A stretch of 64,000 nt of DNA, taken from Thermoanaerobaculia bacterium. GTDB taxonomy: Bacteria; Acidobacteriota; Thermoanaerobaculia; Multivoradales; UBA5704. The stretch spans positions 8,260 through 72,259 of the forward strand of contig JBBSBW010000031.1 in assembly GCA_038250865.1 (NCBI GenBank), read 5' to 3'. A program made the position numbers and the translations under genes. How positions within the stretch are numbered: position 1 is the stretch's first letter; the number at the start of each line of letters is the position of its first letter. The notes below the pieces were generated by a model. It was not told the origin of the DNA. It made no database searches and saw only the letters and a program-made list of their open reading frames with translations. Below, piece by piece: positions 1 through 64,000 of the stretch.

Positions 1-1
1 G

Positions 2-733
2 CTCGCCTACCCTTGGCTCGCGTTCGACTCGGTGGGCAACGACTACTTGAAGACGCGAAATTTCGATCAGCTCGGCCGGGCCGAAGACCTGTCGCTCGGG
101 CGACGCTTCCACGGCCGGCTCGGGTTCTCCTCCACCGCGTTCGGTGCCGATCGCAACGAGGGGATCTTCGACAGCACGGCGAGCTGGGGGGTTCGGCCGG
201 CCGCGCATCCCGCCCAGACGATCCTACTTTCCGGCACCGCCTCCGGCCGCTATGGCTCGGACGGCGGCCGGAACCTGCAGGCGGGCGTAAGGGCGCGTTA
301 CTACATCCGGAATTTCGGCGAGCAGCTGTTCTTGGCGTCGCTCGAAGCCGATGCGACCCACCGGCTCGACCCGGAAAGCCAGCTGCTCTTGGGGGGTGAC
401 AGCGGACTGCGCGGCTATCCACTGCGCTATCAGGACGGCGACCACCGGATTCTCTTCTCGCTCGAACAGCGGGTGTTCACGAATTGGTACCCGTATCGCC
501 TGCTCCACGTCGGCGGCGCGATCTTCTTCGACGCGGGCCGGGTCTGGTCGAACGATCCAACCAAGTCGGCGCAGATCCAGGGCCTGCTCAAAGACATCGG
601 CTTCGGCTTGCGGTTGGGCTCCAGCCGCTCGTCGCTCGGCTCGATCGTCCATCTCGACCTCGCCTTCCCCTTGGACGGCGACAGCTCGATCAAGAGGGTT
701 CAGTACCTGGTGACGTCGAGCACCGGTTTCTAG
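2..733 (+). CDS. BamA/TamA (Omp85)-family outer-membrane protein, C-terminal part (5' truncated by window edge)
   Basis: Frame is open from base 2. It has the GGDSGLRGY loop-6-like motif, amphipathic beta-strands, the FFDAGRVW and DIGFGLR motifs and a terminal Phe. Confidence 0.8.
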   Translation, partial: LAYPWLAFDSVGNDYLKTRNFDQLGRAEDLSLGRRFHGRLGFSSTAFGADRNEGIFDSTASWGVRPAAHPAQTILLSGTASGRYGSDGGRNLQAGVRARYYIRNFGEQLFLASLEADATHRLDPESQLLLGGDSGLRGYPLRYQDGDHRILFSLEQRVFTNWYPYRLLHVGGAIFFDAGRVWSNDPTKSAQIQGLLKDIGFGLRLGSSRSSLGSIVHLDLAFPLDGDSSIKRVQYLVTSSTGF

Positions 734-736
734 ATC

Positions 737-1711
737 TTAAGAACCCGACCGCCGCGGCGTGTGCCAGGTCAAATTCACCACGATCGGTTGATCGATCCCC
801 TTGTGGATCACCCGCTCGGCGCCGAAGTGGTACACCGTGGCGCCGAGGTCGATGCCGAAGCCGGTCCGAGCGTGCTCGAAAGCCAACCCCACGCCGACGT
901 AACCGTCGCCCACGTGGAGGCCACCGGTCTCGCCGGACAGGTCGAAGCCGGGGCCGGTGATCCGCCCGACGAACCCTTGGCGCGGCAGGGGAAGCGCGCC
1001 GATTACCCGCGGCGCCAAGGTCCAGTTCGCTCCCAAGGGACGCTCGTGGCGCCAGCCGACGTATGGGGTGACGAAATCGTAGGTGGCACTGTGGTCCAGC
1101 ACTCCGGACGCTCCGGCGTTGCGTCCGGTGACGAGCCGATAATTGAGCGTGTAGTTGGAAAGGTCGAGCCGTTCCCACAGGACCCCGAACGTCCAGGTGG
1201 TCGCCCGGCCAGCGGGCTGCCAGACCGCCCCGCCGCCGACTCCGAAGTGGCGGAGGTCGCCTTGGGGATTTGAAAACGTCGCGAATTCCGGCAGGTCGAG
1301 CGGAATGTCTTTGCGGAAGATCGGGCGGAACAGATCGCGGCCGGAGCTGCCGGAAAAGCTCATCGCATCGTAAAAGCCTACCGCCTGGAGACCCCAGCGG
1401 TCGGAGAGCGCCCGGGTGGCGCCGAGGCCGAACAGCACGCCCCCGAGGTCGACGAATCCGCCGCCGTTCTTCGCCCCCGCGATCTGCGCTTGGAACTGCC
1501 ACTCGCCCCGTGCGCTCCCCGATAGGGAGGCCGCGGCGAGGGGCAGGGTGAGGTAGCGCACGTTCATCGCGCTTTCCGGCAGGTGCTCGGTGATGAACTC
1601 GATGTCCTCGCCGGGGTTGGCGACCGCGGCCTTCGCGGCAGGCACCAGGCCGATCGCCGACGCGAACGTGGCGGCAAGGATCGTCAGGGAAATCTCGGGG
1701 GAACGTTTCAT
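737..1711 (-). CDS. Secreted hypothetical protein, probable outer-membrane beta-barrel
   Basis: N-terminal signal peptide (AAKA) and many alternating Gly/aromatic strands; its start overlaps the upstream stop (ATGA, 1708-1711). Confidence 0.6.
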   Translation of the reverse strand: MKRSPEISLTILAATFASAIGLVPAAKAAVANPGEDIEFITEHLPESAMNVRYLTLPLAAASLSGSARGEWQFQAQIAGAKNGGGFVDLGGVLFGLGATRALSDRWGLQAVGFYDAMSFSGSSGRDLFRPIFRKDIPLDLPEFATFSNPQGDLRHFGVGGGAVWQPAGRATTWTFGVLWERLDLSNYTLNYRLVTGRNAGASGVLDHSATYDFVTPYVGWRHERPLGANWTLAPRVIGALPLPRQGFVGRITGPGFDLSGETGGLHVGDGYVGVGLAFEHARTGFGIDLGATVYHFGAERVIHKGIDQPIVVNLTWHTPRRSGS

Positions 1712-3696
1712 TTCTTCGCCTCCGCCACCCGACCGCTAGGGGTCGGCAGCAGGTAGCCTCCGGTGCGGTAGAGCTGGTCGGCTCCGTCGAAATAGGCGAT
1801 CGCGTCCTCGATCAGCTCGTGCCCTGCTTTATCCGGCCGCGGGATCGCCACGAATTGATTGTCCGCTCCGACCGAAAACAGCGAGGCGCGTCCCTGCAAG
1901 CCCAGCACGGCGATCCGCCCGCCGCGCATCAGGGCGATCTCGTTGTTGTGGGTCATGAGAGCGCGGCCCTGCTCGGGCGGAATGCGGAAGATGTCGTGAC
2001 CGAAGAAGCGCGACTCGTAGCTCATTCCCAGAAGGCCGAGGATCGTCGGCGGCAGGTCGAGCGACGAGGCGAGGGTGTCGATCCGCTGCCCCGCTGGTAC
2101 CAGCCCCGGGGCGAGGAACAGGATCGGTACCTCGTAGCTCGGCAGCGGAATCGCCTCGGCGCCGTAGACCCGCGCGCCGTGGTCGCCCATCATCACGAAC
2201 AGGGTGTGGTCGAAGAAGGCGTGGCTTTTGGCCTGCTCGATGAACCGGCCGAGCGCCCAATCGGCGTAGCGCACGACGTTTTCGCGCCGTTTGAGCTTCG
2301 GATCGGGGCGGATCGGCCCGTCGGGAAAGGTGTAGGGCCGGTGGTTCGAGACCGACAGGACCAGGGTGTAGAACGGCTTGCCCGCGGCCTCGAAGCCATC
2401 CATTTGGACCAACGCCTGATCGAAGATCGATTCGTCCGCCGCTCCCCAGGCGGTGGTGAAGGTGCCGTCGGGATAATCCTTCTGCTCAAAGATCCGATCG
2501 ACGCCGTTGTTCGAAAGGTAGCCGCCCATGCCGTCGAACAGCGCACGTCCGCCGTAGACCCAGAGCGTCCCGTAGCCGCGCTCGCGCAGCAGCCCGGGGA
2601 GGGTGAACAGGTTTTTCGACGCCGGCCGGCGGACCACCGAAATACCGGGCAACGGCGGCAGCGAAGAGGTCGTCGCTTCGATCGCGCGGATCGTCCGGTT
2701 GCCGGTCGAATAGGCGTGGGTGAGCAGCGTGCCTTCGGCCGTGAGAGCGTCGAAACGGGGCGTCAAAGAGACCGGCCGCGGATGGAGCGCGCCGATGAAC
2801 TCCGAGCCCAGACTCTCTTCGAGCACGACCACCACGTTCCACGGCCGGGTCGTCGCCTCTCCGCGCACCGCGCGAAGGGTCGATTTCGGCGCGAACGTCC
2901 CGGGCACCGTGGCGGGCTCGGTGAGCAGCCGGCGGAGCCGCGGGAAGACCTGCGCGTCGGGCCGGGTGGCGTAGAGCCCTTCATAGCTCGCGTTGCTCCC
3001 GGCGAGCGCCGCGGCGAAGCAGAGGTAGCCGTTGGCCGCGATCTGGTTGACCGCGCGGTCCGCCGAGACTTCCGCGAGACCCGACGGCAGAAGGAAAGTG
3101 AGCGCGAGAACGACCGCAAGGTAGATGCCGAACCCGGGCAGCCGTTGCCGCAAACGCACGGGATCGTCCCAAGCCCTGGCGATCGGCTTGCGCAGCGCCG
3201 CGAGCAGGCCGAGCGTCACTACCAGCAGAACCGCAACGATTTTGCCGGTCGGGTAGCTCTGCCAGATGTTGTCGGCCACCTCGGTCGGAAACATCAGATA
3301 GTCGACCGCGACGAAGTTGAACCGGCCGTTGAACTCCAGGAAGAAGAACAGCTCGACGACCGCGATGAACAGCGCGCCGAAGATCGCGAGGAACAACCCG
3401 ACGCGCAGCAGGATGCGCTGCCAGGCCCTAGCGAACCAGCGCTCCGGCAGCAGGGTGAGGTAGATCATCAGCGGCAGGGCCACCCAGAGCGCCGCCAGAA
3501 GATCGAGCAGCGCGCCGCTGCCCAGCGCAGCGAGCGTCGTTCCGAGGCCGTTCTGGGTCGGGACGTGCTGGAGCCCAAGCAGCACCAGGCGGGTGACTAG
3601 AGCCAGGACCCAGAGAAACGCGATCCAGAGGAAGGCGAAGCGAAATCGGCTGGCGAACACCCGGCGAAGCCGGGAGGGGGGCGGAGGTGTAGGCAT
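1708..3696 (-). CDS. LTA synthase (LtaS/MdoB) family membrane sulfatase / phosphoglycerol transferase
   Basis: About 5 N-terminal TM helices followed by an alkaline-phosphatase-fold domain: VVVLEES, GNRTIRAIEA (Thr nucleophile), SNHRPY, GDHG. Confidence 0.9.
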   Translation of the reverse strand: MPTPPPPSRLRRVFASRFRFAFLWIAFLWVLALVTRLVLLGLQHVPTQNGLGTTLAALGSGALLDLLAALWVALPLMIYLTLLPERWFARAWQRILLRVGLFLAIFGALFIAVVELFFFLEFNGRFNFVAVDYLMFPTEVADNIWQSYPTGKIVAVLLVVTLGLLAALRKPIARAWDDPVRLRQRLPGFGIYLAVVLALTFLLPSGLAEVSADRAVNQIAANGYLCFAAALAGSNASYEGLYATRPDAQVFPRLRRLLTEPATVPGTFAPKSTLRAVRGEATTRPWNVVVVLEESLGSEFIGALHPRPVSLTPRFDALTAEGTLLTHAYSTGNRTIRAIEATTSSLPPLPGISVVRRPASKNLFTLPGLLRERGYGTLWVYGGRALFDGMGGYLSNNGVDRIFEQKDYPDGTFTTAWGAADESIFDQALVQMDGFEAAGKPFYTLVLSVSNHRPYTFPDGPIRPDPKLKRRENVVRYADWALGRFIEQAKSHAFFDHTLFVMMGDHGARVYGAEAIPLPSYEVPILFLAPGLVPAGQRIDTLASSLDLPPTILGLLGMSYESRFFGHDIFRIPPEQGRALMTHNNEIALMRGGRIAVLGLQGRASLFSVGADNQFVAIPRPDKAGHELIEDAIAYFDGADQLYRTGGYLLPTPSGRVAEAKK

Positions 3697-3758
3697 TTTG
3701 GAAGCCTACCGCCTTTTTGATGAACGCCCCATGAACTTAAAGGTCGGCCTCGCTTTCG

Positions 3759-6086
3759 TCACCTCGGGCGCCGCGAGGAATCTCGCGCGCCCGAGAGATT
3801 GGCGAGTTCGATCTTCGTGGCGGCCTCGTAGCTCTTGTCGCCGATCCGGCGGAACGCTTCGAGCGCCAACTGGAAATGGCGGCCGGCTTCCACCTCCCGG
3901 CCGGTGGCCGCTTCGAGCCGGCCCCACCCGAGTTCGGCCCGGGCTTGGCCTTCCGCGTCGCCGTTCTGCCGGCTTAGGCCCAGCGCCTCTTCGAGGTTCG
4001 TGCGCGCCCGGTCAAAATGTCGTTCTTTCAACTCGACCTCCGCGATTCCGCGGAGCACCTGCGCCGTGCCGTGGGCGTCGGCGAGGCGGCGGCTGATCCC
4101 GAGCGCCTCATCGAGATCTGACCGCGCCCGCTTCGTGTCGCCTTGCGTCTGGCAGACGTTCGCCAGATTCGTGAGGGTGAGGGCGATCCCCTGGGCGTCG
4201 CCGATCTCCCGCTTGATCGCGAGCGAGCGCGAGAGGAGCCGCGAGGTTTCCGCCAAATCGTCTTCGCCCGTGACGGCCGCGAGGTTGTTGAGCGTCTTGG
4301 CCTCGCGGGTGCGGTCTCCCGTCTCGTGGAAAACGCCGATCGCCTGTTGATAGATCAGCCGCGCCGCGACGGCGCGCCCCTGGGATTGATCGATCAACGC
4401 CTCGGCGACCTGGGCGCTCGCCGCGGCGCCGCGGTCCCCGGCGCGGCGATAGATCGCTCCGGCGGCCCGGAGGTCGACGCGCGCCGCATCCAGCCGGCCG
4501 AGGCGAATGTAGGCCCAGCCGCGGGCGATCCGGCCCGCGGCGGAAAGCAGGATGGCACGCCGCGTCTCTGACTTTTCGATCGCCCGCTCGGCCGCGTCGC
4601 GACAGCGCGGGAAGTCCCCCACCCCCCAGGCCGCGTCGGACTCGGCCAGGTCGACCCGCGGGTCCTGCCCGTCGGGCGCCGCGAGCTTGCGCAACGCCGC
4701 CACCGTGGAGAAGGAAACCTCGGCCGCGCCCGACTGGCGTTGCGCCGCGGCCAGGCTCAGGCCGTAATCGAGGTTGTCGGAGTAGCGGTTCCAGAGCTTC
4801 TCGTAGAGCCGCGCCGCCTCGGCCATCTCGAAACGCATCTCGTGGGCGCGGGCGGTCAAGGCCCACCGGATCTCCTCGGGCAGACCCCCGGCGCGCGACA
4901 GCGCGCGCCCGGCAGCCTCGGCGGCCCGCGAGTCGAAACCCAGCCGCGACCAGGCGACCGCCAAAGCGTCGTCGACGAACGGGTTTTCCGGATCGGTCTG
5001 CCGCGCTTTTTCGAGCCGCGAGATCGCGCCCACGGCGTCGCGCACCCTGAGCCGGCTCATCGCCTGGGCCCAGAGGCGCAGCGACTCGCCGTTGGCGGCC
5101 AGCGCCGCAGCCTCCCCGGCGGGACCGCCCGGGTCGTAGCCAAGGCTCCCGAGAATGCCGCGCGCCGCCGCCCGCGACAGGTCGAGCAGATCGCCGACGC
5201 TTCCGGTCTGGCGCGCCCAAGCGACCGTTTCGCCGCTCCGGACGTCTTCTACCATCACCTGGATGCGGACGCGCGCTCCTCCCGCTCCTCCAGGCACCGG
5301 GCTCACCAGGTAGGAGCCGACGACCACCAGACGGGTTCCGAGGTTGTCGCCGATCCGGGCCAGCCCGGCGTCGGCCACGGTGCCTTCCGAAACGCCCAGC
5401 TCGCGCTGCATCCGGACGACGTTGTCGGCCGGGATCAGCCGCACCGTGCCGGGGGTGGTCAGCTCGAAGCGGAGGGTCTCGGAAAGAGCGGCCGAGATCC
5501 AGTCGTCTTCCGGACGCTCGGCAAGGTTGCGGAATCCCAGGATCGCGAGGGTCGGCCGCCCGGCGGTGCGCTCGGCACGGGCGGGCGACGCCGTGGAGCG
5601 CGCGGCCGAAGGGGGCATCGAGCCATCGAGCAGACAGACGGCGGCGAACCCGGCGATCCAGGAGGCACGAAGAAGAAAAGGGCGGCGTCTCCACCGGGGC
5701 GGGAGAGGCGCCGGCTCGGCCGCCGGGCTCTCCTCCGCGATAGGAGCGACGGGAGCGACGGGAATCGTCTCTCCCGGGCCGTTCTCAATCGCCGCGATGA
5801 ACCGGTAGCCGCGCCGATGGACCGTCTCGATGATCCGCGGGCGCGCCGGTTCGTCCCCTAGCGCCTGCCGCACCTCGCTGATCGCCTGCTTGACCGAAGC
5901 GGGCGAGAGGTGCTCCACCCCCCACACCCGATCGAGGAGGTCCTCCTGAGAGAGGATTCTCGGGGCGCTTTCGACCAAAACCTCCAGCATGCGGTAGGCC
6001 TGAGGTCGCAGGCGCACCTCCCCTTCCGGCCCGGACAGCCGGCCCGCCTCCGCATCCAGGGTGAACCCGAGAAACCGCACCTTCAT
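3759..6086 (-). CDS. OmpR/CadC-type winged-helix regulator with TolB_N-like domain and TPR repeats
   Basis: Likely start MKVRF at 6086 with GGAGAAGG RBS. It has the wHTH motif (LLDRVWG...VKQAISEVRQALGD...IETVHRRGYRF), a hydrophobic segment and C-terminal TPRs. Confidence 0.85.
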   Translation of the reverse strand: MKVRFLGFTLDAEAGRLSGPEGEVRLRPQAYRMLEVLVESAPRILSQEDLLDRVWGVEHLSPASVKQAISEVRQALGDEPARPRIIETVHRRGYRFIAAIENGPGETIPVAPVAPIAEESPAAEPAPLPPRWRRRPFLLRASWIAGFAAVCLLDGSMPPSAARSTASPARAERTAGRPTLAILGFRNLAERPEDDWISAALSETLRFELTTPGTVRLIPADNVVRMQRELGVSEGTVADAGLARIGDNLGTRLVVVGSYLVSPVPGGAGGARVRIQVMVEDVRSGETVAWARQTGSVGDLLDLSRAAARGILGSLGYDPGGPAGEAAALAANGESLRLWAQAMSRLRVRDAVGAISRLEKARQTDPENPFVDDALAVAWSRLGFDSRAAEAAGRALSRAGGLPEEIRWALTARAHEMRFEMAEAARLYEKLWNRYSDNLDYGLSLAAAQRQSGAAEVSFSTVAALRKLAAPDGQDPRVDLAESDAAWGVGDFPRCRDAAERAIEKSETRRAILLSAAGRIARGWAYIRLGRLDAARVDLRAAGAIYRRAGDRGAAASAQVAEALIDQSQGRAVAARLIYQQAIGVFHETGDRTREAKTLNNLAAVTGEDDLAETSRLLSRSLAIKREIGDAQGIALTLTNLANVCQTQGDTKRARSDLDEALGISRRLADAHGTAQVLRGIAEVELKERHFDRARTNLEEALGLSRQNGDAEGQARAELGWGRLEAATGREVEAGRHFQLALEAFRRIGDKSYEAATKIELANLSGARDSSRRPR

Positions 6087-6116
6087 CGCCACGCCTTCTC
6101 CCTCGCGAAACTCGGT

Positions 6117-6152
6117 TTGACTGTTTCTTGACCTTTGGCGGACGCCTTTGAC
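6117..6152. promoter_or_regulatory. TTGAC direct repeats (6117, 6128, 6148), candidate wHTH operator in a divergent promoter region
   Basis: Three TTGAC copies, spaced 11 and 20 nt, between the regulator and the divergent secreted-protein genes. Confidence 0.5.
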
Positions 6153-6242
6153 CTCCCAACCGGTCGATCCTTCAGGGGCAGCGGACGGAGCCCGAGCGGA
6201 CCCCGCCGCCTGCATACAACCCAACGACCCCAAGGAGAGACC

Positions 6243-6671
6243 ATGATCCGCCGAACGCTTTTCGCCCTTTCCCTATGCATTTTAGGGTTCGCCGCAGCCG
6301 CCTCCGCCCAAGCGCCGTTCACCGACCTGCTCCACCACGAGCGGACATTCCTCGGGCGCGAAGTCCTGCAGGACGCCGCCACCCTGTACTTGCCGCTACC
6401 GGCCGGCGGTTGGGCCTCATCGGCCGCTCTGGAGCAGGCGCAGATCCAGGCCGCCCTCGGCTGGTTCGCGGCGCATGGCTACCTCTTCTCCGACCCCGCG
6501 ATCGGCATCGACTTCCACTCCGATTCGACCGGCAACAGCATCACGATCGATGGACCCGGCATCCACGTGGTGATTTACCTGCCGTGCGGGCCGTTCATCC
6601 CGTTGCAGAGAGAGCAGTTGATGGTGGCGACGATTATCCGCCAGATCCCGCCAGTCTCAAACGGCTTCTGA
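6243..6671 (+). CDS. Secreted hypothetical protein
   Basis: AAGGAGA RBS, start MIRRTL, signal peptide ending ASA-Q. Confidence 0.75.
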   Translation: MIRRTLFALSLCILGFAAAASAQAPFTDLLHHERTFLGREVLQDAATLYLPLPAGGWASSAALEQAQIQAALGWFAAHGYLFSDPAIGIDFHSDSTGNSITIDGPGIHVVIYLPCGPFIPLQREQLMVATIIRQIPPVSNGF

Positions 6672-6720
6672 TCCCTACAAACCCTTACCGTCGCAGAATC
6701 CCTGCGCCAAGGAGAGACTC

Positions 6721-7074
6721 ATGTTCCGACCTACCCGCACCCTTCTCGCTCTGTTTTGCCTCATCGCCCTCGCGGCGACCGGCGGCCCTTCCCTCGCGCA
6801 ACCCCATGGGCCGATCGTCATCAACCCTTCGCTGTGGATCAAAACGGTGACCGTCTGGGGAGCCGGCGGCACCTTGGATAACGCCGAGGCCAATGCTCTC
6901 GCCGAAATCCACACCACCTACTTCGTGCTCAGCTATTCGACCAGCAACCCGCTGTGTAGCGATATCCCGTCGGCGGCCCTCACCGCCAATCAGGGGCAAG
7001 TAATCCCGGATCAGTTCTGCTCGATCGAGGTCACCGCCCGCGTGATTCGCAAAGCGATCCGGCTCGTGGATTGA
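6721..7074 (+). CDS. Secreted hypothetical protein
   Basis: AAGGAGA RBS, signal peptide ending SLA-Q, two Cys in the mature part. Confidence 0.75.
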   Translation: MFRPTRTLLALFCLIALAATGGPSLAQPHGPIVINPSLWIKTVTVWGAGGTLDNAEANALAEIHTTYFVLSYSTSNPLCSDIPSAALTANQGQVIPDQFCSIEVTARVIRKAIRLVD

Positions 7075-7083
7075 CGACATCCC

Positions 7084-7120
7084 GCGGAGGAGCGACTCGC
7101 TGCGCTCCTCCGCCTTTCCT
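7084..7120 (+). terminator. Intrinsic terminator-like hairpin
   Basis: 11-bp stem GCGGAGGAGCG/CGCTCCTCCGC followed by a pyrimidine run, just after the stop at 7074. Confidence 0.6.
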
Positions 7121-7298
7121 CCCCTCGCGATGTCTTCCTGAGAAAATGTAATTTGCCTAGCCCGAGCTCATGCTCTGGCCGAAGGCTATCTCGCCGAGAA
7201 AAATGCGACCCGGACGCTCCGCACGGCGCTCCGCGAGTTGCTTGAGGAAGACGCCCGCTCGCTCGCCGACCGGGTCTCGAGTCACCTATGATCCCCAG

Positions 7299-7577
7299 GT
7301 GGACCTGCGTTTCTACATCGACTCAGAAACCGACGAACCGCACATCTACAAGCACGGCGTCAGCGAGGGAGAGGTAGAGGAGGCGCTGAGGAGCCGGGCG
7401 GACGACTTTCCGGGTCGCAACGCGACTCGCATCGCCCTCGGCGCCACCGATTCCGGCCGTCATCTGCAGGTGATCTACCTGCCCGAGCCGGAATGGGATG
7501 CGCTCTTCGTCATCACGGCGTATGATCTTCGAGGCAGTGCTCTAGCCGCCTTTCGCAGGCGACGAAGATCGCGATGA
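7299..7577 (+). CDS. BrnT/DUF4258-like putative toxin
   Basis: Probable GTG start (VDLRFYID...HIYKHGVSEGEVEEAL...ALGAT..GRHLQVIY...FVITAY), basic C-terminus; overlaps the next gene (ATGA). Confidence 0.6.
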   Translation: MDLRFYIDSETDEPHIYKHGVSEGEVEEALRSRADDFPGRNATRIALGATDSGRHLQVIYLPEPEWDALFVITAYDLRGSALAAFRRRRRSR

Positions 7578-7786
7578 AAAAGACGAACACCTTCCCTCCC
7601 AGCTGGGACGATTCTCGCGTTCGCGATGTGATCGGCTACTACGAGAGCCAGACGGACGAGGAGGCTGCGGCGGAGCACGAAGCGGCTCTCGCACAGGCCA
7701 ACGAGACCTTGCTTCCCGTCCCCAACGCGCTGGTTACCCAGGTTCGGAAGCTGATCGCTCGGCACAAGCGCGACCAGGCGGCGTGA
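7574..7786 (+). CDS. Small acidic putative antitoxin
   Basis: 70 aa (FPPSWDDSRV...YYESQTDEEAAAE...VPNALVTQVRKLIA), coupled to the upstream toxin-like gene. Confidence 0.6.
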   Translation: MKKTNTFPPSWDDSRVRDVIGYYESQTDEEAAAEHEAALAQANETLLPVPNALVTQVRKLIARHKRDQAA

Positions 7787-7940
7787 AGTCCTCGCGGAGC
7801 CCGCGAAACGCCACGCGTTCGCTAAAACTACTATATATCGCGGCCCCCTGCTGACTTCCCCGCCCCCTGGCACCGCGGTTGCTCTCAAATAGGGCCGGCC
7901 GGCCATTTCGGCAAGCTCGCCTCTGGGGAGACCCGTTTCG

Positions 7941-8741
7941 ATGCGCGTACCCTGTCTCGTTTTCGCGAGTCTGTTCGCGGTGGCCTCCCTGGCGTCCGCG
8001 AGCGTCGCCAAACCCAATGCTTCCCCGAAACCCTCGAAGCTCAACCCCAAACTTCGCGAGCAGGTCCTCAACCACACCGGATTCGGTCCGCTCGCCCTTT
8101 ATCGCGAGAGCGATCATCCACCGCATGTCGTGGTCTTCCTCTCCGGCGACGGCGGCTGGCGGCTCGGGGTGGTCGACATGGCGCGCCATCTCGCCGACCT
8201 CGACGCGCTGGTGATCGGAGTGGACATCCGGAATTACCTGAAGTCGCTCGACAAGACCCCGGCGCCGTGCAGCGACGCCGCCGCCGATTTCGAGGAGATC
8301 GGCCGCTACGTGCAAAAGGAGCTTGGCTATCCCACGCTCAAAAGCCCGATTCTGGTCGGCTATTCCTCCGGCGCCACCCTGGTCTACGCCGCGTTGGTGC
8401 AGGCCGAGCCCGAGCACTTCCGCGGCGCTTTAAGCCTCGGCTTCTGTCCGGATCTGCCCGTGGTCAAGCCGTTCTGCGCCGGCCGCGGGCTGCGGTCTAC
8501 GGCCAACCCGAAAGCCAAAGGGGTGCTGTTCGAGACCACGTCGACGCTCGAAGATCCCTGGTACGTTTTCCAGGGGAGCATCGATCAGGTCTGCGATCCG
8601 CAGGAGACCGCGGACTACACCAAGAAGGTTCGCCATGGCGAGCTGGTCTGGCTCGACAAGGTGGGGCACGGCTTTTCGGTCGAGAAGCGCTGGCTGCCGC
8701 AGTTTGCCGACGCGTTCCAGCGCGTCGCGGGCGCGAGATGA
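7941..8741 (+). CDS. AcvB/VirJ-family alpha/beta hydrolase, single domain
   Basis: Signal peptide, SGDGGW, GYSSGA nucleophile elbow, GSIDQVC and VGHGF. Confidence 0.85.
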   Translation: MRVPCLVFASLFAVASLASASVAKPNASPKPSKLNPKLREQVLNHTGFGPLALYRESDHPPHVVVFLSGDGGWRLGVVDMARHLADLDALVIGVDIRNYLKSLDKTPAPCSDAAADFEEIGRYVQKELGYPTLKSPILVGYSSGATLVYAALVQAEPEHFRGALSLGFCPDLPVVKPFCAGRGLRSTANPKAKGVLFETTSTLEDPWYVFQGSIDQVCDPQETADYTKKVRHGELVWLDKVGHGFSVEKRWLPQFADAFQRVAGAR

Positions 8742-10057
8742 AGCCGCGCGCTCTGGCACTTATCGCGCTGCTCGCCGTCGCTCCCCTCGAAGCCGCCTCG
8801 CCGCCGATCACAGAGCTCGCCCTCGGCCGATTCGGCCGCGTGGTTCTCTATCGCCCGGCCGGGACGCCGAGCCAGGTGGTGCTGCTCGCTTCCGGAGATT
8901 CGCCCCAAGATCCGCGGCTCCCGATCCTCACGGGCGAGGCGACGGCGCGGGGTGCCCTGGTGGTCGAATTCGACACTCGAACCTACCTCGCCATGGCCGG
9001 AGCCACCAAGGGCCCCTGCATCTACGCCGCGGCGGATCTGGAGCGACTCTCCCAGGGGGTGCAAAAGCAGCTCGCCCTGCCGGCCTACCGGCCGCCGGTG
9101 CTGATCGGCTATTCCTCCGGGGCCACGCTGGTCCATACCGCGTTCGGGCAAGCCCCGCCGAACACGTTCCGCGGCGCGATCAGCTTGGGGTCCCGTCCAG
9201 AGCTTAAGACGCCCAAGCCCTTGTGTGCCGGCCACGACGTGCCGCGCGGATCGATCGAGATCCCGCCGGGGGCCGGCGGAGACCTTGCGGCGGAGGCAAG
9301 CTGGCTTCCCCGGTTCCGCAGCGCTTGGGCCGAGGTTTCCGCGCCGCTTCCCGGCACGACCCCGCCGGCCGCGGTCGCCGACCTGCCGCTGATCGAGGTC
9401 CCGGTCGCCGGCCGGGCCGACCCGGCCGCTCCGCTCGCGGTCATCTTGTCGGGCGACGGCGGCTGGGCCGGATTGGACAAGGAGCTGGCCGGCGCGCTCG
9501 CCGAGCGCGGCATCCCGACGGTCGGCTGGAACACGCTTTCCTATTTCTGGACCGCACGCACCCCGGAGGGGATGACCCGCGACCTTGCTCGGGTCATCCG
9601 CCACTACCAGGCCGCCTGGCGGCGCGACCGGGTGCTCCTGATCGGCTATTCGTTCGGCGCCGACGTGCTGCCATTCATGGCCAGTCGGCTGCCCGCCGAC
9701 CTTTCCGCCCGGGTGGCGGGGGTGGCACTACTGGGCCCAAGCCGGGAAACCGGCTTTGAATTCCACGTCAGCAACTGGCTCGGTGCGCTCGCCGGGGGAG
9801 GCGAGGATCAGCACGAGGTCCTTCTCGAGGTACGCACCCTGGCGGCGAAGCTGCCCGGCATTCCGCTCCTCTGCCTGTACGGCGAAAAGGAGACGGACAC
9901 GATCTGCCCGGAGATCCGGCCGCCCCTGGGCAAGACGATCGCGTTCTCCGGCGCGCACCATTTCGGCGGCAGCTACGGCGAGGTCGCGGATCGGCTGATC
10001 GTGGAATTCGCGCCCCGGCTCGAGTCCGCCGGCCCCGCCGTTGCGGCCCCGAAGTAA
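8738..10057 (+). CDS. acvB: AcvB/VirJ-family lysyl-PG hydrolase, two domains
   Basis: Start MKPRAL at 8738 (ATGA overlap). C-terminal VirJ domain has SGDGGWAGLD, GYSFGAD, CLYGEKE and GAHHFGG; directly upstream of mprF. Confidence 0.85.
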   Translation: MKPRALALIALLAVAPLEAASPPITELALGRFGRVVLYRPAGTPSQVVLLASGDSPQDPRLPILTGEATARGALVVEFDTRTYLAMAGATKGPCIYAAADLERLSQGVQKQLALPAYRPPVLIGYSSGATLVHTAFGQAPPNTFRGAISLGSRPELKTPKPLCAGHDVPRGSIEIPPGAGGDLAAEASWLPRFRSAWAEVSAPLPGTTPPAAVADLPLIEVPVAGRADPAAPLAVILSGDGGWAGLDKELAGALAERGIPTVGWNTLSYFWTARTPEGMTRDLARVIRHYQAAWRRDRVLLIGYSFGADVLPFMASRLPADLSARVAGVALLGPSRETGFEFHVSNWLGALAGGGEDQHEVLLEVRTLAAKLPGIPLLCLYGEKETDTICPEIRPPLGKTIAFSGAHHFGGSYGEVADRLIVEFAPRLESAGPAVAAPK

Positions 10058-10068
10058 GATCGAGATCC

Positions 10069-12636
10069 ATGCGCCGCCGGCTGATGCCCTTCGTTTCGGC
10101 CCTGCTGTTTTTGGCCGCGCTCTGGCTCCTGCATCGCGAGCTCCGGTCGTTTCATTACCACGAGGTCGCGGCGTTCCTCTCCGCCCTGCCGGCCGGCCGC
10201 CTGCTGCTCGCGCTTGCGCTCACCGCGGCGGGATACCTCTCGCTCACCGGCTACGACCTGCTGGCCGGCCGCTACACCGGGCGGGTTCTGCCGTACGGCA
10301 AGACGGCGCTCGCGTCGTTCGTCGGCTACGCCGTTTCGAACGCCCTCGGCCACCCGCTGCTCACCGGCACGCCGCTCAAGGCGCGGATGTACAACCATTG
10401 GGGGATCGCGGCGCTCGACGTCACGCGCCTGGTGCTGTTCAGCCTGGCGACCTTCTGGCTCGGCTTCGGCACCCTTGCCGGGCTGGCGTTCACGATCGAG
10501 CCGCTCGCCCTGCCCCCCTCTCTGCTGGCGTTCGGGCTCACCTCGGTGCGGCCGATCGGCATGCTGTTTCTGATCCTGGTCGCCGCCTACTTCACGGCCA
10601 GCGTCGTCGCCAAGGTGCGCCGGAGAGGCCCGATGGTGATCCGCGGCTTCGAGCTGGCGATCCCGCGCCCCAGCTTGGCGCTCGCCCAGGTCGCCATCTC
10701 GTCGCTCGATTGGGCGCTTGCCGGAGCGGTCCTCTACGCCCTGCTCCCCGACTCGTGGCGCCTGTCGTTCCCGGCGTTCCTCGGCATCTACCTGCTCGCC
10801 CAGATCGGCGGCCTCGCCTCGCAGGTGCCCGGCGGTCTCGGCGTCTTCGAGGGGATTCTGGTGGCGCTCCTGCCGACGGAGATTCCGCGCTCCGAGGCGC
10901 TCGGCGCGCTGGTCGCCTACCGCGGCATCTATTATTTTCTGCCCCTGCTGCTCGCGGCCCTGCTGCTCGCCGGCCATGAGCTGCGCGAGCGGAGCGAGCA
11001 GGTCGGGCGGATCGCCCGGCGGGTCCGCAGGATCGGCCGATTGGGGCCGGAGCTGGTCCCGCCGGTGCTCGCCATGCTCACCTTCGTCGGCGGCATCGTG
11101 CTGCTCGCGTCGGGGGCCACCCCCGCGGAGCCCGAGCGCCTGGCCTGGCTCGACAGCTTCCTGCCGCTGCCGCTGCTCGAAGTCTCGCACTTCGTGGGCA
11201 GCCTCGTCGGCGTGGCGCTGCTGTTCCTCGCCCAAGGCCTGCGCCGCCGGGTGGATATCGCCTATCCGCTGACCGTCGCGATGCTCGCCGCGGGCATCGT
11301 CGCCTCGCTGGCCAAAGGGCTCGATTGGGAAGAGGCGCTCGTGCTCGCCGCGATGCTCGCCGCTCTCCTCCCCTGCCGCAGGTTCTTTTCGCGCCGTGCG
11401 GCGCTGTTCGGCGCACCGTTCACCCCGGGCTGGATCGTAGCGATCGCCACGGTCCTCGCCGGTTCGATCTGGCTCGGGATGTTCGCCTACCAGCACGTCG
11501 ATTACTCGCACGAGCTCTGGTGGCGTTTCGCGCTCGACGCCAACGCGCCGCGATTCCTGCGCGCGTCGGTCGGCGGCCTGGCCCTGGTGGTCGCATTTTC
11601 GCTCGCCCGCCTGATGCGGCCGGCCGCTCCCCGCCCGACGCTTCCCACGCCGGAGGAGCTCGATCTCGCCGGCCGCATCGCCGCGGCCTCGCCCCGTTCG
11701 AGCGCCCACCTGGCTCTGCTCGGCGACAAGGAACTGCTCTGGAGCGAAGACCGCTCGGCGTTCCTGATGTACGCGGTCGAGCACCGTGCTTGGGTCGCAA
11801 TGGGCGATCCGGTCGGTCCGGAAGCCGCGCACGCGGAGGTCGCCTGGCGGTTCCGGGAGCTGTCGAGCCGCTTCGGCGGCTGGCCGGTTTTTTACCAGGT
11901 GAGCTCGGCGAGCCTGCCGCTCTGCGTCGATCTCGGACTCACCCTGCTCAAGCTCGGCGAAGAGGCCCGCGTGCCGCTCGCCACCTTCGACCTCGAAGGG
12001 CGGCCGAGGAAGAAGCTCCGCCATGCGCACAAGAAAGGGGTGGAAGCCGGTTGCAGCATCGAGATCCACCCGCCCGGCGCCGCCACGCGATCGATCGAGG
12101 AGCTGACCGCCATCTCGGACGACTGGCTGGAGCACAAAGGGGCGCGCGAGAAGGGCTTTTCTCTCGGCTATTTCGATCCTAAGTATCTCGCCCGAACGCC
12201 GGTCGCCACGGTTTCATGCGGGGGCCGGATCGTTGCCTTCGCGAATCTCTGGCCCGGCGCGCCGGGCACCGAGATGTCGCTCGACCTGATGCGCTATCAC
12301 CGCGACGCCCCGGCCGGCGTAATGGACTATCTGTTCCTAGAGCTACTGCTGTGGGCGCGGCAGGAAGGCTACGCCTGGTTCAACCTCGGCATGGCGCCGC
12401 TTTCCGGGCTCGCCGGTCGCGCGCTTGCGCCGTTTTGGACCCGCCTGGGCTCGACCCTCTATCGCCACGGCGAGGCGTTCTACAACTTCCAAGGGCTGCG
12501 GCAGTACAAAGAAAAATTCGACCCGGTCTGGGAGCCGCGCTACCTCGCCGCCCCCGGCGGGCTGGTGCTGCCGCGGGTCCTGGGAGATCTGGCGACGCTG
12601 ATCGGCGGGGGGTTACGGGGAGCGTTGGGGCGGTAG
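10069..12636 (+). CDS. mprF: Bifunctional lysylphosphatidylglycerol flippase/synthetase
   Basis: About 14 TM helices, VPGGLGVFE, and a C-terminal synthase domain (GDPVG, KLGEEA, DLMRY, FNLGMAPLSG, YNFQGLRQYKEKFDP). Confidence 0.95.
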   Translation: MRRRLMPFVSALLFLAALWLLHRELRSFHYHEVAAFLSALPAGRLLLALALTAAGYLSLTGYDLLAGRYTGRVLPYGKTALASFVGYAVSNALGHPLLTGTPLKARMYNHWGIAALDVTRLVLFSLATFWLGFGTLAGLAFTIEPLALPPSLLAFGLTSVRPIGMLFLILVAAYFTASVVAKVRRRGPMVIRGFELAIPRPSLALAQVAISSLDWALAGAVLYALLPDSWRLSFPAFLGIYLLAQIGGLASQVPGGLGVFEGILVALLPTEIPRSEALGALVAYRGIYYFLPLLLAALLLAGHELRERSEQVGRIARRVRRIGRLGPELVPPVLAMLTFVGGIVLLASGATPAEPERLAWLDSFLPLPLLEVSHFVGSLVGVALLFLAQGLRRRVDIAYPLTVAMLAAGIVASLAKGLDWEEALVLAAMLAALLPCRRFFSRRAALFGAPFTPGWIVAIATVLAGSIWLGMFAYQHVDYSHELWWRFALDANAPRFLRASVGGLALVVAFSLARLMRPAAPRPTLPTPEELDLAGRIAAASPRSSAHLALLGDKELLWSEDRSAFLMYAVEHRAWVAMGDPVGPEAAHAEVAWRFRELSSRFGGWPVFYQVSSASLPLCVDLGLTLLKLGEEARVPLATFDLEGRPRKKLRHAHKKGVEAGCSIEIHPPGAATRSIEELTAISDDWLEHKGAREKGFSLGYFDPKYLARTPVATVSCGGRIVAFANLWPGAPGTEMSLDLMRYHRDAPAGVMDYLFLELLLWARQEGYAWFNLGMAPLSGLAGRALAPFWTRLGSTLYRHGEAFYNFQGLRQYKEKFDPVWEPRYLAAPGGLVLPRVLGDLATLIGGGLRGALGR

Positions 12637-12658
12637 GTAACGTGCCTGACGGTCCGGC

Positions 12659-14746
12659 TCAACCGTGCCCGGCAATCCACCGCCGGGCCGCGGCGCTGGG
12701 GATCGCGGCCGAGGCGAGGTAGCCCTGGTAGAGATCGCAGCCGCGTTCGCGCAGGAAATCCAGCTGCGCCGGGGTTTCCACCCCTTCGGCGACGGTCTGC
12801 AACCCCAGCCCGCGAGCGAGTTCGATGATCGCGGTGACGATCGCCCGGCCCTGGCGCCCCTCGTCGATCGCCCGAACGAACTCGCGATCGATCTTGAGCA
12901 CGTCGAGCGGCAGGCGCTGGAGGTAGGAAAACGACGCGTGCCCGGCGCCGAAGTCGTCGAGCGCGATGCGTACACCGAGATCGCGGATCGCCGAGAGCAG
13001 GCGGGCCGTGCGCTCGATCTCGGCGACCGCCGCGTTCTCGGTGATCTCCAGATCGAGTCGGTGGGCCGGCAGGCCGGTCTCGGCGAGGATCGAGTGGATC
13101 GTCGCGAGCAGGTCGTCGCGCACCAGTTGATGAGGAGAGAGGTTGACCGCCAGGCGCGCCGAGGCGGGCCAGGCGCTCGCCTCGCGGCAGCCGGCGGCGA
13201 GCGCCCAGCGGCCGAGCGCGCCGATCAGAAACGAGCTTTCCGCCGCGGCGATGAACTCCGACGGCGGCACCAGCCCGCGGGTCGGGTGGCGCCAGCGCAT
13301 CAGCGCTTCGAAACCCACCGTGCGGCCGGTCGCGATCTCGATCTGCGGCTGGTAGAAGAGGTCGAACTCGCTCTGTTCGAGCCCCAGGCGCAGCTCGCTT
13401 TCGAGCGTCATCTGAGCGAACACCTGCGCCGAAAGATCGGGCGAGCAGAGCTGGTAGCCGTTCCTGCCCCGCTCTTTGGCCCGGTACATCGCGACGTCGG
13501 CTCCGGTGAGCAGCGCCTCGGCGTCCGCGCCGTCGGTCGGAAACAGGCTGATGCCGATGCTGGTGGTCACGAACAGGCGCCGGCCGTTAATCTCCATCGG
13601 CTCCTCGACCGCCCGCAGGATGCGCCGCGCGAGGTCCTCGGCGCGGCGCGCGTCTTCGAACCGCGGCACCAGGAGGATGAACTCGTCGCCGCCCACCCGG
13701 GCGACCGTCTCGTCGCGTCCGGCCACCCGCAGCAGGCGCGAAGCGACCTGCTGCAACATCCGGTCGCCCGCGCTGTGGCCGAGCGTGTCGTTGATCCGCT
13801 TGAACTGGTCGAGATCGAGGAACAGCACCGCGACATCGCCATCGGTCTCCGCCGCATCGCCGAGCGCCGCGTTCAACCGTTCGAGCAGCAGCGCGCGGTT
13901 CGGCAGGCCGGTGAGGCCATCGTGGTACGCGAGATGGTAGATCTGCCGCTCGGCCTCTTTGCGCGCGGTGATGTCGACGATCGTCCCTTCGAGGAACTCC
14001 GGCCCGCCGTCGATTCCCTCGTGCAAGCTGGTGGTCGCCGAGACCCAGACCGGGCTGCCGTCCTTCCGGCGCATGCAGAGCTCGTGGTCGGACAGGCTCG
14101 CCCGCTCGCGCAGCTCGGCGATCGTCCGCTCCCGCTCGCCGACATCTCGGTGCAGGTCGTTCACATCGCGCCCGATCAGGTCCCAGCGCGACCCGTAGCC
14201 CAAGATCCGCGCATAGGCGTCGTTGCAATCGAGGATCTTGCCCGCGACGCTGTTGCGGAACAGGCCCGCGACGTGGCGCTCGAACAGGCTGCGGTAGCGC
14301 TGTTCCGACGCCGCGAGCGCCGCCTGAGCCCGGACCCGCTCGGTCGCGTCACGGAAGCTCCAGACCCGGCCGATCGGCTCGCCGTCCTCCACCTGCGGCA
14401 TCGAGTAGCGCTCGAAGACCCGGCCGTCCTTGAACTGCAGGACGTCGAACGATTCGGAAAACGGCTCGCCGTACAGCTCGCGCACGCGCGACAGGAACGC
14501 CTGGGGATCGACCAGTTGGCCGAGCACCGCGGCGAGCGCCGTCTCGTCGTCGCGCGCGTCCAGGACCTCTTCGGCGATCCCCCACATCTGCCCGAAGCGC
14601 CGGTTGTGGGCGACGATCTGTCCTTCCCGATCGACCACCAACAGGCCGTCCGCCGTCGACTCCAGGGTCGATCGGAGCAGCGCCAACGAGCGCCGGGTCG
14701 CGTCTTCGGTCGACGCCGAGGGCCGGGGCGAGGCCAGGGTCACCAT
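12659..14746 (-). CDS. PAS-PAS-GGDEF-EAL diguanylate cyclase/phosphodiesterase
   Basis: [10 protein letters not shown], intact GGDEF, FEALMRW, DDFGAG and AEGVET motifs. Confidence 0.95.
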
Positions 14747-14779
14747 GAGCGCAACGCGCCCTCCCCCCTCATCCGAGCC

Positions 14780-16063
14780 TCATCCCAGCTCCGCAAACGC
14801 CGCCGAGAGACGCGGCATCGCCTCTTCGATCGCGGTAACCGACACCGCGCCGATCGACAGCCGGAACCAGCCGGAATCGTGCGGATAGCCGAACGCCCGG
14901 AACGGCACGGCCGCGAGGCCCGCCTTCTCCAGCAGGAAGCGGCGAATCCCCGCGTCGTCACCGAAGCGATCGAGCAGGTCAAACTTCGCCGACAGATAGA
15001 TCGCACCGGCCGGCGGCAGCGCCGCGACCGGGTAACCTTCGCGTCCGAGCGCGGAAAGCCCGGCGTAAAGCGCCTCCAAACGGGCGAGCGCGCCCGACCG
15101 GATCGGCTCGACCAGCGGCTCGACCGCCGCCGGATCGGCAAAGATCTCGGCCGTCGCCACCTGCTCCGGCCGCGGTGCCCAGGCGCCGATGTGGCCGACC
15201 AGATCGCGCATGCGCGACATCAGGTAAGGCGGCCCGACCGCCCAGCCGACGCGCAGGCCGGTGGCGGCGAACGCCTTGCTGATGCCGTCGACGAAAATCG
15301 TGTAGCGAGCGACCTCCGGCACCAGGTCGACCGGCGTGAAATGCGGCGCCGAGGTCGCGGCGAGCAGCCAGTAGATCTGATCGAACAGCAGGAACAGCGG
15401 CCGCTCGGCGGCGCCGCGCCGCCGGTTCTCGGCGACCACCCGCTCGGCGATCTCGCCCAGCGCCTCGCGATGGAATCCGGTACCCGCGGGGTTCAACGGA
15501 CTGTTCAAAACCAGCAGGCGGGCGCCTTTAAGGTGCGGTTCGAGATCCGCCGCTGTGGGCAGGAATCCCGCCTCCGGCGTGGTCGGCACGGCGACGCCCT
15601 GGGCACCGGTCAGATGACAGTAGTGGTTGTTGTTCCACGACGGGATCGGATAGACCACCTTGTCGCCCGGCTCGACCACCGCCTGATAGCTCGACCAGAG
15701 GACCGGCCGCGCACCCGAAGCAATGCCGATCCCGTCGATCGGATAAGACAGCCCGAGCCGTTGGTCGTAAAACGCCGCCACCGCTTTGCGCAGAGCCGGA
15801 ATGCCGTCGGACGGCGGATAATTGGTCTCGCCCGCGGCGTAGGCCCGGCAGACCGCATCTTCGAGCGCCTGGGGGATGCGAAACTGCTGCGGCGAGAAAT
15901 CGCCGACCGTCAAGTCGCAGATCGGCGCGCCGCTCTCGCGCAGCGCCCGGACTTCCCCGGCGATGCGCAAAATCTCCGAGCCGACGAGATGAAACGCCAG
16001 GGACCCGACCCCTTCCTGGGCGACGTCCGGAGCGGAAAGGTCGAGCGCGAGGGTCACGGCCAT
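14780..16063 (-). CDS. PLP-dependent aminotransferase, class I/II
   Basis: NSPLNPAG, DQIY, GISKAFAATGLRVGW and FRLS motifs. Confidence 0.9.
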   Translation of the reverse strand: MAVTLALDLSAPDVAQEGVGSLAFHLVGSEILRIAGEVRALRESGAPICDLTVGDFSPQQFRIPQALEDAVCRAYAAGETNYPPSDGIPALRKAVAAFYDQRLGLSYPIDGIGIASGARPVLWSSYQAVVEPGDKVVYPIPSWNNNHYCHLTGAQGVAVPTTPEAGFLPTAADLEPHLKGARLLVLNSPLNPAGTGFHREALGEIAERVVAENRRRGAAERPLFLLFDQIYWLLAATSAPHFTPVDLVPEVARYTIFVDGISKAFAATGLRVGWAVGPPYLMSRMRDLVGHIGAWAPRPEQVATAEIFADPAAVEPLVEPIRSGALARLEALYAGLSALGREGYPVAALPPAGAIYLSAKFDLLDRFGDDAGIRRFLLEKAGLAAVPFRAFGYPHDSGWFRLSIGAVSVTAIEEAMPRLSAAFAELG

Positions 16064-16177
16064 ACGGACTCCTTCGATTCGGGCTTTAACGACGGCGAGG
16101 ACTTCGCCGGGCGTGTCGCGCCAAGGTTATCGGACCTGGGCGCCCACGCCAACCGGACGAACTGGAGGAGGGGGTTC

Positions 16178-16221
16178 AAAAAGGGAAAGGCGTGCCGGAG
16201 AACCAACCATCCGGCACGCCC
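16178..16221 (-). terminator. Intrinsic terminator after the beta-helix gene
   Basis: 11-bp stem GGCGTGCCGGA/TCCGGCACGCC followed on the minus strand by TTTCCCTTTT. Confidence 0.7.
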
Positions 16222-16251
16222 GAGGCAAATTGGGGCGGAGCACGTCTGAGA

Positions 16252-17169
16252 CTACTGCGGAGCGACCGTCGAGGTCGGCGAGCTGAGAGCGCCGTTGCCG
16301 ACGTTGCGGATGTCGCCCACCGAGATGACCTGGCCGCTGTTCGCGGTCACGATACCCGCGGTGCCGTTGGCAAAGAGCGTCGAGTCGGTGACCCGGACGA
16401 CCGTGTTGAGACCATCCGCCCGAACGCCACCCATGCCGTTGGAAACCGAGCTCGAACCCGAGACCATCAGGCCCGCGGAGCCGTTGGTGTTGAGCGCCTC
16501 GAAGCCCTGGGTGGTGTTGGCCGCCGCGTAGCTGTTGCTGATCGACATGTTGACCAGCCCCTCGACGTGCAGGCCGAACAGGTTGCGCTCCATCTGCACG
16601 TGATCGATCGTGCCGTTGGCCGAGCCGGTGCCGCTCGGCTTGATGAAGATGGCGCCGGCCGAGTTCTCGATGAACACGGAATCCAGGACGTACAGCTGGC
16701 CGGCGGTCGGGGGCTCGAAATCGATCGCGCGCTGGGTAAAGCCCTTGAACGAGCAGCGCTCGACGTGCAGCGCGCCGCCCGCGATGAAACGGACGCCGTT
16801 CAAGCCGGTGCCCAGCCCCTCGAAGTCGAGACCGCGTAGGACCACGGTGTCGGTGGCAGCTGCGTTGACGATGATGCCGTTCGTGCCGGAGACCAGCACG
16901 CCGGCCTCGATGTGATCGGAGACGATCGAGATCGCCTTGGTGATCGTCACGGCGCCAAAGCCACCCGGATCGAGGACGTTGATCTCGCCCTTGGCGGCGG
17001 TCTTCGAAATGGCGCCCGCGAAAGTCTTGCACGGCGCGGTGCGGCTACACGGATTGGCGTCATCTCCGACGCCGGAAACCCAGGTGCGGGTCGCCTGTCC
17101 GAAAGCCAACGAGGGGACGAGAAGGAAAGCAGCGAGCGCGAGGAGGGGACGGAAGGATCGAATAGTCAT
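16252..17169 (-). CDS. Secreted right-handed beta-helix (pectin-lyase-like) protein, paralog 2
   Basis: Start MTIRSF with AAGGAG RBS; signal peptide, QATRTWVSGVGDDANPCSRTAPCKTFAGAI motif, Asn/Gly-rich repeats. Confidence 0.85.
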   Translation of the reverse strand: MTIRSFRPLLALAAFLLVPSLAFGQATRTWVSGVGDDANPCSRTAPCKTFAGAISKTAAKGEINVLDPGGFGAVTITKAISIVSDHIEAGVLVSGTNGIIVNAAATDTVVLRGLDFEGLGTGLNGVRFIAGGALHVERCSFKGFTQRAIDFEPPTAGQLYVLDSVFIENSAGAIFIKPSGTGSANGTIDHVQMERNLFGLHVEGLVNMSISNSYAAANTTQGFEALNTNGSAGLMVSGSSSVSNGMGGVRADGLNTVVRVTDSTLFANGTAGIVTANSGQVISVGDIRNVGNGALSSPTSTVAPQ

Positions 17170-17307
17170 CACAATCTCCTTTTTCGAAAACGCGCGGGAA
17201 TACCCGCGCGCATACCGCATTGAAGAGTTCTGGATTCCAACCTACCAGAACTCTAGGCTCGGCGGACTTGAATTTCGTTTCATCCCGCCCCTCGCAAGGT
17301 CCGCCGC

Positions 17308-18231
17308 CTACTGCCGGGCCACCGTCATGGTCGGCGCGCCGGAACCATCGTTCTCGTTGGTACCGTAGGAGATCAGGGTCCCGCCGCTCGCCGTCACCAG
17401 TCCGTTGGTGTTGCCGGAGAAAGCCGAGTCGGTAATCTTCGCCGTGGCAAGCCCTTCCGACCGCAGACCCGTCGCGTTGAAGGAAGAAACGGCGCGGGTC
17501 AAAAAGAGAGTCGGAGCCGCTGCCGTGCCGATCGCGCCGAAGCCTTCTGCGAAACTGTTGACCGCGATGCTGTCGTTCACCACGGCCCGGGTGTTTTCCT
17601 CGACCCGCAGGCCGAATAGATTGCGATCCATCCGGACCCGTTCGAGCACCACGGAGGCCAGCCCGCCTGACGGATGGACCCAGATGGCCCCGCCGTTGGT
17701 CATGTTGTTCTGACCGCGGATCGTCGTATCCATTACGGTGAGCTTGGCTTTGGCCGACGGCGGAAAATCGATCCCCCTCTGGCTGAAGTTCTGGATCGTG
17801 CACTTGTCGACCGTCAGCGACCCTCCGGAAATGAAGAGGATGCCGTTCAGGCCGGTGCCGAGCCCTTCGAAATCGAGACCGCGCAGGTAGACGTCGCCGG
17901 CCCCCGCGTTGACGACGATTCCGTTGGTGCCGGAGACCAAGACACCCGCCTCGAACCCGTCGGAGATGATCGAGATCGACTTGGTGATCGTGACGCCGCC
18001 GAAGCCGCCCGGATCGAGGACGTTGATCTCGCCGCCCGCCGCCGTCTTGCTAATCGCTCCGGCAAACGTCTTACATGGAGCGGTTCGGCTGCACGGGTTC
18101 GCGTCGTCGCCGACCCCCGAAACCCAGGTACGGGTGGCTTGGGCGCCCGCGGGCAACGCGGCGCAGAGGGCGAGGGCAAGGGCAAGGGCAAGGGCGGGAA
18201 TCCACGAAGCGCGGGGAAGCAAGGCACGCAT
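17308..18231 (-). CDS. Secreted right-handed beta-helix protein, paralog 1
   Basis: Start MRALLP with AAGGAGG RBS; same QATRTWVSGVGDDANPCSRTAPCKT motif. Confidence 0.85.
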   Translation of the reverse strand: MRALLPRASWIPALALALALALCAALPAGAQATRTWVSGVGDDANPCSRTAPCKTFAGAISKTAAGGEINVLDPGGFGGVTITKSISIISDGFEAGVLVSGTNGIVVNAGAGDVYLRGLDFEGLGTGLNGILFISGGSLTVDKCTIQNFSQRGIDFPPSAKAKLTVMDTTIRGQNNMTNGGAIWVHPSGGLASVVLERVRMDRNLFGLRVEENTRAVVNDSIAVNSFAEGFGAIGTAAAPTLFLTRAVSSFNATGLRSEGLATAKITDSAFSGNTNGLVTASGGTLISYGTNENDGSGAPTMTVARQ

Positions 18232-18346
18232 GTCAACCTCCTTACGGAAGAGCAACGGACCTTAAGCCGCCGGGCCCGTCGGTACAGTCGGGAAAAGGTG
18301 AAGAAAGAAGCCTACACCCGTTCGCCAAGCACCGAAACCTCGGCGA

Positions 18347-19195
18347 TTAAAGAATCACAGTGAGCACCGAGGCAACGACCGCCGCGATGCTTGCGACCAG
18401 GCAGACGAGCGCGCCCAGCACGTGGTCGGGGCGCTCTTCGCGCAAGGGGTCCATCCAAACGCTAAGCAGCCAGCCGCCGGCAAACCCGCCGATGTGCGCC
18501 CAGTTGTCGATGATGCCCCGCATGAAGAAACCGAACGCCAGGAGGGGCAAAATCCAATTCCAGGTCTGGCTCTTGATGTAGCGGTTGCCCGTCCGTCGAC
18601 CGTAATAGATCAACGCACCGAGCAGGCCGCAGATCCCGGCCGAGGCGCCGAGGGTGAGCTGCCCCCCTTGGAGACCGGGAATCGGTATATGCAGGAGAGC
18701 GACCGAAGAGCTGACCAGGAAGCCGCACACCGACGAGCCGACAAAGACGATGACCATCCGCCCCGGCCCGTACAGGTGCGCGACACCGGGCGCGAGGTTT
18801 CGAAGCGACATCATGTTGAAGAACAGATGGAGCAGGCCCCCGTGAAGAAATCCCGCGGAGAGCGGAGTCCACCACCGCCCGGCCGCGAACATCGGCCAAG
18901 AGCCGCTCGCGCCGAACGTGATCATCGCCTCCTGGGTCGGAGAGAGAAATCCGAAGATCCCGCCGCTCATCAGCTGGCTCGGATCGAACCAGAGCGTCAG
19001 CCCATAGATGAGAACGCACGCCCCAACGACGATCGCCGAAAACCCCATGTCGTCGCCCAGACGCTGCAACACGCCGACGAAGCCGAACAACCCCGGCCGA
19101 GCCCGCCCGCAGTAGGGGCACTTGGGTTCGGCGACATCGACCAGCCGGCCGCAAGAAGGGCAGACGATCGCGCCGGAGGTTTGGCGGGGGCTCAT
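18347..19195 (-). CDS. Rhomboid-family intramembrane serine protease with N-terminal zinc ribbon
   Basis: CPSC...CPYC, HGGLLHLFFNM, GASAG (catalytic Ser) and AHIGG (His). Confidence 0.93.
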   Translation of the reverse strand: MSPRQTSGAIVCPSCGRLVDVAEPKCPYCGRARPGLFGFVGVLQRLGDDMGFSAIVVGACVLIYGLTLWFDPSQLMSGGIFGFLSPTQEAMITFGASGSWPMFAAGRWWTPLSAGFLHGGLLHLFFNMMSLRNLAPGVAHLYGPGRMVIVFVGSSVCGFLVSSSVALLHIPIPGLQGGQLTLGASAGICGLLGALIYYGRRTGNRYIKSQTWNWILPLLAFGFFMRGIIDNWAHIGGFAGGWLLSVWMDPLREERPDHVLGALVCLVASIAAVVASVLTVIL

Positions 19196-19276
19196 GACGA
19201 GGGGAAAGTTACCACGCGGCACTTCGCGCCACACGCACCGACCTCTGGGACCTGTTAGGCGAAAGAGCCCCTCGCC

Positions 19277-19303
19277 GTCATCCCGAGCGAGCGCGAGGGA
19301 TCT
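19277..19303. repeat. GTCATCCCGAGC...GAGGGATCT REP-like half element
   Basis: Resembles a widespread intergenic GTCATCCCGAGCGAAGCGAGGGATC-type repeat; I saw no partner inverted arm nearby. Confidence 0.45.
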
Positions 19304-19401
19304 GGGGGTCGGGCGACCTTAAATTCCCTCGCCGCCAAGGTGTTTTCGGACTCTAATGGGATATCCTGTGAACCTACAATACGCCACAGTCCGCGAATCG
19401 A

Positions 19402-20841
19402 ATGATGATCCGTACCGCAATTCTTCTGCTCTTGCTGCTCCCGGCGGCAGGCTTTCCGCAGGACCTCGACACCGCGGCCTCTGCCGTGGTCCAGATTTCC
19501 GGTACCCGTAATGGCGCTACGGTGCGCGGCAGCGGCTTCGTGGTCGGCCTCGATCGCGACAAGAAAACAGTCTCCGCCGGGCGCAGCGGCAGCAACGTCG
19601 CAATCACCGTTGGTGACGACAAGGCCATGATCGTCACCGTCTCGCATGTGATCGCGGGTCTCGAAAACATCCAGGTGACCTTCGCGGCGGACCTCACCGA
19701 GAGCTTTCCTGCCGAGGGGTTCCTGAGGATGGACGCCGAAAGCCCCAAGGGACCGGCCGTCCTCCAAGTCCACGGAGCGCTGCCGGCAGGGGTGACCGTC
19801 TTGAGCTTTGAGAGCGAGAAGCGGCCACGCCTCGGGGAGGCCCTGTACCTGCTGGGCTTTCCTCAGATGGCCACCTCACTGCGCAAGGCCCAGAGAACGC
19901 TGTCGGCCCAAGAAGGAACGTCCCTACTGATCGATCAAGGGCTCGGAGAAGGCTCCTCCGGCGGGCCGGTGCTTCAGAATGGCAAGGTGGTGGGCGTCGT
20001 CACCGGCGTGGACGACCAGACGACCTACGCCGTCGAAGCTGTGGTGGTCCGCGCGGCTCTGGAGGGCTGGGGAGTGAAACTCGGCGGTCAAGCAGCAGCC
20101 CCCCGGACGCCCACAACAGGCGAGGTCCTTTCGGGTCCAGCCCCGATACCACCTTCGCCAGCCCTTTCAGCTTGCGTTCCTGGCCAGTCGGTCACCGAAG
20201 ACGGGGTCGTCTACGTGCGCATCTGCCCTGGTACCTTCACCATGGGCTCGGCCGCCGACGACTCGCAGGCGTACGAAGACGAGAAACCGGCCCACCAAGT
20301 AACGCTGAGCGACGAATTCTGGCTCGGCCAAACCGAGGTCACAAACGCCCAGTACCACCGCATCCAGCCGGATCACGAGGAAGAGGACGAGTTCCCAGCG
20401 GTCGAGGTGACCTGGACCGAAGCGCAAGCGGCCTGCGAGCGCTTCGGCGGCCGGCTGCCCACCGAGGCGGAATGGGAATACGCCGCACGCGCCGGCAGCA
20501 CGACGGCTTGGTCGTTCAGCGCCGGTGACTATGCCTGGAACGAACAGAATGCCGGCAACACACCACACTCCGTCGCCGCGAAGAAGCCCAATCGCTGGGG
20601 CCTATACGACATGCAAGGGAACGTATGGGAGTGGGTGGCAGACTGGTACGCCCCCTACTCTGCTACAGCTCAGCGTGACCCAGACGGCCCGGCGACAGGT
20701 GGATCCCGTGTGTTGCGGGGGGGCGCTTTCAGCCTCCCGCCCGAGTTCCTGCGCTCCGCGTTCCGGAGCAAGTTCCAGCCCTGGCACCGGAGCCGGGCCA
20801 TCGGCTTCCGCTGTGCCCGTGGCCCCCGCCGCCAGCCTTGA
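19402..20841 (+). CDS. Secreted trypsin-like peptidase domain + FGE-sulfatase (SUMF1/CLec-fold) domain protein, paralog A; probable DGR target
   Basis: Signal peptide, GSGF, SHV, GSSGGPVL; FGE motifs FTMGS, RLPTEAEWEYAARAG, WGLYDMQGNVWEWV, RVLRGG and GFRCA. Confidence 0.9.
   Translation: MMIRTAILLLLLLPAAGFPQDLDTAASAVVQISGTRNGATVRGSGFVVGLDRDKKTVSAGRSGSNVAITVGDDKAMIVTVSHVIAGLENIQVTFAADLTESFPAEGFLRMDAESPKGPAVLQVHGALPAGVTVLSFESEKRPRLGEALYLLGFPQMATSLRKAQRTLSAQEGTSLLIDQGLGEGSSGGPVLQNGKVVGVVTGVDDQTTYAVEAVVVRAALEGWGVKLGGQAAAPRTPTTGEVLSGPAPIPPSPALSACVPGQSVTEDGVVYVRICPGTFTMGSAADDSQAYEDEKPAHQVTLSDEFWLGQTEVTNAQYHRIQPDHEEEDEFPAVEVTWTEAQAACERFGGRLPTEAEWEYAARAGSTTAWSFSAGDYAWNEQNAGNTPHSVAAKKPNRWGLYDMQGNVWEWVADWYAPYSATAQRDPDGPATGGSRVLRGGAFSLPPEFLRSAFRSKFQPWHRSRAIGFRCARGPRRQP
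20716..20811 (+). other. Putative DGR variable region VR-A
   Basis: Compared with 22124-22219: 24 mismatches in 96 nt, 23 of them at codon positions 1-2, and 18 with an A in one copy. Confidence 0.75.
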
Positions 20842-20848
20842 ACGCCTC

Positions 20849-22249
20849 ATGCCAACCACCCACCCCATGCTGAACCGCACCGCCCTCGCTTTGCTTCTTC
20901 TCCTCCTCCAGGCGGCAGCCGCCGCGCAGGCCCAGGATCTCGACACCGCCGTCTCCGCCGTGGTGCGGATCTCCGGGACGCGCAACGGCTCCAGGGTGCA
21001 AGGCAGTGGCTTCGTGGTCGGTCTCGCCCCCGGCAAGGCGACGATCGTCACAGCTTCACACGTGATCCAGGGCGTGGAGCAAATCCAGGTGACTTTCGCC
21101 GTCGACCGCACGGAAAGCTTTCCCGCCGGGATCGTGCTCGGGATGGAAGCGGGCAATTCGCGCGGTTTGGCCGTGTTTCAGGTGCGCGGCGACCTACCGG
21201 CGGGGGTGACCGCGCTGAGCTTCGAGACCGAAAGCCAGCTTCGGCGAGGCGAAGACGTGTTCGTCGTCGGCTTTCCGGAGATGGCCGAGACCCCTCTCGC
21301 CCTAAGGCGCACCTTCGCCGGGCCCACCGGCAACTTCCTGCAGCTGGACCAGCCCGCGGGAGAGGGGATCTCCGGCTCCCCGGTGCTGCGCAACGGAGGA
21401 GGGGTGATCGGCGTGGTGGTGGACGAAGACCTGCGGCTCACTTTTGCGGTCAAGGCTTTGGTGGCCCTGGATGCCGTCGCCGGCTGGGGAGGGCCTCTCG
21501 GTGTGCAGACCGGCACCTCGGCCACAAGCGCCCCTGCGAAACCTCGCCCCCCTTCGATCGGGGCCGCTTCCGTCCCTGACACACCGCTTACCGAGAAAGG
21601 CATCGACTACGTCCGCATCTACCCGGGAACCTTCACTATGGGCTCGGCCGAGAACGACCCGCAGGCCGATTCTGACGAAAAGCCGGCCCACCAGGTCACA
21701 CTGAGCGAATTCTGGCTTGGACGAACCGAGGTTACCAACGCCCAGTACCGCCGCGTCCAATCGGATCACAAGGGGGAGGACGACCTGCCGGTGGCGGCCG
21801 TTACATGGACCGAAGCAAAGGCCGCCTGCGAGCATCTTGGTGGCCGGCTGCCCACCGAGGCGGAGTGGGAGTACGCCGCGCGCGCCGGCAGCACGACCGC
21901 CTGGTCGTTCGCTGGCGACGAGAATAGCCTCGGTGACTACGCTTGGTTCGACCAGAATGCGGCCAATGCGACGCACCCCGCCGCAACGAAGAAGCCCAAC
22001 GCCTGGGGTCTCTACGACATGCACGGAAACGTGTGGGAGTGGGTGGCGGACTGGAAAGCCCCCTACACGGCCGCGGCGCAGCGCGACCCGGCCGGCCCAG
22101 CGACAGGTGAGGCCCGTATGGTGCGGGGGGGCGCGTTCGACTTCCCGCCCGGGGACCTGCGCTCCGCGAACCGGGACGGGGACCGGCCCGAGATCCGGAA
22201 CAGGATCATCGGCTTCCGCTGCGCCCGCGACACCCCCAGCGAGCCTTGA
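20849..22249 (+). CDS. Secreted trypsin-like + FGE/CLec-fold protein, paralog B; probable DGR target
   Basis: Start at 20849 (or 20867). Same architecture as paralog A: TASHV, GISGSPVL, RLPTEAEWEYAARAG, GNVWEWV, GFRCA. Confidence 0.9.
   Translation: MPTTHPMLNRTALALLLLLLQAAAAAQAQDLDTAVSAVVRISGTRNGSRVQGSGFVVGLAPGKATIVTASHVIQGVEQIQVTFAVDRTESFPAGIVLGMEAGNSRGLAVFQVRGDLPAGVTALSFETESQLRRGEDVFVVGFPEMAETPLALRRTFAGPTGNFLQLDQPAGEGISGSPVLRNGGGVIGVVVDEDLRLTFAVKALVALDAVAGWGGPLGVQTGTSATSAPAKPRPPSIGAASVPDTPLTEKGIDYVRIYPGTFTMGSAENDPQADSDEKPAHQVTLSEFWLGRTEVTNAQYRRVQSDHKGEDDLPVAAVTWTEAKAACEHLGGRLPTEAEWEYAARAGSTTAWSFAGDENSLGDYAWFDQNAANATHPAATKKPNAWGLYDMHGNVWEWVADWKAPYTAAAQRDPAGPATGEARMVRGGAFDFPPGDLRSANRDGDRPEIRNRIIGFRCARDTPSEP
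22124..22219 (+). other. Putative DGR variable region VR-B
   Basis: Third codon positions match VR-A in 31 of 32 codons; the variable codons are all NNC/NNG apart from one GCT/GCG pair. Confidence 0.75.
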
Positions 22250-22268
22250 CGCTACAATTGCGTCCACC

Positions 22269-23036
22269 ATGCTCGCAGAGACGAATCGAAGCCGGCGCCT
22301 CGGGCGGATGGCCTTCGCCGCCCTCCTCCTCACCGCCCTGCCACTGCTTGCCCAGTACGACCCCAAACTCCAATACCAGGACCGCGGCGATCGCCGGGAG
22401 GGCTTGAAGCCCAAGCCGGTGAGCGGCAACGACGTCGAGCTTCTCTCGGCCCTCGTGGACTACCGCGAGGAGGGAGGCTCCGGCTGGTCCCCGGCGCTCC
22501 ATCTCAGGTTCGTCCTCCCTGCTGCCGGGCCGGTGTCGATCACCGTCCGCCAGCCACGGCCGAAGACCCTCTACTACTGGCTCGACGAGGTCGTGCCCCG
22601 GTTACCGTGGCGCCCCCGGGCGGTCAACGAATACACCTGGCCGACGGAGCCGGTCCTCCAGAAGTTGAGCGCAGTGACCCTGGAGGATCTCGGTGCTGTC
22701 GTGCGCCTCAGCACCGCGAAAGGCCCATCCAAACAGGAGAGGGTCGCCCCCGCGGCGCTCTTCCAGACGCAGCCGCCGACGGCCGCGAGCGGCTACCGCT
22801 TCACTTTTAAGACCAACGGAACGGCGTATGTGACGGGCAAGATCTACCGGGGCGACCAGAAGGTTTTCGAGCGACAGCAGAACCGCGAGACTGCAGGCAG
22901 CCCGTTCACCTTGAGTTGGCCAGCCCAGGGGCAACCAGACGGGGAGTACCGGCTCGTCCTCTCCGGCTTCTTCGACAACACCAACGACCAACTCGCCCAG
23001 GAGGTAGTCTTCTACCATAGGGCTTCCTGGAAATGA
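22269..23036 (+). CDS. Secreted hypothetical protein (beta-rich)
   Basis: Start MLAETN, signal peptide (LLA-Q), coherent coding frame directly after paralog B. Confidence 0.75.
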   Translation: MLAETNRSRRLGRMAFAALLLTALPLLAQYDPKLQYQDRGDRREGLKPKPVSGNDVELLSALVDYREEGGSGWSPALHLRFVLPAAGPVSITVRQPRPKTLYYWLDEVVPRLPWRPRAVNEYTWPTEPVLQKLSAVTLEDLGAVVRLSTAKGPSKQERVAPAALFQTQPPTAASGYRFTFKTNGTAYVTGKIYRGDQKVFERQQNRETAGSPFTLSWPAQGQPDGEYRLVLSGFFDNTNDQLAQEVVFYHRASWK

Positions 23037-23057
23037 GTCGGCCGCTCTACAAGGGGC

Positions 23058-24269
23058 ATGATCTTGACGTCTGAACCGGAGCCGGGGAAAACGCCGGGGG
23101 TCTCAAAACACAGGAGAGGCCAGGCCCGAAGCGGCGAGGCGGTACCGTCGCGCCGGGGGCAGCGCATGTGGCTTCTGCTCGTACTGGTCGCCGTGATCTT
23201 GCTGACGTTGGTGGGGTTCTCGACCTTCTGGCACTTGCCGACCCGAGTCCAGCTCGACCTGGAGACCACCCGGCTGGGCATCTCCCTTGGGGGTACGCAG
23301 CGCCGCGAAGTCTTCGACCGTTCCGTGCCGTTCTCAGCTCTCGTCATTGAGGATTGCAACGCGGTGGCCTTCGCCGCGGAGACGCTGGAGGTCGCGGACC
23401 CGCAACAGCTCGTGCCGGGAACGGAGACGCAGGCACCGCACTTCCCGGTCGAGGCTTGGCGCGTGCTCCCACACACCAACCCAGTGAAGCTCCCGTGCCG
23501 GGACCCGGAGGCCAAGCTGACCCTGCGGAATCCCGATCCGGCCGCGGCGACGACTGGAACCCTCGATCAGGTCTACCTCGCCCCGGGCTCGCAGGTGATT
23601 CTTGAGGTCTCGCCGGGTCGGGAGACCGCCATTAGCCTGGAGATCGAGACGCCCCAGGACCTGCACCTCGCAGTGGGTCCCGATCTTGAGCTGGTGGCCG
23701 ACTTCGTCGCGCCCGAGGGCGTCGCCGTTCCCTTCCAAGGCTCCCCTCTGACCTGGCGGGCGCGGCTTCCGGAGGCGCGCCGATTTCTTGACCTCACGAG
23801 CGGCGATCACGGGCTTGTCCTGATCGTCACCCCGGCACAGGGCAGGGCCGCGGAAATGTTCCCTGAGAAGCCGGACTTCCCCCTGACCTCGTTGGAGCTG
23901 CTTGAGGAAAGCCTGCGAGGAGATCTCACCTCGCCGCTGCGAAGCCCGGCCAAGCTCAGCTATTCCGACTATCCAGACGTCCCATCTGTGACCATCGAGC
24001 CGAACGAGGACCTGGGCCTTGGCAGGCTCTCGAAGGCACGGTTGACCCGTCTCAGTTTCGACCCCGAAAACGGCGTACTTCGCGTGGGATTCGACGGTAT
24101 TGCCGAACGCCCCGCCAGCAAGGCCGGGGAGTTTGTCCGGGACCACCGCCTGACGCTCTTCCACGCCGTCCGCTATAGCTGGCGTTGGGCGTTGATCGCC
24201 AAGGTCGGGTTCTGGCTCGTGACCGCAATCCTGGCTGTCTACGGGGCCTGGAAGAAAGTCCAGGAGTGA
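23058..24269 (+). CDS. Hypothetical membrane protein with N- and C-terminal TM helices around a large soluble domain
   Basis: TM segments MWLLLVLVAVILLTLVGF and WALIAKVGFWLVTAILAVYGAW; start uncertain. Confidence 0.75.
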   Translation: MILTSEPEPGKTPGVSKHRRGQARSGEAVPSRRGQRMWLLLVLVAVILLTLVGFSTFWHLPTRVQLDLETTRLGISLGGTQRREVFDRSVPFSALVIEDCNAVAFAAETLEVADPQQLVPGTETQAPHFPVEAWRVLPHTNPVKLPCRDPEAKLTLRNPDPAAATTGTLDQVYLAPGSQVILEVSPGRETAISLEIETPQDLHLAVGPDLELVADFVAPEGVAVPFQGSPLTWRARLPEARRFLDLTSGDHGLVLIVTPAQGRAAEMFPEKPDFPLTSLELLEESLRGDLTSPLRSPAKLSYSDYPDVPSVTIEPNEDLGLGRLSKARLTRLSFDPENGVLRVGFDGIAERPASKAGEFVRDHRLTLFHAVRYSWRWALIAKVGFWLVTAILAVYGAWKKVQE

Positions 24270-24318
24270 TGAGGGCGCCTCTCTTGCTCTTGAAAACCCA
24301 ATAGCCTAAAGTCAAAGC

Positions 24319-24498
24319 ATGAGAGCCCAGCCGAAATTGGAGATCCGAGGCCGGACCGCTTCCACCGGGCGCTATATCGTTCAGCCGGCGAGCCCCGCTG
24401 AAATTCGCCGAACCTTGAAAATCTCGAAGAAAGACGTCGCCGAAGCGCGCCAGATCGTCAGAGAGTTGGGCTACTTCCCGAACTCTTCGAAGAAATAG
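24319..24498 (+). CDS. Small basic 59-aa protein not in the ORF track, possibly leaderless
   Basis: MRAQPKLEIRGRTASTGRYIVQPASPAEIRRTLKISKKDVAEARQIVRELGYFPNSSKK. TTGCTC-17nt-TAAAGT ends 6 nt before the ATG. Confidence 0.55.
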   Translation: MRAQPKLEIRGRTASTGRYIVQPASPAEIRRTLKISKKDVAEARQIVRELGYFPNSSKK

Positions 24499-24501
24499 GG
24501 C

Positions 24502-25086
24502 TCAATCGCGCTCGAGCTCCAGCGCCGAGGAAACGAGCTGTCTGAAAAGGGTCGGACTAAAAGGCGACTGGACCCCGTGGGCTCGTTCCAAACGAACTCG
24601 GATTCTCGATAGGCGCTTGGCCCGCAAGATCATCGATTCGAGCGAGGGATTGGCGGCGGCGGCGCCGAAGCCGTCCAAGAGAACTCGCAAGATTCCCTTC
24701 TGGCTGCCCCCGTGGACCAACGGATCGTGGCCGTTGAGGTCGCTCAGGCTCACCTGGAGTCGATTGGGCTTCTCCTCCAGCACGAAGAATCGATGTCCAC
24801 GCTCCTGCGCCAGGCAATAGGCAATACCGAGTTCGAAGGGCATGTTGAACCTGGGGACTCTGACGGTCGATGAGAGAGAAACGCGACTGAGATCGTGAAT
24901 CGAAGCGCCGCATCCCGAAAGCAGCGAATAGATTCTCTCGAGGCGGTTTGCCCCAGCGCTAGGGATCTCGAGTACGCAGCGGGGCTTGAGCCCCAGCGCC
25001 GTCAGTCCAGAAATGGTCGCTACGAAGAGAGGCGCGTAGCGGCGATCAAAGGGGACGTTCAGGAAAACGCTCTGCCGATCGAGCAT
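24502..25086 (-). CDS. Hypothetical protein with nucleoside 2-deoxyribosyltransferase/TIR-like features
   Basis: VFLNVPFD, SIHDLSR, PRFNMPFELG (conserved Glu) and SDLNGHD motifs. Confidence 0.65.
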   Translation of the reverse strand: MLDRQSVFLNVPFDRRYAPLFVATISGLTALGLKPRCVLEIPSAGANRLERIYSLLSGCGASIHDLSRVSLSSTVRVPRFNMPFELGIAYCLAQERGHRFFVLEEKPNRLQVSLSDLNGHDPLVHGGSQKGILRVLLDGFGAAAANPSLESMILRAKRLSRIRVRLERAHGVQSPFSPTLFRQLVSSALELERD

Positions 25087-25098
25087 CGGTCGCCCTTT

Positions 25099-27099
25099 CT
25101 ACGCTGATGCCGGCACCGCGGCGTCCCGGAACATCCCCGGCGTATACGCCGTGATCTTGCCGGTAAAGGCCGAGGCCGCGACCGTCAGCGGCGAGGCCAG
25201 CCAGAGCTTGCCCGGGCCGGAACGCCCTTTGTAGTTGCGGTTGATCGCCGAGAGGGTCACCTGGTCGGCGGTGTCGGAGACGCCTGGGCCGCAGCCGATG
25301 CAGGCGCCGCAGCCGGGGCGGATCAGCGTCACTCCGGCCTGTTCGAAGGCTTTATCCAGGCCGTTTTCGTGGACGAACCTTTCCACCGCCATCGAGCCGC
25401 ACTGGATCAGGAACTTCACCCCCGGCGCCACCTTGAGGCCCGCGTCCACAGCTTCTTTGACCACCTGGTGGTAGAAGACCAGGTCATCGATCTTTCCCGC
25501 CGTGCAGCTGCCGCCGTAGGCGATCTCGATCGGCACCTGGCCGAGGGCTTCCACCAGCTCGCCGTTGGTGGGGTCGGAGGGAATGCCGCGATCGGGGTCG
25601 CCGGGGTGTGCCACCATCGGTTTGATCGTCGACAGATCGATCGAGTGAATGCCGCCCGCGTATTCGGCCCCCGGGTCGGGCGCCACCGCTTTCTTTCGCA
25701 GGCGCTCGACGTCGGTCCCCGGCCGCCATTCGGCGATCCAGCGGAAGGTCTCTTCGTCGGCGATTACGATCGCGGTCCGCGCGGCGCACTCGGTCGCCAT
25801 GTTGGTGAGCGTCGCCCGCTCGTCCATCGACAGGGCCGCCACCCCGGGTCCGGTGAACTCCATCACCCGGTTGAGGGTCGCCTCCGGCTTGGCGTAATGG
25901 AGCAGGATGTAGAGCATCACGTCTTTGGCCGTGACGCCGGGATTGAGCCGGCCCGACAGCTCGAAGCGGATCGACTCCGGCACCTCGACCTGAGTGAATC
26001 CGGCGTGGGCGAGGTCCGAGTATTCGGTGGTCCCCACCCCCCAAGCGAGCGCGTTGTTCACGCCGCCCATGCAGGTGTGGCTGTCGGTCGCCTGGATGAA
26101 ATCGCCCGGCTCGATCAGCTCTTCGCGCGCGACCTCGTGGCAGATCCCCGGCGAGACGCCATCCTTCGCCGAAAAGTCGCGCACCCCGGTATGGCGCTGG
26201 AACTCGCGCTGCAGCTCGCGCAGGGTCTCGATCTTGCCCGAAAAAACGCGCATCTTCGGCACTTCGTCGGCGTAGATCAGGTGGTCCTCGAAGACCGCGA
26301 AGCGCTCCGGGTTCTGCACCTGGTAATCCACGCCGTATTCCTGCTCCAGGAAGTAGTGGACCTGCGCGGTGGTGAACTCGTGGCTGTACCCGCCGTCCAC
26401 CCGCACGACCACGGCGTCGCCCGGCTTCACATACTTCTCGCCCTCGCCCAAAATCTTTGCGGCGAGGATCTTTTCGACCATGGTCATCGGCCGCGGTCCG
26501 GTGTCCGGCTTCGGCAGGTCGATCTCGCACGCGGCGAGCGCCTTGGAAAACGGGAACAGGCCGCCGTGGCGGATCACCAGCTGGGTGATCGGGTCATTCC
26601 CCTGGCAGAACTCGTCGAGCGGAATCCCCTCCCCTGCTTGGAGCTTTTGGAGCATCGCGTGATCGCCCATCATCACGCCCTGGTTGATGTTGTTGCCCGC
26701 GTGGATCGGCGCGAACGACGCGGCGACCGCCAAGCGGATGCCGCTCCACTTCTCGGCCTGGACGGCGGTCTCGCGCGAGCTGCCGACCCCTTTGCGGTGG
26801 CCCGAGACGATCACCTCGAAGTTGCCGTCGATCAGCGCGTCTTTCTCGAACAAGCGCTTGCCGTCGACGATCAACCCGGCGTACGCATCGCGGGCGATGT
26901 CCTCCGGCCGGTGGGAGAAGCAGACCCACGCGGGGGTCATCGCGTCGGTGTTGATGTCGTCGAGCAGGTCGTCTACCCTCAAATCCGCCATCTGCAAATC
27001 GAGCTCGCCGGTCAACTGGCGGCGGATCAGGTCCGGATCCTTGGTCAGGAACAGCACCCTCTTGCCGGGCGTTAGGCGAAACGTATCGGCTGGCTTCAT
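25099..27099 (-). CDS. Aconitase-family dehydratase with N-terminal swivel (LeuD-like) domain fused to a LeuC-like Fe-S domain
   Basis: DDINTDAMTP, GSSRETA and SFAPIH (swivel), then EKIL, EDH, CHEV, DSHTC, GSCT, CGACIG and NRNYKGR. Confidence 0.88.
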   Translation of the reverse strand: MKPADTFRLTPGKRVLFLTKDPDLIRRQLTGELDLQMADLRVDDLLDDINTDAMTPAWVCFSHRPEDIARDAYAGLIVDGKRLFEKDALIDGNFEVIVSGHRKGVGSSRETAVQAEKWSGIRLAVAASFAPIHAGNNINQGVMMGDHAMLQKLQAGEGIPLDEFCQGNDPITQLVIRHGGLFPFSKALAACEIDLPKPDTGPRPMTMVEKILAAKILGEGEKYVKPGDAVVVRVDGGYSHEFTTAQVHYFLEQEYGVDYQVQNPERFAVFEDHLIYADEVPKMRVFSGKIETLRELQREFQRHTGVRDFSAKDGVSPGICHEVAREELIEPGDFIQATDSHTCMGGVNNALAWGVGTTEYSDLAHAGFTQVEVPESIRFELSGRLNPGVTAKDVMLYILLHYAKPEATLNRVMEFTGPGVAALSMDERATLTNMATECAARTAIVIADEETFRWIAEWRPGTDVERLRKKAVAPDPGAEYAGGIHSIDLSTIKPMVAHPGDPDRGIPSDPTNGELVEALGQVPIEIAYGGSCTAGKIDDLVFYHQVVKEAVDAGLKVAPGVKFLIQCGSMAVERFVHENGLDKAFEQAGVTLIRPGCGACIGCGPGVSDTADQVTLSAINRNYKGRSGPGKLWLASPLTVAASAFTGKITAYTPGMFRDAAVPASA

Positions 27100-27265
27100 C
27101 GGGCTCCTCGATCGGGTAGGAAAAGGATCGCCGGACCGCAGCGCCTCCCAGTGGGGGCGCCGGGTCCGGCTGGTGCGATCGAGGCCATTCTACCGCCCGA
27201 GGCGGGGCTGCGCACGGCTGGATTCGAGAAGGAGGAGACGCCCCCTCGAACCCGGGCCGCCGGAC

Positions 27266-27640
27266 TTAGGCGTGTCCGAGCAGCGTGACCGCGCTCGCGG
27301 TCATCGAGGAACCCACCGTGGTGTAGGTGACTTCCACTTTCTCGCCGGCCTTCAAGTCACCGAAGGTGATCGCCTTGCCATGCGAGGTGATCTTAGCGGT
27401 GGCCGGCACGGAGAACGTATCGGTCTTGCTCTTGGTCTTCACCACCAGGCTCGCGCCCGCGGCATCGACCGAGGAGATCGCGCCGATCGCCTTTTCGGTT
27501 TTCGCCATCGTGGTCGTGGTGGTGGTCTTGGTGGTCTTGGTGGCTTTGGTGGTGGTCGTGGCACCCGTTGCGGCGAAGCTCGGGAGCGACAGTGCGGTGA
27601 GGGCGAGGGCCGCGGCGAGAGTAGTAACCTTTTTAAGCAT
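27266..27640 (-). CDS. Small secreted protein with Thr/Lys-rich linker and DUF5666/OB-fold-like domain
   Basis: GGAGG RBS, signal peptide (SFA-A), TTTTKATKTTKTTTTTT, then G.ISSVD...DLKAGEKVEVTY. Confidence 0.8.
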   Translation of the reverse strand: MLKKVTTLAAALALTALSLPSFAATGATTTTKATKTTKTTTTTTMAKTEKAIGAISSVDAAGASLVVKTKSKTDTFSVPATAKITSHGKAITFGDLKAGEKVEVTYTTVGSSMTASAVTLLGHA

Positions 27641-27722
27641 GACAACCTCCTGGTAGTTTGTTTAGGTTTTCGGGCTCGTTTTTGAGTCCAGTGCCGATCG
27701 ACAAGCCGGCAACCCAGGGAAC

Positions 27723-27739
27723 AGCACGGTCTGTGCCAA
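27723..27739 (-). promoter_or_regulatory. Sigma54 (-24/-12) promoter for the 27266-27640 gene
   Basis: Minus strand TTGGCACAGACCGTGCT matches TGGCAC-N5-TTGC with correct GG/GC spacing and one mismatch. Confidence 0.7.
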
Positions 27740-27825
27740 GGTCTCCTCCCGCGGACGTCAGGGGGCGGACTCCCTCGCAGCCTTACCATTCTCGCCCGGG
27801 AACCCTCCCGACCGACCCTTTTGGC

Positions 27826-27840
27826 GCGCCATCGTGCCGC
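27826..27840. promoter_or_regulatory. Candidate enhancer (UAS) palindrome GCG-N-CA-N3-TG-N-CGC
   Basis: GCGCCATCGTGCCGC lies about 87 nt upstream of the -24 box, next to a sigma54 activator operon. Confidence 0.4.
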
Positions 27841-27916
27841 AGTGCATAGCAGGTGGAGCGCTGCTACCATCCCCCTCCGCTGCACGTCTCTCGTCGTGGA
27901 GGTTTCCCGCCCCCTC

Positions 27917-29275
27917 ATGCCCGCCCGAGCCCCTCGCGCTTCCTTTCGGCACTCCGACACGCGGATCTGGTTGATCGCCGGCGCGGCTCTGCTGGTCACC
28001 CTCGCGCTCGCGGCGGGAATCGTGCTCGAAGAACGGCGCCTCACCGGCGGCGAGCAGCTGCTGGTTCGCACCGCCCGAAACGACGGCAGAAACCTCGCGG
28101 GCCTGCTCGCCTCAGAATTGAAAACCACCGGCTGCTCCCGGCTCGCGGAGACCGCCTCCGAAGATCGCTTCGAACGCAAAGCCGTCAAAGCCCTCGAGGC
28201 GTCCCCTGAGATCAGCTACCTCTACGTTCTCAACACGCGCGGCGAAATCGTCTGGAGCTCGAACGAGCGCACGCTCGGCAGCCTCTGGCGCGGCGGCACG
28301 CCGAAGGATTTCTTGAGCGAGGTCGATCAGCGGGCGAGAGTTCCCGACATCGGAGCCCCAAGCGACGCCGACGTCTTCGTCGAGATGGTCTCCGCGGCGG
28401 GCACCGCCCCGCGTTGCGGCGCGGTGGTCGTCGGACTGTCGGAGCAGGGGCTCGCCCGGCGTCTGCGCAGCGGCACCTCGCGGATTCTCGCGAGCCTCGC
28501 CGGCATTCTGTTTTCGATTCTGATCGCCGTGGGCGGCGTGAGCCTGGCGCTCGCCAATCGAAAAGGCGAAGAGATCCGACGCAGCGCCCAAGCCGAGCAC
28601 CTGGCCGAACTCGGGCTGCTCGCAGCCGGCTTGGCGCACGAGCTGAGAAATCCCTTGAACGCGATCCATTTCGCCTCGGACTCGCTGGCGCTCCGCGCCC
28701 GCCAGCTGGACACCGGCTCCTCAACCGAGATGGTGGAAATCACCAAAGAGATCTCCGACGAGGTCGGGGAGCTCGATCGCATCGTTCGCTCGTTTCTTTC
28801 CTATGCCCGCCAATCGCTGGAGGTGCCGGAGGACCTGGACGTCGCGGGAAACGCCCGCTCGGCGCTCCTGATCGCCCGCCCTGAGCTGGCGCGCTCGGGG
28901 GCCGAGGTCAAGCTCGAAGTTCCCGATCATCCGGTGGAGGCTCACCTGCTGGCCGGCCCGCTGCGCCAGGTCCTGGTCAACCTGCTCCAGAACGCGGCTC
29001 AGGCCTGTACGCTCGGCCATACGATCACCCTGCGCGTCACCGAGGCGGCGGAGTCGGTTCGTCTGGAGGTCGAAGACGACGGTCCCGGCGTACCCACCGA
29101 CCTGCGGCGCACGCTGTTCCAGCCCTTCGCCACCGGCCGCAAGGAAGGAACCGGCTTGGGGCTGGCGATCTGCCGGCGGCTGGTGACGGCGATGGAAGGA
29201 ACGATTACGTTGGAGCCGGTGCATCCTCGCGGCAGCCGTTTCGTCGTCGAGCTGCGCCGATTCCTGAGGCGTTGA
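27917..29275 (+). CDS. Sensor histidine kinase (2 TM, HisKA, HATPase_c)
   Basis: AHELRNPL, NLLQNA, DDGPG, FATGRKEGTGLGL; start uncertain. Confidence 0.92.
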   Translation: MPARAPRASFRHSDTRIWLIAGAALLVTLALAAGIVLEERRLTGGEQLLVRTARNDGRNLAGLLASELKTTGCSRLAETASEDRFERKAVKALEASPEISYLYVLNTRGEIVWSSNERTLGSLWRGGTPKDFLSEVDQRARVPDIGAPSDADVFVEMVSAAGTAPRCGAVVVGLSEQGLARRLRSGTSRILASLAGILFSILIAVGGVSLALANRKGEEIRRSAQAEHLAELGLLAAGLAHELRNPLNAIHFASDSLALRARQLDTGSSTEMVEITKEISDEVGELDRIVRSFLSYARQSLEVPEDLDVAGNARSALLIARPELARSGAEVKLEVPDHPVEAHLLAGPLRQVLVNLLQNAAQACTLGHTITLRVTEAAESVRLEVEDDGPGVPTDLRRTLFQPFATGRKEGTGLGLAICRRLVTAMEGTITLEPVHPRGSRFVVELRRFLRR

Positions 29276-29278
29276 ACG

Positions 29279-30685
29279 ATGACGACCCAGATCCCCATTC
29301 ACGTGCTTCTGGTGGAAGACGACGAGGCAGGCCAGAAGGCGCTGGCCCGTTACCTCCGCGATGTCGGCTTCGCGGTGACCGCCGTGTCGGACGCCGAGGC
29401 GGCGGAGGCCAAGGTGGCGGAGGGCGACTTTTCCGTCCTGCTCACCGACTACAAGCTGCCCGGCATCGACGGCATCGAGCTGGTCCGGCGGGTCAAGGCG
29501 CGCGCCCCGAACTGCCCCTGCCTGATGATCACCGCGCACGGCGAGGTCCAAAGCGCGGTCGAGGCGATGCGCGCCGGGGCCAGCCATTTCGTCGAGAAGC
29601 CGGTGAACTCGGCCCTGCTGGTCGAGCTGATCAAAGAGGCGTACGAAAAGCACGCGATGCGGCTGGAGTTGGATCTGCTCCGCCGCCAGCTCAACGACCG
29701 CTACGGCTTCGACGGCCTGGTCGGCAACTCCCCCTCCATGCGCGCGGTGCTGGATCGGATCAAGCTCGCCGCCCCCGCCTCCTCGACCGTACTGATCACC
29801 GGCGAGTCGGGAACCGGCAAGGAGGTGGTGGCCCGCGCGCTGCATTTGAACAGCCTGCGCAAAAACGGGCCGTTCATCGCGGTCAACTGTGCCGCCCTGT
29901 CCGAGAGCCTGGTCGAGAGCGAGCTGTTCGGCCACGAGAAAGGAGCCTTTACCGGCGCCCTCGCCACCCGCCGCGGCTTTTTCGAGGCGGCGGAGGGCGG
30001 GACTCTCTTCATCGACGAGGTCGGCGACCTACCGCTGGCACTTCAGCCGAAGATCCTCCGCGCCCTGGAGCTGCGGGCGATCACCCGCGTCGGCTCGACC
30101 CGCGAGGTGCCGATCGACGTGCGGATCATCGCCGCCACCCATCAGGGGCTGGAAGGGATGATCAAGGAGGGCCGCTTCCGCGCCGACCTCTACTACCGCT
30201 TGGCGGTGATCCGGATCGAGCTGCCCGCCCTGGAAAGCCGCCGCGGCGACGTCCGGCTCCTGATCGCGTCATTTCTCGAAACGCTCGCGGAAACCACCGG
30301 ACGGCCGCCGTGCGAGATCAGCCCCGAAGCGCTCGACGCCCTGGAGTGCTACGACTGGCCGGGCAACGTCCGCGAGCTGAAAAACGTCATGGAGTCGCTG
30401 GTCGTTCTCAACGCCAGTGGCCGCATCGACCTCGAAGACCTGCCGGCCGCAATCCTGCGCGGGCCGTCGACCGCCAGTACCGAACCCACCACCGAACCGG
30501 TCGCCGAGCCGAACTCGGCGCCGGCCACCCGGCCCGCGCAGCTCCCCACCCTGTTCGAGGTGGAGAAAAAGACGATCCTCGCGACGCTCGAATCCTGCGG
30601 CGGCAACCGAACCCGCGCCGCCCAAGTGCTGGGGATCGGCCTGCGGACGATCCAGCGGAAGCTGCGCGAGTTCGGCTACGACTAA
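29279..30685 (+). CDS. NtrC/AtoC-family sigma54-dependent response regulator
   Basis: REC (VEDD, TDYKLP), GESGTGKE, GAFTGA, DEVGD, WPGNVREL and a Fis-type HTH. Confidence 0.95.
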   Translation: MTTQIPIHVLLVEDDEAGQKALARYLRDVGFAVTAVSDAEAAEAKVAEGDFSVLLTDYKLPGIDGIELVRRVKARAPNCPCLMITAHGEVQSAVEAMRAGASHFVEKPVNSALLVELIKEAYEKHAMRLELDLLRRQLNDRYGFDGLVGNSPSMRAVLDRIKLAAPASSTVLITGESGTGKEVVARALHLNSLRKNGPFIAVNCAALSESLVESELFGHEKGAFTGALATRRGFFEAAEGGTLFIDEVGDLPLALQPKILRALELRAITRVGSTREVPIDVRIIAATHQGLEGMIKEGRFRADLYYRLAVIRIELPALESRRGDVRLLIASFLETLAETTGRPPCEISPEALDALECYDWPGNVRELKNVMESLVVLNASGRIDLEDLPAAILRGPSTASTEPTTEPVAEPNSAPATRPAQLPTLFEVEKKTILATLESCGGNRTRAAQVLGIGLRTIQRKLREFGYD

Positions 30686-30740
30686 TGATCCGGATCGGCC
30701 TTGATCTGATCCGCCGGTGTATGCACCACGCAGCACGCGC

Positions 30741-30802
30741 GTAGAGACGCCCCCAGTACCCAACCACCAACCTCCCCGGGTGCTGGCCGTCGGGGCGTCT
30801 CC
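30741..30802 (-). repeat. GTAG-type REP-like element, copy A
   Basis: GTAGAGACGCC...GGCGTCTCC; its reverse complement aligns with the copies at 30910, 63085 and 63172. Confidence 0.8.
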
Positions 30803-30909
30803 GCCGCAGCCACGGTCGCCGCGATCAATCGCGAACCCCATCCAACCTACCGATCCCGGGATGGCGCGCCCGATGGGCGATCGTGGCCGCTGTCGCACCG
30901 CCTTTCCGC

Positions 30910-30971
30910 GGAGACGCCCCGACGACGGTGGACCCGGTTCTGTCGTGGTTGGGTACTGGGGTCGTCTCTAC
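30910..30971 (+). repeat. GTAG-type REP-like element, copy B (inverted relative to A)
   Basis: GGAGACGCCCCGAC...GGTTGGGTACTGGGGTCGTCTCTAC. Confidence 0.8.
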
Positions 30972-31019
30972 CCCTGCTGCGGTTCGGCGGCTCCAGTACC
31001 CAAACCCTTTGGGCATCTG

Positions 31020-31817
31020 TCAGACCACCACCGGCACGTGGGTGACCTCTCCGTCCTCCAACCGCATTGCCGTCAACGCTCTGCCCCAGGCGCAGCCGGA
31101 GTCGAGGCAGATCACCCCGTCGGCGCGGTGGTAGCCGAGGGCGGCCCAGTGGCCGAAGAGGATCGTGAGGCCGTCGGGGCGGCGGTTGGGAAGGTGGTAC
31201 CAGGGGGTGAGGCCCGGCGGAGCGCTGTCGGGGGGGCCGCTGTAGGGGGAGAGGCGGCCGTTCCGTTCGAAGGTCCGGACGCGGGTGAGGATGGAGAGGA
31301 CGTAGCGGCGGCGTTCGGTGCCTCGTAGCGTCGTGGCCCAGGTGCCGGGGGTGTCGCGGGCGGGGTCGATGGTGCGCTGGAAGCGCTCGTTCCTTAGCCC
31401 CACCTCCACCTCGGCGGCGAGGGCTGCCGCTTGGTTCGGGGTCCATCCGGGGTGGAGGCCGGCGTGGACCAGCAGCCACTCCCCTTCCCGGTGGACCAGC
31501 GGCTGCCGACGGAGCCAGTCGAGCAGGTCGGCTCGGTCGGGGGCGGCCAGCACTTCGTCCAGCGTGTCGCGGCGCTTCGGCTCGGCGAGCCCTTCGGCTC
31601 GGGCTAGGAGGTGGATGTCGTGATTGCCAAGGACCACCAGCGCCCGGTCGCCGAGGCCCATCACCCGGCGGAGGACGCCGAGCGAATCGGGTCCCCGATT
31701 GACCAAGTCGCCGCAGAACCAGAGGCGGTCGGCCTTGGGGTCGAACCGGATCTCGGCGAGCAACCGGTCGAGGGTCGGTAAGTGGCCGTGGACGTCGCCG
31801 ATCACATAGGTCGGCAC
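31020..31817 (-). CDS. apaH: Symmetrical bis(5'-nucleosyl)-tetraphosphatase
   Basis: IGDVHG, GDLVNRGPDS, LGNHD, VHAG, FGHWAALG and LDSGCAWG. Confidence 0.95.
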   Translation of the reverse strand: MPTYVIGDVHGHLPTLDRLLAEIRFDPKADRLWFCGDLVNRGPDSLGVLRRVMGLGDRALVVLGNHDIHLLARAEGLAEPKRRDTLDEVLAAPDRADLLDWLRRQPLVHREGEWLLVHAGLHPGWTPNQAAALAAEVEVGLRNERFQRTIDPARDTPGTWATTLRGTERRRYVLSILTRVRTFERNGRLSPYSGPPDSAPPGLTPWYHLPNRRPDGLTILFGHWAALGYHRADGVICLDSGCAWGRALTAMRLEDGEVTHVPVVV

Positions 31818-31826
31818 GGGGGACAG

Positions 31827-33635
31827 CTACCCTTTCGCCGCGCGCACCGCGGCGAGCACCGCCTCTTGGGTCAGAAGCTCGCTGAACACGTGCGGTTCGG
31901 CGCCCGGGCGGTAGAGGACGTAAAAAGGGATGCCGTAGCGGCCGTGCTCGGCCAGAAAGGCGCCGATCTCATCGTTGCGGTTGGTCCAGTCGGCTTTCAT
32001 CGCCAGCACGTGATGCTCTTTGAACGCCCCGGCGACCTCGTCGGTCTCGAGCACCAGGCGCTCGTTCACCTTGCAGGTAAAGCACCAGTCGGCCGTGACG
32101 TCGACGAACACCGTCTGGCCCCCTTGGGCGAGGGTTTCGGCCTGGGTGCGATCGAACGGCACCCAGGCGATCAGCTTCTGGGCCGGCTCACCTGTGTGGA
32201 CCGTCGCCCCGATCGGACCCGACGAGCTGGCCAGCCAGACGGTCCCGGCGACCGCGGCGACCAGCGCCAGGCTCGCGATCGGCCGGAGCTGGCCGTAGCG
32301 GCCCCGGCTGCCGAGCCAGGCGATCAGCGCCAACCCCAGCAGGGCGAGCTGGATCAACGCGAGCGTCTGCGGCGAGACCTGGGAAGAGAGGACGAAGAAC
32401 AGCCAGACCGCGGCGGCGGCGAGCAGGAAGCCCATGATCCCTTTGAGCGTCTCCATCCAGACGCCCGGCCGGGGGAGGAAGCGGGCGACCGACGGCACCG
32501 CGGCGACCAGCAGGTAGGGCAGCGCCATGCCGAGCCCGACGGCGGTGAACGTGGCGAGGATCGTCCCTGCGCTTTGGGCGAGAGCGAAGCCGAGCGCCGA
32601 GCCGAGGAACGGCGCGGAGCAGGGGGTCGCCATCAGGGTCGCGAACAGCCCCGAGACGAAGTGCCCCGCCGTCCCCTCCCGCCCTTCGGCGCCACCGATC
32701 GCCGCGAGGCGTCCGGGCAGGGGGATCTCGAACACGCCCCAAAGGTTGAGCGAAAAGAGCACGACGATCGCAGCCAGGAACGCGACGAAGCCCGGCTGCT
32801 GGAACTGCACGCCCCAGCCGACCGCGTTGCCCGCCGAACGGGCGGCGATCGCCGCCGCTCCGAGAGCCCAGAACGAGACCAGCATGCCGGCCGCCGTGGC
32901 GAGCATGCCGCGCGCGATCTCGCGCCGGCCACCCGCGGCACTCTGCACCAGGCCGAAGATCTTGAGCGAGAGGATCGGCAGCACGCAGGGCATGGCGTTC
33001 AGGATCAGCCCGCCGAGAAAGGCGAGCGCCAGAATGCCGAGCAGCCCGCGGGCCGAGACCGGCGGTTTCGCCGCTTTCCCGGCCGCCGGATTGGTGCCCG
33101 GCGGGGCGAGTTGCGCCGCCGCCGCGGTCGGTTCGCCCTCCGCTCCGACGGCCAAGTCGAGCGTCGCCTCGGCGGTGGTCGGCGGCAGGCACTGGCGGTC
33201 GTTGCACGACTGATAGGAGAGGACGGCCTTGACCGGCGCATGGTTCGCCGTCGATTTCGCGGGGACGGCGAAGCGCACGATGGCGATCGCCGAGCCGTCG
33301 AACACCGAGAGCGGCTCCTCTTGGAAGGAGAACTTCTTCATCTTCGCCGCCGGGTAGGTGATCACGGGCGTCGCCCAGCCGTCCGGCAGGGTCACTTCCA
33401 GCTTCGTCGGGATCAGGTATTCGAGCGTCGGCTTGTCGCTGTTGACGTGCCAGCCGTCCTCAATGGTGATCGCAGCGATCAGGGCCGCCTGGCTCCCCGG
33501 CGCGTAGGAGGTGCGGTCGGCTTCGAGCACCAGTTTCGCCTTGTGCGGATCGAATTCGTCCGACTGCGCCGCAAGCGGACCGGAAAGGGCGAGCGCGAGG
33601 AGCAGAAGGAAGGCTAGGCGGCGTCTCGAAGTCAT
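31827..33635 (-). CDS. dsbD: Thiol:disulfide interchange protein DsbD family
   Basis: Start MTSRRR. N-terminal CNDRQC, TM motifs MPCVLP and ATPCSAP, C-terminal thioredoxin WCFTC. Confidence 0.9.
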   Translation of the reverse strand: MTSRRRLAFLLLLALALSGPLAAQSDEFDPHKAKLVLEADRTSYAPGSQAALIAAITIEDGWHVNSDKPTLEYLIPTKLEVTLPDGWATPVITYPAAKMKKFSFQEEPLSVFDGSAIAIVRFAVPAKSTANHAPVKAVLSYQSCNDRQCLPPTTAEATLDLAVGAEGEPTAAAAQLAPPGTNPAAGKAAKPPVSARGLLGILALAFLGGLILNAMPCVLPILSLKIFGLVQSAAGGRREIARGMLATAAGMLVSFWALGAAAIAARSAGNAVGWGVQFQQPGFVAFLAAIVVLFSLNLWGVFEIPLPGRLAAIGGAEGREGTAGHFVSGLFATLMATPCSAPFLGSALGFALAQSAGTILATFTAVGLGMALPYLLVAAVPSVARFLPRPGVWMETLKGIMGFLLAAAAVWLFFVLSSQVSPQTLALIQLALLGLALIAWLGSRGRYGQLRPIASLALVAAVAGTVWLASSSGPIGATVHTGEPAQKLIAWVPFDRTQAETLAQGGQTVFVDVTADWCFTCKVNERLVLETDEVAGAFKEHHVLAMKADWTNRNDEIGAFLAEHGRYGIPFYVLYRPGAEPHVFSELLTQEAVLAAVRAAKG

Positions 33636-33804
33636 TCGATGTCCTCGGAGGGGGCGCCCGGAAAGCGCAGAGAAGCGCCGGGGCGGGTGCCAGGGGCTCG
33701 TTCGCGGGCGCGGCAGGCAGGGATCTTCCGGGTCCGCCCGCGTTAACGAGCCGGAGGCCGCGGTTCGCCCCGGCAGGTTGGAGAATAGCAAAATTGCGGG
33801 CACC

Positions 33805-33821
33805 GTAGGGGCGGCCCCTAC
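33805..33821. repeat. Short GTAG palindrome GTAGGGGCGGCCCCTAC overlapping a stop codon
   Basis: Inverted repeat whose CTA (33818-33820) is the TAG stop of the GNAT gene. Confidence 0.45.
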
Positions 33822-34351
33822 ACCACGTACCGGGACCGCAGCAGCGCGAACATCCAGGCGTCCAGGTCCCGGCCGTGGAAGCGGAGCCGGTCGTGGGCGA
33901 TCCCCTCGGGCAGCGCGCCCACCTTCTCTGCCACCCGGGCGCTGGGGCGGTTGCCCACCGCAACGACGATCTCCAGGCGCACCAGCCCGGTCTTGGCGAA
34001 CGCGAAGGCGGCGAGCTGCCGCACCGCTTCGGTCGCCACCCCGACACGCGTCTCGGAGGTCCGGACCCAGAAGCCGAGATTGGCGATCCGCCCGCCCGGC
34101 CGGATCGCGTTCAGGCCGCACACGCCGAGCATTCGCTCTTCGGGGGTGCCTTCGGACCGGACGATCGCCATCTCGTAGGCCGCCTTGGTATCCCAGGCCC
34201 CCTCGGCGCTCGCGATGAAGGTCCGCGCGTCGTCGACCGAATAATGAGGGTGGCACCAGGGCATCCAGAGGCGAATCTGCTCGAAAGACTCGCGCACCGC
34301 CTCGGTCAGGTTCTCCGCGTCGTCGAGGCGGAAGCGGCGGAGGGAGATCAT
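33818..34351 (-). CDS. GNAT-family N-acetyltransferase (RimJ/RimL-like)
   Basis: WMPWC, NLGFWV...RVGVATEA, NRPSARVAEKVG. Confidence 0.9.
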   Translation of the reverse strand: MISLRRFRLDDAENLTEAVRESFEQIRLWMPWCHPHYSVDDARTFIASAEGAWDTKAAYEMAIVRSEGTPEERMLGVCGLNAIRPGGRIANLGFWVRTSETRVGVATEAVRQLAAFAFAKTGLVRLEIVVAVGNRPSARVAEKVGALPEGIAHDRLRFHGRDLDAWMFALLRSRYVV

Positions 34352-34408
34352 GGGTGCAGAAGATTGTAGCGCCCGATCCCTTCCGGCGCCTCTGATACCA
34401 TTCCGCCC

Positions 34409-35578
34409 GTGAAACTCGCATCAAGGATGTCTCGCGTCGGCGAATCCGCCACGCTCAAGGTGGCTCGTCGCGCTCTCGCGCTCAAAAGCCAGGGGGTCGA
34501 TCTGGTCGACCTCGGCGCCGGGGAGCCCGATTTCCCCACTCCCAACATCGCCGTCGAAGCCGCCTGCGCCGCCCTCCGCGACGGTTTTACCAAATACACC
34601 GCCGGCAGCGGCACTCCCGAGCTGCGCGGCGCCGTGGCGGAACACTACCGCGCCCGTTTCGGCTCCCACTGGGCGGCGGCCCAGACGGTGATCTCGGTCG
34701 GCGGCAAGGCCGGACTGTTCGAGATCGCCATGTCGATCGCCGAACCAGGGGTGGAGATCGTCCTCCCTTCGCCCTGCTGGGTGAGCCTGCCGGCGCAGAT
34801 CGAGCTGGCGGGCGGCACGCCGGTGATGGTTCCGAGCTGTCCCGACGACGGCTTCGCGCTCCACGCCGAGGCGCTGCTCGCCGCGGTGACCGAACGGACC
34901 CGGGCGATCCTGATCAACTCGCCGTCGAATCCGACCGGCGGACTGATCTCGCCTTCCGAGCTGCGCGCCCTGGTCGAAGGCGCCGCCGCCCGGGAGATTC
35001 TGGTGATCGCCGACGAGACCTACGCCCGGCTGGTGTACGACGGCGCGCCGATCGCGACCGTCGCCTCGCTCGCCGCCGAGTTTCCCAACACCGTGGTGCT
35101 CGCCGGCTCGTTTTCGAAGACCTACGCGATGACCGGATGGCGGGTGGGCTACGTGCTCGGTCCGCCGGAGCTGATCGCTGCGGTGGAAGGGGTGCAGAGC
35201 CACGTCACCTCGAACCCGACCTCGTTCGCCATGGTCGGCGCGCTCGCGGCGCTTCAAAACGCCGAGCCGGAGGTCGAGCGGATGATCGCGATCTACCAGG
35301 AGCGGCGCGATTTCCTGATCCCCCGGCTGAACGCGATCCCCGGCCTCACCTGCGCCCCTCCGGGCGGCGCGTTCTATGCTTTCCCCCGGGCGACCGACGT
35401 GTTTGCGCCCGGCCGGTCGAATTCGGTCGAACTCGCCGAGTTTCTACTCGAAGAGGCGCGCGTCGCCGTCGTGCCCGGCTCGGCGTTCGGCGCCGACGAC
35501 CACATCCGGCTGTCGTTTGCGACCTCGCTCGAAGAGCTGGGCCGCGGCGTCGAGCGGATCGCGGCGGCGCTCTCCTGA
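34409..35578 (+). CDS. Aspartate aminotransferase-like, class I/II
   Basis: GEPDF, NSPSNPTG, DETY, SFSKTYAMTGWRVGY and IRLSFA. Confidence 0.95.
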   Translation: MKLASRMSRVGESATLKVARRALALKSQGVDLVDLGAGEPDFPTPNIAVEAACAALRDGFTKYTAGSGTPELRGAVAEHYRARFGSHWAAAQTVISVGGKAGLFEIAMSIAEPGVEIVLPSPCWVSLPAQIELAGGTPVMVPSCPDDGFALHAEALLAAVTERTRAILINSPSNPTGGLISPSELRALVEGAAAREILVIADETYARLVYDGAPIATVASLAAEFPNTVVLAGSFSKTYAMTGWRVGYVLGPPELIAAVEGVQSHVTSNPTSFAMVGALAALQNAEPEVERMIAIYQERRDFLIPRLNAIPGLTCAPPGGAFYAFPRATDVFAPGRSNSVELAEFLLEEARVAVVPGSAFGADDHIRLSFATSLEELGRGVERIAAALS

Positions 35579-35637
35579 TCTCCAAGGCCGCCCTGCGGCC
35601 GGCTCCGCTCTTAACGTTCCCGTTTTGGAGGACACCG

Positions 35638-37485
35638 ATGACCTTGCGATTCAAATTCAACTCCCGGGTGCTCGCGCTCAGCCTCGGCACCGGCCTCCTG
35701 GCGTTCGCGCCCGTTGCGGCCCGCGCGGCCAACCCGGCCAGCCAGGCCGACACCCCGGCGCCCACCGTGGAAGAGGCGACGCAGTTCGTCGCCGAAGCCG
35801 AACAGCGCCTGACCGACCTCGGCCTCGAAGCCCAGCGCACCGACTGGGTGAAGCAGAACTTCATCACCTCGGACACCGAAGTGCTCTCGGCCAAGGCCGG
35901 CGAGCGGGCGGTGACCGCGGCGGTCGAATACGCCAAGAAGGCGCCGCGCTACGACGGCCTCGCGGTCCCGGCCGACGTGCGGCGGAAGCTCGAATTCTTG
36001 AAGCTGTCGCTGGTGGTACCCGCTCCGAGCGATCCGAAGAAGACCACAGAGCTGTCGCAGATCACCGCCTCGCTCGATGCCGACTACGGCCGCGGCAAGT
36101 ACTGCCCGCCGGGCAAAGAGTGCATGGACATCGAAAAGCTCTCCGACATCATGGACGCGAGCCAGAACCCCGCGGAGCTGCTCGAAGCCTGGAAGGGGTG
36201 GCACGCGATCGCCCCGCCGATGAAGGAGCGTTTCGAGCGCTACGTCGAGCTGGGCAACGAAGGGGCGCGCGAGCTGGGCTATAAGGACATGGGAGCGCTC
36301 TGGCGCTCGAAGTACGACATGCCGGCGGACGACTTCGCCAAAGAGGTCGACCGGCTGTGGAATCAGGTCAAGCCGCTTTACGACCAGCTCCATTGCTACG
36401 TGCGGGCCAAGCTGACGGCCAAATACGGCGCCGACGTGGTGAAGCCGGGCGAGCCGATCCCCGCGCACCTGCTGGGCAATATGTGGGCGCAGGACTGGAG
36501 CAACGTCTACCCGCTGGTCGCCCCCCCGACCGCCGATCCCGGCTACGTCCTCACCGACCGGCTCAAAGCGAAAGGGACCACCGAAATCGGCATGGTCAAG
36601 TACGGCGAGGCGTTCTTCACCTCGCTCGGCTTTGCCCCTCTGCCGGCGACGTTTTGGGAGCGTTCGCTGATCGTCCAGCCGAAGGACCGCGAGGTGGTCT
36701 GCCACGCGAGCGCCTGGGACATCGACAACGAGGAAGACCTGCGGATCAAGATGTGCACCCAGGTCAACTCCGAAGACTTCCAAACCATCCACCACGAGCT
36801 GGGTCACAACTTTTACCAGCGCGCCTACAACAAGCAGCCGAACTTCTTCCGCGACAGCGCGAACGACGGTTTCCACGAGGCGGTGGGCGACACGATCGCT
36901 CTCTCGATCACGCCGGAGTATCTGAAGAAGATCGGCCTGATCGACACCGTCCCCGATCCGTCCAAAGACATCGGCCTGCTGCTCGACCGCGCGCTCGACA
37001 AGATCGCCTTCCTGCCGTTCGGCCTGATGGTCGACCAATGGCGCTGGAAGGTCTTCTCGGGCGAGATCACGCCGGACCACTACAACGAGAGCTGGTGGCA
37101 GCTGCGCAAGAAGTACCAGGGCGTTCAGCCGCCGGTGCCGCGCACCGAGGCCGACTTCGACGCAGCGGCGAAGTACCACGTGGCGGCGAGCGTTCCCTAC
37201 ACCCGTTATTTCCTCGCCGCGATCCTCCAGTTCCAATTCCACCGCGCGCTCTGCCAGGCCGCGGGGGTGGAAGGCCCGCTGAACCGCTGCTCGATCTACG
37301 GCAACAAGGTGGCGGGCGCCAAGCTCGAAAAGATGCTCGCGATGGGCGCGAGCCGCCCCTGGCCCGATGCTCTAGAAGCGCTCACCGGCAGCCGGCAGAT
37401 GGACGCCACGGCGATCGTCGATTATTTCCAGCCGCTTCTGGTCTGGTTGAAGGACCAGAACAAGGGCCAGAAGTGCGGCTGGTGA
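35638..37485 (+). CDS. M2-family metallopeptidase (peptidyl-dipeptidase A, ACE-like)
   Basis: Signal peptide, HLLGNMWAQDW, HHELGH (HExxH), GFHEAVGD and KYHV...PYTRYF. Confidence 0.95.
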   Translation: MTLRFKFNSRVLALSLGTGLLAFAPVAARAANPASQADTPAPTVEEATQFVAEAEQRLTDLGLEAQRTDWVKQNFITSDTEVLSAKAGERAVTAAVEYAKKAPRYDGLAVPADVRRKLEFLKLSLVVPAPSDPKKTTELSQITASLDADYGRGKYCPPGKECMDIEKLSDIMDASQNPAELLEAWKGWHAIAPPMKERFERYVELGNEGARELGYKDMGALWRSKYDMPADDFAKEVDRLWNQVKPLYDQLHCYVRAKLTAKYGADVVKPGEPIPAHLLGNMWAQDWSNVYPLVAPPTADPGYVLTDRLKAKGTTEIGMVKYGEAFFTSLGFAPLPATFWERSLIVQPKDREVVCHASAWDIDNEEDLRIKMCTQVNSEDFQTIHHELGHNFYQRAYNKQPNFFRDSANDGFHEAVGDTIALSITPEYLKKIGLIDTVPDPSKDIGLLLDRALDKIAFLPFGLMVDQWRWKVFSGEITPDHYNESWWQLRKKYQGVQPPVPRTEADFDAAAKYHVAASVPYTRYFLAAILQFQFHRALCQAAGVEGPLNRCSIYGNKVAGAKLEKMLAMGASRPWPDALEALTGSRQMDATAIVDYFQPLLVWLKDQNKGQKCGW

Positions 37486-37539
37486 GGCGGTTGATCGGAT
37501 AAATCCGGGGCCGGGCCGAACCGCGGTAGTCTTGCCGCC

Positions 37540-38577
37540 ATGTTTCGGCCCGGCCCGCTCGTCCTTCAGGCAGCGCTCCTGCTCGCTTCGGCCTGCGGCC
37601 GCACCGAGCCGGCGAAGATCGCGGAGCCGCCCGGCCCCTCGGCCGAACCGAAGCTCGTTCGCAGCACCGTCGCTTTCACCCTCCAAGAGAAGGATCTGAT
37701 TCCCGAAGGGATCGCGGCCGATCCGAAGACCGGCCGGCTGTTCGTCGGCAGCGTCGAGAAGCGAAAGATCGTCGCCCTCTCCGCCGACGGCAAGGAGACG
37801 AGCTTCGTCCCCAGCGGAGCGGCGGGCCTGGGTCCCGTGATCGGCCTGCGAGTCGATCCGGCCCGCGGATGGCTGTGGGCGGTCTCCGAACCGACCGGCC
37901 GGCCGAAGAGCGATCCCGGAACGTTTCGCGGCCTCTACGCCTTCACCCTCCAAGACGGCTCCCTCGCGGCAAGAATCCAGCTGCCGCGCTCGTTCGGCAC
38001 GGTCCATGCGCTGAACGACCTCTGTATCGATGCCGATGGAACGATTTACGTCACGGACAGCAATCCCGGTGCGATCTTCTACGCCAAGTCGGGAGAGAAA
38101 AAGCTCTCCGCCCTTTCGCTCGATCCGGAAGCCAAGAAAGCCCTCCGCTTCGCCAACGGCATCGCCTGCGCGGCGCAGAGAAACCGCCTTTACGTCGCGG
38201 TGGCGACCGGCCTGGCGGTAGTAGATCCAAAAACCGGAACCCTCCGCGTTCTCGCCACCCCGGAGGGCTTTCCTTCAGGCGGCCTCGGCGGCTGCGACGG
38301 GCTCTACCTCGAAGCCCCGGACCGACTGGTAGCGATCCAAAACGGCCACGGCGCCGAGCGAGTCCTCCGCGCCACCCTGGACGCCACCGGCCTCGCCATC
38401 GCGCACATCGAAACCCTGGAAGTCGGCCAGCCGCTCTACGAGATCCCCACCACCGGCGCGCTCCTAAACGGAGCGCTCTACCTGATCGCCAACAGCCAGG
38501 TCGGTAATTACGACGAGGTCGGCAACCTAGACCGCCGCGGGCTTAAGCGGCCGGTGATTTTGCGGTTGGGGCTGTAG
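37540..38577 (+). CDS. SMP-30/gluconolactonase-like beta-propeller lipoprotein
   Basis: Lipobox-like LASAC, PEGIA, NDL...DG.IYVTDS, ANGIA and DGLYL repeats. Confidence 0.8.
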   Translation: MFRPGPLVLQAALLLASACGRTEPAKIAEPPGPSAEPKLVRSTVAFTLQEKDLIPEGIAADPKTGRLFVGSVEKRKIVALSADGKETSFVPSGAAGLGPVIGLRVDPARGWLWAVSEPTGRPKSDPGTFRGLYAFTLQDGSLAARIQLPRSFGTVHALNDLCIDADGTIYVTDSNPGAIFYAKSGEKKLSALSLDPEAKKALRFANGIACAAQRNRLYVAVATGLAVVDPKTGTLRVLATPEGFPSGGLGGCDGLYLEAPDRLVAIQNGHGAERVLRATLDATGLAIAHIETLEVGQPLYEIPTTGALLNGALYLIANSQVGNYDEVGNLDRRGLKRPVILRLGL

Positions 38578-41500
38578 ATGAGCCCTGAACCCCTCATCGG
38601 AGCGGAGGACCACCCCCTATCCAAGCGTATGCGGGCCTTCGGGTGTCCGGATCTCATCCCACTCGACCAACCGCTCTCGACCCCTCTGCAGATCGAATAC
38701 CTGGACCTGCTTCCCAGGAAGGGAACCACCTCTGCGCCTCTGGTGTCCGGCGTCGCCGAGCACCAGGGAACGGCCTTGCTCTACGTCTTGGACGCCGATA
38801 GCGAGGGTGTTGACGCCGCTAAAATCGCCGAGATCCAACGCCAACTCGCCAACCGCAGCGACCCCGCCTGGCTTGGAGTGGCACGCCCCGGTTCTCTCGA
38901 TCTTTTCCCCATCGGCTTTCGCGAGACGGCAACTACCGCGCCCGCAAAAGTGATCTCCGAAAAGGATAGGACTGCGCCCTTTTTCTTCCAGAGTCTGGTC
39001 CACGGCACATTCTCAGAAGGCGAGGGAGTCCAGGGCGCCGACTACGTCTTCAAAAAGATCTTTGACCTCTTGACGCAAACCATTGATGAATACGTTGGAG
39101 AGGGCGCCACAGGGCACGGGCTTCAACCCCTCGACGTTCTTTCGATGGCCGGACGCGCGCTCTTCTTCCGCTTTCTCATCGACCGCAAGATCGTGCTCGC
39201 TTCGGAACGAGAGGAGATCTGCCCGGCGGCTGATGGACTGAAGGACGCCTTCGCCAGCGCCGAGAAGGCCGCGCAAACTTCCGCGTGGCTCGACGAGACC
39301 TTCAACGGCGACTTCTTACGCCTCATCGACGAGTCGATCCCGGCCACCGATCGGGCTGCGCGCCAAGAGGCCTACCTGCAGTTCTACCGGCAAATCGAAC
39401 GCCGCGCGGGGAAGAAGTTTTTCGATCACCTCCACGCCATTTTGAACGGCTGGCGAAATACCGGAGGCGGGTTCCAACAGGAGCTGGACTGGGACGATCT
39501 CGACTTCGCCCACATCCCCGTGGGGGTCTTGAGCCAGGTCTACGAGAGCTTCAGCCACCGGGCCGATCCCGTTACGGCCCGCGAGACAAGCGTTCACTAC
39601 ACACCGCGCACGATCGCACGGCTTCTCGTGGACCAAGCTTTTGCAGCGGTCCCGGATCCTGCGGGGGCGATGGTCTTGGATCCTGCCTGCGGCGCGGGGA
39701 TTTTCCTGGTTCTCGCCCTGCGTCGCCTCGTCAGCGAGCGCTGGCAACTCGACCAGAAGCGGCCCAACACCCGTACGATCCAAAACATCCTCTATGGCCA
39801 ACTGCGCGGCTTCGACGTCAGCGAGTCGGCCTTACGCCTGGCGGCTCTCGCGCTTTACATAACTGCCATCGAGCTGAACGGTACGCAGCGCCCGCCGAAC
39901 GCGCTAAAATTCCCCAAGGATCTTCGGGAAGGGGTGCTTTTCCATTTCGGCGACGATTCGCCGGAAGAGGCGGCATTCTCTCTGGGTAGCCTGGGACCGC
40001 GCGTCCCGCCGGAGCTCGATGGCGCCTTCGACCTCGTGATCGGTAACCCGCCCTGGACGCGCCTTCGCGAGGAAGAACTGCAGAGAACGGGTCGCAAAAG
40101 AAAGCCAGGTACGACGAACAAGACGGCCGCTCTGAATGTTGAGTTCACCAGGATCGGGCAGCGAGTGCTTTGGGAACGAGGACTCGGCGAACTGGCGAAA
40201 CGTTACAAGAACCCGGACAAGAATCCCGACCTTCCTTTTCTCTGGCGGGCCACCGAGTGGGCCAAGAAGTCGACCGGCGTCATCGCTCTTGCCCTGCCCG
40301 CCAGACTCATTGGGCGCACAAGTGGAAAAGGTTACGCGGCTTGGATGGCGATCCTGAAAAGCCTCTCGGTGACGGGCCTGATCAACGGTGCTGATTTGAG
40401 GAAGACTCCCGTCTGGGAATCGATGGACATACCTTTCTGCCTGCTCTTCGCGCGCAATACCGCGCCGCCTCCGGATCATCGCTTCATCTTCGCGGCCCCT
40501 CTCCACGAGCCCGGGTTGAATCAGCAAAGCCGCTTTCGCCTCGACTACGAGACGGCCAGACCGGTCAGCGTCGAGCGGATCGAGCGTCAACCTTGGGTTC
40601 TCAAGACGCTGTCTCTGGGTACGTGGCGGGATGTCGAAGTGATGGAAAACATTCTACGGGCCTTCCCTCAGAGTTTGGCGGCGTTTTGGCAGGAGTGGAA
40701 CCCGGAGGAGGACAAGACCGGGCAGGGATTCAACGTTTCTTCCGGTTTGGCTCAAAAGACCGCTGATTTCTTGGCCGACCTTAAGGTCTTCGCACCACCC
40801 GACGACGGCGTCGCCCTAGAGGTTCGGGCTCTAGAGACTTTTTTTGAGCAATATGGTCAGAGAACCGCCCACATGCCCCGGACCAAGAATCTCTTTCAGC
40901 CTCCCCTGCTCATCGTTCCCCAGTCGCCCGGCGCCGATCAAAAAAGCACCCGCGCTTACCTTTCGCGGGAAGCCCTGGCCTTCTCCCAGAGTAACTACGG
41001 CTACTCGTGCGCCGGTCACCCTGAAGCCGAGACGCTGGCGGCGCTGCTCTATCTGCTACCTCACTCGACGCTCTTCTCCTACTTCTGCCTGATGTCCAGC
41101 CGGCGAGCCGGCTTCGACCGGCAGACCTTCAACAAGGAGGAGTTCGACGCGATCCCTTTCCCCGACCCCCTTCTGCTTGCGGCGCCGGAGAAATCTGCGA
41201 TTCAAAGGCTCGCGCGCGAGTTGGAGACCAACCGGGCACTCAGCCGGGGCGCGACCGATTCCTTCCTGTTTCGCCTGTACGGCCTTGATGACGAAGCCGC
41301 ACAAACCGTTCGCGACACTCTGTTTTCTGCCATGTCGTACCGCCGACAGGGTAGCGCGGCTTTAGAGCGCACAACCCAGCCGGATCGCGAACCGTTCCGC
41401 CAGGAGCTGTGCGACCTTCTGGCGCCATACTTCAACGTCTGTGGCGAACAGGTCTTCGTCGAAGAAACGCGCGATCAACCGGACAAGTGGGAGCAGCCTT

Positions 41501-41748
41501 GGTTCTTTCTCGCCCTCTCGCGGGCGCCGGAATCGGTCGCTGTGAGCCCTCCCCTGCTGCGTAAGGCCATGCAGGAAGCCAACGAGCGTTCGGCGAGCCG
41601 GATCTTCGTCAGGCTGCCCGGCAAGCGGGGCCTGCTGCTGGGGCTGCTCAACGAGCGCCGCTGGTGGACGATCACCCGGGCACGCCTTTGCGGCCAGGCG
41701 ATTCTCCGGCAGCACCTCGACGCCTTCGGCTTGCCCGAGACGGTATGA
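38578..41748 (+). CDS. Large N6-adenine (or N4-C) DNA methyltransferase with probable C-terminal target-recognition region
   Basis: HYTPRTIA, VLDPACGAGIFL (motif I), DLVIGNPPW (motif IV), GVIALALP. Confidence 0.9.
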   Translation: MSPEPLIGAEDHPLSKRMRAFGCPDLIPLDQPLSTPLQIEYLDLLPRKGTTSAPLVSGVAEHQGTALLYVLDADSEGVDAAKIAEIQRQLANRSDPAWLGVARPGSLDLFPIGFRETATTAPAKVISEKDRTAPFFFQSLVHGTFSEGEGVQGADYVFKKIFDLLTQTIDEYVGEGATGHGLQPLDVLSMAGRALFFRFLIDRKIVLASEREEICPAADGLKDAFASAEKAAQTSAWLDETFNGDFLRLIDESIPATDRAARQEAYLQFYRQIERRAGKKFFDHLHAILNGWRNTGGGFQQELDWDDLDFAHIPVGVLSQVYESFSHRADPVTARETSVHYTPRTIARLLVDQAFAAVPDPAGAMVLDPACGAGIFLVLALRRLVSERWQLDQKRPNTRTIQNILYGQLRGFDVSESALRLAALALYITAIELNGTQRPPNALKFPKDLREGVLFHFGDDSPEEAAFSLGSLGPRVPPELDGAFDLVIGNPPWTRLREEELQRTGRKRKPGTTNKTAALNVEFTRIGQRVLWERGLGELAKRYKNPDKNPDLPFLWRATEWAKKSTGVIALALPARLIGRTSGKGYAAWMAILKSLSVTGLINGADLRKTPVWESMDIPFCLLFARNTAPPPDHRFIFAAPLHEPGLNQQSRFRLDYETARPVSVERIERQPWVLKTLSLGTWRDVEVMENILRAFPQSLAAFWQEWNPEEDKTGQGFNVSSGLAQKTADFLADLKVFAPPDDGVALEVRALETFFEQYGQRTAHMPRTKNLFQPPLLIVPQSPGADQKSTRAYLSREALAFSQSNYGYSCAGHPEAETLAALLYLLPHSTLFSYFCLMSSRRAGFDRQTFNKEEFDAIPFPDPLLLAAPEKSAIQRLARELETNRALSRGATDSFLFRLYGLDDEAAQTVRDTLFSAMSYRRQGSAALERTTQPDREPFRQELCDLLAPYFNVCGEQVFVEETRDQPDKWEQPWFFLALSRAPESVAVSPPLLRKAMQEANERSASRIFVRLPGKRGLLLGLLNERRWWTITRARLCGQAILRQHLDAFGLPETV

Positions 41749-42497
41749 ATCGAACCCAGGTGGATGGGTTCTTCACCCACGGCATCCGGCCCGAGGACTA
41801 CCGGCTGCCGCACCCGCGGCTCGGGTTGCCGGTGATCCTTCTGGTCCGCCGCGTTCTCGTTCGAGCTTTCGAGATCCTGTCGGAAGGGGGACGCTCCTTG
41901 GCAATGCAGGACGAGGACAGCGTCACCATGGCGCTTCGGAACATCATCGAGAATGACCTTCGCCAGAACGGCCGGGTCCCAGGTTTCAATCGTCACACCT
42001 TCGACTTTGTATCTCGTCCGGCTCAGGTGGAGAATTTCGATCACACCAAGCGGGGGAAGGCACCGGACCTGTGCTTCCGGCTACGCAACGACGAAGAAGA
42101 ACCGCGCCCGGTTCTCCCCGTTCATGACGCGCTCTTCGTGGAGTGCAAACCCGTGGACAAGACCCACGCCGCGGGCGGGGCGTACTGTGACAACGGTCTC
42201 TGCCGATTTATCGACGGCGACTACGCTTGGGCGATGGAAGAGGCGATGATGCTCGGCTATACCCGGGCGAACCGAACCATCGCCACACACCTGATCCCCG
42301 CGATGCAGGAACCCAAACGCCGCGAAGCGCTGAAGACGGTCGAGCTACCTCGCCCGGTTCTCCTCACCGAAGCGGCTAATGGGCCGGAGACAGAGACCCT
42401 CCACGTCAGCCGCCATCGGAGAGGCTTCACCTGGCTGGACGGCAAAGGCCCGGCGACCGATATCTGGATCTACCACTCCTGGCACCGGTGCGATTAG
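41745..42497 (+). CDS. Putative PD-(D/E)XK endonuclease coupled to the MTase
   Basis: Start MNRTQ, ATGA overlap with the MTase stop; KAPDLCF...FVECKP motif. Confidence 0.65.
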   Translation: MNRTQVDGFFTHGIRPEDYRLPHPRLGLPVILLVRRVLVRAFEILSEGGRSLAMQDEDSVTMALRNIIENDLRQNGRVPGFNRHTFDFVSRPAQVENFDHTKRGKAPDLCFRLRNDEEEPRPVLPVHDALFVECKPVDKTHAAGGAYCDNGLCRFIDGDYAWAMEEAMMLGYTRANRTIATHLIPAMQEPKRREALKTVELPRPVLLTEAANGPETETLHVSRHRRGFTWLDGKGPATDIWIYHSWHRCD

Positions 42498-42544
42498 AAC
42501 ACCGAGAGCAGGTAAGTCCGCCCTTGAGGGCGCCGCGGATGAGG

Positions 42545-43696
42545 TCAACTCTCCCATCCACTTTCGTGTGTCCAGTCCAAGAGCTTTCTTTTGAGCAGCT
42601 CTTTGGACGGCAGGTAGAGCTTGTATTCGCGGGCGTGAATGTTGGCGTCCTTGGGCAGGGTCAACTCGACGATCGCGTCCTTCTTTCGCTTGCAGAGGAC
42701 GATTCCGAGGGTGGGGTTCTCCTCAGGCAGTTTCACGTAGCGGTCGAAGTAGTTCACGTACATTTGCATCTGGCCGAGGTCCTGGTGGGTCAGCTTGTCG
42801 AGCTTGAGATCGACCAAGACGTAACAGCGCAGGAGGCGGTTGTAGAATACGAGGTCGACGAAGAAATGGTCCTCGTCAAACGTGAAGCGCCGCTGCCGGG
42901 ATTCAAAGAGGAACCCTTTGCCCAGCTCGAGCAGGAAGCGTTCGATCCGGTCGATGATCGCCTGTTCGAGGTCAGACTCCGAATAGCTGGCCTTCTCGTC
43001 GAGCCCGAGGAATTCAAGGACGTACGGCTCCTTCAAAAGATCTTCCGGACGGGTGATGATCTGGCCCTCGGCGGCGAGCTTGCGGACCTCGCTCTTCTTC
43101 CGGCTGAGCGCGAGCCGCTCGTAGAGACTCGACGCCACCTGGCGCTTGAGTTCCTTCACGGACCATCCTTCTCGGGACGCCTCGATCTCGTAGAAGCTGC
43201 GTTCGTCGGGGTCCTTGAGGGTGAGTAGCAACACGTAGTGGGTCCAGCTAATGGTCAAGGGATGGGAAGATTTGGCAGTCGGCAGCTGCCAAATCTGGAG
43301 CGAGGCAGACGGCTGGGAGATTTCCCCCGGGAGAGATTTGGCAGTCGGCGACTGCCAAATCTCAGATCCGCGCTCCCGGTAGGTGAGATAGAAGGCACGG
43401 AAGCTTCTAAGATTCCGCGTCGAGAACCCCTTCCCAAACTCCTCCACCAGCCGAATCGACAGGGTCTTCAGGAGTTCCTGCCCATACTCGGCCCGCTTCT
43501 CGCCCTTCTGCTCGTGCTCGACGATGCGGCGACCGATCTCGAAGTTCGTGAGCACTTGAAGCGTATCGACCGTCGTCGCGGCCGCACGGCGGGCCGATTG
43601 AATAAGGCCCCGGACCTCGGCCACGAGCGCGGCGAGGTCGTCAGGCTTCTTCTTTGCCGGCACGGCGGCTTTTCTGGGTAGAGCCTTCTTTGTCAT
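42545..43696 (-). CDS. yhcG: YhcG/DUF1016-family PD-(D/E)XK nuclease
   Basis: Start MTKKAL; FEIGRRIVEHEQ.G..RAEYG, GFSTRNL, KEPYVLEFL, LELGKGF, VDLVFYNR...DLKL and GQMQMYVNY. Confidence 0.93.
   Translation of the reverse strand: MTKKALPRKAAVPAKKKPDDLAALVAEVRGLIQSARRAAATTVDTLQVLTNFEIGRRIVEHEQKGEKRAEYGQELLKTLSIRLVEEFGKGFSTRNLRSFRAFYLTYRERGSEIWQSPTAKSLPGEISQPSASLQIWQLPTAKSSHPLTISWTHYVLLLTLKDPDERSFYEIEASREGWSVKELKRQVASSLYERLALSRKKSEVRKLAAEGQIITRPEDLLKEPYVLEFLGLDEKASYSESDLEQAIIDRIERFLLELGKGFLFESRQRRFTFDEDHFFVDLVFYNRLLRCYVLVDLKLDKLTHQDLGQMQMYVNYFDRYVKLPEENPTLGIVLCKRKKDAIVELTLPKDANIHAREYKLYLPSKELLKRKLLDWTHESGWES
43268..43363. repeat. Two in-frame palindromic repeats inside yhcG
   Basis: 43268-43296 has an 11-bp perfect stem and 43333-43363 a 14-bp perfect stem; they encode IWQLPTAKS and IWQSPTAKS. 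Confidence 0.85.
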
Positions 43697-43898
43697 CGCT
43701 TGTAGACGCCTTGGAAATCGGACTCTATCGCAGCGGAAAGGAGGCGTAAAGGCGCATCCTCCGTTGCTCCTCCGTAGCTGAGCGAGGCGGCTGCCCGGTG
43801 GCCTTTGCGAAGTGCCCCCTGAGCGCCATGCAGCGGACCTCGTGTTTGGCATAAAATGCCTCATCGTTTCCGAATTTTTTTGAGAAGGGCGCCAAGAG

Positions 43899-46334
43899 AT
43901 GTGTTCGATCGTGTTTGTGGTGGTGGTCTTGTTGGTCTTGGTGATTGCCGCCGTGGGCTTCTCCACCGCCACCTCGAAGAGCGCTCCGCCGAGCCTTGTG
44001 GGGCCGAGCCGGGGTTTACCTACCCCCGAGGCCGACGCCGGCAGCGCCAACAACGAGTGGACCTGGATGGAAGGACCGCGCACTCAGCACCCGGCCGTGC
44101 CACAGGCCAGAGCGGCGCGTACGCAGCAACTAGCTATGAGAGCGGCGCATTTGCAGCACCCGGCTGTGCCACAGGCCAGAGCGGCACGTACGCAACAACC
44201 AGCTGCGCCACAGACCAGAGCCGCGACCCCGCCGGGTCCGCGAGCAAAATGGGTACCCCCTGGAGAGGCGGTCGAAGTCGCAGGCTTCTCCATTCCAGGG
44301 GGCATGCTTTACTTCGGCACCGGCCTCCCCCCGATCAAGGAATGGAGGGTCGCCACCGAACCGGCACTCATCAACCCAGGTCTTCGAGTCCAAACGTCAG
44401 GAGCGGATCTCGAAGGAAAGCTGCTGTCCTACTGGCCCTCCTATACAGAGATTCATCCCACCTCTCGGGCGGCTTACCTGACGTGGCTGGCCGGTGGCCG
44501 ATGCGCTCCTGACGCCGCCATCGGTTTCGTCTTCCTCTTTTTCTATGGGCTTGAGCGTCGGCTTCTGTTCGACCACGCACAATCTCCGATCCCTCCTGCC
44601 GAGCGCGAAGCCATTCAATCCGAGGTTGAGAGGCTGCTCCAGATCTACGGCCACAGTAACTCCTTCCGGCGTTATGCCTCCACACTCCATGGCCTGGGTT
44701 TTCTTTTGCGTGGCTCCGTCGACACGGAGACTCTAGCGCCGCCACGACACAGAGACGGGTGGGAGCTTCCCCTGGTAACACGCCTCACATTGGGCGTCCT
44801 CGCAACCGAAGGAAAGCGGCTGCCCGCAGAGTGGGCACACTCGTGGGTGTTGACCGCTCCTGACTTCTTTTTGCGGACCCCGGCCCAGCGCTGTCCGGAG
44901 GAGTTCAGTGAGCTTTTTCGTTTGCGGTATCAGGAGAGCTTCGGGGAGGGTCTGCCCCTTCGTCCTAACAAAACTCTCCTTAAAGTTGAATATCAACCGG
45001 CCAGCGCCTCATTTGGAGGAGTCGTTGCGCTAACCACCGATTTACCCGATATCGCGCGTACGACAGCGACGTTTGATCGCCTACGAAGCCTTGCGGAGCA
45101 GTGCACCCAAGAGCTCGATCCATACAGTCGCTGGGTTGGTAGGACGGGAGAGACGGCGAGTCCCCCTGCAGTAGCACTGCTTCCTGCGCCCCTGGCGCGT
45201 GGCCGGGGAAACGAAGCCACCCGAGCACTCGGCGACTGGCTCGAAACGCGGCTCGGAGGCCAGAACCTCACTTTGATCGATTCTGTAGGCCTCCTGGCGC
45301 ACTGGCCCAGCAAAGACCAGGCCCGCCCTTCCCGGCGCGAGCTTGAAACCCTCAGCGAGTTTCTCGCCTCGCGCGGGTTCGGAATCGAGCCAGACATCGC
45401 GTTGGGAGGTTCTGCTCTCTCCAAATCCCAGAGTGCGGCTCTCTTCCGCTTGCCGGGAGGCATACGTGACAAACCTTCGCCCGCATACCAAGGCGCGTCC
45501 GTGCTCCTACATCTTGCCGCGACCGTTGCCGCCGCCGACGGGGAGGTTTCCATGGCGGAGGAGCGTCATCTGATCGACCATCTCGACAAGGCTCTCAATC
45601 TTCCGGTCTCCGATCGAGTTCGTCTCGAAGCTCACTTTCGATGGCTCGCGGAGGCTCCTCCGAGCCTCGCTCGATCAAAGAAGGCCATCGAGGGCCTTTC
45701 ACAGGACGAACGCCGCGGCATCGCCGCCTTCTTGATCTCCTTGGCCGGCGCCGACGGTCATCTCGCTCCCGCCGAGATGGCGGCGCTGAGCAAGATCTAT
45801 CCGCTCCTCGGCCTTGAACCCCAATCGCTCTATGCCGACGTTCACCAGCTCATGAGCTCTCAGGTGGCGCCGGCAGAAGAGCCTGTCTCGGTGAGGCCGG
45901 CCGAGGTGCCGAAGGGTTACGGTATTTCGCCGCCGGCTAAGGCCAAGGCCTCACCGCAAGGCATCGAACTCGACCTGGCCAAAGTGCGGGCCAAGCTTTC
46001 GGAAACCGAACGGGTCTCCCGCCTTCTCGGCGAAATCTTCGTCGATGAGGAGTCGTCCACGCCGGCTCCGCCGCCCACCGTCAAACCGGCGGCTGACGAT
46101 TTCGCCATCGCCGGACTGGACGGTGCTCATTCCGCGCTTCTGCTCCGCCTCGGCGGTGCGCCAAGTTGGGAACGGGCTCAGGTCGAGCGCTTGGCCGACG
46201 CCCTGGGACTCCTTCCCGATGGCGCCCTTGAGGTCATTAATGAAGCGGCCATCAAGGCCTGCGGCGCGCCCCTGCTCGAAGGGGACGAGCTGATCGAACT
46301 CGACTCGGAAATCCTCCAGGAGATGCTGTCATGA
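43899..46334 (+). CDS. sngA: TerB_N/TerB/TerB_C protein, Shango SngA-like
   Basis: N-terminal TM, WVPPGEAVEVAG.SIPGGMLY, YWPSY, GFVFLFFYGLERR, AADG TerB motifs and C-terminal LGLLPDGALEVINE. Confidence 0.85.
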   Translation: MCSIVFVVVVLLVLVIAAVGFSTATSKSAPPSLVGPSRGLPTPEADAGSANNEWTWMEGPRTQHPAVPQARAARTQQLAMRAAHLQHPAVPQARAARTQQPAAPQTRAATPPGPRAKWVPPGEAVEVAGFSIPGGMLYFGTGLPPIKEWRVATEPALINPGLRVQTSGADLEGKLLSYWPSYTEIHPTSRAAYLTWLAGGRCAPDAAIGFVFLFFYGLERRLLFDHAQSPIPPAEREAIQSEVERLLQIYGHSNSFRRYASTLHGLGFLLRGSVDTETLAPPRHRDGWELPLVTRLTLGVLATEGKRLPAEWAHSWVLTAPDFFLRTPAQRCPEEFSELFRLRYQESFGEGLPLRPNKTLLKVEYQPASASFGGVVALTTDLPDIARTTATFDRLRSLAEQCTQELDPYSRWVGRTGETASPPAVALLPAPLARGRGNEATRALGDWLETRLGGQNLTLIDSVGLLAHWPSKDQARPSRRELETLSEFLASRGFGIEPDIALGGSALSKSQSAALFRLPGGIRDKPSPAYQGASVLLHLAATVAAADGEVSMAEERHLIDHLDKALNLPVSDRVRLEAHFRWLAEAPPSLARSKKAIEGLSQDERRGIAAFLISLAGADGHLAPAEMAALSKIYPLLGLEPQSLYADVHQLMSSQVAPAEEPVSVRPAEVPKGYGISPPAKAKASPQGIELDLAKVRAKLSETERVSRLLGEIFVDEESSTPAPPPTVKPAADDFAIAGLDGAHSALLLRLGGAPSWERAQVERLADALGLLPDGALEVINEAAIKACGAPLLEGDELIELDSEILQEMLS
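44085..44231 (+). repeat. 39-nt coding tandem repeat in the SngA linker
   Basis: Units at 44085, 44124 (30 nt, truncated), 44154 and 44193 encode QHPAVPQARAART-like peptides. Confidence 0.8.
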
Positions 46335-47686
46335 CCGAGAACCCCGCCGCCGCTCCCCAGAAACTTCGTTCCCGGGACCGGGACGCCATCATCCAATCCC
46401 TGCGCGCCGGGGTCGTGCCCCGGCGTGGCCATCAACACATCCAGGTTGGCCGCGCCGACGAGGTGAAAGCCCTGCTCCAGGATCTCGATCGCGTGGCAGA
46501 CGGCGGTTCTGCAATGCGCTTCGTCATCGGTGAATACGGGTCTGGAAAGACCTTCTTCCTACATCTGGTCCGCTCCATCGGTCTTGAGAAGGGTCTCGTC
46601 GCCGCCCATACCGATCTCTCGCCCAGCCGCCGGCTGCACTCAACCGGAGGGGAGGCTCGGTCTCTCTATTCCGATTTGATGGCGAACCTCGCCACCCGCA
46701 CACGACCGGAAGGCGGCGCCGTGCCGAGCGTTGTGGAGCGATTCGTCACTTCAGCCCTTCAGGAGGCGAAGGAGCGCAGCGTCGCGACGCGCACTGTTCT
46801 CGATGAACGCCTTGCGGCGCTCTCCGAGATGCCGGGCGGCTACGATTTCGCCGAAGTGATCGCCGCGTTCTGGCAGGGCCACGACGAAGCGAATGACCGA
46901 CTCAAGTCCGATGCCGTTCGCTGGCTGCGGGGAGAGTTCGCGACGCGGACCGATGCACGCAAGGCTTTGGGAGTACGCACGATCATCGACGACGCCAGCA
47001 TCTACGACCATCTGAAGCTTTTCGCGCGCTTCGTGCGCCTGGCCGGCTACGCGGGCCTCGTCGTTTGTTTCGACGAAATGGTCAACCTTTATAAGCTGAC
47101 CAACACCCGAGCGCGAAACAGCAACTATGAGCTGATCCTCCGCATCGTCAACGACAGCTTGCAGGGAACGGCGGTTGGCCTGGGTATCCTTTTTGGCGGT
47201 ACGCCGGAGTTCCTCATGGACCCGCGACGAGGCCTTTACAGCTACGAGGCGCTTCAGTCTCGCCTGGCGCAGAACCGCTTCGCCGCGGACGGGCTCAAAG
47301 ATTTGAGCGGCCCGGTCGTCCTTCTGCCGGGTCTCACTCCTGAAGAGCTTTTCGTCTTGTTCCACAACTTGCGCCACGTCTATGCCTCCGGCGATCCTGC
47401 CGCGTACCTATTGCCCGACGAAGCCTTCGTCGCCTTCATGGAGCACTGCTCGCAGCGGATCGGCGACGCCTACTTCCGAACGCCGCGCAGCACCATTCGG
47501 GCATTCCTAGAGCTTCTCGCGGTGCTCGAACAGAATCCGCAGATCGACTGGCGGCAACTTTTGGGAAATATCGAGTTGGTCGCCGAAACCAATCCGGATC
47601 TGGAGCCGCTCGAAGAAGAGAACGACATCGGCCCGGAGGCCGCCACCCAAACCGGGGATGACGACCTTGCCTCTTTCCGGCTCTGA
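46331..47686 (+). CDS. sngB: DUF2791/BrxD-like P-loop ATPase, Shango SngB-like
   Basis: SLRAGVVP, GEYGSGKT, FDEMVNL and LQSRL; ATGA overlap with sngA. Confidence 0.88.
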   Translation: MTENPAAAPQKLRSRDRDAIIQSLRAGVVPRRGHQHIQVGRADEVKALLQDLDRVADGGSAMRFVIGEYGSGKTFFLHLVRSIGLEKGLVAAHTDLSPSRRLHSTGGEARSLYSDLMANLATRTRPEGGAVPSVVERFVTSALQEAKERSVATRTVLDERLAALSEMPGGYDFAEVIAAFWQGHDEANDRLKSDAVRWLRGEFATRTDARKALGVRTIIDDASIYDHLKLFARFVRLAGYAGLVVCFDEMVNLYKLTNTRARNSNYELILRIVNDSLQGTAVGLGILFGGTPEFLMDPRRGLYSYEALQSRLAQNRFAADGLKDLSGPVVLLPGLTPEELFVLFHNLRHVYASGDPAAYLLPDEAFVAFMEHCSQRIGDAYFRTPRSTIRAFLELLAVLEQNPQIDWRQLLGNIELVAETNPDLEPLEEENDIGPEAATQTGDDDLASFRL

Positions 47687-49916
47687 GCCGGAGGCTCCCA
47701 CTCAGTCCTCGGCCTTTCACCAACTGCATTCGAAGATCCAGCGTTGGATCTGGCGGACAGGCTGGTCGGAGCTGCGCGATATCCAAGAGCAATCGATCCC
47801 GGCGATCCTCGGCCGGGAACACGACCTCGTGATCGCCGCAGCCACCGCCGGCGGCAAAACAGAGGCCGCTTTCCTTCCGATCCTGTCAAGCCTCGCCGAC
47901 GATTCCGGAGGCAGCATCCGGGCCCTCTACGTCAGCCCCTTGCGCGCGCTCATTAACGACCAGTTCCGGCGCCTGGAGCTGCTCTGCCAGGAATTGGAGA
48001 TTCCCGTGCACCGCTGGCACGGGGACGTAGGGGCAGGGCAGAAACGCAAGGTGCTCACCGCTCCGGCGGGCGTTCTCATCATCACGCCCGAGTCGCTGGA
48101 GGCCCTATTCGTCCTCCGAGGACACGAGGTTTCGCGCCTGTTCCACCAACTCGACTACGTCGTGGTCGATGAGCTGCACGTCTTCCTCGGTACCGAGCGC
48201 GGCGCACAGCTCCAGTCGCTTCTCCATCGGCTGGAGCTTGCCGTGCGTCGCCGCGTGCCTCGAATCGGCCTTTCTGCAACGCTCGGCGATCCCGGTCTCG
48301 CCTGCGAGTTTCTGCGTCCCCGCCAGGGAGAGGCCGTGCAACAGATCCATTCGACCGCGGCCGGGCAGGAGCTGCGACTCCAGGTGCGCGGCTATCGCAG
48401 GCTGGCTCCGCCTCTCTCGCCCAAAGAAGCCGAGGCCCGGAGGGTGGCCGGCCAATCCGTCACGCCCGAGGAAGTGACCGAAGGCGATGTGTCTTCCATC
48501 GCCCACCACCTCTTCGAGCACTTACGAGGCGGCCACCACCTCATCTTCGCCAACACCCGGGGCCAGGTTGAGAAGTTCGCCGATTTATTGCGCCTTCTCT
48601 GCGAGCGCCACCGAGTCCCCAATGAGTTCTGGCCGCACCATGGCAGTCTTTCCAAGGAGCTCCGCGAGGAAGCCGAGGCGGCGCTCAAGGATCAAACCCG
48701 CCCGGCCAGCGCCGTTTGCACCTCGACTCTCGAGCTGGGCATCGACATCTCGGTAATCCACAGTGTGGCTCAGGTTGGACCTCCTCCTTCGGTCGCGAGC
48801 CTGCGGCAGAGGCTGGGACGTTCCGGCCGCGCCGGAGATCCGGCGATCTTGCGGGCCTATATCCAAGAGAGTGCTCTCGACCCGAAGACCCCTCCCCATG
48901 CCTCGCTGCGCACAGATCTGGTCGAGACCATCGCAGCGATCGAATTGCTTCTCGCCGGCTGGTGTGAGCCCCCCGACCTGCGAGGCCTTCACCTCTCGAC
49001 GCTCGTGCAGCAGGTCCTCTCGATCATCGCTCAGCTGGGAGCGGTTCGCGCCGACCAGGCATGGCGGGCGCTCTGCGACAGCGGTCCTTTCTTCCGAGTC
49101 GATCAGGCACTCTTCACTCGCTTCCTTCGCTCTCTCGGAAGCAACGACTTGATTCAGCAGGACCACTCCGGAGAGCTGGTTCTCGCGGAGCTGGGCGAAA
49201 AGATCGTGAACCACTACAGCTTCTTTGCGGCCTTCAGCAGCCCCGAGGAATACCGAGTGGTCGCCGGAGGCCGCAACCTAGGAAGCGCTCCCTTCTCGGA
49301 GTCTCTCTTTCCCGGTCGACACGTCATCTTCGGCGGTAGGCGCTGGGTGGTGGTCTCCGTTGACGATCGAGCCAGAGTCGTCGATCTCAAACCCGCCGCG
49401 GGCGGCCAGCCCCCTCCCTTCTCGGACCGAGCCGCCCCGGCCATCCACGACCGGGTTCGAAAGGAGATGCTGCGGATCTACACGACCACCGACCTACCGC
49501 GCTATCTCGACGCCACCGCCCGCGAACTCCTCGCCGAGGGCAGAGAGAATTTTCGCCGCTATCTTCTCGATGAGAAATCCATCATCCAGTACGGGGATCG
49601 GTCTCTCTACTTCCCCTGGGCCGGCGATCGGTTGATGGACACGATGGTGGTCTGGCTGGCGAGCGAAAAGATCGAAGTCATCCGGGAGGGCGTCGCCCTG
49701 ATCTTCGAGAGGATGGCGCCGGAGCAGGTGGATGAGCAGCTGCGGAAGATCGCGACCGAAGAGCCACCGAACGCGGTTGACCTCGCCAAAAGCGTGGAAA
49801 ACAAAGTGCGGGAGAAGTTTCACCCCTGGCTGGAGGATGAGGTGCTGGCGGTGGATTATGCGGCAGGGGTGCTGGATGTGGAAGGGGCGAGGGCTGGAGT
49901 TTCGCGGTGGACCTGA
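47658..49916 (+). CDS. sngC: Lhr-like DEAD/DEAH helicase, Shango SngC-like
   Basis: ATAGGKTE, VDELH, SAT, HHGS, TSTLELGID and QRLGRSGR; overlaps the sngB end. Confidence 0.88.
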   Translation: MTTLPLSGSEPEAPTQSSAFHQLHSKIQRWIWRTGWSELRDIQEQSIPAILGREHDLVIAAATAGGKTEAAFLPILSSLADDSGGSIRALYVSPLRALINDQFRRLELLCQELEIPVHRWHGDVGAGQKRKVLTAPAGVLIITPESLEALFVLRGHEVSRLFHQLDYVVVDELHVFLGTERGAQLQSLLHRLELAVRRRVPRIGLSATLGDPGLACEFLRPRQGEAVQQIHSTAAGQELRLQVRGYRRLAPPLSPKEAEARRVAGQSVTPEEVTEGDVSSIAHHLFEHLRGGHHLIFANTRGQVEKFADLLRLLCERHRVPNEFWPHHGSLSKELREEAEAALKDQTRPASAVCTSTLELGIDISVIHSVAQVGPPPSVASLRQRLGRSGRAGDPAILRAYIQESALDPKTPPHASLRTDLVETIAAIELLLAGWCEPPDLRGLHLSTLVQQVLSIIAQLGAVRADQAWRALCDSGPFFRVDQALFTRFLRSLGSNDLIQQDHSGELVLAELGEKIVNHYSFFAAFSSPEEYRVVAGGRNLGSAPFSESLFPGRHVIFGGRRWVVVSVDDRARVVDLKPAAGGQPPPFSDRAAPAIHDRVRKEMLRIYTTTDLPRYLDATARELLAEGRENFRRYLLDEKSIIQYGDRSLYFPWAGDRLMDTMVVWLASEKIEVIREGVALIFERMAPEQVDEQLRKIATEEPPNAVDLAKSVENKVREKFHPWLEDEVLAVDYAAGVLDVEGARAGVSRWT

Positions 49917-49924
49917 CAGCTCGC

Positions 49925-50099
49925 TTACGGCCCAAGAAGAAACCATCCCGTTCGGATAGGTGGACACGGTGCGGTTTCCATTCGGGTCGAGCGTGTAGCT
50001 CATGGCGCTATCTTGGGTGGTTCGGCCGTATCGACCAAAGCGTTAGTCTACGTTCGATCGGGGGCGGAAAATTGTCGTCAATCGACCCTTGGCACCACT
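49925..50099 (-). pseudogene. RHS/YD-repeat remnant
   Basis: One frame reads SGAKGRLTTIFRPRSNVD*RFGRYGRTTQDSAMSYTLDPNGNRTVSTYPNGMVS, a YD-repeat pattern with an internal stop. Confidence 0.65.
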
Positions 50100-50146
50100 A
50101 ACGCTTCTTTAACACCTCACTAGGGAAACACAAGGAAAGGGATCGA

Positions 50147-51064
50147 ATGTCTTTTGACACTGATGAATATGAGAGGGGTCAACGAGATGGGGCTAACTCG
50201 TCAACGCTTGGCGAATTGGGAATAGCACTAAACATAACTTCATCCAAGCATTACGTTTTGGGATTTCAGAACGGAGCTGCAAACAAAAGACGCAATTCCT
50301 GGACTTCATCCCCTGAAAGTGCAACAAGCCATGACTTCGGCGACGGAGCTGCCTCTACAATATTACTATTTTGTTTATTTATATGTGCTGCATTCGTCAC
50401 TGTTATCCAATGGATTATCCTAATAGCACTTTGGATTTTTAGCAGCCCACGGCGAGTAGCTGTCGGCCTGCTACTCGCCGTAGTGATCGTAGTCTTAAAC
50501 AGCCTGCCATACAAACTTCCACCCTACCTGGACCTAAGCGTTGCACCGGTAGCATTACCGACTCTACTTGCACCCGTCGAGGTTCCGCGCCCGCTGGCAG
50601 CATCAGAGTCCCAGCCAATTGCAGAGACTTCGGCACTATCAAATCCAACATTCGTTCCTCTTGGGCACTTTTCTGATGGCACGTATGAAATAGAGCTTTA
50701 CCGGGATGACGAAGCAAGCAGTCAGGTTATTGGACTGATCATATCTTTTTCTCCAGATTCCACCAAAATAACCGTGGGAGAGATTTTGGATGTCGTTGGA
50801 ACTGGTAGCGACGGACCACTTAGTTTCAGGACAACGTGGGCAGACTATATGCCTTATTTCAGAGGCAGCCTCAAAGGGGACGAAATCGAAGGCGACTACG
50901 AAACGTCCTTCGAGCGAGAACCGCGGCATATAATCTTTCAACGAGTAGAAAATCCAACCACTACCGGTGTGTATGCCAATCGAGAGGAGTGGTCTAAACA
51001 TCTCGCCGAACTACTCGCGTGTTGTGGGCAAGATGCGAGGCCTGACGAACCCACTGATCAGTAG
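50147..51064 (+). CDS. AT-richer orphan membrane protein (2 TM)
   Basis: AAGG RBS-like sequence, 305 codons, two hydrophobic helices, Pro-rich linker; visibly lower GC than the flanks. Confidence 0.7.
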   Translation: MSFDTDEYERGQRDGANSSTLGELGIALNITSSKHYVLGFQNGAANKRRNSWTSSPESATSHDFGDGAASTILLFCLFICAAFVTVIQWIILIALWIFSSPRRVAVGLLLAVVIVVLNSLPYKLPPYLDLSVAPVALPTLLAPVEVPRPLAASESQPIAETSALSNPTFVPLGHFSDGTYEIELYRDDEASSQVIGLIISFSPDSTKITVGEILDVVGTGSDGPLSFRTTWADYMPYFRGSLKGDEIEGDYETSFEREPRHIIFQRVENPTTTGVYANREEWSKHLAELLACCGQDARPDEPTDQ

Positions 51065-51388
51065 GAGTTTCGGCAAGACCTCTTGCTTCTCACTCATGTA
51101 GGAGAATGGCAGGGGTACTCCGGCGTTTACACCGATGCACGGCCAGCTCATCAACTTGACCGCGCCGGGCCTGTTCGACGGGGAGTTCCTCATGTTGGCA
51201 ATCGTCTCGCGGCTCTACCCGTGTTTACCGTCTCCCAGCCACCAAAGTCGGTTTGCGGGCTTTTCAAGATAAGGATGCCTAGGAGCGCGACCCCGGACCT
51301 CAAGGCTCTGGACCACCAAGCTGATCGCGCCGTATCCGATCTCATTCCGTAGAATGCCGGCATCGCTTCTCCTCTCAGAACGCTTAGT

Positions 51389-54300
51389 TTATTCAGACAC
51401 CTTTGGGTGCGCAGAGTTCCCACTCAGCGCCCGCCCCAAATCGATCGCCCGCACAAACCCCTCATCGCCGTCGACGCAAACCATCCCGTCCTCCCCCACC
51501 CTTGCACCCTCCGTCAGATAGTCCCCAGGTCGGCACGTAAACACCAGAATCTGGAAAATACGGGCCTTTTCCGCCAGCAGCCCCCGGAACCATTCCATCC
51601 GGACGTCATCGCTCTGGACGAGCTGGTCGTCGAGGACCACGGTCGTCTGGAGATACTCCCCGAGGCACAGGCGGTAGAGCGTTGAGAGCTGTTCGCGTGT
51701 TCCGACGGACATGCGATCGGGAGATCGAACCTCTCCTGCTACGAACACCCCTTCGGTACTCAGATCGGCGGAGAGGTGGACGTTTTGATAGCGCTGGCGG
51801 GTCAAGGCCTCGAACCGTCCGGCGATAGCCGGCGCGAGGGCTTGGCCGAGGTTGCTTGCCTGATCGGCGTCCGCTTCCTTCATCTGTTCCAGCAGCAGCT
51901 TCCAGGCCTCGTAGTCCGTCTCGATCTCGTAGTCTTGTTGCTCGGCCAGTTCGAACGCCTCGACCGCTTGGCGCAAGCGATCTTTCGCGATGGCGCCGCC
52001 GACCTGCTGGAGCCTGCCTTGCGTAGTCAGAATCTCCTCGGTGAGGCTTGCGAGGGCCTGCCGCGCCTTCGCCGAGACTTCCGTCGCGAGGGTGACCTCT
52101 TCGGCGCTGATCATCCGCTCCGGCACGGGAAGGGCGTCGTGCCGATCCGTGGTTTCGCGAAGCGCGCACTCGGCGGTCGGGAGATCCTCGGCTGCGCGCT
52201 GTCGGCGGCGCTCGACCAGCCTCCCCTCTTCGTTTGAATGATCCGCGATGGCCTTTGAGAGAGACTCCTGTGCGGTTTCGACGCCGCGCTGGGCCTCATC
52301 CACCGCATCCCGAACCTGTGCCAGAACGGAATCGATCTCGCTTTTCCTGGCAGCCATCCGGGATTGCAGGGAGCGCAGCTCCGTTGCCACTCGCTCTCGA
52401 TCCTCCTCGGCAGCTCGGAGACTCGCCTCGGCAGCCGCGATCTCAGAAGCCAATCCGCAGGGAAAGGCCAGGAGCGCGGCATCCCGATCCGCCCTCGCCG
52501 CTTCCAAGGTTGACCGCAGAGCCCGAGTGCGCTCCTCCGCCAAAGCCTGGGCGGTGGCCGACTCCTGAACCGCTGCTCTTGCCGCCTCTGCATCGCGCGT
52601 GGCCTGCTGCCGGCGGGCGCGGAGAGACGCGCTCGGATCGGGACCCAGCAGATCGAGATCGGAGGCGAGCGTTTCCACCGTCTCGTCTTCAAGCGCGAGA
52701 CGGCAGGCCGCCGAGCGTTCGGAGGCCTCGCGGAGTGTCTCGGCGGCGCCGGAAAAGCCGGCGAGCTGGCGCCCCAGGGATTCCAGCTCGACATCGATCG
52801 ACTGGAGTCGGGAATCCAACTCCTTCGCTTCGGTCATTTTCTCTTCGAGCCCTTCCAAATCTTCCACCCCGGCCGCCACCAAATGCGGGAGAACCTCGGC
52901 GGCCCGGCGGCTCTCCAGGGCGCGAGCCCGATCCTGCGCTTCGCGGCGGCCACCCCGCACCCGAACAGTCGCCAAATCGGCGATATCCACTTCCGCCTCG
53001 GCATCCGCTTCGATGACCAAAGGCCGGGCGATCGTTGTGGGGACTACGGCCACACCGTCCTTCCGAACCTGTAGGGCAACGAGCGAAGTGGGGATCACCG
53101 TCATCACAAACCCCACCTCCAAGGCACCTCGCGCGGTGGCAAGCTCCGTTTCGAGCTTCCGCAGGGCTGGAAGGATCGCCGCGCCTGGCACCACCAGGGC
53201 CGTTCTCCGCTCGGCAAGATCGGCCCTCTCTGCCGCAATGCGCTTGGAGTCTGCGTGAAGAGCCGACTCCCGCTCGACTTCGGCGCGGGCGCTCGCGACT
53301 GTGCGCTCTGCGATCCGCGCTTCTGCGCCGCGTTCGAGCACCTCGCAGCGCCTTAACGCATCGTTCGCCGACGTCTCGGCCTGCGTGGCTTCGGCCCGCC
53401 GTTCGCGCGCGCTTGCGGCTTCGGCCTCTTTCTGGCGGTGCTCTTCTTCGACTCGGTCGGCGGCTTGCACCTTCTCCTGCACCCGGATCGCGGCTTCGAC
53501 CCGTCGGCGAGCCGCTTCCACCGCCTGCTCCGCGGAGAGCTTCTGCAATTCAAGACCTTGGCGGGCGACCGTTTCGGCCATGTCGGAGCCCGTTGCGCTC
53601 GCCTGTTCCTCGGCGGAAACCAGGGCATCGCCGGCCGAGGCTGCCGCCGCTTTCCCAGCCTTCAAGTTTTGCTCCGCCTGTTCCTTGGCCGCCGCGAGAT
53701 CCCGGACTCGCTGTTCCGCTTCGGCCACGGCCTGATCGATCCCCTGGATACGCGCAACCTCCGCGCGCGCGGATTCGACCGCTTCCCCAGCCACCTCACG
53801 CGCGATGACCTGACCTGCCAGGAGCTGAACGGCCACCAAGCGTTCCTCCGCGGCGGCAAGCTCCCCTTCGGCGTGGGTCCGCTTCTGATAGAGATCCTTA
53901 AGGTGCGCCTCCACCTCATCCGACTCCTCGACGATTTTTTCGAGGCGCTCCTTTTCTTCTCGGGCTTCCTTCACCCGATCCGCGGCAATCTTGAAGACGC
54001 TCCCCCGAGCCGTCTTCTTGGCACCCTTGTCCGTGAACGCCTCGTCTCGTCGGGCTTGGGCCTGACGGAGCAGAGCCAGGAAAAGGGAGTCCTGTGCCAC
54101 GGCTTCTAACGCGGCCGCAATTTGGCTCTTCCCGCTCAGAGTGCCGTCGTCCCGCAGGCTGCGGTTCAAAACATCGGTCACGTTGGCCTGCGTCGAAAGC
54201 AACGCGGTGGCCAAGAAACTCGTCGGAAGCCCCTTGCCCGCCCCCGATCCGCCCGGCTCGGGAATGCCCCATCGAAGGATGTCCCGAAGTTTCGCATCGA

Positions 54301-54640
54301 CCTTGCGCGCGCGTTCGACGTCTTCGAAGTCCACTCCGTTCCTCGACACTTGGAGCAGCGACGAACCGCGCTTGCCGAACTGTTTCCGGACGCGCCAGAT
54401 CCTCTGCGGCTCCGTCTCGAACGTCAGCTCGACCAACGGATCTTCGCCCCCAGACCAGGGGATGTAGGGTTCGCAGGCGGTCGAGGTGTGGGGAAGCAAC
54501 AGCGCCAGGCGGATCGCATCCGCAAGCGTTGATTTGCCGATGTCGTTGGGGCCATAAAGAACGTTGAGCCCTGGACCGAACGCAAGGTCCACGTCCGGAA
54601 TCGCGGCAAAATGCCGAACGAGCAGCCGGTGGAGCCTCAC
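51389..54640 (-). CDS. Rad50/SbcC/YhaN-like ABC ATPase with long coiled coil
   Basis: GTG start. Walker A GPNDIGKST, long Ala/Glu/Arg coiled coil, signature MSVGTREQ, Walker B/D-loop VLDDQLVQSD, FTC. Confidence 0.9.
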   Translation of the reverse strand: MRLHRLLVRHFAAIPDVDLAFGPGLNVLYGPNDIGKSTLADAIRLALLLPHTSTACEPYIPWSGGEDPLVELTFETEPQRIWRVRKQFGKRGSSLLQVSRNGVDFEDVERARKVDAKLRDILRWGIPEPGGSGAGKGLPTSFLATALLSTQANVTDVLNRSLRDDGTLSGKSQIAAALEAVAQDSLFLALLRQAQARRDEAFTDKGAKKTARGSVFKIAADRVKEAREEKERLEKIVEESDEVEAHLKDLYQKRTHAEGELAAAEERLVAVQLLAGQVIAREVAGEAVESARAEVARIQGIDQAVAEAEQRVRDLAAAKEQAEQNLKAGKAAAASAGDALVSAEEQASATGSDMAETVARQGLELQKLSAEQAVEAARRRVEAAIRVQEKVQAADRVEEEHRQKEAEAASARERRAEATQAETSANDALRRCEVLERGAEARIAERTVASARAEVERESALHADSKRIAAERADLAERRTALVVPGAAILPALRKLETELATARGALEVGFVMTVIPTSLVALQVRKDGVAVVPTTIARPLVIEADAEAEVDIADLATVRVRGGRREAQDRARALESRRAAEVLPHLVAAGVEDLEGLEEKMTEAKELDSRLQSIDVELESLGRQLAGFSGAAETLREASERSAACRLALEDETVETLASDLDLLGPDPSASLRARRQQATRDAEAARAAVQESATAQALAEERTRALRSTLEAARADRDAALLAFPCGLASEIAAAEASLRAAEEDRERVATELRSLQSRMAARKSEIDSVLAQVRDAVDEAQRGVETAQESLSKAIADHSNEEGRLVERRRQRAAEDLPTAECALRETTDRHDALPVPERMISAEEVTLATEVSAKARQALASLTEEILTTQGRLQQVGGAIAKDRLRQAVEAFELAEQQDYEIETDYEAWKLLLEQMKEADADQASNLGQALAPAIAGRFEALTRQRYQNVHLSADLSTEGVFVAGEVRSPDRMSVGTREQLSTLYRLCLGEYLQTTVVLDDQLVQSDDVRMEWFRGLLAEKARIFQILVFTCRPGDYLTEGARVGEDGMVCVDGDEGFVRAIDLGRALSGNSAHPKVSE

Positions 54641-55800
54641 CGCACCCCTCCGGGCAGATCGTCTTGCTGTTGCAGAAGCTTGTAAAGGTGGGTCAACGCA
54701 CGGGTGGCCCTCTCCTTTTCGGCCTCGACCATCGAGCCTTCGACGATCCGGTTGAGACGGGCGACCGTATCCTCAAGCACCGGCGGCAGGTCGGCGGGGA
54801 AGGCGTCGGCGGAGCCGGTTTGCACCCGCAGTTTCGTCCGGTCCACGACCAGGATGCCGGCGCGGCCGTGGGTTGCATCGGTTCCTTCCAAATCCCGGAC
54901 GATTCGAGTCAGCTCGCTCTCTTCCGCCAGCGTGACCGTCATGTCCAGATGAAGCCGGACCACGTGGCGTTCGAGATCCTGCCGAGTCAGCAAAGACCGA
55001 AGCTCGTTCATGTCGCGGCACCGCACGTCGATCCAAGTCCAAGAGGCCACCGACGCCGCTTCGACGCGGGGGCGGCGTGAACCCTGTCGGAACAACGCGA
55101 CGACCGCCACTTTGCCGCTGCCCGGTTCGTCGAAATTCGTCGGCTCTGGAGTTCCCGGATAGACGGTCGGCACCGATAGATTCGGCGTAACGTCACGAAA
55201 CGAGTGGGCATCGCCGATGGCAAGATAGTCGAGACCGCGCAGGACTCCCGCCTCTCGACGGATGGGGAAGTCGGTCTCGTAGCCGGGCATATCGAACGTG
55301 CTGCCATGAACACAGCCGATGCGGAGCCGAGAATCACCCGCCTCCCGCTCAGGCAGGGCCATGGCCGGATCATCCTGTCCGGCCGTCGATCGGCACGGTT
55401 GGGCGTACAAGACCGCCTCCGGTGTGATCTCGTAAGAGAAATCGTCCCGATCCACAACATGAACCCCTGCAGGTAGAGACGCGCGAAACGGATGCTTGGC
55501 GGACCACACCGATCCCTCTTTGAGCGGATCGTGATTGCCTGGCACGAGGAACACCGGCGCCTCGATCGGGTGATCGTGGAAGATCTTGGCGAGCCCCGCC
55601 CAGAAGTCCGGAGCCGGCGCCTGGTCATCGAACAGATCTCCTGCGCAGAGGACGGCATGGACCCCGTGGCGCCGCGCCAATTCGAGAATCCTGACAACGA
55701 CGTCCATCCGTGCCCGCGAGAGTTTCTTCTGCGCCTCTTCCGGAAAGGTCGGGAAACGCCGGCCCAGGTGCCAGTCCGCCGTGTGCAGGAGCTTCAACAT
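54637..55800 (-). CDS. Mre11/SbcD-like metallophosphoesterase nuclease
   Basis: Start MLKLL; HTADWHLG, AGDLFD, PGNHD, VHG, GDAHS and YPGTPE; GTGA overlap with the ATPase gene. Confidence 0.92.
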   Translation of the reverse strand: MLKLLHTADWHLGRRFPTFPEEAQKKLSRARMDVVVRILELARRHGVHAVLCAGDLFDDQAPAPDFWAGLAKIFHDHPIEAPVFLVPGNHDPLKEGSVWSAKHPFRASLPAGVHVVDRDDFSYEITPEAVLYAQPCRSTAGQDDPAMALPEREAGDSRLRIGCVHGSTFDMPGYETDFPIRREAGVLRGLDYLAIGDAHSFRDVTPNLSVPTVYPGTPEPTNFDEPGSGKVAVVALFRQGSRRPRVEAASVASWTWIDVRCRDMNELRSLLTRQDLERHVVRLHLDMTVTLAEESELTRIVRDLEGTDATHGRAGILVVDRTKLRVQTGSADAFPADLPPVLEDTVARLNRIVEGSMVEAEKERATRALTHLYKLLQQQDDLPGGVR

Positions 55801-58769
55801 GACGTCGTCGGCTCCGGGGGATCGATCCGGAACACCGCCCGAAACAGACGGGTCACCTTCGATGATTGGTACCGGCGCTCGTGGTAGTCGTCTCGCCATT
55901 TGCGGTAGACCTCGTCTTCTCTGGAATCCAAGGCGTTCATTCGACTTTCCAGGCTTTCCTGCCGAGACGCGAGATTTTCGATCTCCGCTTCGACCCGCTG
56001 GCGGTCGGTCGCGCCGACCACCTGGTCGCGCCGGGATCGGGCGGCCCGCAGCTTCTCGGTCATGCTTTTCAGCTCTCGGCGGCAGAGGAGAATCTTGTCC
56101 TCGACATACCGCTCGAGCTGCCCCAGGGCCTGTTCGAAATGCTTCTGCTCGCTCCGCTCGATCTCCTGCTGATCGACGAACACTGCCTCGTCCACCGCGT
56201 CGTCGAGACATGCCGGGGCCACGGCAATCTCCAACGCAGGGCAGTCGGCAGCAGGAAGGCGAGCGATCCGGGCGGCCAGTTCGGGATCGATCGGGGCTCC
56301 GTCGATCACGGCCGCCGCGACCAGCTGCTCTACGGGCTCGAAGCCGCCGTAGTCCACGAGCACCACGTCGAGGATTCCGGTCTTGCCCACCAGGCGGGCG
56401 AGATCGGGCGAAGCGTCCGGCATCAACCGCAGGGCGACCGATCCGCCCGGCCACCGGCGAGCGTCCGCGATCGACGCCTGCACCAGTGGATGAGTCAGAT
56501 TCAGAGCTTCGGCGTCGCTCAATTCGCGCGCATCACCGACCGCAAACTTCCGCCCCTCCCCAAACTCGCCAGGCAGCCCCTGTTCAGACAAGACCTCGAA
56601 GACGGCTCGATTTCCCTCGCCGGATCGGCGGTACTCGATCCCGGACGCGGCCAGGTAGCCGTCCACCAGATCGGCGAGATCTCGATCGAGTTGGGCGAGG
56701 GCGGCGGGCAGTTCCTGGCGCAAATGCCGGAACGCCTTCCGTACCTCTTCGTCGAAGCGGGATTCGATGATCTGGGAGGTACGTCTGTACTCTCTCTCGT
56801 AGGCCTCCCGGCGGCCCTCGATCTTGTCGCGCAACGCCGAGATCTCGCGCGTGATCTCTTCGATCGTACGAGAGCGGCTGTAGATGTTCTGGAGGTCGCT
56901 TTGCAGCTCGACGGCCAGGGCCGAGACCGCGATCTCGGGTGCCTCGGTACGCGGCTCGTGCAGAACGGTATCGGACGCATCCAGGACCTTGCCGAAAAGG
57001 TCGAGCTTCCGGCTCAGGATCTCGAACGTCAGTTGCTGCCCCTCGTTGTCCCGGTTGATGAAATTGACCACCGTGACGTCCCGCTTCTGGCTGTATCGAT
57101 GGCAGCGGCCGATGCGCTGCTCGATGCGTTGGGGGTTCCAGGGCAGGTCGTAGTTGATCACCGTCTCGCAGAACTGGAGGTTTAGACCTTTGGCCCCGGC
57201 CTCGGTCGATAGAAAGACTTTGGACCTCGTGCGGAACTCGTGAACCAGGGCCAGCCGCACGGCGACCTCGCGGCTCGGGGGGGTCTGGGGCAAGAGGCGG
57301 GCACCTTCTTCCGCATGCCAACGGGCAAGGGCCTGGCCGGCGCGCTCGTAGTCGTTGACCCCACGAAACAGAGTGATCTCCTCGTCCTCGAGTCCGGCTT
57401 CGAGGAGCAGCTTCCGCAGGTACTCCTGGGTCGTGATCGACTCGGTGAACACGACGGCCTTGCCGCTGCCCCGGCCGTCCCGGCCACGAGCGAGGACAAG
57501 CCGGATCGCCTCCAAGAACGAGCGGGCCTTGGCATCGCTCGGAAGCGAGCGCGCGCGAGCGAGGAGTTCCTCGACGCGGGCGAGTTCCGCCAAGACCGCG
57601 TTGCGATCCAGGGGAGGGGCTGGGTCGTCCAAGAGTGGCTCCGCTCTCTCCTCTTCGTCCTCCAGGTCGCGAAGCATCGCGGCCATCGTTTCGGCACTAC
57701 CCTGGCCCTCTGCCAGACGGCGGAGCCGGGCGGCTACGTTGTCCAGGCTCGCGGCCAAGGCGGGGATCGAGGAAGCCATGCGGCGGTGGAAACCGATGAG
57801 CAGGAGGCGGCGCTGTCGCCCGGCGAAGGCGAACAGCGAAGGCTCGAGAAGATATTCGGTCACATCGTCATAGAGAGCGCGCTCGTCGGTGCTCATCGCG
57901 TACTCGTAGAGACGGCACCGCCTCTGCGTGAACGGGCGGTCGAGAAACTCTTGGGCTTGCCGGCGCAGGGTGCGCTGGAGGACCACAGAGAGGCGCCGCT
58001 GAAGCTCGTGCTCCTGTCCCGGCACGAGGGTCCGGTCGTCCTCGTCGCAGAACACCTTGCGGAACGTCGAGAGGTCTCCCAGCAGCGTGCCGGTCGGTTC
58101 GACATACTGCACCAGGCCCCACAGCTCGGCCAAGGAGTTTTGAATGGGCGTGGCGGTCAGCAGGAGAACCGGTGCCGATCTCAAGAAACCTCGGACGCGG
58201 TGGGCCATCATCGCCTCATCCGAGGCTTCGTCGTAGATGCCGTCGCGGCCGTATCGCTTGTGGAGCCCGGCAAAGATCTCGTGGGCTTCGTCGATCACCA
58301 CCAGGTCGAAGGGGGGTGCGGCCGAAAGAAGCGCCGCGCCGCGCTCGCTTCCCGCAAATTCACGTCCGACCAGGTAGACCCCGGGGTCGAGGAAGCTCGC
58401 CGGGTCCTCACGCGTCTGGATGCCGAAGAGCTGGAGCAGCTCGGCCTGCCACTGGCCGAGGATCGACTTCGGCACGATGAGCAGAATGCGCAGGGCGCCT
58501 TCCGCCCGGCGCTGAGCGATGACGAGGCCAGCCTCGATCGTCTTGCCGAGACCTACCTCGTCCGCGAGAATGCAGCCACCTTCCTGCAAACGCCGGAGCG
58601 CGAAGATCACCGCGTCGATCTGGTGCGGATTGGGATCGATCCGTGCCTGGCGTTGCGCCGCCGCATAACGTTCCCGATCGTCCGGCCGGCGGACGCGGAT
58701 GAGATCCTCGGCGAGGATGCGCCGGTTGAAGGCATGAGTTGATCGCCCGGCGAGTGGCTTGTCTATCAT
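55794..58769 (-). CDS. SNF2-family helicase/translocase with C-terminal coiled coil
   Basis: PHQ, LADEVGLGKT, DEAH, TATP, STEAGAKGLNLQ, YDLPWNP..IEQRIGRCHR; 7-nt overlap with the Mre11-like start. Confidence 0.93.
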   Translation of the reverse strand: MIDKPLAGRSTHAFNRRILAEDLIRVRRPDDRERYAAAQRQARIDPNPHQIDAVIFALRRLQEGGCILADEVGLGKTIEAGLVIAQRRAEGALRILLIVPKSILGQWQAELLQLFGIQTREDPASFLDPGVYLVGREFAGSERGAALLSAAPPFDLVVIDEAHEIFAGLHKRYGRDGIYDEASDEAMMAHRVRGFLRSAPVLLLTATPIQNSLAELWGLVQYVEPTGTLLGDLSTFRKVFCDEDDRTLVPGQEHELQRRLSVVLQRTLRRQAQEFLDRPFTQRRCRLYEYAMSTDERALYDDVTEYLLEPSLFAFAGRQRRLLLIGFHRRMASSIPALAASLDNVAARLRRLAEGQGSAETMAAMLRDLEDEEERAEPLLDDPAPPLDRNAVLAELARVEELLARARSLPSDAKARSFLEAIRLVLARGRDGRGSGKAVVFTESITTQEYLRKLLLEAGLEDEEITLFRGVNDYERAGQALARWHAEEGARLLPQTPPSREVAVRLALVHEFRTRSKVFLSTEAGAKGLNLQFCETVINYDLPWNPQRIEQRIGRCHRYSQKRDVTVVNFINRDNEGQQLTFEILSRKLDLFGKVLDASDTVLHEPRTEAPEIAVSALAVELQSDLQNIYSRSRTIEEITREISALRDKIEGRREAYEREYRRTSQIIESRFDEEVRKAFRHLRQELPAALAQLDRDLADLVDGYLAASGIEYRRSGEGNRAVFEVLSEQGLPGEFGEGRKFAVGDARELSDAEALNLTHPLVQASIADARRWPGGSVALRLMPDASPDLARLVGKTGILDVVLVDYGGFEPVEQLVAAAVIDGAPIDPELAARIARLPAADCPALEIAVAPACLDDAVDEAVFVDQQEIERSEQKHFEQALGQLERYVEDKILLCRRELKSMTEKLRAARSRRDQVVGATDRQRVEAEIENLASRQESLESRMNALDSREDEVYRKWRDDYHERRYQSSKVTRLFRAVFRIDPPEPTTSC

Positions 58770-58861
58770 GAACTTCTCAACGTTACGCTACTCAACGTAA
58801 GGGAGGCAATGACGGTGGAACCTCCACTCGTGACAGCAACGCAATCTCAAAGCGGTCCGCG

Positions 58862-59575
58862 TTAAAGCGAGCGAACTCCGGCCGGCTTCAACCACCCCTC
58901 CAGCCTCTCGATCCAACCGCGAAACAGCGGGCACTCTCGCCGGATGGCGTCCAGGCCGATCGCGAGGACGGCCAAATTTCCCATCAACGGCTTTTGGTAG
59001 CTCGGCACCAGTTGCAGGATCCGCTTGGAGGGTGCGGTGTCGGGGGAGTCATTGATCTCTTCGGGAGTCGCGAACTCGTTACGGATCTCTTGGAATTTGG
59101 GCGCCAGATCGGGCCGGCCGATGCCTTGGCCGAAGCGGGTTGGGTCGCTGAAAAGGAGCCCTTCGAACTCATGCATCATGACGTACGGAACGAAACGGGA
59201 TCGCCCAGGCCCCTCGCCGAGGTGAGCGCCGACATCCGCCAGGAGGGCGCTTTCGACCGCGGCCGCTTTTTCCTCAAACGCCAGCCGCGCCGCCGTAAAG
59301 CGTCCCGGCCATGCCCTATCGCCGGTCTGGGGAAGAGCATAGAAGTCCACCATCGTCGTCGAGAGGCCGCCCGCGTCCTCCTTCAGGTGGCGGAGGATGT
59401 CCTTTCTTACAGCGCTCCATGCCTTGATTCCGCCGCGGCGATCCCGCTGGCGAGAGTTGCCGATCAGCCGAGCCCCGACGCTGGTGTAGCCATGGTTGTA
59501 GAGGTGCGGAGCCAGCGCTTTGTTGACGAAGGTCTCCTCGGTCTCGCCTTCGACATGGATCAGCAAGCGGGACAT
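58862..59575 (-). CDS. DUF4276-family (TOPRIM-like) protein
   Basis: HVEGETEE, MVDFYALP, HEFEGLLFSD, PEEINDSP.TAPSKR and IRRECPLFRGW. Confidence 0.85.
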   Translation of the reverse strand: MSRLLIHVEGETEETFVNKALAPHLYNHGYTSVGARLIGNSRQRDRRGGIKAWSAVRKDILRHLKEDAGGLSTTMVDFYALPQTGDRAWPGRFTAARLAFEEKAAAVESALLADVGAHLGEGPGRSRFVPYVMMHEFEGLLFSDPTRFGQGIGRPDLAPKFQEIRNEFATPEEINDSPDTAPSKRILQLVPSYQKPLMGNLAVLAIGLDAIRRECPLFRGWIERLEGWLKPAGVRSL

Positions 59576-59579
59576 GGGC

Positions 59580-60683
59580 TCACTCGACCCCGGGGCGGCC
59601 GCCCAGCTCGTTCTTTTCCCAAAGCTGGCCCAGGCTGTAATCCTCCAGCCAGGATTCCAGCTTCACGGGGTCCAACCGGGTGAACTGAGTGCCCCCGTCC
59701 ACGCGATCGGCCACCAGCACGTCTTCCGGCTGGAACTGGTCGAGCAGGAACGGGGATTGGGTCGAGACGATCACCTGCGTCTTGATCGAGGCTTGCTTGA
59801 TCAGAGATCCCAATAGTGTGATGGCGTACGGGTGTAGCCCTAACTCCGGTTCGTCCACCAAAATGACCGAGGGGCGATAGAGCTGCGGCTGAAGAAGCAG
59901 GGTCGCCAACGCGATGAAGCGCAAGGTGCCGTCGGAGAGGGCCGAAGCATCGAAGTACGCGTCCGACCCCTTGTGCCGCCACTCCAACCGGATCTTTTCC
60001 GGATTCAGACGTTGTGGCTCTAACTGAAAATCATCAAAGAATGGAGCCGCGAGAGCCACCGTGCGCCGGATCAGGCTGTAGTCGTCCGCGTGCTTCTCTC
60101 TCAGAAAATAGAGGAAGGCGGCCAGGTTCGAGCCGTCGGAGCGAAGGTATCGGTTGTCGTTCACGTCCGCCGTCTTCTTCATCGGCGAGGTCGAGCTGGT
60201 GTCGTGAAAATGGTAAAGGCGCCAGCTGTCGAGGTGTTCGCGGACGTGCTTGGCAATCTTGGCGGAACTTGGTGCGCTGATGCCGGCCTCTTTGCCAACG
60301 CGCGAGACTCCCTCCCACTTGGGGTTCTTATAGGGGAAGAGCCAAAACCCGACCTGTTCGGACTTCGGCACCAACTCGTCAGCATTGGTCGGCTGAAGCT
60401 CGATCCTGTAATGGTTCGTACCGCCCTGGAACGAGACATGAATCTGGACGCTCTTCGTTTCCTTCAAGCCGAAATGCAGCACCTTGTCGGCACCGCCCGC
60501 CCTGAGGACGTAATCCTCCAGATGGCCTTCACGGATGGCGTGGAGAAACGAGAACACCCCGATGAAGTTCGACTTCCCCGAGCCGTTCGGGCCAATCAAC
60601 ACGTTGATCGGCGCGAGCTTCAGCTTCTCGATCGAAGCGATGCTCTTGAAGCCTTTGACGGTGATGGTGTCCAGCTCAGGCAT
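59580..60683 (-). CDS. AAA_21 / ABC-family ATPase
   Basis: Start MPELDT; GPNGSGKSNF, LSDGTLRF, LVDEPELGLHP and STQS. Confidence 0.92.
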   Translation of the reverse strand: MPELDTITVKGFKSIASIEKLKLAPINVLIGPNGSGKSNFIGVFSFLHAIREGHLEDYVLRAGGADKVLHFGLKETKSVQIHVSFQGGTNHYRIELQPTNADELVPKSEQVGFWLFPYKNPKWEGVSRVGKEAGISAPSSAKIAKHVREHLDSWRLYHFHDTSSTSPMKKTADVNDNRYLRSDGSNLAAFLYFLREKHADDYSLIRRTVALAAPFFDDFQLEPQRLNPEKIRLEWRHKGSDAYFDASALSDGTLRFIALATLLLQPQLYRPSVILVDEPELGLHPYAITLLGSLIKQASIKTQVIVSTQSPFLLDQFQPEDVLVADRVDGGTQFTRLDPVKLESWLEDYSLGQLWEKNELGGRPGVE

Positions 60684-60850
60684 GGATCTCTTCTCGTCGA
60701 CTTTCTGGACCGATGGGTTCGGCTGTTCAGCGCGATAGTATGACGTACCTCGCAAGCGGCGTTTGAGCACCACGACCGACCAACGGCCGTGGCAACGAGG
60801 CCTCCCCCGGCGCCGTCGCGGTGCGGAGGTAGAAATCGGCACTACGCTCT

Positions 60851-60885
60851 GGATAGCCGCTATCGGACGGGGATAGCCGCTATCC
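60851..60885. promoter_or_regulatory. Tandem palindromes GGATAGC-C-GCTATC(C), period 20 nt
   Basis: 60851-60864 and 60871-60885, in the divergent intergenic region between the AAA gene and yebC. Confidence 0.5.
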
Positions 60886-61032
60886 ACGGTGAAGAGCCGC
60901 TTGCCGCGGGGGCGAGCGGCTTGGGCCGCGCCTTTACTCTTCGCCCTCGATCGGGCTAGATTGCGGCCCTAGCCAGCCGCCCGGTCCGCCCGGGCTCCCC
61001 CTTCAGATTCTTTTCTCTCCGGATACCGAATC

Positions 61033-61755
61033 ATGGGCCGCATCTTCGAAACTCGAAAACACACGATGTTCGCGCGCTGGGACCGGATGTCCAAGCAGTT
61101 CAACCGGATCGGCAAAGAGATCACGATCGCGGTCAAGGCCGGAGGCACGGATGCGGCCTTGAACCCGATGCTCCGGCGGGTGATCCAGAACGCCCGCGCG
61201 ATCAACATGCCGAAGGAGAAGGTCGATTCGGCGATCAAGCGCGCCTCGGGCCAGGATGCGGCGGTCTACGAAGAGATCGTCTACGAAGGGTACGCGCCGA
61301 ACGGCATCGCGATCCTCGTCGAGACCGCGACCGATAACCCGACCCGCACGGTGGCCAACCTCCGCACCCATTTCAACAAGGGGAACGGCAACCTCGGCAG
61401 CTCCAACAGCGTCGCCTTCCTGTTCAAGAAGATGGGCGTGTTCCGGCTGAATCCCAAAGGCCTCGACGCCGAAGAGCTGGAGCTCGACCTGATCGACCAT
61501 GGCCTCGAAGAGATGGGCGAGACGACCGGCGAAAAGGGCGAGCCCCAGCTGTTGATCCGTGGCGCGTGGAACGACTTCGGCAACCTCCAGAAGGCTCTGG
61601 AAGACCGCGGCATCACGCCGATCTCGGCCGAGGCGGAATTCATCCCGACGACCCCGACGGAGCTGCCCGAGGACAAGGCGACCGAGGTGCTGGCGCTGGT
61701 CGACCGCCTGGAGCAGGACGACGACGTGCAGCGGGTGTTCCACAATCTGGTGTAG
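61033..61755 (+). CDS. yebC: YebC/PmpR-family protein
   Basis: [46 protein letters not shown]. Confidence 0.95.
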
Positions 61756-62208
61756 CTAAGCCGCCTTCCGCCGCTCCGCGTCGCGCCGGGCGATCTCCTC
61801 GGGGGAGACGTCCTCGATGTGGGTGGCGATCCACCACTGGTTGCCGGACGGGTCAATCACGCCGCCATGGCGGTCGCCGTAGAACATGTCTTCCGGTTCG
61901 GCCTGCGATTTCGCTCCGGCGGCGATCGCTTTCGCGTACAGCGCATCGCAATCCTCGACGTAGAGATAGATCGCGCAGGGCAGCGCCGGCCATTGCGGTT
62001 GGGTTCCCGAGAGCATCACGCGCGAATTGCCGATTTGGATCTCGGCATGGCCGATCTCGCCGTTCTCGCGCAGCGAACGGTAGAGGATCTTGGCGTCGAA
62101 CGCGGCTTCGAGGAATGAGAGCATGCGGGCCGGGTCATCCACCACGAGATAGGGGGTGACCGTGTGGTACCCCTCGGGGATCGGTTTGACGGAAGAAGGG
62201 GGGTTCAT
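61756..62208 (-). CDS. VOC/glyoxalase (PhnB-like) protein
   Basis: Start MNPPSS; PEGYHTVTPYL, HAEIQIG, FYGDR.G...DPSGNQW. Confidence 0.9.
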   Translation of the reverse strand: MNPPSSVKPIPEGYHTVTPYLVVDDPARMLSFLEAAFDAKILYRSLRENGEIGHAEIQIGNSRVMLSGTQPQWPALPCAIYLYVEDCDALYAKAIAAGAKSQAEPEDMFYGDRHGGVIDPSGNQWWIATHIEDVSPEEIARRDAERRKAA

Positions 62209-62313
62209 GGCGTGCCTCCAGGAGTGTAAGGGAGCCGGCATCGACGTCCCGAGGCGCATCTTGCCGTGCCGTCGGCGGCTCCGTCTTGGAAAAAAGTCCG
62301 GCGATCCAACCTC

Positions 62314-63048
62314 TCAGCCGCCCGGCTCCGCCAAGCTCACGCTTTCGGCGTAATGGCTTCTCGCCCGGTAGTCGCCGGGCGAGAAGCCCGCGATCTCGCG
62401 GAACTCGGCGTTCAGATGCGGCTGGTCGTAGTAGCCGGAAGAACAGGCGAGATCCGCCAGGCTCTCCTCGGGATCGAGGGCGTGCAAGCGCGCCAGCGTG
62501 CGGCGAAAACGGACGATCCGGGCGAGCACTTTCGGCGGCACCCCGACCTGCTCCTTGAAACGCTCGGTAAGCCGGCTCTTCGACCAGCCAGTCCGTTCTC
62601 GTAATGCGGCGATCGAGACCGCGCCCCCCTGCCGCTCGATCTCCGCGGCGGTCCAGGCGACCGCAGGGTCGGGGGCCAGGGCGGTGATTCCAGCAAGGTT
62701 GGGGAGCGGGCGGCCCAGCAGCGCGTAGGCTCCCGCCGGATAGAGCCGGATCCCGAGCACCGCGCACTCCCCCGGCGGGGCCTCGATCAGATTCGAGCGC
62801 AGCAGGAGTCCCGAAATGCAAACCGTCGAGAAACGCTCCACCCGCTCTCCATCCACCTGGGCGTAACGGGGCCCTAAATGAACGATCAGATCCACCCGCC
62901 CATCGGGAAAGACGCGCTCTCGCGGTAGAACGACGAAGCCTTCGAAGTACCAGAGCGCGTCGACGATTCCCGCGAGGTGAGCCGGCTTCGAACCGGTCAT
63001 CGTCCAACGGCCGAGCGGCGAATCGTGGGTCTGGATTTCGATCGGCAT
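62314..63048 (-). CDS. AraC-family transcriptional regulator
   Basis: N-terminal DUF6597-like region (VFPDGRVDL) and a C-terminal HTH (FKEQVGVPPK, YYDQPHLNAEFR..AG.SP). Confidence 0.88.
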   Translation of the reverse strand: MPIEIQTHDSPLGRWTMTGSKPAHLAGIVDALWYFEGFVVLPRERVFPDGRVDLIVHLGPRYAQVDGERVERFSTVCISGLLLRSNLIEAPPGECAVLGIRLYPAGAYALLGRPLPNLAGITALAPDPAVAWTAAEIERQGGAVSIAALRERTGWSKSRLTERFKEQVGVPPKVLARIVRFRRTLARLHALDPEESLADLACSSGYYDQPHLNAEFREIAGFSPGDYRARSHYAESVSLAEPGG

Positions 63049-63071
63049 CCCCGCGATCCTAGACCGGAATC

Positions 63072-63232
63072 ATCCCGGACCGAAGGAGACGCCCCGACGG
63101 CCAGCACCCGGTTCGGTCGTGGTTGAGGACTGGGGACGTTTGTACCGGAGACCCGTGGATCCCGGACCGAAGGAGACGCCCCGACGGCCAGCACCCGGTT
63201 CGGTCGTGGTTGAGGACTGGGGACGTCTCTAC
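63072..63232 (+). repeat. Two tandem copies (period 87 nt) of the GTAG-type REP-like element
   Basis: Cores at 63085-63145 and 63172-63232 are nearly identical and homologous to 30741 and 30910. Confidence 0.85.
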
Positions 63233-64000
63233 CACAACTTGCGGAAACAGAACCACTGGTAGGGGTCTTCGCGGATGGTGCTCTCCAGCTCCGTCAGGAA
63301 TCGGCCGATCGCGTAGCGGACGTCGGCCTCGCGGTCGTTCGTCCGGGGGACGTGGATCGGCGGACGGACCTCGCTCTTGTATTGCAGGCGGCCGACCCGG
63401 CGGATGAACACCGGCAAAAGGGGAACGCCCGCCGCGCGGGCGAGGCTCGCGGGGCCGATCGGCAGCGGGAAGGGCCGGCCGAACAACTTCCCCGCGGTCG
63501 GCTTGCCCCAACTGCGCGGACGGTCGCCTTGGAGAGCTACGATGTCGCCGTCGCGCAACGCGTCGAGCAACAACATCGAGAGGCTCGGATCGTGATCCGC
63601 AAAATGGGTGAAGTAGCGGCGACCATCCGACTGCTTCTCGATCAATCCGCGGATGAACTCTTGCGCCCGCGGGTCGGTCTCCCCTTCGCGGACGACGTGG
63701 ACCGTTCGGCCGGTCACCGTCGAAGGGACGAACGACCCGGCTTCCCAGCTGCCGTAATGGGCGGTGAGGAGGATGAACCCGCCGGGCGCCTCGGTCACCT
63801 CGCGCCATGAATCCATGCCGGAGATCTCGGTGTGCGGCTGGCGCTTGCCGGCGAGGTTTTCGTAGCGCTCGGTTAGGCACCAGGAGTAGACGTGGATCAG
63901 GCGGAAGATCCGCTTCTGCCGCTCGAACCAGCCGCAGGGGCCCAGGACGGCTTCAAGGTTGCTCGCGATCGCGCGACGGATGTTCAACAAGGTCGTCCCG
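63229..64000 (-). CDS. Lysophospholipid acyltransferase (LpxL/HtrB family), 5' truncated by window edge
   Basis: TAHYGSWE, LQGDR, FGRPFPLPIGPA, P.QWF; the stop lies inside the REP copy. Confidence 0.88.
   Translation of the reverse strand, partial: GTTLLNIRRAIASNLEAVLGPCGWFERQKRIFRLIHVYSWCLTERYENLAGKRQPHTEISGMDSWREVTEAPGGFILLTAHYGSWEAGSFVPSTVTGRTVHVVREGETDPRAQEFIRGLIEKQSDGRRYFTHFADHDPSLSMLLLDALRDGDIVALQGDRPRSWGKPTAGKLFGRPFPLPIGPASLARAAGVPLLPVFIRRVGRLQYKSEVRPPIHVPRTNDREADVRYAIGRFLTELESTIREDPYQWFCFRKLW

Follow-up and report, generated by a model that had tools for sequence, protein, structure and literature searches.

Two tandem genes in the 64-kb stretch of Thermoanaerobaculia DNA analysed here (the window) are predicted to encode exported fusions of a trypsin-like domain with a TvpA-like C-type lectin (CLec) binding domain of the formylglycine-generating enzyme (FGE) fold. 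The last ~115 nt of the CLec domain in each gene form a variable region (VR); a comparison of the VRs with each other and with templates (TRs) of the same family makes it well supported that both were written by a diversity-generating retroelement (DGR) from one shared template. On balance, the two genes appear to have been remote (trans) DGR targets that have become orphaned or silent in the population sampled.

Architecture of the two tandem genes

Gene A (19402..20841, + strand) is an ORF of 479 aa comprising a signal peptide, a Trypsin_2 domain, a linker and an FGE-sulfatase/CLec domain whose C-terminal part holds the VR. Gene B (20867..22249, + strand) encodes 460 aa in the protein collection, has an alternative ATG at 20849 and repeats the make-up of signal peptide, Trypsin_2 and FGE-sulfatase. 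The Trypsin_2 domain of gene A is recognised by Pfam at 6e-9 and contains a private 20-aa insertion; the FGE-sulfatase domains (PF03781) have E-values of 2.7e-47 (gene A) and 3.1e-49.

Across 20 homologues, the trypsin-like domain keeps the His of T[AV]SHV and the Ser of GEGFSGGP without exception. The position of the canonical Asp in D[LI]A[VL]L is occupied by Gly in at least 18 of the 20, and a conserved D/E is found seven residues upstream. The preliminary description called the products secreted proteases; the protease label needs a caveat, since the canonical catalytic Asp is replaced by Gly across the family.

The top PDB match of the FGE/CLec domain is the DGR variable protein TvpA (2Y3C, E 1e-26), with an alignment that is gap-free over the VR; an alignment of 20 homologues has hypervariable columns from RGG to GFRC. 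FGEs (SUMF1/FGE; PDB 1Y1E, 2Q17, 6MUJ) share the PF03781 fold at E ~1e-23 to 1e-26 but, unlike them, the proteins of genes A and B lack the two catalytic cysteines as well as the loop around them. The Cys pair was sought in the RGGS..C....C..YR loop, where alignment to FGE structures places RGGAFSLPPEF---LR of the window against RGGSYLCHDSYCNRYR of FGEs; SLPPEF with a three-residue gap stands in the place of LCHDSYCNRY (6MUJ, 2Q17, 2AII). The domain thus has a TvpA-like CLec/FGE fold devoid of the catalytic Cys, as had been proposed and as both the PDB match and the FGE alignment indicate. Judging from these residues, the products of genes A and B are not formylglycine-generating enzymes, and Trypsin-FGE genes should not be annotated as such.

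Mismatch pattern of the variable regions

VR-A (20695..20811, + strand) was delimited by its codon-position pattern, the placement of variable sites on adenines of real TRs and its scaffold identity with VR-B (22103..22219, + strand), the second VR ascribed to the same template by the VR–VR comparison. The counts given in the preliminary description for 20716-20811 against 22124-22219 were reproduced in codon register: there are 24 mismatches, distributed as 11, 12 and 1 over codon positions 1, 2 and 3, with 13 codons that change the amino acid and two that are synonymous. The DGR-like stretch probably starts ~20 nt before this core, at ~20695/22103, because five further mismatches lie at 20701-20713; four of these are at positions 1-2, and a template adenine could account for every one.

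Upstream of the VRs, third positions dominate, as had also been described; they account for 63 of 106 mismatches in 171 aligned FGE-domain codons (20200-20715) and for 202 of 384 in all 410 upstream codons. Positions 1-2 hold 23 of the 24 VR mismatches versus 47% upstream (Fisher p=1.6e-6 for positions 1-2 against 3), and third-position identity is 31/32 in the VR versus 108/171 (63%) upstream (Fisher p=4.5e-5). An A is present in one copy at 18 of the 24 VR mismatches, as compared with 168/384 upstream (Fisher p=0.005). Of 26 hypervariable sites, 22 differ between VR-A and VR-B, and the two have an identical scaffold, with zero true non-adenine differences; the scaffold of VR-A is also identical to those of VRs in three related loci (L018, L034, L029). 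The possibility that VR-B served as the template of VR-A, or the reverse, was rejected, as some mismatches fall on bases other than A whichever copy is taken as the template.

Correspondence with real templates

Metagenomes yielded real TRs belonging to the same DGR family, and those of L026, L030 and L031 were used for comparison. The inferred TR, represented by the pattern GTATGATGCGGGGGGGCGCATTCAACA[AT]CCCGCCC[AG]AGAACCTGCGCTCCGCGAACCGGAACAAGAACCAGCCCAAGAACCGGAACAGGAACATCGGCTTCCGC, would be 82-87% identical to VR-A and VR-B. The template reconstructed in the preliminary description fits the family, its equivalent here being 76-82% identical to the three real TRs. The sites that differ between A and B fall on 16-19 of the 23-26 adenines of these TRs, versus 7-10 of the 78-81 other sites (Fisher p 2e-7 to 8e-10). 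In the bona fide DGR of L030, used as a control, TR and VR differ at 17/27 A sites and at 0/100 non-A sites. Bona fide TR/VR/RT cassettes with the same scaffold are present in L003, L009, L010, L016, L019, L030 and L031. Six of these (L030, L031, L009, L010, L016, L019) share the scaffold ...RGG.F..P..NLRSANR...GFRC with the window genes and have AAC-rich template codons, as inferred here. They carry Avd-TR-RT between or beside the target genes, whereas the window and every Thermoanaerobaculia/Holophagales locus examined are devoid of it.

The earlier view of the two stretches as DGR-type VRs from one common template therefore holds, the differing sites being the adenine sites of real TRs. DGR authorship is well supported by this coincidence, by TvpA as the closest structure and by the IMH-like end of copy A. 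As to the mechanism, we infer that a shared TR would have been reverse-transcribed into cDNA with its adenines copied at random, and that mutagenic retrohoming would have overwritten both VRs. Retrohoming from a single template would leave VRs that are identical at non-adenine template sites, third positions included, and different at hypervariable ones (22/26).

An origin that never involved a DGR, in which diversifying selection acted on ligand-contact residues while gene conversion or codon constraint fixed the framework codons, is barely credible. It would agree with the failure to find a TR or RT in the window, in the loci of relatives, in contigs of the source metagenome (X1) and in JGI contigs, and some concerted evolution is indeed visible, the FGE domains of the paralogues being 75-86% identical at the amino-acid level versus 58-61% for the protease domains. 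Gene conversion, however, would have homogenised the variable sites as well as the scaffold, and the conserved residues directly upstream of the VRs use synonymous codons freely. Furthermore, this origin would leave unexplained why the variable sites fall on adenines of real TRs from this sequence family. At the nucleotide level, the VRs also agree with bona fide DGR VRs from other phyla in their scaffold, IMH-like tail and NNC codon pattern.

IMH-like tails

Gene A ends in an IMH-like element (20821..20841, + strand; GGCCCCCGCCGCCAGCCTTGA), which consists of a G/C run followed by AGCCTTGA. Among the VRs and TRs of L025-L035, GGCCCCCGCCGCCAGCCTTGA is the end of bona fide VRs, whereas TRs continue with ...CCGCCGCCAACATGCC; the element was also compared with L005, L007, L018 and L021_g2. 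In the family cassettes the IMH reads CCCCCGCCGCCAGCCTTGA in VRs versus ...CCAACATGCC in TRs, and the element of gene A resembles it. The counterpart in copy B (22229..22249, + strand; GACACCCCCAGCGAGCCTTGA) is apparently disrupted, because it has five changes in 21 nt, all at codon positions 1-2.

The IMH-type tail is found on gene A in the window and on the orthologue of B in L021, which suggests that C-terminal modules have moved between the paralogues. This movement is one of two observations that agree with import of the VR alleles, whereby diversified segments would have been recombined from related strains with an active DGR and the cassette would never have resided in this lineage; the other is that third-position divergence of the VRs is equally low within and between species. 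Such import is nevertheless very unlikely: it would need two independent short conversion tracts ending exactly at the VR borders, no donor sequences were detected in the X1 contigs, and a DGR would still be needed in the donor, so that only the place of retrohoming would differ.

Search for a cassette

As the preliminary description had stated, the window contains no cassette; a third VR copy, an RT and Avd were all sought and none was found. A blastn search with word size 7 detected no third VR copy in the 64-kb window, a six-frame YxDD scan and tblastn with two family RTs detected no DGR-clade RT, and tblastn with the Avd-like protein of L031 detected no Avd. The same protein has tblastn matches in L009, L010, L016, L019, L025, L030 and L035. 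The 8-21 kb examined around each related acidobacterial locus likewise yielded no TR, RT or Avd; these loci include the syntenic L021 as well as L022, L023, L007/L032, L018/L024, L029 and L034. Since neither this locus nor its syntenic relative has a cassette, genes A and B are best regarded as presumed remote (trans) targets.

Wider scans were also negative. The TR-state pattern with the 5' signature of the subfamily had 0 matches in JGI metagenome contigs; two scans of viral contigs, one of them with the TR-state pattern, had 0 matches; and no spurious TR ORFs turned up when the inferred TR was translated in frame and compared with the protein collection. The window's own contig was not among the matches of a scaffold-pattern scan of genome contigs. 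On known plasmids and phages the family RT has none but distant homologues (<40% identity), which lend no support to a mobile carrier. Extra VR-like copies between the L007/L032 genes were considered as TRs and rejected; they have a VR-type IMH, the downstream flanks of the neighbouring VRs and 12-16% A.

RT remnants occur between the VR genes in L005 and L027, which indicates that cassette decay recurs in this DGR family, and the VR scaffolds are progressively decayed in L021 and L022; both observations favour orphan status. At least five genomes have VR scaffolds as fresh as those of the window. Pristine scaffolds in A and B and in these genomes point to recent or continuing templating somewhere and count against orphan status.

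Allele state in the source metagenome

Logan contigs of X1 were mapped on each VR at ≥80% likeness. The locus is well covered (98% of its words at 14-16x), and the contigs that map on VR-A and VR-B are exclusively those of the organism itself: there is no TR-like contig of any length and there are no VR variants, bearing in mind that the population evidence comes from contigs, not raw reads, and that Logan contigs can demonstrate presence but never prove absence. The aligner was sensitive enough to report partial matches of 33-43 nt in the same mappings. In the positive control, the bona fide DGR of L030, the TR was recovered at 85-87% identity in 4/4 runs together with VR variants, several of which were assembled in run X5. 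When X1 was mapped on a family cassette, no RT contig appeared at the organism's depth; X1-X4 gave only ~40-nt scraps on the TR+RT cassette of L031, and no TR of two other orphan pairs of the subfamily (L034 and L032) was found in their source runs. X1, X2 and X4 share one VR-A allele, and each VR is single-allele in the X1 contigs. According to the contig evidence from X1, which is the best available proxy, a template elsewhere in the genome is argued against.

The assembly graph of X1 has a fork inside VR-A (unitig junction 20732-20760). A 293-nt unitig upstream of the fork has a depth of 6 versus 14-16 on either side and could hide heterogeneity; no alternative contig was found behind it in X1.

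An active TR/RT/Avd cassette situated >20-40 kb away, or on the ~20 kb of the 84,777-nt contig beyond the window, would slowly rewrite VR-A, and possibly also VR-B, in trans. Although unlikely, this arrangement has precedents: non-phage DGRs have documented remote targets that lie >100 kb away from the RT (PMC5758913), and trans-acting cassettes are documented in Thiohalocapsa (PMC10907252). It would also suit the pristine scaffolds of both VRs, the intact IMH-like element of VR-A and the fork in the assembly graph; moreover, DGR cassettes are often on contigs of 1-5 kb, and the RTs of this clade lie mostly on short contigs, which would be lost in binning. It is opposed by the lack of a TR-like contig in X1 at 14-16x when the control TR was recovered in 4/4 runs, by the lack of assembled VR variants in X1, unlike X5, by the shared VR-A allele of three metagenomes and by the disrupted IMH of VR-B.

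A non-resident writer is conceivable, because fresh identical scaffolds occur in several Thermoanaerobaculia/Holophagales species and no template was found in three independent source metagenomes. In such a ‘hit-and-run’ scheme, a rare, transient or mobile DGR on a low-abundance replicon, a phage or in a minority genotype would act in trans, in more than one species, on conserved IMH-bearing targets in the chromosome; this scheme is distinctly unlikely. Were it true, alleles would be frozen between visits and the destroyed IMH of copy B would lock in a useful allele.

Orphaned VRs remain the preferred explanation, as the TR and RT are undetectable, the VR-A allele is fixed and the IMH-like element of copy B is disrupted in the sampled population. 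The cassette may have been lost recently or be confined to rare cells, and the VRs would now be ordinary, frozen, divergent binding tips.

Comparison with known systems

TvpA of Treponema denticola (PDB 2Y3C; Le Coq & Ghosh 2011, cited in PMC7159879) has the same FGE-type C-type lectin fold; its VR likewise lies at the extreme C-terminus of the CLec-fold (FGE-subtype) domain, bounded by RGG and GFRC, and it too is devoid of the FGE catalytic cysteines. As proposed for A and B, one TR in T. denticola serves several targets, some of them far from the RT (PMC5758913). The TR and RT are, however, present in the Treponema genome and none was found here; the N-terminal partner in the window is trypsin-like, and the genes belong to a four-gene cluster with two envelope proteins of no known family.

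In Thiohalocapsa PB-PSB1 (Dore et al. 2024, PMC10907252), targets lacking an RT and a TR were linked to a distant TR through perfect agreement at non-adenine sites, cassettes have been eroded by mobile elements, targets have CLec/FGE C-termini and the target of DGR 1 has no current variability, which resembles A and B. For those loci, unlike A and B, the study identified the cognate TR and quantified diversification from reads (PMC10907252). The Thiohalocapsa targets are cytoplasmic conflict-system sensors (STAND, vWA, CHAT/TIR) and a trypsin-like peptidase is usually encoded by a neighbouring gene (PMC10907252), whereas here it is fused to the CLec domain and exported. The preliminary description knew of no characterised DGR target with this architecture; it is not new in kind, since Wu et al. 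2018 (PMC5758913) list protease-related target architectures.

Gene cluster and family

Genes A and B are followed by gene C (22269..23036, + strand), encoding a secreted 255-aa protein of no known family that is conserved directly downstream of Trypsin-FGE genes in relatives, and by gene D (23058..24269, + strand), the fourth gene of the cluster, whose 403-aa product of no known family has N- and C-terminal hydrophobic helices. A large family of exported trypsin-like/CLec fusions is thereby added to the DGR-shaped proteins; it is mostly acidobacterial and comprises thousands of proteins, often encoded by several genes in tandem and always followed by the two envelope genes. Two paralogous VRs suffice to reveal the DGR signature, and heterologous templates provide a check on it. 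Fresh VRs set against missing templates in three metagenomes bear on the persistence of DGR targets after loss of the retroelement and on the possible transience of cassettes. The synteny of genes C and D with Trypsin-FGE genes is retained in L021, L022 and L023.

Protein Architecture and Gene Neighbourhood

The tandem protease–lectin paralogues, gene A (19402–20841, 479 aa) and gene B (starting at 20867 or 20849 and ending at 22249), each encode a protein that begins with a signal peptide, continues with a Trypsin_2 domain and ends in an FGE-sulfatase domain (PF03781). This Trypsin_2–FGE architecture is characteristic of a large family found mainly in Thermoanaerobaculia. The signal peptide junction (AxA-Q followed by DLD) is conserved in the homologue alignment, and the mature proteins are presumably exported. 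In an alignment including the proteins of 19402–22249, His and Ser are invariant, but nearly every family member has Gly (G[LP]AVFQV) where the trypsin fold canonically carries its catalytic Asp (D[LI]A[VL]L); because of this replacement, the peptidase activity of A and B may be atypical. A conserved D/E is located seven residues upstream of the canonical Asp position. Residues ~67–88 of protein A (19600–19665; KTVSAGRSGSNVAITVGDDKAM region) comprise a private 20-residue insertion in the trypsin-like domain, missing in all 19 aligned homologues, including a 90%-identical orthologue. In PADLOC, the trypsin-like domains weakly match LmuA and the protease portion of ‘RT-Protease_XI’ defence genes (E 6e-9 to 9e-11), probably through a shared fold only.

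The FGE-type domains lack both catalytic cysteines of formylglycine-generating enzymes (FGE) when aligned to FGE structures, in accordance with the preliminary description, and the closest solved structure is that of TvpA, a variable protein of a Treponema denticola diversity-generating retroelement (DGR), ahead of genuine FGEs. In 20 homologues, the hypervariable columns are those between RGG and GFRC, with the rest of the domain highly conserved. The C-type-lectin tip would bind a ligand differing between A and B, and the trypsin-like domain would act on this ligand or on a partner.

The same two genes of no known family come after the tandem Trypsin–FGE genes in the window, in L021 (a Holophagales MAG locus orthologous and syntenic to the window's) and in the related loci L022 and L023. 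The conserved cluster (window 19402–24269; L021 10001–14803; L022 8310–17450; L023 10001–13619) consists of one to five tandem Trypsin_2–FGE genes, always followed by genes for a ~250-aa secreted protein and a ~390–400-aa protein with terminal transmembrane helices, neither of which matches a Pfam or PADLOC family. The window's representatives of these constant companions are gene C (22269–23036), with a secreted product, and gene D (23058–24269), whose product has two predicted transmembrane helices.

Origin of the Variable Regions

A codon-register comparison of the C-terminal variable regions (VRs), VR-A (20716–20811) and VR-B (22124–22219), gives 24 mismatches, distributed 11/12/1 over codon positions 1/2/3; A is present in one copy at 18 of them and the amino acid is altered in 13 codons, which exactly reproduces the earlier counts. 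Upstream, the mismatch pattern is ordinary and, as had also been claimed, mostly third-position (63 of 106 within the FGE domain; 202 of 384 overall; Fisher p about 1e-6 for the shift). The key feature is the frozen third positions of the VRs: 31 of 32 are identical, versus 108 of 171 upstream (Fisher p = 4.5e-5). Selection on the protein cannot yield this, and gene conversion would have wiped out the position 1–2 differences too. That no DGR was ever involved is very improbable. Since five mismatches at 20701–20713 behave like those in the core, the pattern probably begins ~20 nt further 5′, near 20695.

Scanning one genome per GTDB species with the invariant scaffold CCCGNGNNCCTGCGCTCCGCGNNCCGG yielded 20 loci, several of which pair a single A-rich copy with one or two A-poor copies, on opposite strands, and adjoin reverse transcriptases (RTs) with the DGR motifs LGS[WY][FL]SQ...YMDD. 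A second scan, with the 3′ element that copy A shares with its closest relatives (GGCTTCCGCTGYG..CG...CCCCCGCCGCCA), revealed real template repeats (TRs) of the A/B subfamily in L026, L030, L031, L033 and L035; these contain 24–37% A and end in ...CCGCCGCCAACATGCC, where VRs end in ...CCGCCGCCAGCCTTGA. The cassette is full in L030 and L031 (target, (HTH), Avd-like gene, TR, RT). The L030 TR and its own VR disagree at 17 of 27 adenines and at 0 of 100 non-adenine positions, which makes this pair a clean positive control for the family. The sites that differ between VR-A and VR-B coincide with 16–19 of the 23–26 adenines of these heterologous TRs versus 7–10 of 78–81 other sites (p 2e-7 to 8e-10), and the template inferred from both VRs is 76–82% identical to real TRs, bearing out the proposed DGR signature. 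Given this coincidence, the fold relation to TvpA and the hypervariable columns, it is well supported, and very likely, that a DGR wrote both VRs from one common template.

Search for the Cassette

The 64-kb window, part of an 84.8-kb contig, contains no third VR-like copy (blastn, word size 7), no Y.DD RT motif and no RT or Avd detectable by tblastn with two family RTs and one Avd, confirming the earlier statement that RT and template are absent from it. Neither RT, Avd nor TR occurs within 8–21 kb of the Trypsin–FGE genes in the window, L021, L022 and L023; therefore, we infer that the locus never housed a cassette and that its VRs were written in trans. Remote DGR targets are documented (PMC5758913; PMC10907252), and Wu et al. 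2018 (PMC5758913) had previously listed protease-related target architectures. The closest known cases are TvpA, together with remote targets in Treponema, and the Thiohalocapsa loci whose DGRs are incomplete or act in trans.

The source sediment metagenome (X1), examined as Logan contigs, contains 98% of the locus's words at 14–16x. Contigs matching VR-A or VR-B at ≥80% likeness were only the organism's own, with zero differences, and the other paralogue's tail; no TR-like piece or VR variant was found among them. The inferred TR would be 82–87% identical to VR-A and VR-B, and the aligner reported partial matches down to 33–43 nt. In the L030 control, all four runs gave a 129–132-nt contig on the VR at locus depth, bearing the TR's own 3′ flank and 17–19 differences, each of them an A, read on the coding strand, in place of the VR base; run X5 gave four low-depth VR variants as well. 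Two orphan pairs of the same subfamily, L034 in run X27 and L032 in X31, yielded their own copies only. The VR-A allele recurs letter for letter in X4 and in X2, the latter being a soil metagenome of a different study.

Decay and Present State of the System

In copy B, the counterpart of the IMH, the element ending the VR, has five changes in 21 nt. Scaffold decay is graded, from none in the window and L034, through 3–6 changes per VR in L021, to general drift in L022. Cassette erosion is recurrent in the family, since in L005 (2712–3326) and L027 (1219–1491) two convergent VR-bearing genes flank a DGR RT reduced to 90–210-aa fragments; the VR scaffolds of these eroded cassettes are still intact.

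The lack of TR and VR variants in X1, the fixed VR-A allele, the changed IMH of B, the family-wide erosion and the graded decay somewhat favour the reading that VR-A and VR-B are now orphaned or silent. The cassette would have been lost recently or be confined to cells too rare for assembly. Absence, however, is not provable from contigs, and family RTs are often on 1–5-kb contigs; the VR scaffolds are also strikingly fresh, their third-position divergence being 0.05–0.13 in every within- and between-species comparison, versus 0.24–0.59 elsewhere. Moreover, the X1 graph forks inside VR-A, where the unitig 20468–20760, reaching from the end of gene A to mid VR-A, meets the next one at 20732–20760; its k-mer depth is 6.2, about half the flanking 13.9–16, and no alternative contig was found in X1. 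An active remote cassette in the same genome is rather unlikely. Fresh VRs without a template recur in three metagenomes, the less ordinary aspect of this case, which is compatible with a transient or mobile cassette; relatives of the family RTs on known plasmids and phages are distant only and so lend this idea no direct support. Imported alleles or a transient cassette are less likely still than an active remote cassette.

The IMH-type C-terminal tail (CARGPRRQP-stop) is carried by gene A in the window (20812–20841) and by the gene B orthologue in L021 (12740–12779), so C-terminal modules have moved between paralogues. Concerted evolution is also seen in the paralogues' FGE domains when these are compared with the protease domains. 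In L007 (4540–5025; equivalent to L032 3560–3760 etc.), two extra, partly decayed gene 3′-end copies lie between two convergent FGE genes, each containing a VR, a tail resembling the IMH and the downstream flank of the neighbour. At the end of JANNIH010000076.1 in a sister MAG (L024, 11087–13323), an FGE-only gene whose VR and IMH are intact precedes a DUF559 gene and an IS21 (IstB/IstA); any downstream cassette would be cut off or disrupted at this contig end. Many VR loci (L025, L027, L030, L034) have short repeats of the TTGA(C/T) type (CCTTGAnCnTTGnnnnTTGAC) in the spacer immediately 3′ of the IMH. In L034 (9160–9227), ~60 nt of this spacer reach a depth of ~1300 in run X27, versus 7–8 for the genes, suggesting an element repeated many times.

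Follow-up and report, generated by a model that had tools for sequence, protein, structure and literature searches.

A cassette of SNF2-family ATPase, SbcD-like nuclease and hook-less Rad50-like ATPase genes is probably an unnamed DNA-cutting defence system

Organization and genomic setting of the cassette

The DNA analyzed here is a 64,000-nucleotide stretch of a contig from a Thermoanaerobaculia bacterium (hereafter the window). Open reading frames and their translations place three genes in a row on the minus strand of the window: an SNF2-family ATPase, an SbcD-like nuclease and a Rad50-like ATPase (Table 1).

Table 1. Genes and sub-features of the cassette, with positions in the window
Feature	Coordinates	Strand	Evidence
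SNF2-family ATPase, RapA/DrmD/BrxHII-like, 991 aa	55794..58769	-	Pfam, PADLOC, NCBIfam, PDB profile search
SNF2 C-terminal 392 aa (sub-feature)	55797..56972	-	AlphaFold2 model + Foldseek
SbcD/Mre11-type metallophosphoesterase nuclease, 387 aa	54637..55800	-	Pfam, NCBIfam, PDB profile search
Rad50/SbcC-like ABC ATPase, 1083 aa	51389..54640	-	Pfam, PDB profile search, motif alignment
ATPase tip (apex) domain, aa ~484-600 (sub-feature)	52841..53191	-	conserved block + AlphaFold2
HEC-01B to SNF2-start spacer, 92 nt	58770..58861	-	sequence read directly

The SNF2 and nuclease genes share a 7-nt overlap, ATGTTGA, which contains the ATG of the nuclease gene (55800-55798) and the TGA stop codon of the SNF2 gene (55796-55794); the sequence GGAG lies 11 nt upstream of this ATG. 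At the second junction a 4-nt overlap, GTGA (54640-54637), combines the nuclease stop codon with the GTG start codon of the ATPase gene, upstream of which lies GGAGGGG. An earlier note on this DNA had described the three genes as joined by these two overlaps, and both were read directly in the sequence. The triad of the window is a translationally coupled operon.

The spacer upstream of the SNF2 gene carries two copies of a direct repeat, ACGTTGAG, just upstream of the SNF2 ATG. Scanning this spacer for a sigma-70 consensus returned nothing, and a promoter and terminator scan of the window cassette was uninformative. A promoter-like element, TTGAC(C/G)-17 nt-TAT(C/T)GT, is kept 5' of the SNF2 gene in related loci from other genomes (L001, L002, L004, L005 and L029) and is absent 5' of the SNF2 gene in the window.

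The triad lies in an island of approximately 22 kb together with a type IIG-like methyltransferase, PDC-S02 (5e-139), Shango (SngABC; 8e-93, 9e-178 and 8e-274) and HEC-01 (A and B; 8e-145 and 2e-71), such that defence genes flank it on both sides and housekeeping genes lie beyond. The G+C content of the island (0.54-0.67) is lower than that of most of the remaining window. These identifications bear out the defence-island setting proposed in the earlier note. The window contains no tRNA that could mark a tRNA integration site.

Similar surroundings were found at other loci that carry the triad. Family counts in these flanks rest on the 25 commonest families among the 124 neighbours listed and are therefore lower bounds. 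Gabija occurs in at least three flanks (GajA- and GajB-type genes were confirmed in L003), ZorD-like proteins in at least three, BrxL and GmrSD in at least two each and integrases in at least four, and there were further matches to TIR and ZorA. Shango recurs in L001 and L005, the neighbours in L045 are an OLD nuclease, a YprA-type helicase with RNase_H_2, Dam and HicA, and PIN/RHH genes are found in L044. The triad thus sits in defence-rich, variable neighbourhoods, often adjoining known defence systems.

Other neighbours are of a different kind. The neighbourhood in L044 is otherwise metabolic, and among the matches listed an NHEJ-type ligase accounts for three of the 124 neighbours and a ligase-associated DEXH helicase for two. 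Metabolic neighbourhoods such as that of L044, and the few neighbours that are repair genes, count against a defence reading.

Sequence and structural features of the three proteins

The SNF2 protein consists of a helicase core (approximately aa 40-690) and a RapA-like C-terminal alpha+beta/coiled-coil region (aa 600-991), and it has no N-terminal Tudor domain. It matched SNF2-rel_dom (3e-24) and Helicase_C (2e-15) in Pfam, and motifs I (GLGKT), II (DEAH), III (TATP) and VI (QRIGRxHR) are invariant in 22 homologues. PADLOC matches were to the helicase cores of DrmD (3e-124), BrxH (BrxHI, 5e-54), DpdE and ZorD. The scores against the NCBIfam models DrmD_b (NF038318; 416.5 bits, cutoff 950) and DrmD (NF038317; 191.9 bits, cutoff 610, with an alignment spanning aa 151-969) were both below the cutoff. 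The best solved relative by sequence is RapA (9e-28). An alignment-based AlphaFold2 model of the C-terminal region (mean pLDDT 82.4) shows a three-helix stalk, an alpha/beta domain, an antiparallel coiled coil of ~115 residues and a terminal beta hairpin, and a Foldseek search of the PDB with this model gave a single significant match, the C-terminal part of RapA (chain 8t0l_F, E 2e-5). By these comparisons the protein is RapA/DrmD/BrxHII-like over its whole length, and it is predicted to be a dsDNA translocase of the RapA/DrmD type.

This placement differs from that in the earlier note, where the protein was assigned to an SNF2 subfamily that usually accompanies Type III restriction-modification genes: PADLOC, NCBIfam and PDB comparisons instead put DISARM DrmD, BREX BrxHII and RapA nearest. 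The same note was right that such genes are missing here, as both Mod and Res are absent from the window cassette. Restriction-modification neighbours do occur elsewhere, with ResIII and N6_N4_Mtase families near the triad in 4 of 38 loci (L009, L015, L018 and L025 only; Pfam confirmed one member of each), but they are absent from most loci.

The nuclease matched Metallophos in Pfam (1.3e-11), and a PDB profile search returned SbcD and Mre11 (4lty, 6s6v and 3qg5) at 1e-13. It fell below the cutoffs of TIGR00619 sbcd (58.4 bits, cutoff 77.65) and PRK10966 (48.6, cutoff 450), and it had no PADLOC match at E<=0.01. The motifs DxH (D9, H11), GD (D55), GNHD (N89, H90), H165 and GDxH (D197, H199) are invariant in 22 sequences. 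All of the SbcD metallophosphoesterase motifs I-VI are present, with GDTHS aligned to GHIH of E. coli SbcD, and the C-terminal half is family-specific. The protein is therefore predicted to be an SbcD/Mre11-type Mn-nuclease with intact active-site motifs. The source annotation of the family is "DNA repair exonuclease SbcCD nuclease subunit"; in metagenomes this family forms over 1,800 clusters when grouped at 90% identity, and at 50% identity some 150 representatives reach E<=1e-30.

The Rad50-like ATPase has a split head, two coiled-coil arms of ~270-300 aa and a globular tip domain. Its Pfam match was AAA_23 (7.7e-10), while AAA_27, the YhaN N-terminal domain, scored 19.6 bits against a cutoff of 22 and Rad50 (PRK03918) only 27.3 against a cutoff of 700. 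In a PDB profile search it matched the Rad50 head (1.4e-11), and the alignment placed SVGTREQ opposite LSGGER, the Rad50 signature. The motifs GPNDxGKST, SVGTREQLS, VLDDQLVQSD and FTCRP vary little or not at all. Two of them depart from the canonical form: the Walker B motif VLDDQ (Asp-Asp) has Asp at the position of the catalytic Glu, and in the H-loop, TCRP, Arg replaces His. ATPases of a second clade (described below) keep LDDxL..SD and TC[RH]P, with the H-loop His in some members only. Because the catalytic Glu and the H-loop His are missing, the protein is probably a slow ATPase or a switch, and not a canonical Rad50. Thus, the statement that all catalytic motifs of the triad are intact applies to the SNF2 protein and the nuclease but not to the ATPase.

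The absence of a zinc hook, on the other hand, was borne out. No CxxC is present in the 1083-aa protein of the window, nor in any of the 29 family members (21 of 21 clade-1 and 8 of 8 clade-2 ATPases). Two ordinary SbcC control genes have CPIC/CPVC exactly at mid-length (residues 519/512), together with LSGGE, IDEGFG and ISH. Although hook-less in this sense, the tip of the coiled coil is not bare. At the site where Rad50/SbcC carries the CxxC hook, an AlphaFold2 model (pLDDT 86) predicts a conserved small beta-sandwich of ~60 residues and six strands (model residues 57-108), flanked by helices. Residues V484, P485, R494, G510, D528, G529, G563, G564 and P585 of this domain are invariant. A Foldseek search of the PDB with the tip-domain model returned nothing at E<=0.001; the best match, at 0.024, was to pilus-usher plug domains. 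An SMC hinge or another known fold was rejected for the tip domain, as Foldseek gave no significant match.

Conservation, spread and plasmid-borne cousins

The triad was found in the same order at about 52 loci in other genomes from many phyla: 39 close loci, all of which keep the gene order wherever the contig allows, and 13 loci of a second clade in which nuclease identity is only ~50%. The 7-nt overlap between the SNF2 and nuclease genes is present in 15 of the 17 loci scored and the 4-nt overlap between the nuclease and ATPase genes in all 17. Conservation of the triad, which the earlier note had named as a check, is therefore extensive, and the same order in 39 and 13 loci of other genomes excludes a chance association of the three genes. 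All three genes have dN/dS values of 0.10-0.25. All-against-all clustering of 320 flank ORFs revealed no fourth conserved gene, the widest flank cluster being present in 6 of the 39 loci. A gene of 384-518 aa recurs downstream of the ATPase gene in L011, L017 and L033; it has no Pfam domain and is not the NHEJ-type ligase found among the neighbours.

Proteins with 65-80% identity occur in Acidobacteriota, Rokubacteria, Binatia, Verrucomicrobia, Armatimonadota, Alphaproteobacteria and "delta proteobacteria". Four of the 39 copies (L022, L024, L033 and L034) carry deletions, as expected for dispensable accessory genes. These sequence comparisons indicate that the triad has stayed together as one heritable unit across deep divergence and that it moves horizontally.

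Searches for phage-borne copies found none, with only three weak matches, and there were no close plasmid-borne copies at >=60% identity. Three plasmid records, of which two are conjugative, carry nuclease cousins of ~30% identity. The ATPases of these cousins keep an LDDxLVxSDD...TCR signature, and they pass the AAA_27 cutoff of 22 with 23.5 and 35.3 bits. A different motor accompanies each: one record has an MkoA-like SF1 helicase with RNase_H_2, and also a WYL regulator and a methyltransferase; another encodes a UvrD-PD-(D/E)XK helicase that carries an M78 peptidase domain; and on the third the motor is a DUF3670 SNF2 protein.

Relation to known systems and predicted function

When the three proteins were compared with PADLOC v2.0.0, NCBIfam and Pfam, there was no system-level match. 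As the earlier note had anticipated, PADLOC gave no match to a full system; it returned nothing for the nuclease, weak P-loop matches for the ATPase and sub-threshold DrmD/BrxH matches for the SNF2 protein. In full-text literature searches, and in papers on BREX, domain-centric discovery, YprA/ARMADA, modularity networks and SbcE, in Millman 2022 and in the Dnd reappraisal, we found no named defence system that combines SNF2 with SbcCD-like proteins, in agreement with the view that the triad matches no named system.

The best PDB sequence matches are SbcCD/Mre11-Rad50 (E. coli 6s6v and 7yzo; T. maritima 3qg5; P. furiosus Rad50 3qkt). Like SbcCD, the cassette encodes a metallophosphoesterase with SbcD/Mre11 motifs and a split-head ABC ATPase with a long coiled coil, in adjacent and overlapping genes. 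Unlike SbcCD, its ATPase has the beta-sandwich tip and no zinc hook, the signature SVGTREQ in place of LSGGE, LDD in place of DE in Walker B and Arg in the H-loop; it has an obligate SNF2 gene in the operon; and it is mobile, patchy and found in defence islands. It also falls short of every curated SbcC, SbcD and Rad50 cutoff.

A class of SbcC-like proteins that lack the hook and have a unique central domain has already been described. In B. subtilis such a protein, SbcE (YhaN), and the nuclease SbcF (YhaO) act in double-strand break (DSB) repair and competence, and the yhaO-yhaN genes adjoin yhaM and not an SNF2 gene (PMC2811018). The cassette resembles SbcE/SbcF in the lack of a hook, the ~300-aa arms, a central domain that is family-specific and contains a conserved proline, and the presence of an SbcD-like gene next to that of the ATPase, a likeness of architecture only, set beside the published description (PMC2811018). 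It differs in that the window ATPase lies below the AAA_27 cutoff and in that the Bacillus pair is encoded on the chromosome, functions in repair and competence and has no SNF2 partner. The closest characterized relatives of the cassette, SbcCD and SbcEF, are thus repair enzymes, and this counts against a defence reading.

SNF2 helicases of the DrmD/BrxHII/RapA group serve DISARM, BREX and ARMADA. Compared with DISARM DrmD, BREX BrxHII, ARMADA ArmA and E. coli RapA, the SNF2 protein of the cassette matches the DrmD models best. The architecture of BrxHII includes a RapA-like C-terminal part (PMC12839542), and the C-terminal 390 aa of the cassette SNF2 protein are predicted to fold alike. Unlike DISARM and BREX, the conserved cassette has no DrmA/B/C, no PglZ/PglX and no methyltransferase, and its SNF2 protein lacks a Tudor domain and is below the DrmD equivalog cutoffs. 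The class 1 DISARM gene set (DrmA, DrmB, DrmC and a methyltransferase) is not assembled in the window, where the neighbours are Shango and HEC-01.

Lamassu (LmuB) and Wadjet (JetABCD) are defence systems based on SMC/Rad50-family ATPases. The cassette shares with them the combination of a long coiled-coil ABC ATPase and a nuclease, and a proposed mode of action that does not depend on methylation and in which DNA ends, structure or topology would be sensed. LmuB is the best PADLOC match of the cassette ATPase, at only 2e-9 and mostly over the P-loop. In contrast to these systems, the cassette has no LmuA/LmuC, kleisin, KITE or Toprim, and it has an Mre11-type effector and a separate SNF2 motor. 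A "non-self" sensor is not evident in the cassette, which also counts against a defence reading. The ietHAS system offers a precedent: in it a DrmD-like SNF2 helicase is added to a small defence module, the IetAS pair, and was shown to be essential (PMC13069673). The protease and ATPase partners in ietHAS are unrelated and the helicase is an add-on, whereas the SNF2 gene is present in every intact copy of the cassette.

On sequence grounds, the cassette of SNF2, SbcD-like and hook-less Rad50-like genes is probably an unnamed DNA-cutting defence system. Judging from its context, we consider it reasonably likely that the triad forms a single mobile, methylation-independent cassette that targets the DNA of phages and/or plasmids. 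The nuclease and the ATPase would assemble in the manner of Mre11-Rad50/SbcCD into an M2R2-type clamp, and this clamp would recognize and cut free, hairpin-capped or protein-blocked ends of the invader's DNA, or its replication intermediates. From its motifs, the ATPase would probably hydrolyse ATP slowly and serve chiefly as an ATP-gated DNA sensor and clamp. The SNF2 motor could supply mechanical work by tracking along the duplex, by removing nucleoid proteins or proteins that protect the ends, or by passing DNA on to the nuclease. In place of the zinc hook, the beta-sandwich tip may provide a point of dimerization between the arms or of docking, possibly with the C-terminal coiled coil of the SNF2 protein as partner. 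We infer these roles of the tip domain and of the altered Walker B (Asp-Asp) and H-loop (Arg) from motifs and a model. Since the cassette has no methyltransferase, self would be discriminated by DNA ends or structure and not by modification.

It could also be speculated that the triad is a mobile module for DSB repair or recombination of the SbcEF (YhaO/YhaN) kind, in which the hook-less ATPase and the nuclease would act on damaged or blocked DNA ends, for the benefit of the host or of a mobile element, and the SNF2 protein would clear proteins from the break, by analogy with eukaryotic remodellers in MRN-dependent resection. The best solved and curated relatives are indeed Rad50/SbcC and SbcD/Mre11, the architecture fits the description of B. 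subtilis SbcE/SbcF (PMC2811018), the plasmid cousins lie above the AAA_27 (YhaN) cutoff, the NHEJ-type ligase and ligase-associated DEXH helicase are among the listed neighbours, and some flanks are purely metabolic. However, core repair genes would follow phylogeny, and the triad has a sparse, patchy distribution, its proteins sharing 65-80% identity between phyla; its flanks are variable, with known defence systems on both sides in the window and also at many other loci; and DISARM and BREX employ the same SNF2 subfamily. The window ATPase, moreover, is itself below the AAA_27 cutoff, and the Bacillus pair lies beside yhaM without an SNF2 gene (PMC2811018). We regard this explanation as unlikely.

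A much less probable explanation is that the triad is simply the organism's only, housekeeping SbcCD with a helicase gene adjacent by chance. This would agree with the source annotation of the genes as an SbcCD nuclease subunit, but they are below all curated SbcD, SbcC and Rad50 cutoffs (PRK10966: 48.6, cutoff 450; Rad50: 27, cutoff 700), the ATPase has none of the CxxC, LSGGE, DE Walker B and H-loop His of real SbcC, the linkage to SNF2 is strict across two clades, and the genes, with defence systems on both sides, belong to an island of lower G+C. Equally improbable, in our view, is that the triad of the window is the tail of a five-gene operon that begins with the upstream HEC-01 pair (an AAA_21 ATPase and DUF4276) and depends on it. 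The five genes share their orientation with just 92 nt between HEC-01B and the SNF2 start, and read-through transcription from HEC-01 is possible because the promoter-like element is missing at the window SNF2 gene. Co-transcription would not imply functional dependence, however, and HEC-01 is a stand-alone two-gene system in PADLOC; no flank gene is common to more than six loci, and tblastn found HEC-01A/HEC-01B in none of the 39 related loci. As a general feature of the family, a five-gene operon with HEC-01 was rejected on this last count.

If the triad is a defence cassette, as we favour, it may, more tentatively, be one branch of a wider, so far unrecognized class of immune modules with a YhaO/YhaN-like core, exchangeable DNA motors and methylation-free sensing of invader ends or structures. 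The core would consist of a hook-less, slowly hydrolysing Rad50-like clamp with its own tip domain and an Mre11-type nuclease. The motor would be a RapA/DrmD-type SNF2 protein here and an MkoA-like SF1, UvrD-PD-(D/E)XK or DUF3670 SNF2 protein on the plasmid records. Such a class would be the bacterial equivalent, in a defence role, of MRN acting with Snf2 remodellers.

In eukaryotes, MRN-dependent resection is aided by remodellers, and the question of why a separate Snf2 motor is needed in the cassette parallels their role. A protective cassette would offer a tractable case for this question, for the re-aiming of a Rad50-type clamp at foreign DNA and for the substitution of a zinc hook. If it is instead a mobile repair module, it would still add an operon of a new type to the SbcEF class, which is poorly understood. 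If it is protective, it would be a widespread immune system of soil bacteria that is built from DNA-repair parts and does not need methylation, and defence catalogues, which derive largely from cultured genomes, would be missing systems that are common in Acidobacteriota and other uncultured soil phyla.

Organization and conservation of the cassette

Both gene junctions were read directly in the window and agree with the overlaps reported in the earlier note. The SNF2 and nuclease genes share seven nucleotides (ATGTTGA, in which the nuclease gene starts and the SNF2 gene ends, with GGAG upstream), while the nuclease and ATPase genes share GTGA (the GTG start of the ATPase and the stop of the nuclease). 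The scores of all three proteins fall well below the curated cutoffs (Pfam, PADLOC, NCBIfam).

With the nuclease as query, 39 loci (clade 1) were recovered from a set of one genome per species, and as far as their contigs extend they keep the three genes in the same order. Searching with a profile brought in a second clade (L049-L061) of identical gene order, whose nuclease is only ~50% identical and whose ATPase ends are 35-50% identical. Of the 17 loci that were scored in full, 15 have the 7-nt overlap and all have the 4-nt overlap. Compared with five relatives, the SNF2 and nuclease genes have dN/dS values of 0.10-0.17 and the ATPase gene has values of 0.19-0.25. Clustering of 320 flank ORFs revealed no fourth conserved gene; even the most frequent flank cluster was confined to 6 of the 39 loci. 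Given this shared order, the overlaps, the dN/dS values and the lack of a fourth gene, the triad proposed from the window is a real, self-contained unit under selection.

Proteins with 65-80% identity occur in Holophagales, Thermoanaerobaculia, Bryobacterales, Vicinamibacteria, Terriglobales, Blastocatellia, Rokubacteria, Binataceae, Verrucomicrobiae, Fimbriimonadales, Roseiarcus and “delta proteobacteria”, and clade 2 hosts also include Myxococcales and Gammaproteobacteria. Such identity across these varied hosts indicates horizontal transfer.

Several variants were seen among the copies. A conserved sigma-70-like element, TTGAC(C/G)-17 nt-TAT(C/T)GT, lies ~40-70 nt upstream of the SNF2 start in the closest relatives (L001, L002, L004, L005, L029) and is missing from the window copy, which carries a direct repeat in its place (table). 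Four copies are decayed by deletion (L022, L024, L033, L034): their SNF2 gene has lost an internal part or is absent, their ATPase gene is largely intact, and L033 also has a 5'-truncated nuclease gene. Directly downstream of the ATPase gene, three distinct loci encode related proteins of 384-518 aa, which may be accessory to a sub-clade. The 1338-aa library representative P0134, whose own N-terminus matches nuclease residues 2-273 and is followed by ~1000 further residues, represents a fusion of nuclease and ATPase or else an artefact of a frameshift.

Coordinates of the cassette, its surroundings and related loci (window positions unless another record is named)
Feature	Record	Position	Strand	Remarks
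Peptidase_M2 protein		34396-37485	+	1029 aa; angiotensin-converting-enzyme family, E 7e-230
Defence island		38578-60887		~22 kb; G+C dip across it
305-aa ORF		50147-51064	+	between Shango and triad 3' end; lowest-G+C patch of window (0.54)
AAA_23/SMC_N-type ABC ATPase		51389-54640	-	1083 aa, ORF; best curated matches are Rad50 models
SbcD/Mre11-type calcineurin-like phosphoesterase		54637-55800	-	387 aa, ORF; Pfam, PADLOC, NCBIfam
SNF2-family helicase		55794-58769	-	991 aa, ORF; Pfam, PADLOC, NCBIfam
Direct repeat		about 58775-58805		ACGTTGAG x2
Protein downstream of ATPase	L011	14436-15587	-	no Pfam domain
Protein downstream of ATPase	L017	16481-18019	-	no Pfam domain
Protein downstream of ATPase	L033	13518-15071	+	no Pfam domain; then DprA/SLOG-like gene
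Plasmid cousin L127	Sphingobium sp. CAP-1 p1 (conjugative), NZ_CP046254.1	47851-55978		WYL regulator, 1099-aa RNase_H_2 + SF1 helicase (MkoA-like), nuclease, 876-aa ATPase, methyltransferase
Plasmid cousin	Bradyrhizobium p1S06B (conjugative)			UvrD-PD-(D/E)XK helicase with M78-peptidase domain upstream of nuclease + 891-aa ATPase
Plasmid cousin	Tsukamurella record			DUF3670-type SNF2 + PIN gene upstream of nuclease + 877-aa ATPase

Features of the three proteins

Motifs I, II (DEAH), III and VI of the SNF2 protein are invariant. In PADLOC and NCBIfam it is matched best by DrmD and BrxH, with one DrmD model covering residues 151-969, and RapA is its best solved relative by sequence. The C-terminal 392 residues were modelled (pLDDT 82), and against the PDB the model had a single significant match, to RapA's C-terminal part (E 2e-5); the same RapA-like architecture was recently described for BrxHII (PMC12839542). 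The protein ends in a ~115-residue coiled coil. Together, these matches and the model identify a full-length Snf2 ATPase of the RapA/DrmD/BrxHII type that differs in lacking the N-terminal Tudor domains. The nuclease family keeps every metallophosphoesterase motif without variation, with GDxH rather than GHxH as the final motif, where E. coli SbcD has GHIH; a PADLOC search with the nuclease gave no match at all.

A PDB profile search with the ATPase matched the Rad50 head, and its SVGTREQ aligns with the Rad50 signature motif. No CxxC was found in 29 family members, whereas two ordinary SbcC controls in the same scan carried CPIC/CPVC at mid-length. Exactly at mid-length (residues about 484-600) lies a strongly conserved block, whose model (pLDDT 86) shows a small beta-sandwich of six strands set between the arm helices. 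As Foldseek found no significant PDB match for this tip domain, it is not a zinc hook, nor is it an SMC hinge. The Walker B motif (hhLDDxL..SD) has Asp where Rad50, SbcC and SMC have the catalytic Glu, and the H-loop reads TCRP in clade-1 members and TC[RH]P in those of clade 2. The earlier statement that all catalytic motifs are intact therefore holds for the SNF2 protein and the nuclease but is not quite right for the ATPase, which by its sequence is probably a slow ATPase or a switch.

Plasmid relatives and the SbcEF class

By tblastn, ~30%-identical nucleases were found on 92 plasmid records, mostly from Rhizobium and Sphingomonadaceae, and three of these were looked at (table). The ATPase of the window shares an LSxGTxEQ...LDDxLVxSDD...TCR signature with those of Sphingobium and Bradyrhizobium; the cutoff of Pfam AAA_27 (YhaN), narrowly missed by the window protein, is exceeded by the ATPases of Sphingobium and Tsukamurella. 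In Sphingobium a HEPN + DUF3883 pair lies just upstream of the WYL-regulator gene set, and several other Sphingomonadaceae plasmids gave matches near-identical in score and extent. The Sphingobium set, carried by a conjugative plasmid in a cultured strain, is a related candidate system and may be easier to test experimentally.

B. subtilis SbcE/YhaN likewise has no CxxC; its conserved central domain is unique and contains a conserved proline, its arms are ~300 aa long, and its gene adjoins that of the SbcD-like SbcF, the pair being assigned to break repair and competence (PMC2811018). As described there, the architecture is that of the triad nuclease and ATPase, and a hook-less SbcC-like ATPase is thus an already known class.

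Genomic setting and possible function

The island setting described in the earlier note was recovered, with PDC-S02, Shango SngABC and HEC-01 in the same stretch as the triad. The island also holds a type IIG-like methyltransferase and the 305-aa ORF. It is bordered by the M2 peptidase and an NHL-repeat protein (housekeeping-type) on one side and yebC on the other; no tRNA or integrase was found within the 64-kb window. The methyltransferase is accompanied by a 250-aa ORF with no Pfam match, the PDC-S02 protein (512 aa, DUF1016 nuclease) has a ~140-aa N-terminal extension, and in the M2 protein a ~450-aa region with no match precedes the peptidase domain. For the 305-aa ORF, which may be an orphan gene of defence or accessory function, neither Pfam nor PADLOC gave a match, and none of the 39 related loci carries a homologue.

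Among the matches listed for the 124 nearest neighbours in 38 other loci were GajA (3), GajB (3), ZorD-like proteins (3), BrxL (2), GmrSD (2), N6_N4 methylases (3) and integrases (4), and OLD-TOPRIM, TIR and ZorA also occurred. Checked directly, L003 proved to carry Gabija-type gene pairs, L018 a ResIII protein and L009 an N6_N4 methylase; the gene families of these last two lie near the triad in L009, L015, L018 and L025. Of two metagenome contigs, one (L045) has a YprA-type helicase with RNase_H_2, Dam, an OLD nuclease and HicA near the triad, and the other (L044) a PIN/RHH pair among metabolic genes. NHEJ-type ligases (3 of 124) and ligase-associated helicases (2 of 124), again among the matches listed, weigh against a defence context.

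The gene content, motifs, conservation, mobility and neighbourhoods of the triad are established. As to its function, on balance we favour, with some reserve, a methylation-independent DNA-targeting defence cassette. A mobile SbcEF-like module for repair or recombination, in keeping with the role assigned to the B. subtilis pair and with the ligase neighbours, is a rather unlikely alternative. The chance that the triad is plain housekeeping SbcCD is slim, the ATPase differing from ordinary SbcC in its mid-length region. Dependence on HEC-01, its neighbour in the window, is likewise improbable, since comparison across loci does not support a five-gene operon as a general feature.

In a defence cassette, the three proteins would presumably form a complex in which the nuclease-ATPase pair acts as a Mre11-Rad50-like sensor and cutter of DNA ends or structures, possibly with a part for the tip domain, and the SNF2 protein provides translocation or protein stripping. 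What is new in the triad is the obligate operon union with a DrmD-type Snf2 motor, a tip domain of its own and a mobile defence-island lifestyle; the change of motor partner resembles the shuffling of modules that characterises defence systems.
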